This document shows, one piece after another, positions 1-64,000 of a stretch of DNA of 64,000 nucleotides. Position 1 is the first letter of the stretch. Each line of letters starts with the position of its first letter. Made by a program: the position numbers and the translations under genes. Under the pieces are notes generated by a model. The model was given only the letters and a program-made list of their open reading frames with translations. It was not told the origin of the DNA and ran no database searches. The stretch comes from Mizuhopecten yessoensis (taxonomy: Eukaryota): assembly GCF_002113885.1 (NCBI RefSeq), contig NW_018408493.1, forward strand, positions 1,027,249 through 1,091,248, written 5' to 3'.

Positions 1-119
1 CGCTATTATAGACATTGGACACTGCCGCTTTTGTCGTCGTCTTAGAACGAGTGTACCTCCAAAGCTGGTTATGGTTGTTTATTTAATGTTCTGTGCTTTG
101 TCATTTTCCTTGAGGAAAA

Positions 120-445
120 CAGATTTCCTGACAAAATTTGTTACAGTGTACGAGCTTGCTTATATTTATGAATATTTCCCCCTGGATTTGCAATGCACAT
201 AGTTTTTCCACTTGCTCCGTTTTCCCCTTAATGCCTGAACCGCCTCTCGATTGAGAGGGTGTTTACTGTTACGACGTGGTTACACTTTGTTCACCGGTAT
301 ATGATTGTCTGTTACTTTTGATATTGTTTCAACAAAACGATTCCATGCCTCAACCGCATTCATCTTCTCCATTCATGCCATGTCCAAACTTGATAGTTCT
401 TCGTCAATCGACTTGTAATCAGCTTTAAAACAAGGTCCGTTTACT
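120..445 (-). mobile_element. Degenerate non-LTR retrotransposon (CR1/L2-like) ORF2 fragment, endonuclease-RT linker region
   Basis: Manual minus-strand translation FKADYKSIDEELSSLDMA*MEKMNAVEAWNRFVETISKVTDNHIPVNKV*PRRNSKHPLNREAVQALRGKRSKWKNY...YKQAR resembles the CR1-group ORF2 linker; in-frame stops. Confidence 0.6.
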
Positions 446-1195
446 CATAAAACTTGCTTCCGTACGTGTATAACCATGGTTCCAACCCCGTAACTGTGAT
501 TGTTTAACTGTCACTCTAACAAACTAAGCTACATGGCACAATTGCGGTAAATTATAGACAAAACGAAATTAAGGGGAGATAACTTTATATACCAAAACAC
601 GGCAGTTGAAAATCCAATGTTTTGCCTGAACAGCGAAGCAAGTAGCTTAAATTCTCTGACAGAACAGTTACTAAGCTAGCTCACACGACACATATGTCCT
701 TCCCTACTGGACTGAGGTATCCACTCCAGGTTTTCTGTGCTTCACTTTGAGAAAAACAACCACGAAACATAAGTGCGTACTAAATCAGAAGTTATACACA
801 TGTGTTACGCACTGAAGTTTATATGCCAAGTAAGGTGATTTTTCTTCTTCATAGCTAAATACATTTACACATATGAATAATTTAAAACTCTATAAAAGTA
901 TGGTCTTTGAATCACATAACGAACACGTGTTTCATTGTTTTAAGAGAGTGTACATGAAGTTTGGTTTTGACAAAATGGGGGATAAAAACATCCTCTCTTG
1001 GAGGTATACGGAAAGGAGATATCTCCATCCTCGGCACAGATCGGCTTAGGCAGCCTTGGGTAAGTCAGTCAAGAATCCCCCTCCCCTTCCTCCTCCTCCT
1101 CCTCCCTCAGGTGTTTTGGGATGCCGGGGTTTTTTTTTTGTGTCCTACCCTGATTCGAATTAGTCCGTTGGTGGTGGCTGACATGTTTCCTTGAT

Positions 1196-1413
1196 GGGGC
1201 AGCGATGGCCAAGTGGTAAAGGCGTCTGACTTTCTGCTTCCACTAGCCCTCCACCACTGGGTCGCGGGTTCAAAGCCTACGTGGGGGAGTCGCCTGGTAT
1301 TGGCCGTAGGTCGATGGTTTTTCTCCGGGAACTCCGGGTTCCCTCCATCACTAAAACCTGGCACATACATAAATTACCTTAGCGGTTAATCGGACGTAAA
1401 ACACCAAACCCAA
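1196..1413 (+). mobile_element. tRNA-derived SINE with V-domain-like core
   Basis: A-box-like TGGCCAAGTGG, B-box-like GGTTCAAAGCC, core GGTTTTTCTCCGGGAACTCCGGGTTCCCTCC, tail GGACGTAAAACACCAAACCCAAC; head homologous to 7468-7550. Confidence 0.75.
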
Positions 1414-3315
1414 CTTTTTCTTGATTTGATAGAACTGAATTTGTGTGTAAATGCCATACCCCTCCTGAGTTTCATTTTGGTTGTTTGTTTTTATTTTAGA
1501 GTCTCTTATGTACAAGTTAGGGGTTTTTTGGCATGTACTTTCGATTTTATACAAATTCGTCGTTGCTTTCCACATATACGATGTTCTATTCCATCTTACG
1601 TGTACAAAGGATTATAAAAGATTGTTTATTTTTGTAATATTCTAAAAAAGGCTCCGTAAATTAGTGTTAAATGGTACCGCCTTGACCAAGATAAACAGGT
1701 CATTTTTCTCCACGCATTGTAATACAACATGTGTATGTTATATTTCTTATGGTACCGTTAATGAATGACAGGGATCTTTCCTTGTGTATAATTGTTCTTT
1801 GTGGTTTTCGCGGATCCGATGAATCGAAAAGAATCGGAGAGATTTATAAATTTATAAACGTGGATATCTGTGCCTATATCGATGTCTGCCACAAAATTAT
1901 GGCTGATGGTTTTTAGTCACCCCTGGGGGATCCCCAGCGGGGACTATTCATTTTGGTTTCAGTCCCAGATTTTGACCTCTGTTGCCGATCACTGTTTTCG
2001 GCTTTCGTTTGCTTCTGTCGCTAATTACAAGCTTTTGGATAACTCAGATATCGATTTAGGAATAGATCTAACATACAACCAAAACGCGCTCCGAATTTCA
2101 AACTGAATATGTTCAGAATATGAATCAGTCACCTTTGAGGTTCCCGAAGGGGTAGACTGTTATATTATATATTGCTATTGATTGATTGAGATTTTTATGT
2201 CTGACCAACGACTATATTGGTAAAATTTCTTTTTAAACCAATATAAATTTTGTAATAAAAAGTTCAGGTAGAAAAGCTCAATAACGTCTCTTTTCTTTTA
2301 TCATCTATTCACGCAGTGACACAAGAAAACGTCACCTAGCAAAAGGGCAAACTTGATTTGACATGCCGGGTTTGTGCTTGCCGCCGGCACACTACATTCA
2401 AGCATACGTGCAATTTGGCGGACTAAAATAACATTTTGTATCGCTTTGCATTTCTCTGCAGTCCGGCGTAACTTCTAATCGAACGGCAGGCGCCGAACAT
2501 GCGGTACTTAAGGGACATACGTAATCAGTAGGTAGGTGCCGCCTTCCCAGCGGTAACCGGCACGCCTGAATCAAGTTCGTCCATAGTAAAAAGTTAACGA
2601 CATTTATGGAAATTGCTTAAGGTTTTTTAATTTACATACCATTTTCAGCCGTCAGATTATAATTTCAAAGGGTGATATGTTATAAATAAATGCGCCACCA
2701 TTCAAACAAATATTTCATCAACATTCATATCCCGTATGATAACGTTTACAACTTTGGAACACTTTACGACATAACACTTAACGGCAGAACTTGAAATGGA
2801 AAACCGGAAGAGTGGATGGTCATGTAAGGTAAGTAGTTCATTGCCATATTCAGAATTTATAATAAAAGCGCTCGATGGTGGCAGCGGTGACCACGAGGTA
2901 CCGACAAAACAATACCATGTTTTGCCGGTACAGTTCTTCGTGGTCACCACGTGGCGATACTGTACCGGCAGGACACGGCATTGTCATATTTATGTATATC
3001 GCTATTGCCAATAATATTCCTGTCAGTGTCCTGTCAAAACGTAAGGACAAATGTGTTTAACAGCACTGTTGTGCATGTTCATATTTCTTTTCTATGAAAT
3101 TAACCAACAAAGATCCAGTCTAATTTAAGGATGTAAACAAAATTGAGAGTATTGCGGTATTTGCAGCTCTTTCTGCAAATCATGGCTCCTTTCATAATAT
3201 TTCCTAAGATCACTGATCGTTCTATCTGTAACATCAAACATTTCTCTTTAGTTTCTCCATTTCCCCCTGCAGGTTGAAGGTACATGTTCCGTAGGTGTAA
3301 CAATACGGGTTGAGC

Positions 3316-3418
3316 ACAGGGACTTGTATAGACTTATATGATACATATTAGCTAGAAATACGTATATATATAGGTATTTCTAGCTAATTTTATCATATAA
3401 GTCTATACAAGCCCCTGT
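3316..3418. mobile_element. Short foldback MITE with about 9-bp TSD
   Basis: ACAGGGACTTGTATAGACTTATATGATA... is the reverse complement of ...TATCATATAAGTCTATACAAGCCCCTGT; flanks GGGTTGAGC / TGGTTGAGC. Confidence 0.65.
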
Positions 3419-5624
3419 TGGTTGAGCTAACCAGAATATATTACAATACAGAAGGAAAATATTGCGATAGTGTCGCAATATAATTTCATAGGAAAAATGG
3501 GTTTTTTTCTGATAATTGGGCTTAATGGGTGTCAAAATGCTTTCATTAAATCTGAGATCCTTTGTGTGATACATTTGTATTGAATTGTATGCTAGTAATA
3601 GCCTGGATTATGGTTATTAGCATAATTATTTGACTGTTAGAACATGTTGCGATTCAGCAATATTTTATTATCGGCTTCGCATTGTGATAGATACATGTAC
3701 GATATGGCCTGTGTATTGCGATATACTGGTTTTCCGATACATTGTTACACCCCTATAGTCTATACATGCTTTAATAAACCATGATCACACTAAATATCCC
3801 AATTAAACATTGTAAGAAAACTGATATTTTATCATTTCCAGAATACACAAACTAAAATGGAAGGAAGTACTTTAACAGCTGCAGTAATACACTGTAAGTC
3901 ACTACAATTAGTTGGTTTAATTTCTAAACTTCATGTCAGTGGACTTGTTTCAGGTATGGATTCATTTTGGGCAAGATAAAAAGTGTATTAAGCAAAACTG
4001 CATATTTATGCGTGTTTTTTAATCAGTGATTAATTCTTATGTCTTCCGGACGAACTTCCGGTAATTTTTGTGTCAGTTTACAGACGATGACCCAACCTAA
4101 TGAGATATAGCTTGATAAAATGGCTGCGCGGAAATATATAACGCGCGGAAACCAATGACTAGACGATATTGACAGTTTTACCAACAAATTATTTTTACTG
4201 AGAATTACCAATTGATACTATGGAGTTAAATAACCACCAATACAATACCAGTACAAACTAGTGATAGGGATTGGAAATTCCTTAATTTTCAGCCTTTAGT
4301 TTTGGTGAAAATGATTTGGTCCAATATGCATGTTCAGTTTTGTTATATATTTTTTTTTCATTTTAACAGATGAAATATCTCATCCTGGCACTTTGGCATG
4401 TTTGAATGAGGAAGGCCTTGAAATTGGGATGCAGAAGGCCAGGGAATGTCACAGAAATAATAAAAAATAAATAAAAAAAATATTTGTAGTGTTTGTGTTT
4501 TATGGTCATAAGACATGGAACATTTTCTTCAAGTAAATCAACACCATGCTTTCTTTTTATATCCTAGTAGGTTGGCATGGTTACCTAAACAGTTTGTATG
4601 CATAACTAGTCATTGTTAGACCATTTTGATTGACAGGTGGAAATATGTCAGTTGTAGCTTGGTCAATGATTTATTATACTGAAAATAATAATCATACAGG
4701 AGATGGGGTGACTTTCATGTCATTTTGACATATTTCTAGTTTTTTTTATTATTTTATAACACAATTTATTCCAAATTAAATGTTATCTGGAGATAGTGAT
4801 GATGTCGGTAATTGATTGTTTATAAAGAGTTTGTTTATTTACAATGTATTTTATTAATTCATTTATTTATTTCGAGCGGTGCGCAGATGTCAACAGTCTC
4901 GTAGACTAGGAGTTGTCTACATCACGTGATCGAAATGCTTATATATGTACAAAGTGACTTGTAATCCGACAACAGTATATACGGATAAACTTCCGGTGCA
5001 CTATAAGATTTGTCAGTGACGAATAATGATATGTTTGTAGTACGCTGGCAGTAATTTTTAAGAGCCAGTATACTGCTTAAGTGAAGTCCCTACTTATGTC
5101 TCCTGAACAAGGCCCAACAAAAACACTTTGATATGCATTTGTGACGTATATTTACTACCGGTTGCTTTGAATGGAGGACATTAAGTGAGATTTTAACATG
5201 AGTATGTGGCTTTTATCTACTTATGAAAAAGATTCAAACTTTGTTTTGAATTGTTCTTAATGAAACATGTCATAACGTTTGCCAAAATGTCTACTGTTAA
5301 TTTTTTTTTTTTTTTGCAAAAGCTTCATTTCACGAGGAGACTCATTCGCTTTAATTAAAACCAGATAAATCTCAGTAGTAACATCAATTACAACTGTCAA
5401 TATTAAGAAAGTATCCTTTTAATGGCTTATTCGAGTGTTATCGAATAAAACCTGCCGATATAGTTGATGGAATTAATTCACATAAAGTTAAAGTGGTTTT
5501 CAGTTATCGTTATATTGAGTATATTAACACAAATCTGGTTTTACATTTAGGACCATTAAAAAAAGTAATCATATTTTACTCATTTAACTATGACCGCGTG
5601 GGACTTTCTCTGTTGTATATGTAT

Positions 5625-5819
5625 ACCGTTATTCGGTCTTTGCGTATTGCAGAGTTATCTTCTCTTGGGAGCAGGTATTTATTGTTACGTCATTGGTTTG
5701 TGAGAGTAACGTCATTTTGAGAAAACGACTTAATTTTCTCCCACAAACCAATGACGTAACAATCAATACCTGCTCCCAAGAGAAGATAACTCTGCAAACC
5801 GCAAAAACGGAATAAAGGT
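5625..5819. mobile_element. Foldback MITE (about 85-bp inverted arms)
   Basis: TTGCAGAGTTATCTTCTCTTGGGAGCAGGTATT..ATTGTTACGTCATTGGTTTGTG pairs with CACAAACCAATGACGTAACAAT..AATACCTGCTCCCAAGAGAAGATAACTCTGCAA. Confidence 0.75.
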
Positions 5820-6729
5820 CTGCAGTGCATATGTGACCAAAACGACTGTATGCATTTGAATGTATAATGAATGACTTTAAAAATTAAAATTACTTCGGAG
5901 TCATGGGGGACACCTAATAATGTTAAAACTCAAAATGTTTGCAGACTTAAACACCTTATCCACTTATATAAGTGATCTTTTCTTGTGGAAACTGCTTATT
6001 TAAACACTGTTAAACTGTATAACGGGTTAAGCGCTTAAAAACACGAACTAATATCCATACCAGACTTAAATGTGAACTACAGCTATAGGAATGAAATGCC
6101 CGATTCCGAAAACAAATAAATAAATGGAAAAAAAAAATATAAAGAAACTGGTTGGGGGGGTGGGGGGACGTTTCTCGTTGATTTATAAAGACGGTGATAA
6201 CTTCATGTTTTCTGAAATGCATTAAGATCTACATCTACAAATGTATGATATTACCGAAAGTTAGATTTTCACACGCGAACATACGACGGGTAAACGTTCT
6301 GGTTAACTTTTCCTGTGTTGGAGGGGAGACAACTCGCAATAAGTGTGCCTACTTTAACCAGAATACCAACATTTAATGTAGATATAACCATTTTAGGGCT
6401 GAACAAAGTGTTTTCTTAGTATACTATTTAATCGAAGTACATACTACACATGATGGTTTCTGTATGGACTGATGTATATATTTAAACCCAAAATGTGTTT
6501 GCCTTAAGTGTCGTTTCCCCAACCCCTTCACTACATCCTGTTTCCGTCTCTATACACAAAGTCCTTGTATGTCACACAGAGGGTACATCAGACAGATATA
6601 TATAGTGTGTAGATTTCAGATGAGGAAAGTTATTGCTACATTGCAACGATGTGAGTCATACAATTTGTTGACATTTTGTGTGATGTAGAATATATCAAAC
6701 AAAGAAAAGGGCGGATTTAACAAGCAGAC

Positions 6730-9700
6730 ATGTTGGGAAGGTAACCGTATAATCTCGTATAACGAAGGATTATGAATTCATGTGCTAAACTCTGTCATTG
6801 TATGTATTGATATTCTCTCTTTATCTTATGTGTACTTGAGTATTTGCCCCTGCAAAATACGGAGAAAGCATAATATGTTGATGTAACGTTACGATTGATT
6901 CAGAGAAAAAAAATGAGAGTAACCTGATTTTGTTTTAAACCTTCTCATAATGTATCTATATAACCTATTCAAAAAATGTTTGCTCCTTTTGTTTTTGAAA
7001 TATTTCATATGCAAAACTATGTAAATATATATTAACAGTATCTCTTTATCTAACGTGTACTTGGGTATTTGCTCCCTGCGGAATAAGGAGAAAACTTTAT
7101 ATGCTAATGTAGCGTTACCATTTTACGGATTTCTGAACATCTCTTGCGAGAGAGCTGATTTCGTTTTAAAACCTGCTCATAATACATCTAAAACATCTAA
7201 GCCGTTCTTGTTCCTTTTCTTAAACGTCACTGAAGACCAGTTGAGCGTATATATGAACAGGGGCCNGAATAGTATCTCTTTATCTAACGTGTACTTGGGT
7301 ATTTGCTTCCTGCGGATGTAGCGTTACCATTTTACGGATTTGTGAACATCTCTTGCGAGTGAGCTGATTTCGTTTTAAAACCTTCTCATAATACATCTAA
7401 AACACCTAAGCCGTTCTTGTTCCTTTTGTTAAACGTCACTGAAGACCAGTAGAGCGTAAATATGAACAGGGTCCGCAGTGGCCAAGTGGTTATTGTGTCT
7501 GACATTCTGCTATCACTAGCCCCCCCAGCACTGGGTTGCGGGTTCGAGGGCTGGTGATTTTTGGTTGTTGTTGTTGTTGTTGGGGGGGGGGGGGGAACTT
7601 TTTTGAATACTTTTTTGGTTGGGTATTCTTTATATGCATATAATTAATGCCCTTAATCGATATACATCATCTAATATCTTTTTGCAAACAATTCTGTAAA
7701 ATGGTGTATGTTGCTGTTTTTTAGATTATGATATTATGAAGGTTTATTTTATTAATATAGTTATTTCGTCCTCGTGACGGTTATGACATGGACGATAGCG
7801 ATGGCGACAATAGACAACAGTGATGGTAAGTTTCCTTATAGATGTAATATGTATTCATCGATCTCACCTTGTAACTCAAAATAAGGCATGACTCAGTAGG
7901 TTTTTTTTTAATACAGTCCAGGTTTTAGAAGAATATTGTGTAACAGGAGAGAAAAATGCACGACCAGACCGGGGTTCGAACCCTGGACCTTCCGAACTCT
8001 AGACGGACAATCTACCAATTGAGCTACCTGGTCGCCGACGATCGACCCAGTCTAGTTCCGTTACATTCCTCCCTCCTTTTTCTAACTCTTCGCTCCCGAA
8101 AACACAACTATTTACAACCCAGGTTCGGGTAGCCCTTTAACAAGCATACAAGGGTTTGGCATAGGCATCACTGTAACAGGAGAGGAAATATGCACGATCA
8201 GTCCGGGGTTCGAACCCGTGACCCTCCGAACTCTAGACGGACAATCTACCAATTGAGCTACCTGGTCGCCGACGATCGATCCAGTCCAGTTCCACTACAA
8301 TTGTAATAATAACTTTAGTTCTTTTATAACGATCATGAAACAAGTTATATGAACTTATATTAACCACTTGTGTTGGTATGGAGGGTAGCCCGCAGTGGGT
8401 TTTAATGTGGGAGGAAACCGGAGTACCCAGAGAAAACCGACGTGGTTGGACAGGCGACTCCATACCTTTACACGTCTGATCGGGAACTATAACCTTGGCC
8501 GTTTTGGTAAAAAGGCGATTGCGCTATCCACTGTGCCAACTGAACACTTGCGTATATTGTAAATTAAGAAAATATAAAATAATGAGTAATCAATACAACA
8601 ATATTGATGACGGATATATAGGTTTGAAATGTTCGTCGATGTCCTTTTCGCTATATTCTACATGTGATTCGGAACACTAAGTCATTTTTTTATATGCTTT
8701 CATGCTTATGTCTTCCATTGATGCTTTAATGTTAATGTCTACCATTGATGCTTTTATGCTTATGTCTACCATTGATGCGGTATGCTTATGTCTACCATTG
8801 ATGCGGTATGCTTATGTCTACCATTGATGCGGTATGCTTATGTCTCCCATTGATCCGGTATGCTTATGTCTCCCATTGATGCTTTATGCTTCATGCTTTT
8901 GTCTACTGTTTATGCTTATGTCTACCACTAATGCGTTTTTGCTCATGTCTACCATTGATGTGGTATGCTTATGTCTACCATTGATGTGGTATGATTATGT
9001 CTACCATTGATGAGGTATGCTTATGTCTCCTATTGATGAGGTATGCTTATGTCTCCCATTGATGATTATGTCTACCATTGATGCTTGTATGCTTTTGTCT
9101 ACCATTGATACGTTTATGCTTATGTCTACCATTGATGCTGTTATGATTATGTCTACTATTGGTGCTTTATGCTTATGCCTTCCGTTAATGCTTTATGGTT
9201 TTGTCTACCATTAATGCTTTTTATGCTTATGTCTACCATTAATGCATTTATGCTTATGTCTACCATTGATGCTGTATGCTTATGTCTACCATTGATGCTT
9301 GGCTGCTTATGTCTTCCGTTGATGCTTTATGCTTTTGTCTACCATTGATGCGTTTGTGCTTATGTCTACCATTAATACTTTTATGATTATGTCTACTATT
9401 GGTGCTTTATACTTTATGCTTTATGCTTTTATGATTATGTCTACTATTGGGGCTTTATGCTTTTGTCCTCCGTTAATGCTTTATGATTTTGTCTACCATT
9501 AATGATTTTATGCTTATGTCTACCATTGATGCATTACGCTTATGTCTACCATTGATGCGGTATGCTTATGTCTCTCATTGATCCGGTATGCTTATGTCTA
9601 CAATTGATGCTTTATGCTTCATGCTTTTGTCTACCGTTTATGCTTATGTCTACCATTGATGCTTTTATGATTATGTCTACCATTGATACTTTATGATTAT

Positions 9701-12700
9701 GTCTACCATTGATGCGTGTATGCTTATGTCGACCATTGATGCGTCTATGCTTTTGTCTACCGTTAATGCTTTTATGATTAAGTCTACTATTGGTGCTTTA
9801 TGCTTATGTTTTCCGTTAATGCTTTATGCTTTTGTCTACCATTGATGCATTTATGCTTATGTCTACCATTAATGCTTTTATGATTATGTCTACTATTGGT
9901 GCTTTATGCTTATGTCTTCCGTTAATGCTTTATGCTTTTGTCTACCATTAATGCTTTTATGCTTATGTCTACCATTGATGCGTTTATGCTTATGTCTACC
10001 ATTGATGATGTATGCTTATGTCTACCATTGATGCCTGGCTGATTATGTCTACCATTGATGCTTTCTGCTTATGTCTACCATTGATGTTGTATGCTTATGT
10101 CTTCCGTTGATGCTTTATGCTTTTGCCTACCATTGATGCGTTTGTGCTTATGTATACCATTAATGTTTTTATGATTATGTCTACTATTGGTGCTTTATGC
10201 TTATGTCTACCATTGATGCTTTATGCTTTATGCTTTTATGATTATGTCTACTATTGGGGCTTTATGCTTTTGTCCTCCGTTAATGCTTTATGCTTTTGTC
10301 TACCATTAATGATTTTATGCTGATGTCTACCATTGGTGCTTGATGCTTATGTCTACCATTGATGGTTGTATGCTTATATAAACCATTGATGCTTTTATGC
10401 CTGTTTTCTGTTTTACCATAATTCTCAACATGTGCTTTAAAGGAATTTCTGCAGTTTAATAAAGCATAAAAGACAAAACAAGTTGAGATTGCGATCCATC
10501 CTCACACGGAGCAGAAAACGTTCTTCAGAATTTGTTGGTCATATTTATCTACATCACGTGACAAATATTTGGATGTACATGTACCCTTATAAGTCTCATA
10601 TGCAAAAAACTCCATTCATATAGACGGATTGGAAAAAAAATAGAGGAAAATGTTTTAGTAACATTACTTTTGAAGTGTTACTGCTAATAGATAACGGTTT
10701 ACAACACTTTTCTAATATCTATACTATTTTGTGTTACTAAACGTTCTATTTTGGTATTTTATATAGTGACAATTATCAGTGCGAAAATTACTGCAGAGGT
10801 GCGGTTTGACTGCAGTCGACGGAGCGACAACGAGGTGAGACCCCGGGATACACAATAAACGATGCGTCACGTTGTTATGTGTTGTCACATGATACACAAT
10901 AAATGATGCATCTGTCATGTGATGCTTGTTTCTTTTTTGGTTAAAGCTGGATTTCTCTAAGTTGCATCGTCACATCTGTTAGAAATTCTGCTTAATTTAA
11001 TAACAATTTTGATTACGATAAAATCGAATATATTTTAAATTCTAAATATGAACATTTAGTCAGGATTTAAAAAAGTATTTTGATGAAGGTCTTTGTTTGT
11101 GTGTCTTCGTAGATTCTGATGCTGTCTTTTCGTTTCTAAATTCCGATTCCGCGGGTTTTCACAGTGTTTCATTGTATATATGTATATTAAATTGTTTCCT
11201 CTTTTTTCAGGTTATGATTTGGAAAGTCTCGACAAAATCTGGGACGAAAGTCTTCAATGTCAAGGACAAATGTGATCGCAAAGCAAATGATCCAATTGAC
11301 GTGAGAAAACGGTGTATAGATGATAGATATGGTTTTGACCTTGTAATAAAAAAGATCATAGAAGATGACGAAGGCATTTATGAATGTGCTGCTGCCAGAC
11401 CCACCGACGTTCTAAAAAAATACGACTTTAGAATAGAAAGTATGTTTTTATAGTTATCTAAACCGAACTTGTTAAAATTCGGATCAGTAATTCGAAACTA
11501 CTTCAGTGATCATTCCAGCATTGCTTATCTTGAAAATTTTCACATAAAAATAACTTATTTAAAAATATGTTATTGTGCATAGCGTTTTAATTTATAACGA
11601 ATGTGAACTCATTCTCTGTAATTTTATTGGACATTTCTCGAAACAATTGTCTTAAGAAGTGTTAAAACAGAGGGACCATTGTTAAACTTAGTCTCGTTCC
11701 CCATCGTCATGTAAGGGAGAATGAAGTTAGTTTCTTAATTAATATTGACGTGTTAATTCGGCAATGGCTCATTTCACGATTATCCTTTAATTCTTCCCAT
11801 AGTTAAATATACTTATTTCAGGGGTTATTAAAATCATTCATCGACCTGTGAACAAGGTAATAATTGTATAATGTTGACATTTTCAGGAAAAGCCTTTATT
11901 CCCGAGTTCGCCTACACAAAAGATGCAACTGTAATGGAAGGAAACACTGCTAGACTATGGTGTAATGCTTCCGGATTTCCCATTCCTTCTGTTCTATGGC
12001 AAGTTGTGGACATTGATTCGAATAACAGAGAGTCTTTCCACGATATTGGTAAGTACACTGTACCTACTTGGATAATATGAGAATATATTGCTCCAGTGTG
12101 GTAGGCCAATCACTCCAGCTACAAATAAGTATATCTTATATATAAAGGTTTTTTAGAGTTAGTATAAAAGTAGTATAATATACATATTGTACGTATATGT
12201 ATTTGCATATGACAAGAGTGCTTTTGTATATCATTATGTCTCGTTTTTATCTAAATGATATATATTTTGTATATAATTCCGTCAAAACCTTGCTGTCAAC
12301 TTATTGTCTTAATTGCTATTTTTGTTACATTTATTTGTATGTGAATTTAATGATGTAAGCACTTATGAAAATTACTTTTCTTTTGGAAAATTATTACATC
12401 AAATTTTTTGCTTACCATCCTGAATATTAATTTATAGGCTTTTGAATCGTAATGTTTCATATTCTCCAAAACAGAAAGAAAGTTACATGAAGTTAGGAGG
12501 AAATAAGCGCTTACTTGCTGCAGTGACCTTTCAAAAAATATCCAGTTGTTAAACATGAAACCAAAATAAATTTTCCGTTCTCGCTTACTTGCCTGAAAAA
12601 ACAGCAAGAACTTAAAGTTTCTAAACGTGAAAAAATCATGTGCCTTTCTTAGTTTTTCTTTTCATGCAGTTATCTGATATTTAATTGATAAGTTATATTA

Positions 12701-15679
12701 TAGTTATACATCCATCACATATGTATGGGAAAAAAATGACTTTGTATAATTACCTACATTATTGTATAAGATATGGTATGTCAGTGTAAACAAATTATAC
12801 AGCGTATCTTGCCTAAAATGTGCGAAGGTATTCCATCAATCACATTTAAATGAAATTAGAAGTGCTGATGAGACGTATATTTGACCCAGACTATTATGAA
12901 ATAGGATACATAAGCTAGACAGCGATAATGCTATTTTGAAAATATGCAGGAAAATCAGATATTTTAAAACAATTGTTAATATGAATATCTGTTTAATTCG
13001 TTTTTTTACTTAATAAAAATGATAACTTTCATGCTAATTGGTGTTTGTCTCAGGCATTCATGGGAAGCTGCTTCAAATCAAGAACGTTTCCAGACACTGT
13101 AGTACATCGTACAGATGTGTGGCTTCGAATGAACTTTCCAGAACTCCTGCGGAGCAGAATATCAAGATTCGAGTGGACTGTAAGTTGAATTTGTAATCAG
13201 TATTGAAATAATAATTTTAAACAAAATCAAAGGATTGTGCTTGTTTTTCATTGGTGGGTATTTACATCTCTATTAGCGGTCAAGAAAAATTAGCAATTAG
13301 TGACCTCCGCATATTCATGTACATTCCAACAGAGAGTTAGCATACAAGTAGTTACATGTACGAAATAGCATGACAGTTGAAGCCGGAAGATAAGTTCAAG
13401 GAACACAACTGCGACCCTTTGACCAATTATAAATGAGTCACATTATCGTTTAACTTATACATATGTAGTAAATGTAGCTATAAGATTATAATGGGATTTT
13501 TTTTTATATTTTTGTCATTTTTGGTAGTTAATTAACAATGGCCTAGTATTTACTGCAAAAGTATGAATATTGATTCTGATCAATCCATGTTTCAACGTTG
13601 GTTGAAGAGTGATTTTCGTTGAGACTTTTCAAATTATGTCACAAATGTGTTTAATGGAAGCGTTGTGATAATATTTTATGCTTTGCTGTCATGGCGAATA
13701 CCAAAGTAGTCGATCCTATGAAACTAGATAAAAAAAAACAGCGCGTAATACATGATAACAGAAAACTGACCTTTTTTTACATGTTGTAAGTGTACAATAG
13801 ACTTTGCTAAATATAGTCACTTGGATGAAATGGGATGTGTGATAAGTATCCTTGACCACCGTGAATGCCATACTGGGAAAATGGAGTCTGTGATATATTT
13901 GATATAAGTAAACTATAAATGTATAAAATGACCTCAAATGTGTAGAGCTGGTTACTGGCAATGATCCAAAACAAACATCATTGCCCTTCAATTTGTAAAC
14001 ATTATGTAAAGTGGGAGAGAGCTCAACTGGATTAATGCCCATTGCAGAAACAGGAAGTCAAACTTATATTTTAAGTCAAAATAATATAGGATTGATTATA
14101 TCAACTATCTGTACGTTGGTATAGGGTATACATCATTTCCTTTCTGAGGTTGACAGTGAATTTAATAACTACTAAACAAAGAACTTTTGATTGTAACGAG
14201 GACCGTTACAGAAGTCCTCTTGGTTACCACCAAAGCTGCAAACGACGATTCAAAATGAGTGTTTATTGCCATAATGTACTACACTGTCGACAGGGATCGT
14301 TGGCATCACCTTGGCGTACACCTCTAAATGTATCAATCAAAAAGAGGCCACGCCAGCCATGTTTGATAACCGATCAGAAAATGAAACGCGTAATCATAAT
14401 AAAGATACAGCTATAACAATAGGTCCTCCACTTCGTTTCAGTGGGTTTTGTTTTACATGTATGATGTTTTTAATTTGTAAAATTACTAATTAGACTAAGA
14501 TTTTGTCATATTATAAACATATGTAATTATTGTAATCGACCACGAATATTTAGGTTGTAAACTAACTTTCACAGTAAACTTTTGGTTTAGAGTAACATCT
14601 CTTATTTAGAATTATCCAATAATTCACTATGATTCTAAACTGTCTATCAACGTAATCTTGTGTTCTTTTCAAAAGCGTCATCACTTATTGTGTACTTTCA
14701 AATGTGTCATCGATTCTTGTGTACTACTACTTGTACTAAATATGACATCAATTCATTTAGCAAGTTCAGAACTGTTATTTATAATAAGAATGTTAAATTC
14801 TCTCTTTGTGAAACTCTTCTGAATACAAGATACCTGCCAGCGTAGGGCAGCAAATATCCTGAAATAGCTTCAGTTGGTTTTGATGTAGGCATCAGTAGTG
14901 CAAAAATAAAGAGCTACAGAGTGAGGAAATAACTTTTTTTATATAATGGAACATAAACGCTTTATTCCTCCTTTTGCTAAACTTCAAAATTCTCACTAAA
15001 GGGTAACTAGAACATATATACTTCGAGAACTTCCTTTTATTATCGATTATTATTTAACATTGGTAAATAAACAAGCAAAACTGCAAAAGTTGCCTGACGT
15101 CAGCAGTCTTATCCAAGCCTACCATTGCATGCGGGTTCGATGGTTTTCAAAAGTTCTAGATAAACAATGTTGGTGATACCGATGTATTTATAAATATCAT
15201 TCCAAACATGCATTTGATGCACTCATTTGTAAACAAAAACAAAAAAACTTTGTTTTGCAGTTCGTGCTATGGCCGATCTCGACATATACAGTGAGGATTA
15301 TTGTGGTACTTCCACTGATGATCTCGGGGAGACAATAAAAGTAAACACAACAGGAGATTCCTATGTGGAGAAGAGTGAAGGATCAAGAGTGTCGCTTGTT
15401 TGTAGCGGATCTGGTTCTCCGAACGCTACCATAGAATGGCTTAGGCACTATAAGGGTCAACTCATCAAAATCTCAACTCTAGGACACGGGGATCAGATTG
15501 ACAATACCCACCAACTTGAGTCTTTTGTGACCGCGGTCTGTCCTTCTTTATTCATTGACGAACGAAGGTTTCGACTAACCTTTCAGGTTTTTGACGATAT
15601 GTTCACGACATACGTTTGCCGTACGTCAAACAAATATGGCGTCGACGAAATGGCGATGACAGTCAAGAAGGCAATGTGA
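6730..15679 (+). CDS. Three-Ig-domain lachesin/IgLON-like protein, 7 coding exons, 359 aa, signal peptide
   Basis: Exons 6730-6740, 7761-7825, 10767-10834, 11211-11439, 11887-12048, 13054-13179, 15261-15679 join in frame with GT-AG sites. N-term MLGSYFVLVTVMTWTIAMA; Ig motifs RFDC..MIWK..DDEGIYEC, LWCNASGFPIPSVLW..SYRCVASN, LVCSGSGSPNATIEW..YVCRTSNKYG; AATAAA at 15751. Confidence 0.85.
6815..7470. repeat. About 230-bp tandem triplication (one old copy, two near-identical copies joined at an N)
   Basis: TCTCTTTATCT..GTGTACTTG.GTATTTGC recurs at about 6817, 7041 and 7275; N at 7266. Confidence 0.7.
7468..7555 (+). mobile_element. Truncated SINE head, same family as 1196-1413
   Basis: GTGGCCAAGTGGTTATTGTGTCTGACATTCTGCTATCACTAGCCC..CACTGGGTTGCGGGTTCGA aligns to the 1196 copy. 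Confidence 0.7.
7761..7825 (+). CDS. Ig gene exon 2 (signal peptide)
   Basis: ATATAG| acceptor, G|GTAAG donor; YFVLVTVMTWTIAMATIDNSD, in frame with ATG exon 6730-6740. Confidence 0.7.
7939..8299 (-). mobile_element. Miniature non-autonomous LTR retrotransposon (TRIM) whose LTRs contain a tRNA-like sequence
   Basis: Direct repeats 7939-8065 and 8172-8299 with TG...CA ends, 4-bp TSD ATTG, polypurine tract on - strand at 8066-8080, cloverleaf-like tRNA sequence in each LTR. Confidence 0.85.
8310..8548 (-). mobile_element. tRNA-derived SINE with V-like core
   Basis: Minus strand: TTGGCACAGTGGATAGCGC head and GGTTTTCTCTGGGTACTCCGGTTTCCTCCCACA core. Confidence 0.7.
8695..10400. repeat. Intronic minisatellite, 26-27-bp unit ATGCTTATGTCTACCATTGATGC(GGT/TTT)
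   Basis: Roughly 60 directly visible degenerate copies over 1.7 kb. Confidence 0.95.
10767..10834 (+). CDS. Ig gene exon 3 (Ig1 N-half)
   Basis: VTIISAKITAEVRFDCSRRSDNE; phase 1 to phase 0, GAG|GTGAGA donor. Confidence 0.75.
11211..11439 (+). CDS. Ig gene exon 4 (Ig1 C-half)
   Basis: VMIWKV...DDEGIYECAA...YDFRIE; TTTCAG acceptor. Confidence 0.85.
11887..12048 (+). CDS. Ig gene exon 5 (Ig2 N-half)
   Basis: EGNTARLWCNASGFPIPSVLW. Confidence 0.9.
13054..13179 (+). CDS. Ig gene exon 6 (Ig2 C-half)
   Basis: GKLLQIKNVSRHCSTSYRCVASNELSRTPAEQNIKIRVD; CAG acceptor, GTAAG donor. Confidence 0.85.
15261..15679 (+). CDS. Ig gene terminal exon (Ig3)
   Basis: VSLVCSGSGSPNATIEW...TYVCRTSNKYGVDEMAMTVKKAM*; TTGCAG acceptor. 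Confidence 0.85.
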
Positions 15680-16612
15680 AAGATTTCGTTTAAAATTATG
15701 CAAATGTTCGTCTCGATACACCACGGGTCTTTGAGTGTAATACAAAAACAAATAAATGCTTGAATAATTCTTTAATAGGTAGTTATATACATGTGATGTC
15801 TATCTACATATGTGTCCAAATAAGTGTTTGTGTATTCGTTGTTTTCGGATCACTGCAGATTACATTTCTGTTTAAATTTATGATCTCTAAGGCAAGTTTT
15901 GTACAATCATGAGACATCATGGTAGTAAAACAAAGCTAACGTTGATCAAAGTCTCTTCTTTTCCAAAAGATCTTTATTCGATTACCTTGACAAATATTAG
16001 CGGTTAAGTTAGATTTAACTGTGTATGAAATATTCTTCTGTACTGTTATTAGTTCATCGGTTCAAGTTGGGAGAAATATCGTTAAAAGCCGCCGAAGTCG
16101 TAATACATATAATGTATATCCGGTCAATTTACATCGTCTAAAAATTAAACCTTAATTGTTAAGCAGACATATATGTTACTTTCCCTTTAATGGTTTTGTA
16201 GTTATAAAAACCTAAAGAAAACGCTTTTGTGAATGTAGTCATAGAAACGCTATACAAAAACGTTAATTAGATACTCAATGTTCTTTGGTTGATTGAGTAA
16301 AACCTTGCTATGGTCGACGTAAGGACTACGGGAGATGTCACCAGACTGTTCCGCACGCGATATATTTAAAGTTTACATGCCATGGCCATACTTAACCAAA
16401 CGAGTCGATGGCAGCAATATTTCCAGACTTTAAACTCAGTCCTATACACGTGGCTGCTCAGTTCTGGTGTAGACACTGCTAGAGAAAGTGTCTTCAGTGT
16501 CGGCATTTTGTTTTGACTCCCTACGTTCGAGCACTTGTTGTTTTCAAACTCTGCGGATAAAGTGTTTAATCCTTTTAGAGGAGACAGCTTTAAATATTGG
16601 CAGGAAAAAAAC

Positions 16613-16915
16613 GATCATACAAATGTATCTAGAATCGCTGTGTCTTGAAGCCACTGACTTACACTCGGACAAAATCGCTTATGAGACTCACATTTAACAG
16701 TTCTCCTCGTCAACTGACAGACTGTTCTTTTGGTTTTACGTCGCATACAAGTTGCCCGTCGTTATTNTGATCGTACAAATGTATCTAGAATCGCTGTGTC
16801 TTGAAGCCACTAACTTACACTCGGACAAAATCGCTTATGAGACTCACATTTAACAGTTCTCCCCGTCAACTGTTCTTTTGGTTTTACGTCGCATACAAGT
16901 TGCCCGTCGTTATTT
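16613..16915. repeat. About 150-bp near-identical tandem duplication across an N
   Basis: GATC.TACAAATGTATCTAGAATCGCTGTG...GTTGCCCGTCGTTATT twice; N at 16767. Confidence 0.8.
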
Positions 16916-17636
16916 CGTCAGGGGGATTTCGCCGATGCAACACCGGTCACTGATTTTTATGATATGCTAGTACTTCTTCTCAAATATACTTCAGCAGCAT
17001 CTGATTTTAGATTCTACAAATGAATTCTGACATCACCAGTCAATCGTAAGTACAAATTTATGCGACAAATATTTGATTAATAAATATTTTTTATATGTTA
17101 CATTGATGCTTTTCTGAATTAAAGAAAACTTCTTTATTAAATAAACTTTTTTTGTCGGTGAGCAATATTTATGTCTATCCTTCAATGTAAATACAAAAAT
17201 AAGTTATGAAAATGATGATTTGATTGGCAAATTAACATAACAGTTACTCGAGGGACAGATCCCGTCTTTTAGATATTACAAAAACGCGTATCACACTAAC
17301 TTAAGGTTGGTATGGTTTCAACTGCTATACAAAGATGGAAGATAACAATTCGATGAAATAAACAATTATCAAATCATTTATACTAACAACACAAAACAAG
17401 ATATCAAATTTTGATTAAATTACATACTGTCCATACAAATGTACATAAGCAATATATATGTAATATACAAGTTATTTTAACAAATATTCCCATGATATCC
17501 GGTTTTTCAAAACATATTTCTTTTAACAATGTAAGGTCAACAACGCATTAAGGTTTTTCTCTTGAAAGAACTTATACACATGTAATAAATCTGAATTCTT
17601 AATTCAGTTTTAAGGACAGGTTTCACTTTTACGAAG

Positions 17637-18758
17637 ATGACGACTGGATTTATTCAACTCCCAAACACAGCGTCAACCGGAAATGACGACAATATAACTG
17701 AAATTATTGACAACCAGACATATGGAGGGAATATGACGTCACCAGTTTCATTCGTGCAGGAAAGTCAGTTAGAATATGCAACTTCAATAATATCAGTTAT
17801 CGTTTTTATTGTTGGCCTCATTGGAAATATGTTAACACTTAATATAATATCCAATACAAAATTCCGGAACTTATCATCCCGAAAGTTTTTGGCTGCTTTG
17901 AGTGTGTCCAACTCACTTCTTCTACTAACACAAGTATTCAACAGAAAATACGTGATACAGATTTTCGGCTTCGATGCACGAGCTATCTCTACAACTGGAT
18001 GTAAGACATTTTTTGTCATGTTCAAGACAGCGAAAATGACATCCTCGTTGTTTGTGGTATCGATTTCTGTAGAGCGATTTATTGCTGTTTGGTTCCCGCT
18101 CAAAGTTAAATTCGTTTGTGTTAACCATGTTGTATATATTGTTATCGCTATAGTCTACATTTTGATTGGATCTTTTAATTCTGTTTGGTCATTTAGTTCC
18201 GGGGTCATAGGGGGCATTTGTCATCCAGATATTGTGACATCATCAATCGCACAACAACACAAGGTGTTACTCATCATTGGGTCCTTGCTTTATTCTATCA
18301 TCCCTTTGATCATTTTAATCTTTGTCACTCCTTTCATAATGGCTAAACTCGTTAGCGGAAACAAACAACGTCGGAAAATTTCGCAAACAACATCAACAAG
18401 AATAATTAATCGAAACAACACCCACGCGTCAATATTGGTCCTTTGCATTTTGATATCATACATGCTTCTTGTTATCCCTATTACCATATTTCATAATGTG
18501 GCTTTTTTTAAAGGAGTACGAGCTTTTGGTGAGAACGATGAAAGTTTCGAAACGTTTAAATCTATTGCGCAAATGCTTGAGCAAATAAATTACGCCATCA
18601 ATTTCTTCTTGTATACCATGGTGTCGGAAAAATTTCGTCGTCATCTGCTTGAAATGTTTTGCTGTCATAAAATTCGAGCTATGCGAGACTCAACGTTTCG
18701 AGGTTTATCCAAACGCACTGTTGTGTATACTATTAGCGCCGAATCTACCACCAAATGA
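17637..18758 (+). CDS. Rhodopsin-like (class A) GPCR, invertebrate peptide/FMRFamide-receptor-like orphan, single coding exon
   Basis: 373-aa ORF with 7 hydrophobic segments; TM1 GLIGN, TM3 ISVERFIAVWFP, TM5 YSIIP, TM6 LLVIP, TM7 NYAINFFLY followed by FR helix 8; N-terminal N-glycosylation sites (NIT, NQT, NMT). Confidence 0.93.
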   Translation: MTTGFIQLPNTASTGNDDNITEIIDNQTYGGNMTSPVSFVQESQLEYATSIISVIVFIVGLIGNMLTLNIISNTKFRNLSSRKFLAALSVSNSLLLLTQVFNRKYVIQIFGFDARAISTTGCKTFFVMFKTAKMTSSLFVVSISVERFIAVWFPLKVKFVCVNHVVYIVIAIVYILIGSFNSVWSFSSGVIGGICHPDIVTSSIAQQHKVLLIIGSLLYSIIPLIILIFVTPFIMAKLVSGNKQRRKISQTTSTRIINRNNTHASILVLCILISYMLLVIPITIFHNVAFFKGVRAFGENDESFETFKSIAQMLEQINYAINFFLYTMVSEKFRRHLLEMFCCHKIRAMRDSTFRGLSKRTVVYTISAESTTK

Positions 18759-19164
18759 TTTGTTTGTCCATCAGCGCTTTGTTGTGCATAAACAAAAATG
18801 CATTAAAGATGGCGCTGTTAGCTAGATTGAAAGATATGTATCAATAATTGAAACCATAAGGCCGTTGACCAAAATAACTATGGCTATCAAATTATGTATT
18901 TGTGTAGTTATCATTTGTTTATAAAAATCAAATATTTTTCTTCTGTGGTCCTTTTGTTAACAAAATGAAGACATTCACGAATCCTACAACCTGTGAAATC
19001 TGACCGTTAAACTGATTGTTCTGTGCATGGAAAGGAAACTGGAAAACCTAGTTTTACGTACTAATCTGTCTATTTTGTGTATCACGATTTTAGTGATGTA
19101 ATTAAACACTATGTAAATAATTAGATTTGTGCTAAGAGCAATCTAACTAATGAGGGAAATAATC

Positions 19165-19656
19165 CCCCGGGGTCCAACCCTGCAGGTCGGGGATCGGGAA
19201 AAGAATACACCTGCTGTAACCCACTGCATGTGTCCGGAGGAGGCGACAAATGTGTGAACCCCTGCATAATTAGGGATTTGCTTTGGTGTCCTCTATTTGA
19301 GGACACAAAAGCGACCAAAATATATCTGCTGCGCCCATTGCAATATTTGGGATCTTTATCTTGCTTTCTACTTCTAACTAACTATTATTTCCTAGCGCCG
19401 TGCTTGGCAACACCTCAGATTTGGCTTGAATGTTGAGCTTTCGTCCAGGTGAGGAAGGCAATGGGTTCTGTCCCCAGGCCGAGACATACCAAAGTCCTTA
19501 AAAATGGTAGTTGTTATTCCCTGCTTAACGTTCAGCATTAAGGGGAATGGCAACAACTGGTTCATCCGTTGTCAGTATAATATGACTGGGCGGAATGCTG
19601 TGCTGGGTGCCTTCGGCATGGTGTTTCAGTGAGATAGCACTACAAAGTCGGCATCA
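19165..19656 (+). mobile_element. Composite SINE-like repeat with Meta-domain-like 3' part
   Basis: GC-rich island in AT-rich DNA; CCGAGACATACCAAAG..AAAAATGGTAGTTG..GTCAGTATAATATGACTGGG..CAGTGAGATAGCACTA resembles molluscan Meta-SINE cores (recognised by eye); ends at N 19657. Confidence 0.55.
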
Positions 19657-22600
19657 NTAAAGTCATGATGTGTGGAAAACTGCATAGAAGAATTCTTTTT
19701 TGAAATAATCAAGATACATTCAAACCGTAGAAGATTATAAAGAACCCTTTTTTACGGATTTGTTCAATGTCAGGTAATGTAATTCTGAAAATACACAAAT
19801 TGTTTAAAATTTGTTGTGTCAACATCACAAAACAAATATTTATTTTGAAAATATCTGTTAAATTTGACATTGTAAATGTTCATAATATATATTGTTTCGA
19901 ACCAGGATTGCCATTTTGTGCGAACAATTACATGTTTTAATGTTGTTAAATGCTTTAACTATGACACAGTGATGAATATCGTTATCAACATTGCATTTTT
20001 TATTGCTCGAGAACTTCCATTTTTGAAGTGAGTTGTCACGAAGACGTATGTTGAATTTTGCCGCATACCGCCGTTGTGAAGATATTTTGACGTTTTGACG
20101 CCAACTTTTATTACTTCCATTTGAACCATATCTTTTCCAATAGTTTGCGGCAAGGTAGCTTTAAGTATGTATTTAACTAGGGACTGGGTTTTTTGTAAGT
20201 TTTTGAATATATGAGCAACCTGCCAAATTATTCAGTTTCTTGCCAAACAATTGATGTAGCTTTCCTAGATAAAGTCACTAAGCTTTAAGGATCCCCGTTT
20301 CACTGCCAAAAGCCATAACTACGCCTTAGAATTGTTCTTCTCTGGCATGACTATAGCTTTGAAAAATCATTTCTGAAAAGATGGGACTTTTATGGAGAGA
20401 AAAAAAGAAGAAAATACATTGTAAAAGTTAATGATATTGGGGGTTTTTTCTGTCCTGTTTAATATGTGAAGTTAATAAATATACTGCAGATTTAAATTTG
20501 GAATTTTGTTATATCTGGTAAAAATTGGTTTTACAAAACTGGTGACAAACCTGCGAAATCTATTTTCACAACAGTAAGTCTTTGAAGAATATTGACTGGA
20601 AAAATTAGTCATATTTCTTTCTTTAAAATAAAAGTGATGATCGCAAATCAATAGCCAATGAAGGTTTTAGCCGTTTATTAATCCTATCGCATCCACCTAG
20701 TCTGTTATAGATGCATATCGCTGATATACGCTATAGTTACTTTACTTATCATTATACGTACTTAACTGTCTGGTGATGAGTTTCCTTATGTCAATAAATC
20801 TCTAAATCATCATGTTAACATTTTTGTTTTCTCTTCATGGCACTTTAGCAAACGATAACCGGAAATAGTAACAGCGACCGTAACTCTGGCACACACAAAC
20901 CCATTGTTCTCATGTCTCATTAACGTCGATTGTTTAAAGCTTGATAAACAAATTCGTCCACAAATGAAGTCATTAGATCGATGACAAAACACTTTCTTAT
21001 AATGGTTATGGTGACTTTGACCTTGACATCCTGAAAGACAATCTTGTCCGTAAACATACACGACCATTGTGTGACTTTTGTTTAAATTTAGTTGAGAAAA
21101 CGAGTCGCTAGAACGATGACGACGATATTTTACAAACAGTAACGCTTACATTGACCTTGACCTTGACCTTGGGAGTTAGAGTTTTATAAAAAGTTACTGC
21201 TTATTTTATTTTAATATTGACGATAATATTTTAAATTCCATTTAATTATAACCTTGTTACATTCTAGTAAATAAGTAAAATACACCACCTTCATCATGCT
21301 CTCAGTTCGGAAGCATCGTAGAAAAACATCAAGATCAAACTTGCTTGAACAGATTGAATGAAGTACAAATGATAATGATAAATATAATAGTGTCTGGAAC
21401 ATAGCGTACATGTGTTTGCCGACTTTTTCCATTATTACATTCATTTATTGGTGCCATCACTTATTCTTCATCCTCATTGGTTGAAACATTATCACGTTGA
21501 AATTGGTATTAGAAACATTAGACCAATATTCGCTTTATGACGTAACTTGCATTGTAACGTCACAATGCTCTCTGCTAAATGCAAAACCTATCTCTAGACG
21601 ATTCACTTACGCCTCGGCTTGACTAATGATATAAAGATGATGATTTCATATGTAATTTAACAATTAATGACTTCGATGATTTCAGTAAATGTGTGTTGTA
21701 TCGACCTGGACTTCGTCTCGGTCAATATCATTTTCTCAGGTTCACATAACCACAAATTCACCTCAACAAAGTCCATAATTGATCAATATTGGGATGGTAT
21801 ATATTGTCAATGTGAACAACGTTGAGTGACAGGACCTGTAAAGTATATGCCAATTTCTTTCGATGATTCACACATACTGTACTGTACATTAACACGGACG
21901 GAAACACTCGACGTAAACATCCGTATTGTTGTATTGTTTTTGAATATCTCCTCTATACATACATTGTGTGTTCTTCCTCCTAAAACTATGTTATAATAGT
22001 GGTACATAGATACATAATGAGTGTCACACATACACCAATAAATTGTACTTATGAGCTATATCAAAGCTAACAAGGAACACCTGACTCCTTATGATGTAGT
22101 CTGCGATGTAATTGTCACAGGACGACCACACACGATGTTGTCCCAGTGACGTTTTTGTCATAGCCATTTATGTAATGAGGGTAGAGAGATATGATCATAA
22201 ACTTAATGAACTTCGTGTATAGAGATTTAACAAAATCACAGTGAATGTATAAGGAAATATTTATTTAGTAGCATTAGTTTTCTATCATTTCTGTGTATGT
22301 ATGATAGAACGGTACATAACATGTAATACATTTCTGTCTTACATCCTGTTTCACCTGAGTGACGTCACAAAGGGTCAACAATGGTGAAAATTGCGAAAAT
22401 TCCGATGCTGCAATTCGAAAAATGCCAACGAGATGGGGTTTTTTAAATGAAAATATATTTACCGTTAAGTAAAACAGATGGGATTCATGTTTTCTTTACA
22501 AACACAGTTAAGAGAAATGGGGCATGTTAAATCTCACTGACCGATACAGTGTATGACTTCGTGCAAAAACTTTGGGGGAAATATTTTCAAAATGGCTGCC

Positions 22601-24658
22601 AGTCAAAACCCATTTTCGTGTTATTTAGCTTATTCTGGTACTTACTCTTTTATGTACAGATGTGTACGATAGGGATACCCCAACTTCGTGATTTTCAAAT
22701 TTGTCATTTAAATAACCCTTCGGGTGAATTACCCCCGTCTCGTACCCCTTGGCATGAAATAGTCTTATAATATGCACTGATCATGTCTGTTTGGTTTATA
22801 CCATCATGTAATGAAACATTCATTAATTAATGGTAATTACTATTTACATTTTTAATTCATTAAAACATGTTGAATACATGTGCTGTACAATGATTGCCGT
22901 TTAAACCATATCAAAAAAGAAAACTACGTAATGAAAATACAACTCAAAGTAAAACGCCAATGTCACTTAACAAAAACAGAACAAAATCATTTTTTTCAAA
23001 AAAAAAATCACTTCATTATTATAGCATTTGTTGGTTACATTTAAGAAACATACATGAGCAAATGTTTAGGGAGAAAAAAAATATCAAAATTCAAAGGTCC
23101 TTTTCTAACCACTCTAACAGCGTGTTTGTTTTAATTGTTGTGGCTTAACGAAGAAACAATAAGGCTTATATCATAGATATCTAAAAATATACAGTACGTT
23201 ACATGGCGTGATCACAATTTTCACATGCAATTTATAAACACTATAGCTGCTGCTAGTGTCTTTGCTCTGAATTTGTATTCAATCTAGATCTGTTAGTTTC
23301 ATGTAATAAGCGACACACAAATAAGACCTCACGAGCGTTTTCATAATAAGAGGAAATATTTCTGAAGTGGATCCGGGATTTCTGTAAGGAGAGGACGGAA
23401 ATGCTAACATCGTTGGCACCCTTTCACTACCAGTTCTGGTTTTTCAGATTAATAAATGATCCTTCATTATATTTTAATAGATATTCAAATGAGACATACT
23501 GAAATACTTGTCTTGGGTTAAACACAATCGCCACAGTGAAGCAAAAGAACGCATTTTTGCAATTTTGTGAGAAATCAAATCTTTGACTTATTAAAACATT
23601 TAATTGATGATTTAATCATAACCTAGATGTTGCTTCATGCTTACAATTTTCCATTTCTACTTTGTCTCTATTTATAATTGTTTTGATTCATATGTTGCTC
23701 CTGAACAAATTTGCAGATGCATTTTTTTTAAGGCAAACGACCTATGCTGCATCGTTTATTGTGACTAATTTTAGAGTGAAGTACCAGTAATTATTTAACA
23801 TAACGCTTTGAATAAATAAAATAAAACTTGTAATACAATATGCATTTATATGCAGGGTGGTTATAATTAACTAAAGCATAATATAGGAATTATACAGTAA
23901 TAATAAAGATAATGCGTTCAGCAGAATTCTAAATATATCAAAGGTACATGTATAATTTTACGCAACTCAAAATCTAATCAAAACTAAATAAAGATGAAAA
24001 ACTAAAATTAAAAAAATATAGCAAAAGAAAAATAATGTCATATAATGCAAATGAGGGCTCTCTAGTGTTCAGTATAACCATTTATCATACAATTAGGAAA
24101 ACTGTTAGATGTTATAACAATTGAATGATAAATGATAAATGACAAAAGTAAATATTGAGTTAAAGACCTTATGTTCGTAGGACATACAATATGCAGATAT
24201 TGGCCTTAATGCCCCAACCCTGGCAATATTACTTTTTAACGTCTGCAAGAAGTGGATGTCCCCTAAAACTGTTGTACAATGACGCTGTTGACAAGAAAAC
24301 AATGGTTGATCTATAGATAGCAATAATGACGACATTGGCGTTGAATCCAAGGTAATTCATGCGTGACCTTTGTAGAAACATTGATGAACATCTGTTAAGA
24401 AATGAAGTCGGCAAATTGGAAGACGGGCATGGGAATCACTAAATGGTCGCAACCCCCTCCCCCGATAAACGTACGTGTGTAGTGTTACCAGTGTATAGAT
24501 CACAGATAAATGAGGTTTCAATTCTAAAAAGTATTTTCTATAATAAACGGTCATGATAAAGCATTATAAAATATTTCCTAATAGAAGCCGAATAAGTCCC
24601 ATAAGTATCATTGCCAAGAATACTCTTAAAGCCTTTCTACGTGCTGAGAATTTTCATT

Positions 24659-25200
24659 TCAACTTTCGTATATATGTGAATCTGAGGGAAGGCCCAACTT
24701 AGTATATGCGGATTCTGATGAATCGTGCATGTCATGTGCATCACCGTGCTCCAAAACATGAATGTTGTCGTTGTTGCTCATATTGTCACGATTTTTGTTG
24801 TCCACGTCATACTTTTTGATGTTGGTAGTATTATGGGCTGTATCATACGTTGGATTTACATACTGTGGTTTTGACGTGTTAGGTACTGCGTTATCGGATC
24901 TGTACGTAACAGTACCAGAGGTATCCATAGCGATCGACTCAGACCCGGACACATTTTCGACATGGAGCGGGTTATGTAACTGTAATGACCCATCGCGGCC
25001 CTGTTGTAAAATTTCGTTCCGGAACCGTTCGTGTCCCAGAGAACCTTTCTGGTTTTGTCGCCATTTTAAAACTAGGATGACTATCACAAAGAGGACGATC
25101 ACGAGAACACAGCCCAGTATGACACCCACAACTAATCCTGTATTGCCCTTCCTGTGCTCCGGTCCTGGTTCGGGTCCCTTCGTACTTGTTCCGGGAAAAT
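24659..25200 (-). CDS. SRCR gene terminal exon (stalk, TM, cytoplasmic tail)
   Basis: Hydrophobic TM followed by KWRQ; tail with YVNPTY, SAYTKL, HIYES*. Confidence 0.85.
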
Positions 25201-28200
25201 CTTTTGAAATAATAAAATAAATTAATCATATAAATCCTGATTTTTGTTTCAATGTCAGAAAAGCGTGATAATTTCCAATAACGGTAATAGTGTGCTTTAA
25301 CTTTTTATAACATAATACCCATAACTTCGAAAGAATAGCTTTGATCTATGGCCATCCATGGTGTTGTTTTTTAAATGCTTTAATCATTATATGACGATTT
25401 CCTACAGTTGAAAATCCATGTTGAGGGCAATGCATGATATTTTTTATTGAATTTTCTTTGTTATTCGACTTATGTATTCTTTTGGTTTGATCAAGTACTA
25501 AATTAACTTTCGATTCCTCGTGAAACGAAATGTTCGCGATACCCCGAATGGAAATACATGTAGTTTGGAAGCAAATTATACGAGAAATACGAAATTGGTC
25601 ATACACAAGGAATTTTCCACACGAGAAAGATCATTTTGATAAGCCATATACGAAGTTTTGATATAACCAGAATGTCTCTGTCTTTTGAAATACTTTATGC
25701 TGAGAGCTTTTTGAGGATAGTCAAGTGACATGAATATATTACTCACATTTTGTTCCTGTCAAGATTTAGTCATTCGAAAAAAAATCTACGAATTACGAAT
25801 GTATACAAACTTTGTCGGCAACTTTAAAGATTCGACATTATTGATACATGTTTAACATAACATTATACAGATGACAAAATTCCACATGGTAACTCACCAA
25901 TCATACGACACTTGACTCCGGCATCACTATGGTGACTGTTACACGTGTCGATATATGAATCAAGCCAGCCTCCATGAGGGCAATCCTTTAGGCGGTCCTC
26001 GTTTCCGGTACACATGAACTTGACGTCATAGACAAGACGTGGAGGGGGCATGGTGTACTCGCCTTGATACACTTCCCCAATATCGTACCCGAATTGTTTA
26101 CAAAGTGCCTGAGCCTCATTTTGACCCCAGTAGGTATTGCAGATTGTACCCCAACCTTCTCCGGGTAAGCGAATTTCCACACGACCCCATTTTGAATTGC
26201 GATCCCCGCCTGATATCTTGTAAGTAGGACCTATTGAAAAGAAATATCGCCATATGTCAATTTTATTTTTATCTGAAGCAATACGCCCTTTTATATTTAT
26301 ATTACTCTGTTGACAGATCTAGTTCACGTATACCATAAAGTGGAGTGAAAATTCCTTGTCGAAAAACAAATTGTGTTTTAGATAGAGAAATACAATAGTG
26401 TGTTTAATAGCTATGCAGAGTATGTTTCATACCCGATGGAATTACTCGAGTGTACAATATAATACTAACGTTTTAAAGATTATATCTATTGCCGTATTTT
26501 TAAATTCTAAGTACAATATTTTGACGTATACCTTCGGCATCAAAACAGATCGTTCCAGCGTAGTGTCGCTTATCACATTTTTGTACACGGCCCAGTCCCA
26601 CGTGGCGGCATTCTTGAAGGTCATTTTCGAGTCCGGAACAAGTGAAGTTAGATGTCCAGTACGGTCCGTTCGATTGCGTCACATTCTCCACAAAATGTGT
26701 GTAAGCGACACCATACTTGAATCCCTGCTGTTTACAAGCAACCTTGGCGTCATAATCATTCCAGCCATCGGCACAGATTCGTCCTTCTACTCCGAGGTAG
26801 GTCAACGCAAGCTCACTAACTTTACTACCAAAAGTAGGCTTGGGTAGGGAGAGCGTGTAATCTAAAAAAAAATGATATAACCTATTTACATAATCGTAAT
26901 TCTTTTTTTTATGTTTACTGATTTTCGTGAATGCAGGTTTGGTAATATTGTTAGGACAATTTGAAATATAAACAACACATTTACAAAATAAAACGCATGA
27001 TGCACTTCGGTGAACAATAGTCTTTGTTCTTTGAATAAAAGTGTATTGTCTTTCTTATGACATATCATTTGGTGGTTACATTATCTGATCATGAGGAAAA
27101 AGTCTTTGATGTTACAGAAATCAAAACTCGATAATAACAGTAAAAAATAGCAATTTTAGCGAAAAAAATATATTTGTACATTCCTTTTTTACATAATATA
27201 TATCGATTTCACCTCGCGTTTCGTTTCTTCCTCTCTCTCTCTCTCTCGATTTTGTCCGCATTCCACATGTTTGATCTGCTGAGGCAGAATTTATGTATAT
27301 GCATGTACTAATATATTTTGTTGTGACTCTCGTACCTGTTGTGCCCTATTTTTTTGGCCTGAACTTTATATAACTGTTTTCGTTGTAACTTGCCAAATAG
27401 CCCCTGTTACTAATCCTGTTCTTCATTAAGAGACATACGTTCGTATTTTATTTCGTAATTTGGATTTTTCATCGTCAAGTTGGAATTTACGTGAAAACTT
27501 TAAATGGGTTTAAAATCGTCCTTATCTCTGTCCAAGATTCAAAACTACAATATTAGGAGAATTCTGTATGGCCAAATCGTCTCGGATAGCTAGACAGAGT
27601 TGGTTCCTTCATAGTCATATGACCGAATGATGTGTAATTGTATTGTCTTTCTTATGACATATCATTGGGTGGTTACATTATCTGATCATGAGGAAAAAGT
27701 CTATGATGTTACAGAAATCAAAACCCCAACATGATACACAGAATTTTCACTGTTATTGCTATCTTTTTAATATTAGGAGATTAAGTTTTCTGGTTACCAT
27801 ACAAAACAGAGTTAATCCAGTGAAAACTAAGTCTAATAAGAGGTAAGCAGAAAAAATGTTTTGCTTTTAAAGCATAAGGATTTTGTATATATATGTCAGT
27901 TTGGTTGGTAAATCTATACAAGCCAAAGCAAACACGAACATTTAAGTTATTTTTATATCGTAAAACTGAATGATTCCATTTGCAATACGGTTTGTAAAAC
28001 GTATCGAATTCGAAAATTCATTTTCAAGTTAAAAAAAAAAAAAGCAAATGCATGGAAAAAAAAGAGTAAAATATAATTTAAATGTAATTGAAATTATTTT
28101 CAACATATAGGAATCGACAGTCAAATCTTTGATGAACCTTTATAATATGATGTTATGTTTGATTATATTGAATCGATAAATATCACTTACTGTTTTGGAT

Positions 28201-31200
28201 TTTCAAAAAGAGACAAAATGCAGTCAACCGGCATTTCCCAATATCTGAACATTATATTTCAACTGAAAAAATACCTTCTTTTCTTGCCCCGTTGTAGCAC
28301 ACAACAGAAGCATAGTTGTCTGTAGAACAAGTGGCCTGGCTAACGGGAACGTTGTTAGGATGTAGAAATGTAGCGCGACACTGTCTTATATATGACTCTG
28401 TGCCCGAACACTGAAGAGAGGATACTAGCACAGAGCTGTCGGCTTTACCAAAAGGTGAACAACACAGGGAAATCCCGTCGTCAAATCCAAGGTTTCTACA
28501 CACTACACCTAGACAGAGGGTTTATTTTAATATAATTACAATATTGTCATGAATAAAACTGATGTTATGTATCAACATTCCGAATAATATTCAGATCAAC
28601 ATTTTTTTAAGTCTTGCTAAGTGAACGAGGATAATTTAGAAAGGTATGGAGAGGGGGGAGGCGATTCAAAACGATATAATAACAGGCTGACGACGTTTTG
28701 ATACAGAAGGATTTTTAAATAAAATACATTAGAGAATGTTCCTTCACTTGGTGTTATGTTGCCTTTTGCTGAATATTTAAGCTTATCTCATATTGCGTCC
28801 ATATAATCAAACTTGTGACATTTTACGCGAAAACAATTGTCACCCTTAAACTGAATTTTAAAAGCAGGAATGCGCCTTAAACATGCTCATTCTCAACAAT
28901 AAAGAAAAAGAACTACGCTTCGCTATACTTTCTAGTGTATAATGTCATCAATTTTGCTGTTATTATCTGAAGAGAAATGTTATGCATGGAAGAATAAAAT
29001 TTACGAATACTATCGCCGTAGTGAAATATGAACGTACCTGCATCAGAATCGCTGAATGTGGTGGCACAAATTGTCCCCCATGTATCGTCATTGTACACCT
29101 CCACGATACCATAGTGACTCCTCCCGCCAACAAGCTTCACTAAACACAGTTTGAGAGTTTAAAGTCCCGTGTATGTATAGTGAAATAAATTAGCAATGTA
29201 CATGTGAAATAGATAGATTTTAATGATGAGGTCGAATTTTATACGTAAAGAACGTGTCTCCCCATTACTATGTTTATTGTCAGTAGGTTAACGTTTTGTT
29301 GGCTTGTTTGGGGGTTTTTTCTGCTGTACAAGCTTTGACTTTGGCTATGGGGATATACGAAGAAAGAATATGAATAAAGTTAATGGGCAAGTGAAAAAAG
29401 GTTTTTTTTATTTTTTTTATATATATATTAATATGTATATGTATTTAGTAAGTCCCCCAAACGAAGTGGGGGACCTATTGGTTTTTCGCTTCTTCTTCTT
29501 CTTCTTCTTCTGCCGTGATTTTGTCCGACACATTTAAAAAAAAAAACATTTGACGGAAATAAATGAAACTTTACACAAGTGTTCATCATGGCTAGGGGGT
29601 GTGTAAATGACCTTTCATTTTCCGATCAGTCAACCGAAATGACCGCCACGGCCTCTGATCCGATTTGTCGAAATTTAATATTGGTCGATTTTGCTCAATT
29701 TTCTTTTTGTATGCGTATTTTGGCACTACGAACATAGCTGCTGGGGATGTTTTAGGGACGTCTATAATGACCCCCCAGTACAATTAGTACTTGTTATCTA
29801 ATATGAATATCATTGTTCAGTGAAATACCAATGTGATTATATGCGTGTTATTAGCTCTTCACGTGTTTAAATTTACCATCATTCAAGTGAGGTCAACTAA
29901 TCTGATTAGCAGGTCGTCAATGCTATTGAAAAAATGTGCTGTCATAGAATGAAAGTTTTAACTTTGACTTAAAATGAAGTCCGAGTGTCATTAAAATGTC
30001 GATTTGAGTACCATACGAAAAAATAGCCCATAATTATCAAAATGAAGTACCGTTACGTGATGTATGTTTAGTATGACTCAAACGTTATTAAATAAGCGTT
30101 CTATAACGGTGACATGCATATTAACAATCTATAAACGCTACCATTTACACAACACACATATTGATGACGTAACGTACCTCCACGATGACAATTGACAGAG
30201 GCGATTGTTACAGATTCCATTAACGTTGGATCCCAGTCCCCGATGCAGGCAAAGACGGAATCTTCTCTTCCAGTACAATGGAATTTCACGACGCCTGGTA
30301 TATGAGATATAAACCCGAATGCTGATCCGTCCACATATGTTTGGTTCATTTCTTTACATACCAAAGACGCGGCGACGTCATCAAACTCAGATTTATCGAT
30401 ATATAAGTAATTGTTGTCAGTGTGTATGTAAAGGGCGGATGACTTTCCAGTTCCTCTAATTTTAAAATCCAATGCATCTGGAATAATAAAAATGAACCTT
30501 AGTCAATAAATAAAAATTCTTATAATTTTTACTTCAAACACTGTATATAAGCAGTAAAATTAAATTAAAAGATAACGAGTACAGTACTATCAAAATACAT
30601 CAGCATATTTGGCAGTATAATGGAATACTTGTTAAGGGCTTTTTCTATGGAGGTATTTTATACAGATCCATCGGTCTTTTGTTACATTTTACAGATTCAC
30701 AGTTGCTCAAAATTTGTATTTTATAAAACAAAACTAAAACTGTAGTTACAGCAGAAATCCAAGGGGTCGACTTTGGGAGCTATCCACTGCCGTTCCTTGA
30801 TTATATCCATGTTGCTTTCAAGGAATTTAAAATGCACAATATCATAATGAAACTTGAACAACTTCCCAAGGAAAGTTATTAAAGTGTCCTTTATACAAGG
30901 GAGAAAACTTAAGTCAAAAAAGCTTTTAAATATCTGCTTCACAATTTTAACTTGAGCAGTGGTACCGTTTACACCGTTTTTATTGGAAAAATAATCAAAC
31001 GAAGCCATGAAAAAGTATAACAGGCCCTTTTTACCTCAAAGACTTCTTAAAAACATTGTGAATCTCTACAGATACAGTTTTGTATCTCATAGGATACATG
31101 AATCTGGGTACGTTTAAAAATATTAAAGAAGACCGCTTTGCGTTGTTATCAAGCAAACCATGATTCGAACGATTTCGCCCCGAGAGATATGCAACCCGCA

Positions 31201-34200
31201 TTTATAATGGCCTAGCAACATAAAATAGTTTATAACATTTGTAAATGGTAAGTCTATTGAAAGAACATCATATTGAAAAGGATAGAAAACACTAAAAATA
31301 AATATAATCTTAAAAGTAGTTCCTTTTAATATGTTCCAGTTGTAGTAAGGCTTTGCTGAACAAGTTTGACCAAAGGTATATGAAAATAAAACGATTTCAA
31401 TATCTTTTTTATTATATTAAAATAACATAAGAATTGGTGCGAATACCCTGAAAACTATTATTTTTTCTTTTCATCGTCATATTTAAAATCACATTATCTT
31501 GAAATATACGACGTCATGTTTATTGCATTGATTGTGATGTTCATCAGTAATGAAACACCTGTAATGTCTCAATGAAAAAGGTCACATCGGTTAAAAGGTT
31601 TTATGGACATATATCATGTTTGACATGATAATTGCCTGTATGTGTATATATACTGTGAATTATAAAGCGCCGAATCTTTGCTAAATACAAAATTTAATAA
31701 TATGACTTACCTGTCGTGTTCAAGCAAATAACACCAGCTATAGCTTCTCTGTTATAGCAGCCAGTGTCTGCGCCGAACTTGTCCTGAATACAGTCGCCGA
31801 AATGTTGTTCCACACCCCTACATTTGACATTGCCAAGGATGATGACATCAGCATCATCTACAAGATTCCTTACAGCCTTTCCTGACCTGTATCCTAGCGT
31901 CCGACACGTCACATCCGCATCTTCGTCATCCCAACCGGTAGCACATACATATCCCCAAGTACCGTAGCGACGCACCTGCACAGGACCGTAGTACGAATTT
32001 TCCGGCAATCGAACGGTTATGTCTGCAATATTTAGACACAATTGTTAAAGTAAATGTCTTATTTGCTACTATACTGAGCATGTCAATAACATTTCTTTAT
32101 TTTAATATGTTTTTTGACTCGAAATATCCACATACTGTCTATTTCACATTTCTCATGGAAAGGTAAAAGAATATGGAACAGAAAGACTTATTTGTCACGA
32201 TGGAAATAACACCATAGGAACAAAATACAAGCTACTACAAAGTAGAAACCACACGTCAAAAAATGCAAAACAAAAACAAAAACCTCTGTCAACAGATATT
32301 ACAATTGTTCCAACGGACATGGCGTGTGAGAAAAAAAGTACATTTTTGGACGAGATAGTTCAGTAGTTTCGAATAGGTACAAAAATGTGTCAGAAACTTT
32401 ATTTGAACTACACAATGAGTAAGAACTGAATGCGTTATCGCCTTTGAAAAAAGGAAAGGGGAAGGTGGGAAGGACAAAAGAAAGTAGTTCGTGGTGACAA
32501 AAATGATTCCTGGTATCTCTTATATTAAGAAGGATGTTAATTACTTGCGTTTACATTTTTTGGCTTCAGTTATCGACACGTTACTGGCATACAAGTGTCA
32601 GTAAGTTTCCTTTTTTATTCTATTGACAATAATTGGTCATTAAACTACAGCACGTAATTCAGTCTATAAAATGGACTCTCGTTTTTTAACAATAAGTAAT
32701 TTCACTTAATTGTCAATATTTCTGAAAAGATATATCTATTTTCTTACCTTCCAGTGTTGACATTGTTGAACAGAGCACGGAGGCGTACCGATTTGAAGGA
32801 CATGCACCCGTTGTGTCGTAAAAACAATCCTGTGGTCTGTCCTCTGTCCCGTCACATGTCATGTTCGTCACCTGTATCTCCACGTCGACTGGCTGAGGAC
32901 CAAAACTTGAACAACATTGACTCCGTCCCGTGACGTATTCTAGCGACGCGCACACAACACGTGCCTCTGTATCGTCGAAGTTGTCGTCACACACTGCCTC
33001 CCAGCGCTGTCCGTTGTGTAGTTCGACACGACCGAAGTTAGGCTTCATTGATCCTGATGTTAGTCTTACTGAGAATTAAAAAATATATATCAACGTGTAC
33101 AAAAGTTACTTTACGGATTATACAATGGACGTTAAAGTCTAATGGGAGGGCCTCCGGATTAATGAAAACCCAAAATAAAACAAAAATCTTTTATTTAAAT
33201 AGGTATCTCCAGATATGTCGTAATGATTAGCATTTTGACAAATTATGAACCAAAGAGCGAAGGTTTTTTAAATGAAATATTATGAAACATCAATATTACA
33301 AAACATGCAAGGTACTGTAAACTGTAAATTTTATTTATTTATGTATTAAGGAATTAATAGCGTTATTAAAATACAATTAAAATGTCAAAATTTGTTTTTG
33401 TACTTATAAAGGAATCGATAAGGTTATTAAAATACAATGAAAATGTAATTATTTTTTTATTTATTTATTAAGTAATTAAACGGGATATTTAAATACAATT
33501 AAAACATAAATAAATTTTTGATGAAGTTATTTCAAACGAGTTAATCCTTACCATTATTGTAGCATTTGACTGCGGCTGCGCCCGACCGACATGTTACAAA
33601 GTGGTAGTGGGGTTCTATGGCACAATCCAAGAAGCTTGTTTCGTTTCCATTACATTTCATCGAGTCCAAGAAGTAGGTACCGACAGCGTTACCATGGCTA
33701 CCGGCATCCAACGAGATTCCAGAACGGTAACCTAGCTGACGGCATACAACGTCAGCCTCGTTATGAGAAAAGTAGTCGCCGCATACCGAACCTTTGGTAT
33801 CTGCATTGACTCTGACCAATAGTCTGCCTTCCATGGCCGTTCCATTTTCCAGTTCTATCATAGCGGCTTCTTTGAACGTAAAATGCAATATTTATGAATT
33901 AGATTGATGGTTAAGATGTGGACTCCTGGGGTTATCGTTCGTTTGCACTTTAATCTGAGTTAAACAGTACTAGTAAAGTACAGTTACACCTCGTTATACC
34001 GCCACAATGTAGGTAAAGTAAAGAGGTTTTACGAAAATATACAAAATAGTTTTTTTTAAAAACGGGACATTGAATTTTGTTGGCGGTAATAGAAGAGGCA
34101 AGATAAAAAGGGACATTCTGTCGAGGTTTTACTGTAATAACAAGTCTAAAACTACAGATGCAACACTGCGTTAACTTTAAAGTTTACAAGGACACGAAAG

Positions 34201-37200
34201 TAATACTACATGAACTAAAATGTGTACACAGTTCAGATTCCTGCAGGTGAAATGAATGTTAATTTGCAAGGTGAGAAATAATGAGAGACACTTAACAAGA
34301 TAGACATATTAAAAAATTGAAATAAGAGTTTGCATGAATATTTCAGAAAGCAGATGAAAAACAAATTACAATAAATTTTCTCGCGTTTACTTATTTGGAG
34401 CGAAAATACCCACATGCAGGGGAAATTGCACAATATGAAATGAATGTATAGCAGCCTTGCCGACGCTTCCTGCATCGAAAGGCAAACTTTCCATGGACAA
34501 ACTTAAATATACCTGGTTGTGATAGACAAAACACTCCAGCGACAGTCCTGTAATCACATTTACATGTTTCACCCCACTTAAGGTCACAGTCGTCGAGCGT
34601 GTTCGCTGTTGAACTGCAGTTAAGATTTGACAACCAGCGGAAGTTATTTTTGTGGATATTTCCCAACTTTTCAGTCTGTGTATGATGTCTGAAAAGTACA
34701 ATGTGCAAGAATTGCTTCTCTTTCCTTCATTTGTCATTGTGGCATTTTTTAACTTATGGTATAAATATCGTACCATCGGATAACTTTTGTTTCAACCCAT
34801 TATGCACTGTGCATAGTATGTAGGCAAAATCAACTCGGCACATATGATATTTACTCGGCACAACATCAAAGGCAATAATTATGAATTAATTCGTGCTTAT
34901 ATTTCATTGAACTTTATTTGATGTAATATGACGTAGTATCATTTCAATTAATTTACTGACATGTGTTTATTTACTGAAATAAATCTAAAAATCTGATAAT
35001 ACCCGTTTGATTTCTAAGTTGTAATGAAAGCTAAGGGAGATGAATTTACTGAAATAATTATAAAAATCTGATAATACCCGTATGATTTCTAAGTTGTAAT
35101 GAAAGCTAAGGGAGATGAATCCTTATCATTCTGATGGATTTTATAAGGCTAGCAGGAGTTATCTTCCCTTATATACCAGTATGTCAAACGATGGTTTCTT
35201 ACCGATAGGCAGTTCCGTATAGATGTCCCCTCATCTTACAGATCACAGTGGCGTCCACGTCATCGAATCCCTCAGAACAGATGTAGCCGTATTGGTGGAA
35301 ATGAGACACTTTTACGTATCCATGGTCAGCATTTTGAAGCTGTAATTGTGCTAAAAACAAATTCAAATTGGTCAAATATTGTTTTCAGAAAATATAAAGT
35401 TTCTCTAATGAATTTTACCTGTGTAAACATGTATCAACAAAATTAGAAAAAAACGCTTTCTTCAAAATATACCACAATTAGTTGTTCATCTGTCAAGAAT
35501 GAATTCTTTCCATTTGACCTACATTTTGTAAGATACCGATATTTTTCAATCATAAAATAAAAAAATATTTGTTAATGTTTCCCCTTAAATATCATTCATG
35601 TTCCATAAGTATGGATGAATATTTCAGTATTTTGAAGAGAGTGCAAGCGAGAATCAAAGTGTTTCATAATTCTGTCAGAAAAGGGAAATATTAATGTTAT
35701 TCAACGGGAACTTTTTCAACATTCTGGTTTTACATTTTTAAAGTTTTAAAATAAATTGAAAGGCAGGCATGGTGACAAACAGCAGAACGTCACAATCTCT
35801 TCACTTTGTGGGATCACCAAGTTCAAGTTTTATTTTTACACTCATGACACACACTAGGTGTTTCAAGAGGTCAACATTTAATACTTTTCAATTACATAGC
35901 AAAGTGAGTACAGATTGTTTATACAACATGTAAATATATAATAATACAGAATAATAACACTGCATTTATCTTATGTCACTTACAGCCTTAATTGATTTTT
36001 TTCTAGAAAACGACTTATTTTAGATAAAACATTTAAATTACAAATAGGAATCATTCCTTTTAGCTTAAAATTGCTGGGGTTTGTAGTGTAATAATTATGG
36101 ATGTATATTTTTCTTATTGATGATATTTAAGTATTTTGGCATTTAAATAAATAATGTGGTTCATCACCTATACCTGTTTGACATAAATGACATATTCTAT
36201 CTGATTTTGGAGTTGCGTTCCAGCGTCCAGTCTCTATTGGGAAATTCAGATTAGACGTTCGGAATTTACAAATACTTTTCCTATCTTTTTCATTAAGTTT
36301 TGTTAGATATGATTCATACTGAAAGTTTGTCTTAAATATGGAGTAGAATTTCCCACGAGAAGAGTTTTCTATCTCTTGGAACCATTTCTGTATAAATTGA
36401 TATTTTAACCGCTGTTTAACTACAGCTTTGAAATGATTTCTATTCATAGTACATGTATTTTGAAAAATCCACAAATTGCTAAAACCTAACTTGTTTAATA
36501 TATCTTTTATGTAATTGTTCCACTTTAAATGCATTTGTTCACTTGATTGTAAAACATATGCCATTTTATATATCAGACTAGATAACTTGCTCCCGCCAGT
36601 TAGCAACTTAAACCAGAACATGATCATTCTTTTCTTGATTTCTACTTCTAGAGGATATCTCCAGGTTTCTCCATAAATCATGTAATTCGGAGTAGAATTT
36701 TTCACATTCATGATTCTTTTACAAAATTGCAAATGCATTCTTTCTTTGGTAATAGTGTTTTCAAATCCCCATATCTCACAAGCATACAATAGGATCAGTG
36801 CAAGAAGAGAATCAAATAACTTAAGTTGCAAATCAACAAAAAAATAGAATATTTCGTATTTTCTTGTACAATGCATATAGTGCCTTTTTAGCTTGTTCAG
36901 TTATTTTTGTTTTTGCTTTACTAAATGTGCCATTGCTATTAAATTAAATGCCCAGATTTGAATAAGAATTTTTGACTTCGATATTTTCTTCATTCAATTT
37001 AAACACATATTGTTGTCTACGTTTTCTTTTTTCAAAGATGACGACTTTCGTTTTCTGTACATTAATATTCAACTGCCAACTTCTACAATAGTTTTGAAAC
37101 ACATTCAGGGCATGTTGTAACCCTTCCGGTGTCTCAGCCATTAACACAGTATCATCCGCATACAGTATTATAAAAAGTTTAAGATACATTCCAATGTTAA

Positions 37201-40200
37201 TTTGACAGAGTCTTTCTACATGATTAAGATATGCAACATCATGTTGGTTTAAAAAATCGTCAAGATCATTCAGGTATAGGGAAAACAAAAATGGGGATAC
37301 ATTTTCCCCCTGTTTTAATCCGACATTACAAACGAAAAATTTCGAAATTTCATTTCCGTTTTTAACACATGACTTGGTACTTAAATATAAGTTTTGAATA
37401 ACCTTAAAAACTTTTCCATTTGTGTCGAATGCTTTTCGAAAATCAACAAATGTACAGTACAGCCTTTTCCCTTGGGCAAAATATGTGTTTATTAATGAGT
37501 GTAATATAAAAAATATTTTCAGTCGTCGAGTAACCTGCCTCAGAGGGAGAAATTAGGTTAATTTCATCAGCTAATTTAGTTAATCTATTATTTATGATAT
37601 GGGTAAACACTTTCCCCAAGCAAGACACAAGAGTTATAGCTCTATAGTTGTCCGTGTCGCAAGTTTCTCCTTTATTTTTATAAATAGGCTTAATTATTCC
37701 AACTGTCCAAGAGTCTGGGACTAATCCAGTATTTAGTATACTGTTGGATAACATTGTATTAATTTACTCGTGATATGCTCATCTAAAATGTCATCTTTTC
37801 CACATGCTTTGTTATGTCTTAAATTAGTTACCGCATGTATAACCTCTTCCTCTGAAATATCTTCGTCTAGTATTTGGTAAAAATTGTTATCTTCTTGTTC
37901 GGGAATATATATGTTTGGTATGTCAGCTTTATTAGATTTAGCTTTACCAGATAATTTATTTAATAAGTTCCATAGTGTTCTGGGGTTACTATTTGCAGAT
38001 TCCCTTATATCCCTTTCCATTTAATGCTGATATTCCTTAAAACACCTATTCATTTCTTTTCTATATTGTTTACTCTTATTTCTGAGGGATTTTTGTTTAT
38101 TTGATTATTTACTACAGGTCCTCCCACATTAACACCCCACGCACGAACGTTCGGGCTGCAAGAAGGATTATTGTAAGTGGGAAAAAATTGATCATTCCTA
38201 AGGAATGATAACTCAACCACAAATCGTTTGGAAAATGTTTAAATTAGGATACACTTTTAATAACGGTTATCATATCGTTCGACAAAAACATTTCGCTCAC
38301 AATACTCACTTGCTGAAGGTGACCAGACGACCGCACACACCACACTGATATATTCGTTGGTCGGACAATAGTTTGTGCTTTCGTATTTGCAATCTGCCAA
38401 CTTTGTCTCAGTTCCGTTGCAGTTGACGTTTGAAATCGCATAGGGATTCGACATCTCGCCGAACGTGGAACATCGCACGGTAATGCCATTCTGATTCCCT
38501 TGTTCTTTGCACAAAATTTCCGCAGCTACGTTTCCGAAATGACCGTCATCGCATACCAAACCATAGTTCGATAACTTGTCGTCCCAGAACGTAACAGGAC
38601 CATAATACCTACTGGTTAACAACGAAGCTGAAAGACATATTTAAAGCAAAATTAAACCATGAACTATGGTCACCATAAATGAATATGTTCAAAAATCATC
38701 TACTGTATAACATGAACGTATACCAGATAATAGTAATTTACTTTTGAAATAAAATCCAATATAGCTGATGTAATGCCGACAAATACTAAATATTATTACG
38801 AATATTATTCTGTATAAAATAATACAATAAAATTGAACATATTTGAGAAGAATTGACAAGAAACAAGTTTATAGCCGTAAAACAGGCGATAACCATAATG
38901 TGAAATACATATTTTGAATGAGCAAAAACAAAATTAGTTCAATAGCCTTAAAGATTAAATAGAAAGTTAAGAACTATCAACGAGATTTCAATCAAATGAA
39001 AACCCACACTTGTAGATGATCAAGAAGCAGGTTGAATATCTTGTTTGGTCATCGTCATGATCTTATTGGGGGAGAAAATATGTGATAAGAAGGCCAATGG
39101 TTTTGTGTTTGTTTGACTGCCCTGGTTTTCGCTTGACATTATGGTAATTGGATTGACCTACATTTACATGACAGGCGTCGTCGATGAAGAAGATGACGCT
39201 TAACATTCCGGATCACCTGGTCTTAAACATTTGTACTTCTCAAGCGTCTTTACGTTAAAATGTGGGGTTTTATTCTTTGTTTCTTTTCTCTTAAAACGCT
39301 CTTAGCTTAGATATTCCTACATTTCACATTTGTTATCAAATATTTACAGTTGAACTTTATGTCAAGAGTTGATTTTCTTTAACAATATTAAAATATATTT
39401 TTTATATATTCTAGGTTCTTATAAACCGCTTTATCGCAACCTAGTTCGGAGGTCTTCTCAAAGCGGTTCACAAATTGTATCCGTGGTTATAGGGCCTTTG
39501 CAACCAGCCAATATCTTTCTCAGCTCCATGGGGAACATACAGCCGGTGATTCCATTTCGGCGCTCACAGCTCGCATTCTACATTTCTAGCACTGCCGAAC
39601 CACATACTCATTTACAGCGGAGTAAAGTATCTTGTTTAAAGATACAACACAGTGCCGTGCCATGACTCGAACTCGCAACCCTTCGGTCACGAGCCCGGCG
39701 TCCTACCACTAGACTAACGTGCCTCCTTAAAAGAATTCAAGAAATATACTCTGAAAAAACTCACTGATTTAAATAATCTAGAGGATTCACATAATTAGGA
39801 AGTTTTGTGATTTCGAGGTTAAAAGAGTGTTATTATAGGGAACATTTACTTACAATTCATATTTAGGCACGTACAGTATTATTTCTAAATATTTTGAAAG
39901 AATTCTTTGCTATGTGGCAAAACAGAATTACCCCAAGGAAGACAGATGACGCCAGCGTCATCATTGTGGGCGTTACAACCATGTGAGGACATGTTCCAAC
40001 CAAAGTTAGGACAAGACAGGATGCTGGACTCTGTCCCGTCACACTCGACCTGATCGAGATAAACAGGTCCCACCCCTTGGCCGAAGAACGACTACAAAAA
40101 AGGTTAGACGAATAAAACATAACAAAGAGGTATGGCGGAAAACTGCCCGTATTAAGTCGGCATTTTTGAAACGGAAAAAAATATTGATGAGTAAATATTT

Positions 40201-43200
40201 TTTAATAGCTAAAATGCAAGGAATAGATCTAAAACCAATTGAATATGAATTTTTGAACTGTTGAGATATTCTATAGCCATATTCACTATATCTATGAAAG
40301 TGACGGGTTTCCCAGAATTAAAAAATACTTTTGATACTTTCCCATCCGAGGACCAACTTTTGAATAAACTTTTTGATTCCATGATGTAATATGTTAAATC
40401 AAATCGTATGACGGAAAAGTGGTCCTCCTTTGGAAAAGTGCTCAAAATAATGAAAAACAGGGTTGATCAAGTTTTCAAAACTGCGACAGATGTTTCTTGT
40501 GTAAAAGGAGTTTGTATTTCCACATTCTTCTATGTCTGGTATTGCCTAACGTGTAACGCAGTTAGCTTGTGACCAGAAATATGAACGGTGTAGGTTCGAA
40601 TCCACATTTAGATACGCTTTTTTTCTTCTTTCTTTTTTAATATTTAGGCAAGTGATAATTTTCCTTAGTAAAGTGAAAAATAGTTTTCAAATCAATGGAA
40701 CACTTTATTGATATTTTAATAACATACCTATTGATTTATCTTCTATGGAATCATGTTAACAAATCCCTGTACGTGTGTACAGTACAGCTACGCTTTGTTT
40801 TATGAAATATTTTACCCTCCAATTGGCACTAGTATTTTTTATTTATTATATAAACACAAACAAATGATGCCGAAATACAAAATATACGGGATTGTTGCGT
40901 CAGAATAAAAAAAAAGGCAAAGCAACAAAAAAAAAGTGTTATTATCGCAAAAACATTACCGAACATGCGGGAAAATTCATCGTCGAGGACAGTCTCATTT
41001 GTATTAAATGCAGGAAGACTGCAGCACAAAGTTAGGAGCGCAATACACGTGTAAGACATTCTATTCGAAAACTATATGTCATTTTACCATTCCAAGGTAC
41101 AGGTAGAACAAAATCAAGATGCGTGCTTTTTAAGAAAACATGTAACGGCATGACGTAGGCAATAGTAATGAGAATTAAATCCTTTCAAACTTGGTAATGA
41201 TTGTACGATCTTGTGTTTTATACAGCATAACGCGAAATAAGCATTTTGTTGAGTCTTTATCGATTAACCATTGATTTTGGGAAATAGGCATAGCAACCCG
41301 CCATAACTCTTTATCAAATTATCAAATATTTTTTATGAAAGTGAAGAAATATTACAGGGTACAGAATGTAAATTTAACGCTTTTTTTGGTTCAAAATTAG
41401 TGACCTTGACATTGTCAATACCAGTAAATACGTAAAATCGTTTAAGAAATAACGTCATGTACATCAATGAATCAAATATATCTTTTGCTCTTTCCATGTA
41501 TCCTGACTTGTTTTCTTTTCATGAGTTTCTTTACTTGCGTTTCTTTTTGGAATTCCATTCGGAAACCCTTGCTGCCTACATAACACTTTTGCATCGTTAG
41601 CTGTCCAGCCAAAGTCGCATATTGTCCCAGAAACACCAGCATACGTCATTTCCGCTCTTCCTTCGCCAGACTTACTGCCCCCGGCTAAATTTACAGATGG
41701 CTCTACGATAAGAAAAAGAATATATTATCATAGTTACGGATTTGTTGAACTATTTTACTATTTGGGCTTTTATATAGAAAGTAATCTATAACAGTTAATA
41801 ATTTTTAAAACGCAACATCGCGTCAAAGATAATTCAGATGTCGAATATAGTGTAATGTTGAAATTAACATCACAAATTTCGAAGAAAAAAAATATTTTTG
41901 AGCACAGACACGCTCGTGCAGTGAGCTTTTGACCATAGAGACTACGCGCGTGCAATTCCAGCATTTTCTTAGCTTTATCAAATCAATTACAATGCATGCG
42001 CATGTCTTGTTTTTTGTGTGTAATTATATAATTTCAATTTAAACGTATTTGCAAAAAAAACATGGAAAAGCACTTCGCAACACAAGAACATGAACAGAAT
42101 AACGTATGTGTGCACTTGTATTACGTCATCATAATATGTGATCAAAATGTTTTCTATGATCAATTAAAGAATATACCCGTATCATTGAAACATAAGGCCC
42201 CAGCAGACGACATATCCGTTCCACAAGCAGGATCTATGGATAACAACTCGGAGACACATTCTTGGATCCGATTTTCCTGACCGGTACAATTAACGGCCGA
42301 CAGCCATATTGGATTGTATCGAGTTGTTATGGTCTTGGTACCGAGAGCCACGCCCCCGCTGTATCCTAGCTGACTACATAGTACCTTAGAATCATGATCG
42401 TCCCAGCCATGTCGGCATACCGTACCTACCATTCCGTACCTCTCTATCAAAACGGTACCGTGATTGCCATGCGACAGACTCGCCTTGAAATCTGTAACAA
42501 AAATTATACAGAGTCTCAAACTGAAATTGAGCATGCATTTTGGATTTCACTTTTATCTTGTTTTTATTTGAATAAGGAAAAGCATAATTAATATTAAGCT
42601 TTAATATGCTTTGGAATTTATTTTGATTTTTTTTAATATAATGGTATTTTCTGATTAAACATAATAATATTTTACTGTAAAATGTACCTAAAATGAAAAA
42701 ATAAATAAATAAATATGAATCAATAAAGATACAGAATAAGTAACTGTATTTATCTTCCTCGTACAACATGTGATTTCGGAATGATGACAGTTATATATAT
42801 ATATATATATCGTTATCTCACGTTTCGTATTAAAAAAAGAACTTCTGAAATAGGTTCAGATGAAAGAAAAGCAAAGCACACTACTACACTGTAGTATTGA
42901 AATAATGAAAAATGTATCAATACCTGCAGGTACTTGTCCAATAGTACACAACACACTTGCATGACTAGAATATTGACAATAATCGGTTGTATGGGCACAG
43001 TCACTAAGTGAGGTCTCATTTCCAATACAAGCCAATTCAGTCGCGAAAATTGAGAATCGAAAGCGTCCGAACATGTCCGGAAGTAGACGTTGTGCATCAG
43101 TAAATCCCAACTGTCGACAGACCACCACAGCGTCGTTTTGACCAAAGTCATGCGAACAAACGGTGGTCCATTTTTCGTTGGCAAACATCTCAACCATCCC

Positions 43201-45790
43201 CATGGTAACGTTGTCTGTTGTTATACCTCCAACTAAATTGACTAGAAATTAAAAGAAAAAAATATACACGGTCACATCTTATTGCTTGTTTTGCTCGTTA
43301 TGTCTTATTTTAATATCAAGTAAACACTGATAGTTATAATTCGTTCACATTATGCAAATCAAGTTCTTTATTGTTTTCAATTAAACAGGTACAACAAAAC
43401 ATCATTCCTAATACACAACATGACATTCAATGTGAGTTAATAAACACGAGAAGAACCAAGGAAACACCAATCATGGAACCAGGTCATACCTTTTATTAGG
43501 TCTTTCGTTTGTTTCTATGTTTCCTTCTACTGTACAGTGTATTTTGGCGGTAAACGAGGTGGAAGATGAAATAAGGGGCAGTATATCGAGATTTTACTCT
43601 ATTTCCATCAACGCCATTTCACTTACCCCCAACACTACACGATACAGCCACGATGTTACCATCGGTGGAACAATCAGACGTTCTGTCTGGTAGCCATCCC
43701 TTGTTCCGACACATGAATATGTTATTTTCAGTTCCATCACACTCTTCAATGGTCCAATAAATGTCGCCTTGCGCGGGTGTATTGCTGTTGAAACAGGCAC
43801 AAAATAGAGAGAATTGTTGACATAATTAAGCAGATATATACGAAGGTCACAGTGACCTACTTATCGATGATGTGCTATTTGTATTTATAGCTTCAGTGTT
43901 ACACAATGCTTCATAATTATGAAGAGAGTTTCAAAGATATCATGTAGTTTTGTCAAAACAGACCATTTGTAATTTTGCTCCCCCATTTTACCCTCTCAGC
44001 TATCGGAATTGTCACCAAGCTGAACTTTATTTCACGTCATAGCATGTTACCACCAGAAGGCCAAAATCGGCACCCATCCTCTCTTTAAATCACATGTTCG
44101 TTTACATATATATAATATTGGGGGAGACTCAATTGACACAACAGAAAAAATCGTTTTGCATGCTGAACAGAATATTGTAATCACGATGTTCCCACATATA
44201 GATTATAAAGTTTATAAGATGTTGTAAGATTGTAAATTATTGAGTTAAAGTCGTTATTGTGTCATGTTGATTTCGGTCGACTCGTGATTTTATCGAAGCG
44301 ATAGACCACAAGAGTGGTGATTCTTTTACACATGAAAGACATAACTGAATCCAATTAAACTAGAAATATAATATGTATACTAGTATATATATAAACATAA
44401 CATTTACTGCACATCACGGTAAACAAAAATACAAAACATTGATACACACGTACATACCTTATAATTGAACCGGTTGCAAATCCCAGTCGACGACATATTA
44501 AGGAGGCGGTTTTACTGTCATGAGTGCCGGGCTGATCTAATCCACAAAGGGTCAGGAATCCGTCCACCCCATCATATTCTATCTCCACACGGCCACTCTT
44601 CCTGTCTCCGTCCGCTAGGTAGACGGACAGGCCTGTATAAAGGGAGTTTGGATATTTGGCAATACGAATTTGTTTAATGGCTCTTCTTTTGTTGCAAGTA
44701 ATTTGCCAAACAACATGGTCACACATATCACCAATGTGCCAGTAATGACATTTCTTCAGGCACGTACTATGATGTCATATATATCTATAGACCGAAGAAG
44801 TAATATCAAGGGTAAATTCCCATATAAAACTTGGTCCTTACAACGCATGTTTGTATGATACTAATTACTTAAAACTGGTGCATGGGGCAAGGAAGCAATT
44901 CTAACAGTGTAGCCAATATGAGGTTGTCGAAGTTTAGGAGCAATCCATTCCTTTATCGAGACCCAGAAAAGCAAAGAACACTTAAACTAAATAGAAATAT
45001 GAAAGGATATAGCTAATATTAAAAAAAAAACAGTCAGCCAATCGTCGGCTAATGTAAGCTGAGAGCAGAACTGACCGCATCGTTGACTAATGATGCTGTG
45101 TGAGTGCAAACAATGACGAAGAGGTTATGTTATAATAAAACGTGAATAAAGCTGCTGAAATAAGTAGACTATCTAGGTAACATTGCTGTGTAGGCACTGA
45201 GGTAGACAAAAACATGTTCAATTACTTTATCATGTTGTAGAATAGATATATTCACATGTGTTTGTATATCATAGTAGAATTCAAGACTCGGGATTCGAAC
45301 ACTGAGGCGCATTTCGTTTATATCTTTTCTTACATTGTTATCCCCCTCATTATGTATTTCGCCAATATACAGGGACATCCGTTGATTTTGTCTTAAAGAC
45401 ATCATACTCACCTGAATTGTAACAGACAACAGCCGCTCGATGTGTAGTATCGTAACAGATCTCCAAAGTATGCTTGCAGTCAAACAGTTTACTTTCGTTT
45501 CCATGACACCGGATCCCGGTGAGTGTGAAAGGCTGATCGTCTGCAGACTCCGCCCTTGTGGCTACGCCCCCTTTGTATCCAAGTTCACGGCATGCTACGG
45601 CAGCCTCGTTGTCGCTCCAATACGTCAGACAAACCTGACCCCAAACACCAGACTGGAAGTAGGCGACGTCGCCATGGTAGCCATTCGTCAAATTCACAGA
45701 CGCGCCTGTTGAAATTCATGACTTGAGATATTATGTATTGACATTAAGAATTATGAATACCTTTTCGTATTTTCGTTTTCCCATAAAACT

Positions 45791-45825
<35 letters not shown>

Positions 45826-48800
45826 TTTATCGACATCATAGATTCGCGTCAATTGCAAATTCATTAATCAGGTTCAAGATCATAAGAAAAGATTTGTTTT
45901 TGTCAAAAGACATGGTATCTAATAGACATATTCTGAAAGTACATTAATGCAGAGTTATACAATTTTCCGTTTTGAACATGTTTAGTATTCGTCTTTCGCT
46001 CTGTTTAAGTATTCCGATTTTAAAATTCAGCATCTGATGACCAGCTTGGACAATGGGAAATCGCGCAATATTCCCTTTCAGTGCTGTGTAGATTTGGACA
46101 GACAATCTAAAACAATAATGCTCTTTAGAGAAGCAATTTAGGACAGTGTGCTGTTCGGTCGAGCTGTGTTGTCTCTTCGTGATTTCTATCGAATGCCCAT
46201 TATACCTTTTTTAATTGAAAAAAACCTCAACGATATTCCGGCCCCCATAAAGACGCATGGAGATCAGTTCAAACAGAGACGTTTATACTACATTTTGAAA
46301 ATTGACTGTCTAGAAAAATCGTAATTCTAAAATCACGGTATATTCTTAGATGAATTAAGCAATGTTGTAGTTATTTATTGTAGAATATAAATCACCGAAC
46401 ATATTTAAAATTGATCGTCTAGAAAAAACGCAGTCTATACATAAACGAAAGCCGATACCACTTATATGGGCGACTGCAGCCTAAGTCTCGCAATGGATCT
46501 CCGAGAACAATAGGTCCAAGCGTGCGTTAGCGAGATCTGGGCGAGTTGCCAATCTCTGGCTTTATATGTCTTTGGTTCAAATCCTTGGTAGCAACAAACG
46601 CCAAAATGAAGAAAATTTAGACATTTTTCACACAGTTAATTGGTGTTTCTGGTTTAAGGATCCCTGTACCACTGGGGGAAATATTTTCTGGCATTACTGT
46701 ACCTTTAAGGCCATTAAAAAGCTTCCATCGTTTGGTAATTTTTTACTTACCTTGCTGTGTCGTGATCTCATTGTAGCAGTGGACTGAAGGATAATAGGTA
46801 TCTTGTCCGCGACAGATATCCTCATGCCCCCGGCTATCAAAACTACAATCGAGTAGAGAAGTTTCATCGCCCTTGCAACCCCTGAATGGAGTCGTGTAGA
46901 CCCCAGAATGGGGTCCGTACGCAGCTATTGGAAGGGCAGTTCCTCCAACATATCCGAGCTCTCTACAGGCAACGTGTGCCTCTACGTCACCAAAACCCCA
47001 GACACAAAGGACCTGCCAACTTCCGGTAAGATTCACCTCCAGAATCCCCTCAGAAACGGCGGAGGAGCCAGAAGAAACAATGCGCACATTCCTCCCTGCA
47101 GTAGAATATCGTAATGATCAAAATGTATTAATTTTACCATAATGCACTCAAGACAGAGGTCCATATCTTATATCTATGAAGAACGGGAGTCCTTATGTAG
47201 AATACCTCTGATTAGTGCTACCTTGCACATTATACCTTTGATCGGTGTTAACAGTTAAGCTTAAATGCGTGCTTTACACATTATATCTATGGTTTGTGTG
47301 TTGAGCTATAATATATACTAAAGTAGTGATTTGTGTCAGAGTTAAGATTGTGTTCTACCTTACACAATAAAGTAGTGGTTTGTGTGAGAGTTAAGATTGT
47401 GTGCTACCTTACACAATAAAGTAGTGATTTGTGTCAGAGTAAAGGCGATATGCTACCTTACACCATATATGCATTATGCATGTAGTTTGCGTTAGAGTAA
47501 AGGGTATGTGATGTACCTTATGCATTATATATGTGATTGTGGTAGAGTTCATGATATATGCTACCTTAATTACATATTTTATTTTTGAGAGTTTTGATTT
47601 GGAGTTAGGATATATACTACCTTACACAGTATTTATGTGATTTGTGTTTAAATTAATGATATACTATACATTCTATTGTACATTGTGATTTGTGTTAATG
47701 AATCTATGCAATCTCACTCATTACACCGGTGATTTCTGGTAGATATAACTATATGCTTCGTTAATAATCATACCAGTAATTAATCAATTATATAGTGTAT
47801 CTTCTTTATTCGGTGATTTGTGTTAGAGCTAGGATATGTGCCTCTTTACACATTATGCGTGTGCTGTGTGTTAGGGTTAAGGATGTACGCTTCCTTACAT
47901 GTTGTACCTGTGATGTGTATAAGATTTAAGACTATGCTATCTTACACATTATACCTGTGATTTCTGGTAGATGCAAGACTATGCTATCTTACACATTATA
48001 CCTGTGATTTCTGGTAGATTAAAGACTATGCTATCTTACACATTATACCTGTGATTTGTGTCAGAGTTTAAGATACAGTGTATATGCTTTCCTACACAGT
48101 ACACCTGTGATGCAAGTTAGATCTAGGGATTACGCTATCATACCTGTGATTTCTAGTAGATTTAAAAATATGCTACATTACACATTATACCTGCGGTTTT
48201 AGACTGACTCACGTCGCTTAAAAGATGAAATATCGTCATAAAGCTTATCTTTTCTGTGTGTGTCCAATGCGTGCTTTCCGATCCGCATTAAAGATTTTAT
48301 TAAATAATGTAAAAAATACAGTAATAACGCTTTTGCAAAACATAGATATTTTACAGTAAGGTAGTTTATTTCATAAATTCGGAAATCGCTTTCATCGCAA
48401 TAAACATCTTTAAGATAAGCACTAAGAGATTTTAATCAAATTTTACATAGAAACTCAAAGTATTTCTCGCTCAGCCATGATTATTCCAGGATGCTATTTT
48501 CCTTTCTTTTTTTTATATATAAATCACCTCCTTTATTGCATTGCAAACGAACTGCGTATTTAAAAAGTGTGCCTCTGGGCGGATAAAATGAGGAAGAGAG
48601 AGAGCAGTGCGTCAACAAAAGTATACTACCGGGTATGTCAGTACATGTATGTTCACCTAGGAATACGATTAGTTTGCCTGCTGATTTTGTTTATTTTGAA
48701 ACGATGACAGAATGGAATTATTTTTTTCTAGTTTTCATATGTCTATAAATGTTTGTTTTAAACATATGTAATATGAAATATCAAATAATGTTCAAATTAA

Positions 48801-49085
48801 CTCGTTTACAGTTAATGAAATCTTCAGCGCGGAGATCCCCAACAGTGAAATATTACACCTTTACCACAAACTGAAGGTAAAGGTCACATAGAACTCGGAA
48901 TAAGCGAATGACAGCTATCGAAATTCTATATTTTGTATGATATGCTAAGAATTAAATGAACATACATATCCGATTTACTCTTGTTTATAAAACATACACA
49001 TACATAAATACTTACCTGTTGTCAATACCGGTAACAACACCGCAACTACCATCCACAGGTAAGAAATATCAAGGTGTGCGAACAT
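24659..49085 (-). CDS. Type I membrane scavenger receptor with 15 SRCR domains (DMBT1/CD163-like), 21 coding exons, 1810 aa
   Basis: Exons (5'->3'): 49085-49016, 47095-46751, 45705-45412, 44632-44458, 43784-43627, 43241-42924, 42491-42177, 41702-41539, 40091-39932, 38627-38310, 35350-35203, 34688-34513, 33869-33552, 33068-32748, 32022-31711, 30477-30178, 29139-29038, 28508-28275, 26861-26532, 26230-25898, 25200-24659. All phases are compatible (5433 nt). Signal peptide, GRVE/WG.VC/A.V.CR.LG/C.G.E motifs, [26 protein letters not shown]. Confidence 0.92.
25898..26230 (-). CDS. SRCR domain 15 exon
   Basis: [17 protein letters not shown]...[11 protein letters not shown]...DAGVKC. Confidence 0.9.
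26532..26861 (-). CDS. SRCR domain 14 exon
   Basis: [21 protein letters not shown]...YAGTIC. Confidence 0.9.
27042..27724. repeat. About 85-bp direct repeat, copies about 600 bp apart (27042-27127 and 27639-27724)
   Basis: TGTATTGTCTTTCTTATGACATATCATT.GGTGGTTACATTATCTGATCATGAGGAAAAAGTCT.TGATGTTACAGAAATCAAAAC twice. Confidence 0.8.
28275..28508 (-). CDS. SRCR domain 13, C-part exon
   Basis: VVCRNLGF...[11 protein letters not shown]...YASVVC. Confidence 0.9.
29038..29139 (-). CDS. SRCR domain 13, N-part exon
   Basis: [25 protein letters not shown]. Confidence 0.9.
29444..29790. mobile_element. Helentron-associated (HINE/DINE-1-like) non-autonomous element fragment
   Basis: Terminal hairpin GTCCCCCAAACGAAGTGGGGGAC followed by a (CTT)n microsatellite and a TGAAACTTTACAC core-type motif. 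Confidence 0.5.
30178..30477 (-). CDS. SRCR domain 12 exon (divergent)
   Basis: [13 protein letters not shown]...[11 protein letters not shown]...ASVNC. Confidence 0.85.
31711..32022 (-). CDS. SRCR domain 11 exon
   Basis: [23 protein letters not shown]. Confidence 0.9.
32748..33068 (-). CDS. SRCR domain 10 exon
   Basis: [21 protein letters not shown]. Confidence 0.9.
33552..33869 (-). CDS. SRCR domain 9 exon
   Basis: [22 protein letters not shown]. Confidence 0.9.
34513..34688 (-). CDS. SRCR domain 8, C-part exon
   Basis: [18 protein letters not shown]...VAGVFC. Confidence 0.85.
34968..35120. repeat. About 76-bp tandem duplication
   Basis: TTTACTGAAATAA..AAAATCTGATAATACCCGT..GATTTCTAAGTTGTAATGAAAGCTAAGGGAGATGAAT twice. 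Confidence 0.8.
35203..35350 (-). CDS. SRCR domain 8, N-part exon (absent from ORF track)
   Basis: [33 protein letters not shown]. Confidence 0.85.
35818..38110 (-). mobile_element. 5'-truncated, frameshifted LINE (RT ORF2 remnant; RTE-X/CR1-group-like) in SRCR intron 10
   Basis: ORF fragments [30 protein letters not shown] (RT core), [32 protein letters not shown]; 3' end AATAAAA(CTTGAA)CTTG tail. Confidence 0.9.
38310..38627 (-). CDS. SRCR domain 7 exon
   Basis: [23 protein letters not shown]...[11 protein letters not shown]. Confidence 0.9.
39410..39726 (-). mobile_element. tRNA-derived SINE (CORE-like)
   Basis: Minus-strand head GGAGGCACGTTAGTCTAGTGGTAGGACGCCGGG..GAGTTCGAGTC (A/B boxes); tail shared with 57330-57463. 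Confidence 0.75.
39932..40091 (-). CDS. SRCR domain 6, C-part exon
   Basis: [27 protein letters not shown]...DAGVIC. Confidence 0.9.
41539..41702 (-). CDS. SRCR domain 6, N-part exon (GC donor)
   Basis: [32 protein letters not shown]. Confidence 0.85.
42177..42491 (-). CDS. SRCR domain 5 exon
   Basis: [22 protein letters not shown]. Confidence 0.9.
42924..43241 (-). CDS. SRCR domain 4 exon
   Basis: [23 protein letters not shown]. Confidence 0.9.
43627..43784 (-). CDS. SRCR domain 3, C-part exon
   Basis: [25 protein letters not shown]...VAVSC. Confidence 0.85.
44458..44632 (-). CDS. SRCR domain 3, N-part exon
   Basis: [13 protein letters not shown]...[10 protein letters not shown]. Confidence 0.88.
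45412..45705 (-). CDS. SRCR domain 2 exon
   Basis: [23 protein letters not shown]. Confidence 0.9.
46751..47095 (-). CDS. SRCR domain 1 exon
   Basis: [16 protein letters not shown]...[11 protein letters not shown]. Confidence 0.9.
47270..48195. repeat. Degenerate 47-bp tandem repeat in SRCR intron 1
   Basis: Unit ATACCTGTGATTTCTGGTAGAT..AAGACTATGCTATCTTACACATT, clearest at 47930-48060. Confidence 0.8.
49016..49085 (-). CDS. SRCR gene first coding exon (signal peptide)
   Basis: [24 protein letters not shown]; phase-1 CAG|GTAAGT donor matching the next exon. Confidence 0.8.
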
Positions 49086-49330
49086 TGTCTCAGCACGCGT
49101 GTAGCTGTGTCTGTTCTTGCTATCGTGGTCGTTGTAGGTAATGTTGTCGGTGAGGAACACATACTTGATACATCTCGTATGCTGTCCCCAGAAGCACTAA
49201 ATAGATCTGAATGTACCCTACGAAGTGTAGGGAATAATATCAATACGACATCCGGATTTGAATTAACATAAAACCCTCATCATCGTCGGCGCTACCTGTG
49301 TGCGCGTTATTGAACAAACAAGCTACAGGG

Positions 49331-49340
49331 CTATATATAC
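49331..49340 (-). promoter_or_regulatory. Candidate TATA box of the SRCR gene
   Basis: TATATATAG on - strand about 250 bp upstream of the ATG. Confidence 0.35.
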
Positions 49341-49794
49341 CGAATACAGTAATCTTTCATGGATTTCATTGATGTGCAATATTTATAGCATTAGAATCAT
49401 AGTTTATTGGTTTTAGTATCCCAGTCGTAATTTCCATGCTATAATAAATACTAAAATTGGTCTTGAACAAAGTATGAAAACGATTGCTGAGTTTTATTAC
49501 ACAAATCTTGTATTGAATTGAACATTTTTTTCCTCCAGCTTCATCTTCGTTTTTCGTCTTGTGAATTCGTATATAAGTATAGATCAAAGACGTTATGTCA
49601 ATGTTTTGCTGGATGAATGAATTGTGAGCTCAGATTTTCAAAATAAGAAATATTTTAAAGAATTATAGATTAATATTATTAGTCGTGTATATAGCATACT
49701 CTGCGATCGTTACAAATCTTCGAATATATGTGCAAATTTTAACATGTATTTTAATATGTTCGACAGTATTCCAGACGTAGGATTTGAGCTAAAA

Positions 49795-50422
49795 AATTTC
49801 ATTAAGCTGACCATGCTTTGAACATTTGGTTCCCATCTCTTTACTTGACATGAAATATTTATCAAAATTGTGTAGAAATTCAATAAATATCGAAGCATAA
49901 AGCTTTATACCCTGCAGTAGCTAATTGGTGAAATATTTCTAAAAAAAAAATCATCCTGATTTGTGAGGAAAATGGCTGTTTATTATCACAAATATTTGTT
50001 TATGACAAATGTTTTGCTATCATCTAATTTAATTTGACACTGCACATAATCATCCCTGATGTATTGTGAATGTGAGCGAGTTAAATGTATATTTAATCTG
50101 GTTATNATAAAATTTTCATTAAGCTGACCATGCTTTGAACATTTGGTTCCCATCTCTTTACTTGACATGAAATATTTATCGAAATGGTGTAGAAATCCAA
50201 TAAATATCGAAGCAGAAAGCTCTATATACACTGCAGTGGGTAATTCGTGTAATATTTCTTTTTTTGTTTCATCCTGATTTGTGAAAAACATGGCTGTTTA
50301 TTATCACAAATACTTTTTAATGACACATGTGTTGCTATCATCTAATTTAATTTTACACTGTTCATAATCATCCCTGACGTATTGTAAATTTAAGCTAGTC
50401 AAATGTATATTAAATCTGGTTA
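49795..50422. repeat. About 310-bp diverged tandem duplication across an N
   Basis: TTTCATTAAGCTGACCATGCTTTGAACATTTGG... at about 49797 and 50114; N at 50106. Confidence 0.8.
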
Positions 50423-50998
50423 CCTAGGCGACCAAGACCGGTAAGGAGAAACGTAAGACTCACAGAGCATCGATACATACAGCATGCCGAGGTTAGGTCA
50501 TATATTTCATGGTAGTTTCAGCCGACAATGTCCTTCAAAGGTTGGACCCAACATATATATGACTAGTGGGGGAGAGACTCGCTTTGAAGATCCGAATATT
50601 CAAACAAAAGTCACCGAATGTGGTTCTCCTATAAATGACATACAGTACAAAGGTGTAAGGTATGTGTTGTTTCATTAATGTACGCAGTGGTATTTCTATG
50701 GGACAAGTTCCAGACCAATGAGCAGTGTGATAAACATGACCACTGCCTGGGATACACACGTGTGTTTTTAATATGTATAAGAGCTTTGCGATGTCATCTT
50801 CTTTTCACTTACAGTATGATATTTTTACAAAACAAAAACAAACAAAAAACAAAAAATAAATTGTTTGAAATACATTTATTAACCTTGTCTGAGGAAGACA
50901 TGATGTTTCCTTTCTTCAAGATAAATCATGCCTCCCATCAAATTTTATCGATGAGGTACGTATAACAACACGATGGTAACATGTACTATTTAGATATT

Positions 50999-51158
50999 TA
51001 AGGATTAACTTGAATATGTTTTTTCATATAATGGAGATATAACACAAAAAAACGGAGTGTACTCTAAATAAACCGCGAAGCGGTTTATGATGAGAGTACA
51101 CTCCGTTTTTTTGTGATATAGCTCCATAACATGAAAAATATATTCAAGTGAATCCTTA
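50999..51158. mobile_element. Near-perfect 160-bp palindrome (foldback element)
   Basis: TAAGGATT..GGAGTGTACTCT..AAACCGC-GAA-GCGGTTT..AGAGTACACTCC..AATCCTTA. Confidence 0.8.
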
Positions 51159-51667
51159 TAATTTAATCTACTTTACGCAATCCCTGAGGAAATCCACTTT
51201 TAATAATGGACTCTTTTCTTTTAGAAATTATTGCCCTGCTGTATCAGCCAATCAAAAGCGACGGTACAAACGGCGACGTCATTTTTTACGTTATGGGCTG
51301 ATAACATAATTTTTTAAGCCAATGAAAATGCTTGTTACAAGCAAGATTAAATTATTAGTAGTTATATGAGTAAGCTTTGCAAATTTTGTTCTCAAAAGGC
51401 TTTCGATACGTAACAAACCACCTTGTTCCATGATAACCTGTTGTAAGCGCACGTACATTGTTTGTTTCGATGAACGGGGAAAAGGGGAAAAGGTATGAAA
51501 AGGCCGATATCTCTGTATATTTGTTTATCAAATCATTGGGAAGGAATCGGATGGAAACTAAGATTGAAGTTATCCTTAAAATATTTTAATAGGTGGACGC
51601 AGACAAAGTCGTATCATAATTCCACCTGAAAACATACCCTGGTGTCAAAGCATAAAGATAAAACCTG

Positions 51668-51930
51668 GGCCCGTATTCATGACACCATGCTCATGCTCAA
51701 GCATGGATTCTGTGCTCAAACCTATTGTCTTGTAACTCGGTTAAATCATGTCAAACGATCAAAATGTCAAATGTAAACATCGAGAACAGTTTTCGGTTTG
51801 AAGTCTCTTCAATGTTTTTCAAATCATTGACAAAATAATATTTCTTTATGAATTTATAACTTAAACAAGAAATTCGGCTTGAGCACAAATTCCTTGCTTG
51901 AGTATGAGAACGGTTTCATGAATACGGGCC
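51668..51930. mobile_element. PIF/Harbinger-like MITE with CTG TSD
   Basis: TIR GGCCCGTATTCATGA / TCATGAATACGGGCC extending about 55 bp; CTG on both flanks. Confidence 0.8.
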
Positions 51931-52428
51931 CTGAATGTCAAGTCAATACAGAAAACTGAAGAAAGCACGCTGGCTACGAAGGATTCTAGACAAAGCGACC
52001 ATTATCAATAGAACTGTAGAATGTCTTGTAAATTAAGTAAGTTTTGTACACGTCATAATGTAGTACCTTGGTATAGTGTAGCTGGGGTTTTTAAAGGCAT
52101 AGTGTTAAATTACATTTCTCCCACAACCACTGTAGGTTTCCTCACTTATGACTCATTGGATAAACCTGCTAGAAGTTGTTAACATTCAACAATTGGGTAA
52201 CACCTTGGACGTGATTTCATTGGTCAATCTTTGATTTATGACGTAACGTAACAATGCTTTTCGACGTCATTTTCCATTGTGACGCCAGGCAACATGGCAA
52301 TCGTTTCCCCCATCGGAAACACACATGATGTATTTTCCAAGGGGGAAAATGTGGAGTTGGGGGGGGGGGGGTTCAGATGAAATACGAACATTTTGGGAGT
52401 TATAGGTCCCCAAACTCGTGATGACTAC

Positions 52429-52544
52429 TTATCACATTTATCTAACTCTCGTTAGTTAATTTTCAAATTGTAAGAAACACTCTGGCACCTCGTGTCTTCA
52501 TACAATTTAAAGATTAACTAACTCGAGTTAGATAAACATAATAA
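52429..52544. repeat. Imperfect inverted repeat
   Basis: TTTATCTAACTC..GTTAGTTAAT..AAATTGTA pairs with TACAATTT..ATTAACTAAC..GAGTTAGATAAA. Confidence 0.65.
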
Positions 52545-52563
52545 CCAACCATTACTTGTTGGG

Positions 52564-52899
52564 CATCCTCGACATCCAGGGGTTACGGTCATTTACGCTC
52601 TCTACACTCCTGGAATATGTCATAGCAAAATTGAAGACTTAGTGTGCGCCACCTTGTTGAAGAAGGAAAGTTCGACCCTTTGATGTACATCAAAAGAATC
52701 TCGCGATCACGTAACGGTAGCTTTCAAGGCGGGCGTCTCTCCTTTGTAATCTTCAAAGGACAGGTATCAGCCTAGTGATTGTTCAGTGTTTTTTTCCTGA
52801 GACCAATCAAATAGCTATCTTCGTGCCTTCAATTTTGCTATGACATATTCCAGGGGTGCAGAGAGCGAAAGTGAGCGTAACCCCTGGATATCGACGATG
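52564..52899. mobile_element. MITE with about 73-bp TIRs (CATCCTCGACATCCAGGGGTTACG...) and 9-bp TSD (Mutator-like)
   Basis: TIRs directly visible; flanks CTTGTTGGG / CTCGTTGGG. Confidence 0.85.
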
Positions 52900-53448
52900 C
52901 TCGTTGGGGAACCTCTATGTATCACATCAACTGCAAACAAAGGCTATTGACTTTAAGACGACATCACATAAGTCAATTAAATTTATTTTGTGAAACACCT
53001 AGTGAGAGTTTGAGTAAATTCATGTACCAAAGTTGTCTCCTGATGGTATCCATTTCATTATCACAACGTCCATTTCGTCAATCAAATGGTTATTTGATTG
53101 TTAGAAATAGTCGGTGATAGATGATCCTGATATGCGCGTTTAGTCAGTCTTTTCAAATTTTCATCAACTTTCTGATTCTGTTTATTTGGACTGTTACACT
53201 TCTTCTGGTTACTATTCTGCTGTCTTCCCTTAACCAGGCTCTTTCTCGGTCGATCAATCGAGATCATAATCAAAAGTGCTCTCCAGCACGCACTGACCAA
53301 TTCTTGATTTTGTTGGTATGATTTTGGGACGACAATAGTGGAGTTGCTGGAGATTCACCAAACGATTCGTAACAGCTGTTATGACCTTTTAGGGAACTTC
53401 TCATTTTAATAGTTCAATGACTCTTGTAGAAGGAACCTCAACAGTCTA

Positions 53449-53742
53449 ATGAGTGTTGGTATCCATCCAGGCGGATTGAATCCTCTCAAAAGTGCGCAAC
53501 TCATTAAAGCATTTATCATACCAGGTGTTATTTACGGATGTGAACTTTGGGCAAATGCTACGCAGAAGTCCATTGATATGTTAAATAGAACCATGCGGTA
53601 TGCTGCACGAAGATGCCAGGGTTTTGAGAAAACTTCGTCGTCGGCCATAACTACCAGAGCTATTGACTTACCTGATGATTTATGGTCTGATGTAGAAATC
53701 AGAAAACTGTACCTTTGGAACAAACTGTGTAATGCTAAATTA
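53449..53742 (+). mobile_element. LINE ORF2 C-terminal fragment
   Basis: IIPGVIYGCELWAN...RYAARRCQG resembles the post-RT region of non-LTR ORF2; truncated at N 53743. Confidence 0.6.
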
Positions 53743-53879
53743 NCATATGTAGTAAACCTACTTACTGTTCTCACTGCAATACTTTGGATAAAAACCTTTC
53801 GGCTTTTCCCAATCTTTTTTCCTTTGCATCTCGCATGTGACGATATAAACCAACAAAGAATCATGTTCAACATTTAATG

Positions 53880-54200
53880 AATCACTTCTAAATTCACATG
53901 TTTCTGGCTTTGTTTCTAGGGGTATATTTGTCCATATGTTCCGAAATGCTGTCTCCATCTGAGCCTTCGTGGTGATGTTATGTGTCACTTTTTGCAGTTC
54001 AAGTTTAATTTTACGCCACATATTTTCAATTATATTTAAATCTTGACTGTGTGTCGGCCATTCCATACGGTACCATGAAGTTGATTTTGTTCCATGTACT
54101 CTTTCACAGAATTAGCTGTATGGACCGAAATGATGAGCAATAACTGGCCAAACAAAATTGTCAACTATCTCAATATATTAATATTACCAGTTACAACAGT
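53880..54200 (-). mobile_element. Tc1/mariner transposase remnant
   Basis: MEWPTHSQDLNIIENMWRKIK matches the Tc1 WP..SPDLNPIEN.W catalytic-domain motif. Confidence 0.75.
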
Positions 54201-55433
54201 AACATGGACAGATAGCCAAATGAATGGACAGATCTATTGAAAAGTAATTGAAATGACAAAAACATCAAGTGATCCGGACAAAGGTTGCAAAAAATGAGCG
54301 TTAGTCACGAGACTCGGTCACAAAACGCAAGTCTGTCTTACCAGAATATAAACGTTCAGAGAATTTGGAGACCGCAGGTAAAAACTGGAAGTTATTCTCT
54401 GAATAAAATATTACACTGTGTTGACGCCAAACCAGTTAGCAAGCAGGACGCCACATGATGTGACATCATACACTGTAATAGACGGAAGCATAAAAAAGGG
54501 GAAACTGGTTTGATAGCAGGCCAAGGGACTACCATGAAATGAGTAGTTCAAATGAAATCTCCTTTTTTATTTTCCATTAAAATGTTGAACAGTTTATGTT
54601 TGGTCGTGGGTTCACAGTTTATGTGACGAAAATGTCCGCATGGCTAGAATGTACCTATGTAACATCTTATTAGAGAAATGTTTCGTTATTATAGGTAAAC
54701 ACCTCGTATTGTTTCTATAATACTTATCGTCATCTGCTCGATCTAGACCGATGGTCTTTAAGCAAGTATGTGTGCCTTAAAAACATCAGTAAAAATGAAA
54801 AAATAATTAATTCCTACTAATAATTGTTTATGTAGTAGCTTCAAAAGTTAACACAGGCTTACAATGTCTATTTCTGATTTATCAAATATTAAAAAATGCA
54901 AGTAACTTTTAAAGAGTGGTCTTTTGTCTTTTATATTACTATAAAGAATGAAGGATTTTGATCTGGTAGAAAATACCTCTCAAAATGTTGTGTGCTCCTC
55001 TTTAAACCAATCCCTTAATGGATTTACGCAAGGAGCTTCTGTTATTTTAAGTAAAGCATATCCAGCAAAACAGGACTTATTAATTTCTTGAATAAGAAAG
55101 TATATTTTCATTAAGAAGCGGAATAGCCTGGCATATAATATGCAGATCTAAGATTATGGAATTTTAATGATTCGTTACATAAATAAGTTCATGTGCATAA
55201 TTTCCTTGATACACATAAACATGGGTGAAGAGAGTTCATCAAAATCAAAATTGTAGTGTAAATAAATACATGTGGCAATGCCCTTTTATTTGAATTATAT
55301 GAAAGTATGCCAAACGTTGTAATTTATATAAGCATAATACACAAACTCCGTTTTTTTGGGTGTTTTTTTTATCAAATAATACATTTATGAGATAAAGATG
55401 ATTTGGAATGTTAAATGGATGCGAGGCACTCGG

Positions 55434-55542
55434 CTATGATATCCAGTAGATGACCGTTTGTATGGAATGGGCGGGAACAACATTACCGTTTATAGAGCCA
55501 ATCTCGGCGTCAAAGACGCTTAACGTTACGTCATCGTCGGAC
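55434..55542 (-). CDS. GBA: GBA terminal exon (absent from ORF track)
   Basis: [35 protein letters not shown]. Confidence 0.85.
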
Positions 55543-58500
55543 CTAGAAAGGAAAACAGTCGATTGTTATTTTGTATTTAAAAGCGTCAGGGTCATGAATT
55601 AAACAGTAGCTCTGGAAAATAGATGGGTATTTTTACAGAACGCAAATCCGAATGGTTGGATCGTCTCCAAAGCTGGAAGCATACATTCAATATGGCCCTG
55701 ACGAAAGGCAAGAGCCCTAAAACATTTTCAAGTGTACTTCATTCTACGGATATGATATTTATGCATCCAGAAACAAAACAAAAAAATAAAGGTAGGTTTG
55801 TTTAAGCGTCCGGAAATAGAGAATATGGATTATAAAAATCGGACAAGCGAGGTACATGTTAGTCATTCTCCAAGTTCCCGTTATGTGGTGTGACATAACT
55901 TGAATTTGACTTATATCTATTTTGCAACACGGGTGTCGACAACGAAGCAGACGACCCTTACCCTTTTTGACTGAACATTTGGTCTAATTTTCCATTTACT
56001 TTTTCAAGACCTTCCGTGTAATTATTTCCTTTGTTCATACTTCGCCCAAGTTTTATCGAATTTGAGTTTGAATTGCTGTTTTGTTCATAAATATTCTCTT
56101 GCGGTATTCTCTTGTTATTTTACATCCTAGTGTAACTTCAGGGGGTTACACTCACTTTTGCTCTCTGCACCCTTTCGAATTTTTTATTGCAAAGTTGAAA
56201 GCACGCGACTAGTTATTTGATTGGTTGCAGGTAAAACAAATCCTCACTAATCGTCAGGCTGATGCTTTGTGCTTTAATTTACATCAAAGGATCAAACTCG
56301 TCTTCTCGACGCATTCACAAGGGGGTCACATTGAGCCTTTGATTTTGCTATGACATATTCCAGGGGTGTAGAGAGCGAAAGTAAGCGTAGCCCCTGGAGT
56401 ATCGAGGATGGTTATTTAACTGTGTACTTACATGTTTAGCAGTATGATGACGACGGAGTTATCCTGTAGAAGAAATCCCTCACACTTCAGTGCGGTAGAA
56501 CCATACACAGAGAGAGATATTCTGGTAGAGCCGGGGGGAAGGAATTTACTGCAAAAAAGACAGTACTCGGTTTACAATGTGAAATATGAGGCAAACAAAA
56601 AAACAGAAGATTTTGTTAAATTCAGCTTACTAGAAGAAATATGTTTTACTTTCTTTCAGTGGAAATTAAATGTAAATACAAGTGGCTAAATATGAGAGGA
56701 AAAGACACAATTATGTTACGTCATCAACAGTAGGTGTCAACGGAGTTAACCTTTTTTCGCGCCATTTTGATGTAACGTCAACCTCTTTTGACATAAATAA
56801 AAAAAAAAATGTTGAACACTGTGACACTTCAAGGTAAAGCAAACTTCCGAGTCTTGGGGATCTTGACCGAAACAACACGGATTTAAACCTCAGGTTTCGC
56901 GTAATGATTCAGTTAAGATCCAAATCCAACAATTGAAATTTTCGTGATGCGCAAACTTTGTCCATCTCGCCGTAACAAAATGGAATCAGTTCACGTCAGG
57001 TTTCTTAGTATTCGAAGCGGAATCCAACTTCTGTTCTGGAAACTTAACTGAAACTGGGGTTTTCGGCTGTGGAATCCTGAATTTATCCTGACTGCGAATT
57101 CTGCAACTTGATATTTATGGAGTTGCTATTCTGACTGAAACATGGTTTTCTAAAACCAAACATCTGAGAGAGATTTCAGCTTTCATCAACTGTGTCGATC
57201 TAACCGAGCCCCAACTAAAACCTAGGTTTCCGCATCAGAATCTTAGCGGACTTTTAATGTTTCCGCTTCACACTTATCTAAAACCCTATACATTATGTAA
57301 ATTACATAATAATAATATTAATAATTCGAGGTTATTGTTTACCTCTTTATCACAACCAAGTTTGTAGGTCGTCTCAAAGCGGTTCACAAATTATTATCCG
57401 TGGTCATAGGGCCTTTGCAACCAGCCAAATCTTTCTCAACTCCCTGGGGAGCATGCGTGCCTCCATAAATTATACTTTCCTGTATAGAACAATGAAGTTG
57501 CCGAACCTCTATTTTGGGGCAGGCTTCTGGTTATTCAGTCTTATATCTTACGTTTGAAATTAGTATTGCTAAGCTTTCTTAATTCATGGCATAGAGGAAC
57601 TTAAACTTCGGAATTGAACACAACTTTTATGCAAAATACAGGGCCATTGTGAGTACATTTTACATATTTTTAATTTTTTGAAGTTTTTGTCATAGGTCTT
57701 CATCCCCATGAGAAACGTGAAAGAACTTCATGTACATGTATATGAAAATTATTTTACATGCACATTGTATAAATGTTTGGTACACAGTTTTACGTGGTTA
57801 GGATGGCCAAACTGCTAATTGTCTGTATTTCCAATTGTCCATTAATGAGTTTGAATATAAAATGTGCCCAATGGCCACTACTGATCACCGATACTTCTTA
57901 AGTCGAACCATTGAAGATTTTATACTTGCACAAACTTGAACATGATTCTGGTATGGATTGGTAACATCACGGACCATTCAAAGTGAGGCGGAATTACATT
58001 GACCTTTCGGGGTCACATTGTTGTTCGTGACGTCATTAACAATCGATTTCATGACACGTCAAAGTCAGCTGGCATCATTGACGTAATTAAAAGTCGCAAT
58101 ACGGGCCTCATTTAAGGATTTACCTGCATTTTGACGGCGTATACGGTAGTATAAGCGCAGTTGGCAACGAACATATTCTATATGTTGTCTGTTAGCGCTC
58201 CATAAAGAATATGTTCGTTGCCAACTGCGTTCATACTACCGTAAACGCCGTCAAAACGAAGGTCAATCCTCATACTATTTTAACATCATAAATAATGGTC
58301 AAATGCTATACAAAGAAAAAAACATGCGAAGTGGGTCGCTACGATGGTAACTACGGTAGCCGTGGTTGCTAGGATAATATAGTTCCAGTGAATCTACATC
58401 GATATATAGGTAAATTTAGAAAATACGCAGTGAACAACACTGTTTTTCTTCTTTTCGTTGCCTTTAAAATCTTAATAAAATGTATTCATTTATAACGGTC

Positions 58501-61500
58501 GTCATGTACGTGCATTAACACAGTGCTCTGGGAGTGACGCGGTCGAACAGGAAGCCGCCATTGTTTACTTTGCCGTCAAAGAATTTTGAATGTGCATCCC
58601 TTTTTTGTATCATCAGACATAATGGACACCGAATATGTTCCATGTTTCTATATGTTGAGTGAACCAAACTATGGCTGTCATCGAACAGTTATCTCGCTGA
58701 AGCGAGAACAGTGCCATATTTGAAACATGGTATCAATCTGCCGAGCCTTTTTTGCGTATACACAGTCAGGGTTTACTACACTGAAGATGGACGAGATGTA
58801 AATATATGCTAATGAGAACTTTGCGGACGATATATCGTGATTGTACTGTCGCAAATCATTTCAATTGGCCAATCAAATGTTACATCTCAAATGAATCAGA
58901 TTATCAAGAATTTAAAATTGTATATTTCTATCTCCTCGAAAAATATTTTATCATAAAAATATGCAGTTGGAATGATCTTGATCAACTTTGAGACCTCACC
59001 TAAAGTGTCCAAGGGCATAAAACATTGGTTGTTTATAGAATTCATCAGTTTCCGCGTTCACAATAATCGGACTGTCGACAAAATTTCTGACCCAGTTAGG
59101 ACCGCCTTCCATGTTTAGGGCTATATTCCAATCCGTCCATCCTGTCACCCAGTGTCCAAGGTCCTGGAGACACAAAATGTTCTGTACATGTATCATTGAA
59201 TAAAATGTCTGCGTGCTTTTCAGAAAAAAACGCATTTCAAAAGAATTTATAAAGTAAGCAATTCTGATAAAAATTCTAATTGTCTATTCAAAGCAATTGT
59301 AATCCAATTATTTATTTCGTTTCTATATTAAATGGAAAGCATTTAAAAAATGAAAGCAGTTATTGAGTTCACTATTATTATTAATTTCATAGAAGTTCCG
59401 ATGTTTCTAAAACAAAGGACACCACTGGAAGCCGTGTCAGACCTGCAGTCATGTCTTCACTGTTGCAAGAAGGAGAGAATGTACCAGCTTCACGAAAATT
59501 AAACCAACTGTATGGCCAATTGTAGTCCGAATTTTTCTGACGTTTTATGGACTTTTTTTTATATCAGTCTGGCGTCGATAAAAAACATGGGTTGGTATAG
59601 AAAACGTTGGAAAATACTGTTCGGAATGATCTTTGAAACATGTTATTGATACCACCTAGTGCATAAAGAATAGATCTTTCGATCCATGTGCGATATGTGT
59701 GTGAAAGTGACGATTTGTTTCTAAAATATCTGTTTGAAGAGCGACCCTGGCGCGGGTCGCTTATTTCCCGCATGTTATAGAGGGCCGGAGTTCTGACGTT
59801 AATCGACGCCAGACCGATATTAAAAAAGTCGATAAAACGTCAGAATAATTCAGACTAGGTCAATTGAGACTCCGGAAGCGTGGCAAACGCCTGTTGCTTC
59901 CCGAATTTTTGTAATCAAACCGCGAAAGTGACAGTAACAGTAATTAGTAATTGTTTTTAATTATAGTACAACATATTTTTATATTACAAACGATTTCTGT
60001 TGGCAGTTTCATTATTGAAATTGACCAACAAAATTGAATGATACATGTCAAATTGTCATCTTGTTCCCTAGATGACTAGTCGTCTTCATGTCATTCATTT
60101 AATGATTTTTAATCGCCATCTCCTTCAAATGTCTACTTTGGACGACAAGTAAAACTCATATCGTCCACTTGACAACTGTGATAGACCCCAACTTGTCTCA
60201 ATTGTCTATTCCGATAACTCATAAAATGGCATCTTGTCCAGAAGACGACCTTATAGCTGTCGTTTCGTCCCCAGATGCCTCCTATTGGGAACAAAAGGAA
60301 AATTACAGCTCTACTACTTGAGAACACTTATACCTAACGGACACACGTACAAAACAGTACCTCAAGTATATCCCTGGCGTAGCTTTCCGCTCGGGACCAG
60401 TCTCCGAGTCGGACCGCCTTTAATGGAGATCCGGGAATCCCGTCCACACACGCCTCGGTTCCGAATATATACTGTTCTGGAAACTGACCGTGTGTGTCAT
60501 CAAGGAATGACGGCGGTACCAACCGATCTGTGTACCAATGAACGGCGATACCGGATACGTACTTCTGTGCAGCCGGGTCAGACAGGACCTGGTGAAATTA
60601 GAATGAATATCAATCTTTATTGACAGACAAATTTGGATTATTCTTTGATGGAGATACAGCTTATAGCGCTTGAAGCATAAACAAATATAATAATATACAT
60701 ATCCTATCCGGACCATATAGCATACAATGTACTTCATTCTTTGCTGATGATATGAGAAACTATAGGGTATAGTAAAACTTCGCCATACTGCCACCAGCTG
60801 TCCAGTGAAATTTTGGCGTTATAAAGGGGTTTAATGATAAATCGAGGGAAAGGTATAAAGGATTTCTAATGGAAACGAGAAAAAAGGACATTAAAATATG
60901 TTGGCAGTAAACTACGGGCATTGTATCGAGGTTTGAACCCACATCCCACCATTACCAAGAACAAAACAATCACAAACTGACCCTAACGTGTACCACGTGT
61001 TGAGTCATCTTACCACAAAGGTCCAGTAAGGCATCAGGGCTCGCTGTCCGTCCAATATCATCAGATCCACACTACCGTGACCTCGTTCCTCCAATAAGGG
61101 GCCAAGATCTTTTATGATAAAGTCTCTTTGTTGCTCGGCGGTCCAGCCCATGGCTTGGAAGGTAAAATTCTTTATCCTCCCATCTGATGGTTCGTTCTGT
61201 GCTGTCAATCCCCAAATGGAAATGTTGTGACTCGCATACGCTTCAATAAATCTGGTGGCCAAAAGTATATTTTAATGTAAAATGTTACAGATCTTGTAAG
61301 ATGTGAAAGTGTTATCTCCCTTTTAGTATAGTGATTTTTTTTATAATGAGTTCAATTTTTAGCCTTTCAAAAGTGTCATTTTTTGTGTACCTTTTTATAA
61401 GTGTCACCAGTTCTTGTGTACCTTTCAAATGGGCCATCATTATTGTATGTATACTTTTCAAAAGCGTCATCAATTAGATTGTTCCTTTCCAAATTGTCAT

Positions 61501-63069
61501 CAATTTTTGTGTACCCTTAACAAATGTGTCATCAATTCATTACTGAGAAAACATCACCAAACATTAAAGATGTTTTACATGTTTTTTAGAGCAGAACTCT
61601 TTTGGAAAGAAGATTAATGTCACAATGAGGCCAGTAGCATAAATCCTTGAATAACATTTATACATATAAATGCATGTACATTTTAACGAATTATAAATAA
61701 ATTACGATCAAGCCTTTTCGTGATTGAAAGCGGTGCCTGAAAACGATTAATCAATTGGCTACATAATTGTTGCAGTATATTCGATTTGATAATATAATAC
61801 TCGCAAAATTTTATGAGATTAAACTTGGGAGAAAATGCATGTATTCTGGATTTGTGTTTTGAAATTTGCTTCTTAAACGTGCGAAGTGCATGCAATAGTT
61901 CGTGTAGCTAACAATATGGGATATTTGCTGATCAACTTATAAAATGGCCCCTTTATTTAATTCTATATTTAAGTTGCCATTTACAAGGTGTATCTTTTGG
62001 TTTACATTTGGCAAACCAAATCACACATTATACAGGCAGCACTTACTTTGCAAAATACAGGGCCCACGTTTTGAAGTATTTTCCACCAGGTTCACCAATG
62101 AGCGACCCTTTCCCTGTCATGGACTGGTCAGTTTTCATCCACGCAGGGGCGCTCCACGGGCTGCCAAACACGCGGACCGGCCGTCCCAGGGACAGGGCTT
62201 TCTGCAGGAACGGGATCTGTTTGGAACAAAAGGGGAAATTCATACTTTAGGAATGTCTCTTTCACTATTTGGTTATATATTTTCTGTGTTAGGAGATATT
62301 TTTCATAAACATTTCTTTCATTCTTATGTTTATTTATTATGTTTTTATTAGGATTTTTATTATAATTATAATACGTTTTTATTGTGTTTTTTAATATGTT
62401 CATATTCAGATATCCACAATGTATTTTTCTTGATGTCACGAATCACAGGAGACATTAATTAAATGAAGCTAAGCCTAGTAGAAAAATTCCAGTAGCACAA
62501 CCAGTGACATGTTTAAAGTGTTTATACTGTACGTCACGTTTCGATGACTAGGACAACTGTGTACTCTGTCACCGTCATCAGACATACCGTACATACAAAA
62601 TGTACCGTCCTAGTCATCAAAACGTCACACATAAACGTATAAATGGTTGTGCTACAGGAACCTTTCTACAGTTCACATTTACGAACACGAAGAAAATGTT
62701 TAGAAAATTAAGACGAAACAATATATTTTTTCCGTTTTTTATGTATTTCACAATAACTGTTATTCTAAAAAAAATATTGTAGATTAAAGTATATTAAGAA
62801 AACGTTTGTATCTGAAGGGAGGGGAAATCACTGACAACTACAAGACAAACAGTGACAAGCGTGTTCCCTCTTGACACCCGTAATTGTATCACCTACATGT
62901 GTTTTGGTGACAAAACTTCTAACAAAGAAATATACCTTGTATTTGAGATCTTCTGGTGCTAGAGAAAACTTGGTCAAGTTGAAATCGTTTGCCGTGTCGT
63001 CATAGGAGTATTCTCGCGTGGAGAAATCACAGCTCGCCATTGGTACTCTAGCGACATTGTACTCAATAC
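55434..63069 (-). CDS. GBA: Lysosomal acid glucosylceramidase (GH30), 3' seven exons; the 5' part lies beyond the window end
   Basis: Exons 63069-62936 ([10 protein letters not shown]), 62216-62047 ([11 protein letters not shown]), 61251-61014 (AQNEP acid/base), 60588-60361 (IAVHWY..GTEAC nucleophile), 59163-59000 ([24 protein letters not shown]), 56548-56432 (SKFLPPGS), 55542-55434 ([11 protein letters not shown]); all phases compatible. Confidence 0.95.
56123..56410. mobile_element. Second MITE of the CATCCT-TIR family, 9-bp TSD, in the last GBA intron
   Basis: Left CATCCT..CAGGGGGTTACACTCACTTTTGCTCTCTGCACCC; right TTTTGCTATGACATATTCCAGGGGTGTAGAGAGCGAAAG..TCGAGGATG; flanks GTTATTTTA / GTTATTTAA. 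Confidence 0.8.
56432..56548 (-). CDS. GBA: GBA penultimate exon (absent from ORF track)
   Basis: [13 protein letters not shown]...[10 protein letters not shown]. Confidence 0.88.
57330..57463 (-). mobile_element. Internally deleted copy of the 39410-39726 SINE
   Basis: Shares TCTCAAAGCGGTTCACAAATT..CCGTGGT.ATAGGGCCTTTGCAACCAGCCAA..GGGA.CAT, then jumps to the head terminus CGTGCCTCC. Confidence 0.7.
58115..58270. mobile_element. 156-bp foldback palindrome
   Basis: TTTTGACGGCGT.TACGGTAGTAT..CGCAGTTGGCAACGAACATATTCT pairs with AGAATATGTTCGTTGCCAACTGCG..ATACTACCGTA.ACGCCGTCAAAA. Confidence 0.8.
59000..59163 (-). CDS. GBA: GBA exon
   Basis: [31 protein letters not shown]. Confidence 0.95.
59523..59857. 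mobile_element. MITE with about 57-bp TIRs and 9-bp TSD (Mutator-like)
   Basis: TAGTC.GAATT.TTCTGACGTTTTAT..TCTGGCGTCGAT / ATCGACGCCAGA..ATAAAACGTCAGAA.AATTC.GACTA; flanks GGCCAATTG / GGTCAATTG. Confidence 0.8.
60361..60588 (-). CDS. GBA: GBA exon with catalytic nucleophile
   Basis: GIAVHWY...IFGTEAC...[16 protein letters not shown]. Confidence 0.93.
61014..61251 (-). CDS. GBA: GBA exon with catalytic acid/base
   Basis: [12 protein letters not shown]...[11 protein letters not shown]. Confidence 0.95.
62047..62216 (-). CDS. GBA: GBA exon
   Basis: [13 protein letters not shown]...YFKTWALYF. Confidence 0.95.
62936..63069 (-). CDS. GBA: GBA exon
   Basis: [25 protein letters not shown]...EDLKYK. 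Confidence 0.95.
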
Positions 63070-63104
63070 CTGAAATGTCAGAAAGCCATCGCTACTGAGT
63101 TGAC

Positions 63105-63661
63105 CATCCTCGACATCCAGGGGTAACGCTCACTTTCGCTCTCTACACCCCTGGAATCATACTCGACATCCAGGGGTTACCCTCACTTTCGCTCTCTACA
63201 CCCCTGGAATCATCCTCGACATCCAGGGGTTACGCTCACTTTCGCTTTCTGCGCCCCTGGAATCATCCTCGACATTCAGGGGTTACGCTCACTTTCGCTC
63301 TCTGCACCCCTGGAATCATCCTCGACATCCAGGGGTTACGCTCACTTTCGCTTTCTGCGCCCCTGGAATCATCCTCGACATTCAGGGGTTACGCTCACTT
63401 TCGCTTTCTGCACCCCTGGAATCATACTCGACATCCAGGGGTTACGCTCACTTTCGTTCTCTGCACCCCTGGAATCATCCTGGACATTCAGGAGTTACGC
63501 TCACTTCGTTCTCTGCACCCCTGGAATCATCCTCGACATCCAGGGGTTACGCTCACTTTCGCTCTCTGCACCCCTGGAATCATCCTCGACATTCAGGGGT
63601 TACGCTCACTTTGCTCTCTGCACAGAGCGAAAGTGAGCGTAACACCTGGATATCGAGGATG
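63105..63661. repeat. 53-bp tandem array derived from a MITE TIR, ending in an inverted copy
   Basis: Units start at 63105, 63158, 63211, 63264, 63317, 63370, 63423, 63476, 63528, 63581; the unit matches the first 53 bp of the TIR at 52564; the last unit folds back. Confidence 0.93.
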
Positions 63662-64000
63662 ACCAAACGGTTAAGCAGTAACTCGAAGATGGTGACTAGA
63701 CACTAGAAAAAAAATATAAGAACCTTAATTGAAAAGAAAGGTCTCGAAACTCGACTAAGAGTGACTTTCCTTCCTTATACTCATATTTTTGACATCAGCT
63801 AAAAACATCAAAATTTTGGTAAACCTGAAACTTGGCCTTTTTCATTTTTTTTATTTTTCTGGAAATAGATATAATAAATCTATTAGATATAATGCATTTT
63901 TATCATGAATAATGATATAGTTTAATTTTTTAACTTTATCCTGCCAGTCAAAGAACAAGAAAAACAATTGTTGCGAAAGATTTTCACATAACTGCATACG

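What the first reader, a model, noticed from the sequence alone, without database searches (positions are those of the whole stretch)
63105..63661. Satellite apparently forming from a transposon end: ten tandem TIR copies closed by one inverted TIR
Seen: nine full 52-53-bp units plus a tenth partial unit, each matching the outer 53 bp of the MITE TIR at 52564/56123. The tenth unit folds back at TGCA (63619-63622) into an inverted TIR ending GAGGATG, giving a loopless hairpin of about 80 bp. Each unit has its own inverted repeat (TCCAGGGG..CCCCTGGA). From unit 3 on, ATCCAGG and ATTCAGG alternate strictly, i.e. a 106-bp dimer. No TSD flanks it, and it starts 35 bp from a GBA 3' splice site. Inference: the structure is still formally a TIR-bounded element (left end x10 plus right end). 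It could have arisen by hairpin-driven slippage or abortive transposition/gap repair, presents an array of putative transposase-binding sites, and could yield hairpin RNA from the GBA pre-mRNA.
Basis: partly seen in the sequence, partly recalled or inferred. Interest (0 to 1): 0.75.

Follow-up and report, generated by a model that had tools for sequence, protein, structure and literature searches.

The report
Minisatellite built from scallop transposon ends
In an intron of a scallop gene the outer 53 bases of a common small DNA transposon are repeated ten times and closed by one reversed end; it is likely a neutral minisatellite of a known type, likely started by one transposon landing inside the end of another, and the same head-to-tail join likely recurs at other places in the genome.

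Summary
The array is there as described. 63105-63623 holds nine 52-53-bp units plus 43 bp of a tenth, 83-96% identical to the outer 53 bp of the 73-bp TIR of a MITE with 9-bp TSDs (two intact copies in the window). An inverted end follows to 63661. Host: a scallop (GBA exon 100% identical to a Mizuhopecten yessoensis protein).

Corrections:
- The hairpin has a 6-nt loop.
- The 106-bp dimer rests on one site (permutation p=0.19).
- A decayed second right end (63662-63691) is followed by a 7/9 copy of the left 9-mer, so a TSD may exist just outside.

Contigs of three DNA runs run from the flank into unit 1. Many other contigs cross the same 53-bp join with a base none of these units has, and other joins also restart at TIR base 1. 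So TIR multimers likely recur genome-wide.

Best model: a nested insertion into a TIR seeded a dimer, slippage or unequal exchange expanded it, and a deletion across the stem made the cap. It is likely neutral.

Precedents: tandem-TIR MULEs, Tetris TIR-220, Xstir. Unit count, cap and splicing effect were not verified with reads.

The parts
63105..63580 (+). Units 1-9: head-to-tail copies of bases 1-53 of the MITE TIR (unit 8 is 52 bp); all carry C at unit position 10
   Evidence: 21 differences from unit 9 over 519 bp (4.0%)
63581..63623 (+). Unit 10, partial (TIR bases 1-44 with one base missing), ending in the TGCA palindrome
63624..63661 (-). Inverted cap: TIR bases 38 to 1 (43 to 1 if TGCA is shared), with T at position 10 like the right TIR of the 52564 copy; an independent TIR copy, not a mirror of unit 10
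63662..63691 (-). Candidate decayed second right end (8/9 match to the TIR terminus plus the GTTAC..GCTTA part, 9-10 bp missing)
   Evidence: local score reached by 2-3% of 5000 random 40-mers; 8/9 terminus in 0.14% of 200,000 random stretches
63096..63104 (+). Left 9-mer TGAGTTGAC, candidate old TSD copy
63693..63701 (+). TGACTAGAC, 7/9 match to the left 9-mer, one base after the decayed end; candidate old TSD copy
   Evidence: 0.18% of 20,000 random 9-mers; joint pattern 0 of 200,000; criteria chosen after seeing it
52564..52899 (.). Intact MITE copy m1, 336 bp, 73-bp TIRs, 9-bp TSD 8/9
56123..56410 (.). MITE copy m2, 288 bp, opposite orientation, left TIR degenerate, 9-bp TSD 8/9; lies in a GBA intron 21 bp from a splice donor
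62936..63069 (-). GBA (glucosylceramidase-like) exon, 134 bp; its acceptor is 35 bp from the array

Best explanation
The array is a non-coding minisatellite made of the outer 53 bases of a non-autonomous DNA transposon with 9-bp target duplications (likely Mutator-like), likely seeded when one transposon end was inserted into the end of another copy, likely expanded by slippage or unequal exchange, and likely neutral in its intron. Step 1 (inferred): the transposase joins base 1 of one end bluntly to base 53 of another TIR, which makes a 53-bp direct repeat. Step 2 (inferred from shared variants): the pair grows by one- and two-unit steps to ten units. Step 3 (inferred): the interior of the element is lost by a deletion across the paired TIRs at the TGCA palindrome, leaving an 81-bp hairpin end. 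Step 4 (weaker): all this sits in an older copy whose decayed right end and TSD survive at 63662-63701. The same 53-bp join likely exists at other loci, so this is one member of a dispersed TIR-multimer family.
For: Shown: units align to TIR bases 1-53. The join has no overlap with the inner TIR, which continues ATGTC in both intact copies. 2 of 2 intact copies have 9-bp TSDs at 8/9, and 9 is the best length of 2-12. 4 of 18 listed runs, laid on flank plus units 1-2: records 3, 17 and 29 run from unique flank to 63144 in the three DNA runs, without differences in unit 1. Joints restart at TIR base 1 after inner positions 47, 48, 53 and 58 (tables 5, 5c; my reading of the letters between), as nested insertions would. 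60-101 contigs per run show C at 63161 and 54-99 show T at unit position 10, which is 96-99% of the depth there, while 0 of 10 units here have that T. Record 4 (3,335 bp) carries the join at its end and does not lie on this flank. Expansion: units 3 and 5 are identical, even units share C13T, units 7-8 share C35T and units 1-2 share G41A. Neutrality: the 134-bp exon would frameshift if skipped (inference), and unit 1 is present in 3 of 3 DNA runs from three studies. Ferguson and Jiang name nested insertion with TSD loss, slippage and recombination as candidate routes to tandem TIRs (PMC3310237).
Against: A clean nested insertion would leave a copy of TIR bases 45-53 after the cap; it is absent, so an extra deletion must be assumed. 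Unit 1 is near-consensus (2 differences) while the outer end is much decayed, which needs a further recombination or conversion step. No contig listed has 31 or more letters on both sides of the join, which is the tool's bridging rule; the best has 30 and 37. The tool warns that summed depth is no copy number and that joints in repeats can mislead, and 425 loose ends and 9,739 pieces were not shown. The difference counts of junction contigs (5-9) overlap those of this array's own joins (2-10), so counts alone do not show other loci. No autonomous partner was found, and the CATCC terminus differs from the GG/GA heads of the five bivalve MULE consensus records shown.
Confidence: 0.6

Rival explanations
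1. The seed was made without transposase: the hairpin inside the TIR stalls replication, and a template switch or loop excision duplicates bases 1-53 (first reader; Xstir-type model).
For: Each unit folds into a hairpin whose 3' arm ends at about base 51-53 (unit 9, -9.0 kcal/mol). The cap fits a deletion across a stem. Stem-loop excision models exist for Xstir and Angel (review PMC12628747, section 4).
Against: The unit starts exactly at the element's first base with no microhomology to the inner TIR. Joints at four inner positions all restart at base 1, which slippage would not favour.
Confidence: 0.2
2. A foldback-like subfamily with a multimerised end is itself mobile; this copy jumped here as a unit, and one TSD copy was lost or lies at 63693-63701.
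For: Both termini are intact. The join is abundant in contigs. A candidate TSD lies just outside. Tandem-TIR MULEs transpose in tomato (PMC3310237).
Against: No TSD next to the cap (0/9). This array's units differ at position 10 from 96-99% of the depth at that place. In tomato only 1 of 12 distinct elements with a one-sided extra TIR had a second copy.
Confidence: 0.13
3. The array is kept because it regulates GBA splicing or yields small RNAs from the pre-mRNA.
For: It lies 35 bp from an acceptor. The intron RNA folds far better than shuffles (-282.5 kcal/mol, z -16.6, 0 of 20). Unit 1 is present in 3 of 3 DNA runs.
Against: Any intact copy of this MITE folds strongly (m1, -86.3 kcal/mol as DNA). 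A second copy lies 21 bp from a donor of the same gene. No Rfam match. The variants look like drift. Splicing was not tested: the RNA-guess run covered only 14 of 30 bins.
Confidence: 0.04
4. Assembly artefact: a single MITE end was multiplied or folded back by the assembler or library.
For: No read or contig laid here spans the array. The window has five single Ns, which suggests a short-read consensus.
Against: Units differ in a structured way. The cap differs from unit 10 at five positions, so it is no mirror copy. Contigs across the join exist in 4 of 4 runs.
Confidence: 0.03

Closest known systems
MULEs with tandem or solo extra TIRs in tomato, Arabidopsis, rice and maize (Ferguson and Jiang 2012, PMC3310237)
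   Same: Extra TIR copies in tandem, no TSD at the inner TIR, mostly non-autonomous; nested insertion, slippage and recombination proposed
   Different: There 2-3 TIR copies of at least 100 bp, mostly on both ends, with clear TSDs. Here ten 53-bp copies on one side, no interior, TSD uncertain, in an animal.
Tetris foldback transposon and TIR-220 satellite of Drosophila virilis (Dias et al. 2014, PMC4079207)
   Same: Part of a TIR becomes a tandem repeat that grows by unequal crossing-over into arrays elsewhere in the genome (up to 66 copies there)
   Different: TIR-220 is an inner domain of a long modular TIR. Here the unit is the terminus itself, so each unit starts with the element's first base.
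Xstir repeats from the Xmix MITE of Xenopus (Hikosaka and Kawahara 2004; seen only through reviews PMC9659126 and PMC12628747)
   Same: MITE-derived tandem repeats, with MITE, array and composite forms; stem-loop excision model fits the cap
   Different: Described as derived from internal MITE sequence in one review and from the TIR in the other's table; another family.
TE dimers from double insertion that expand into arrays: hobo, P, Bari1 (McGurk and Barbash 2018, PMC5932611)
   Same: A transposition-made dimer expands by unequal exchange
   Different: There whole elements head-to-tail, often with a TSD or deletions at the join. Here a 53-bp end fragment.
Muta1 and other Aedes MULEs with subterminal tandem repeats (PMC5225508)
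   Same: 8-9-bp TSD, animal host, repeats in the TIR region
   Different: Repeats are 9-15 bp, subterminal and part of the normal TIR on both sides.

Membership tests
MITE (parent element) | Short, non-coding, TIR-bounded | tested here: met
   336 and 288 bp, 73-bp TIRs; no stop-free frame of 75 aa or more lies within either copy
MITE (parent element) | TSD and high copy number | tested here: met
   9-bp TSD 8/9 in 2 of 2 copies; over 200 contigs per DNA run join TIR base 1 to unrelated flanks (loose ends before 63104/63105: 213, 179, 194)
Mutator/MULE superfamily | TSD of 8-9 bp or slightly more | tested here: met
   9 bp; 8-9 bp in Aedes MULEs
Mutator/MULE superfamily | Long TIRs | tested here: inconclusive
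   73 bp; 12 of 14 Aedes families exceed 100 bp and 2 are under 60 bp
Mutator/MULE superfamily | Autonomous partner encoding a MULE DDE transposase with the same ends | tested here: inconclusive
   No record starting with this TIR in the curated bivalve DDE library, of which only about the first 400 letters per record were searchable; no genome held
hATm | 8-9-bp TSD with TAGGGTG termini | tested here: not met
   TSD fits, terminus is CATCCTC
Tandem-TIR MULE (Ferguson and Jiang) | Additional TIR in tandem, no TSD at the inner TIR | tested here: met
Tandem-TIR MULE (Ferguson and Jiang) | At least 100 bp similarity between outer and inner TIR | tested here: not met
   53 bp; criterion
Tandem-TIR MULE (Ferguson and Jiang) | Distinguishable TSD around the outermost ends | tested here: inconclusive
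   0/9 at 63661; 7/9 with a one-base offset at 63691
Foldback element (Tetris type) | Long modular TIRs with tandem repeats in both arms around a middle domain | tested here: not met
   Repeats on one side only, no middle domain
Minisatellite | Head-to-tail array of tens-of-bases units | tested here: met
Classical satellite DNA | Long arrays, high genome share, heterochromatic clusters | not testable with these tools
   Only summed contig depth at the join, which is no copy number
Higher-order repeat (106-bp dimer) | Alternate units more alike than neighbours across sites | tested here: inconclusive
   One alternating site p=0.029; all sites p=0.19; without it p=0.75

The most novel reading that the evidence does not exclude
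The 53-bp TIR multimer is a young scallop satellite family in which every unit begins with an intact transposon end. The family's transposase can bind and cut inside the arrays, drive their expansion, move multimer-plus-cap units, and be titrated by them, giving large copy-number differences between individuals (flank-scaled depth at the join differs about 14-fold between runs X3 and X1).
Probability: 0.15. Interest if true: 0.65.

Novelty: new variant of a known kind. Interest (0 to 1): 0.33.

Why it matters
Satellites born from transposon ends are known, but the route is unsettled; Ferguson and Jiang leave it open. Here the parent MITE, rare TIR-into-TIR joins at several positions, one amplified 53-bp register and a short array with readable variants appear to coexist in one species. 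That would make the path from nested insertion to satellite directly testable with one long-read assembly. If the transposase acts on the arrays, it would be a case of a satellite driven by the enzyme of its parent element. As it stands it is a tidy example of a known process with no shown function.

Tried and rejected
No genome is held for the window, so no genome-wide search was possible. Junction 19-mer in metagenome contigs: 4 hits, all without further similarity. TIR 25-mer in viral contigs: 0. TIR 20-mer in prokaryote genomes: 1 hit, about 1.1 expected by chance, no further similarity. Rfam on 62900-64000: 0. Earlier findings of the scan: none. Supplements of PMC10294476: 12 small files, the DDE library (file 24) and the LINE library (file 25) gave no record beginning with this TIR, but records are cut to about 400 letters and 19 of 33 files were not searched. 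Using difference counts to show that junction contigs come from other loci failed, because ranges overlap; the argument rests on the position-10 base and record 4. Splicing: run X11 (RNA only by guess) covered 14 of 30 bins and not the next exon, so it says nothing. No loose end behind 63104 (empty allele) was among the 24 shown, but 425 were not shown. Rejected: hATm (termini), foldback in the strict sense, a regular 106-bp higher-order repeat, coding function of the stop-free frames across the array (expected from a 53-bp unit, no homology search run). Eight paper searches listed no description of this MITE or a 53-bp scallop satellite; the library lacks most subscription papers, and Repbase and Dfam could not be searched.

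Full report
Observation. The array is present as described. TRF reports 63105-63623 with period 53, 9.8 copies and 93% matches. It splits into nine units of 53 bp (unit 8 has 52), 43 bp of a tenth, and 38 bp of inverted TIR ending at 63661. Units 1-9 match bases 1-53 of the TIR of the MITE at 52564-52899 at 87-96% (right end) and 83-91% (left end), and the right end of the copy at 56123-56410 at 81-91%. In the intact copies the TIR goes on to 73 bp. The units differ from unit 9 at 21 of 519 positions.

Unit 10 plus cap folds with a 6-nt loop, not without one. The cap differs from unit 10 at five positions and has T at position 10 where all ten units have C, so it is a separate TIR copy. The C/T alternation at position 13 is strict over units 3-10 (p=0.029), and units 3 and 5 are identical. 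Other variants are shared by neighbours (7-8, 1-2, 5-6), and a permutation test over all sites gives p=0.19, or 0.75 without that site. Both one- and two-unit steps likely occurred; it is not a regular dimer. There is no TSD at 63661 (0/9). However, 63662-63691 reads on the minus strand as a decayed TIR end, and one base later TGACTAGAC matches the left 9-mer TGAGTTGAC at 7/9. In random stretches of the window the first feature came up in 0.14%, the second in 0.18%, and both together in 0 of 200,000. A looser local-alignment score was reached by 2-3% of random 40-mers. These criteria were set after seeing the pattern, so I rate it likely (about two in three), not shown.

Host and context. A GBA exon is 100% identical to P0001, named glucosylceramidase-like of Mizuhopecten yessoensis, which maps to seven exons between 63069 and 55437 on the minus strand. 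The array starts 35 bp from the acceptor of the 134-bp exon; the copy at 56123-56410 lies 21 bp from a donor of the same gene. Both intact copies have 9-bp TSDs at 8/9, the best length among 2-12. That fits Mutator-like elements (8-9 bp in Aedes, PMC5225508, passages) and hATm, but hATm termini are TAGGGTG (PMC6004678, passages). MULEs are present in all mollusc genomes analysed in PMC10294476 (passages). No partner with these ends was found in its curated DDE library, of which only the first 400 or so letters per record could be searched. The superfamily is therefore likely, not shown.

Population evidence. Eighteen runs were listed, ten holding half or more of the words, all of one coded organism. 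I laid four of them (X1, X3, X9 and the RNA-guess X11) on 61900-63210, which holds the left flank and only units 1-2. In the three DNA runs, from three studies, a contig runs from unique flank to 63144 with no difference inside unit 1, so the insertion point is real and shared. The rest of the array, the cap and the right flank were not covered by this test. The TIR is very common: 213, 179 and 194 contigs in the DNA runs join base 1 to unrelated flanks, and 77-91 continue behind base 53 as in the intact MITE.

The join elsewhere. Short contigs cross 63157|63158 in all four runs (table 8), though none listed has the 31 letters on both sides that the tool asks for. At 63161, 60-101 contigs per run carry the consensus C. 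At unit position 10, 54-99 contigs carry T, 96-99% of the depth there, whereas none of the ten units here does. Record 4 of X1 is a 3,335-bp contig with 83 letters across the join and the rest off the stretch, which points to a second locus. Summed depth at 63161 is about 480, 6,700 and 850 times the flank depth; even divided by 31 for overlap of contigs it is 16, 216 and 27, against seven such joins in this array. The tool warns that this is no copy number, and I could not exclude that some of this depth comes from contigs that merely begin at a TIR start. Difference counts did not separate these contigs from the array's own joins. Tables 5 and 5c also show single-contig joints that, by my reading of the letters, restart at TIR base 1 after inner positions 47, 48, 53 and 58, and one inverted joint. 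Together this suggests that TIR-into-TIR joins form repeatedly and that the 53 register has amplified.

Mechanism. Shown: unit identity, blunt join at base 1, variant pattern, cap, insertion point in three runs. Inferred: a nested insertion by the transposase made the first 53-bp direct repeat, because the unit starts exactly at the terminus without microhomology and other joins do too. Slippage or unequal exchange then gave ten units. A deletion across the paired TIRs at TGCA removed the interior. Against this, the expected target copy after the cap is missing, and unit 1 looks young while the outer end looks old, so an added deletion or recombination between two left ends is needed. A hairpin-driven seed remains possible, since each unit folds (-9.0 kcal/mol). 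Mobility as a unit cannot be excluded, since one TSD copy could have been lost. A function is not indicated. The intron RNA folds strongly (z -16.6), but so does any intact copy, Rfam has no match, and X11 could not test splicing.

Comparison. Ferguson and Jiang describe MULEs with tandem or solo extra TIRs and name slippage, recombination and nested insertion with TSD loss as open possibilities; one-sided forms rarely amplified (PMC3310237: abstract, passages, section 3.1). Tetris gave the TIR-220 satellite from an inner TIR domain (PMC4079207, passages). Xstir and other MITE-derived repeats are listed in reviews (PMC9659126 passages; PMC12628747 passages and first part of section 4; PMC6947457 passages); I did not see the original Xstir paper. 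TE dimers expand into arrays in Drosophila (PMC5932611, passages). Coral CMITEs form arrays of whole elements (PMC2872659, abstract). The repeats named for scallops in PMC5874043 (passages) have other unit lengths. What differs here is that the unit is the terminus itself, ten times on one side, with no interior. Eight searches listed no account of this family; Repbase, Dfam, subscription papers and 19 unsearched supplement files could hold one.

Verdict. A real TIR-derived minisatellite, likely one of a dispersed family, formed by known processes and likely neutral. New variant of a known kind; interest 0.33. The bolder reading, a transposase-driven satellite of intact ends with large individual variation, is not excluded (about 0.15).

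Noticed in passing
   Followed up: partly
window 56123-56410: Second family member in the same GBA gene, 21 bp from a splice donor; three members lie within 11 kb and no other in the 64 kb.
   Followed up: partly
run X3: Flank-scaled depth is about 3.7 times higher on the TIR and about 14 times higher at the join than in X1: large arrays in that individual or an assembly effect.
   Followed up: no
window 8694-10400: 26-bp tandem array, 65 copies, 78% matches; a 14-17-bp stretch of it matches the interior of MITE m2 weakly (E about 0.2-0.6).
   Followed up: no
window 62478-62735: Another inverted-repeat element in the next GBA intron (I18) with raised contig depth and a 16-bp deletion allele at 62495 in X1 and X9.
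   Followed up: no
window 52410-52563: A 67-bp inverted repeat pair ends right at the left end of MITE m1 (I6): possibly another nested insertion.
   Followed up: no
window 24662-47117, minus strand: Many exons that look like scavenger-receptor cysteine-rich domains with a final membrane-spanning exon (label recalled from the translations, not tested).
   Followed up: no
window 17595-18755, plus strand: Intronless 387-aa frame that looks like a G-protein-coupled receptor (label recalled, not tested).
   Followed up: no
window 36130-38020 and 53761-54111, minus strand: Broken LINE-like reverse-transcriptase pieces in an intron, and a Tc1-like transposase fragment (labels recalled, not tested).
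   Followed up: no
window 7266, 16767, 19657, 50106, 53743: Five single Ns.
   Followed up: no
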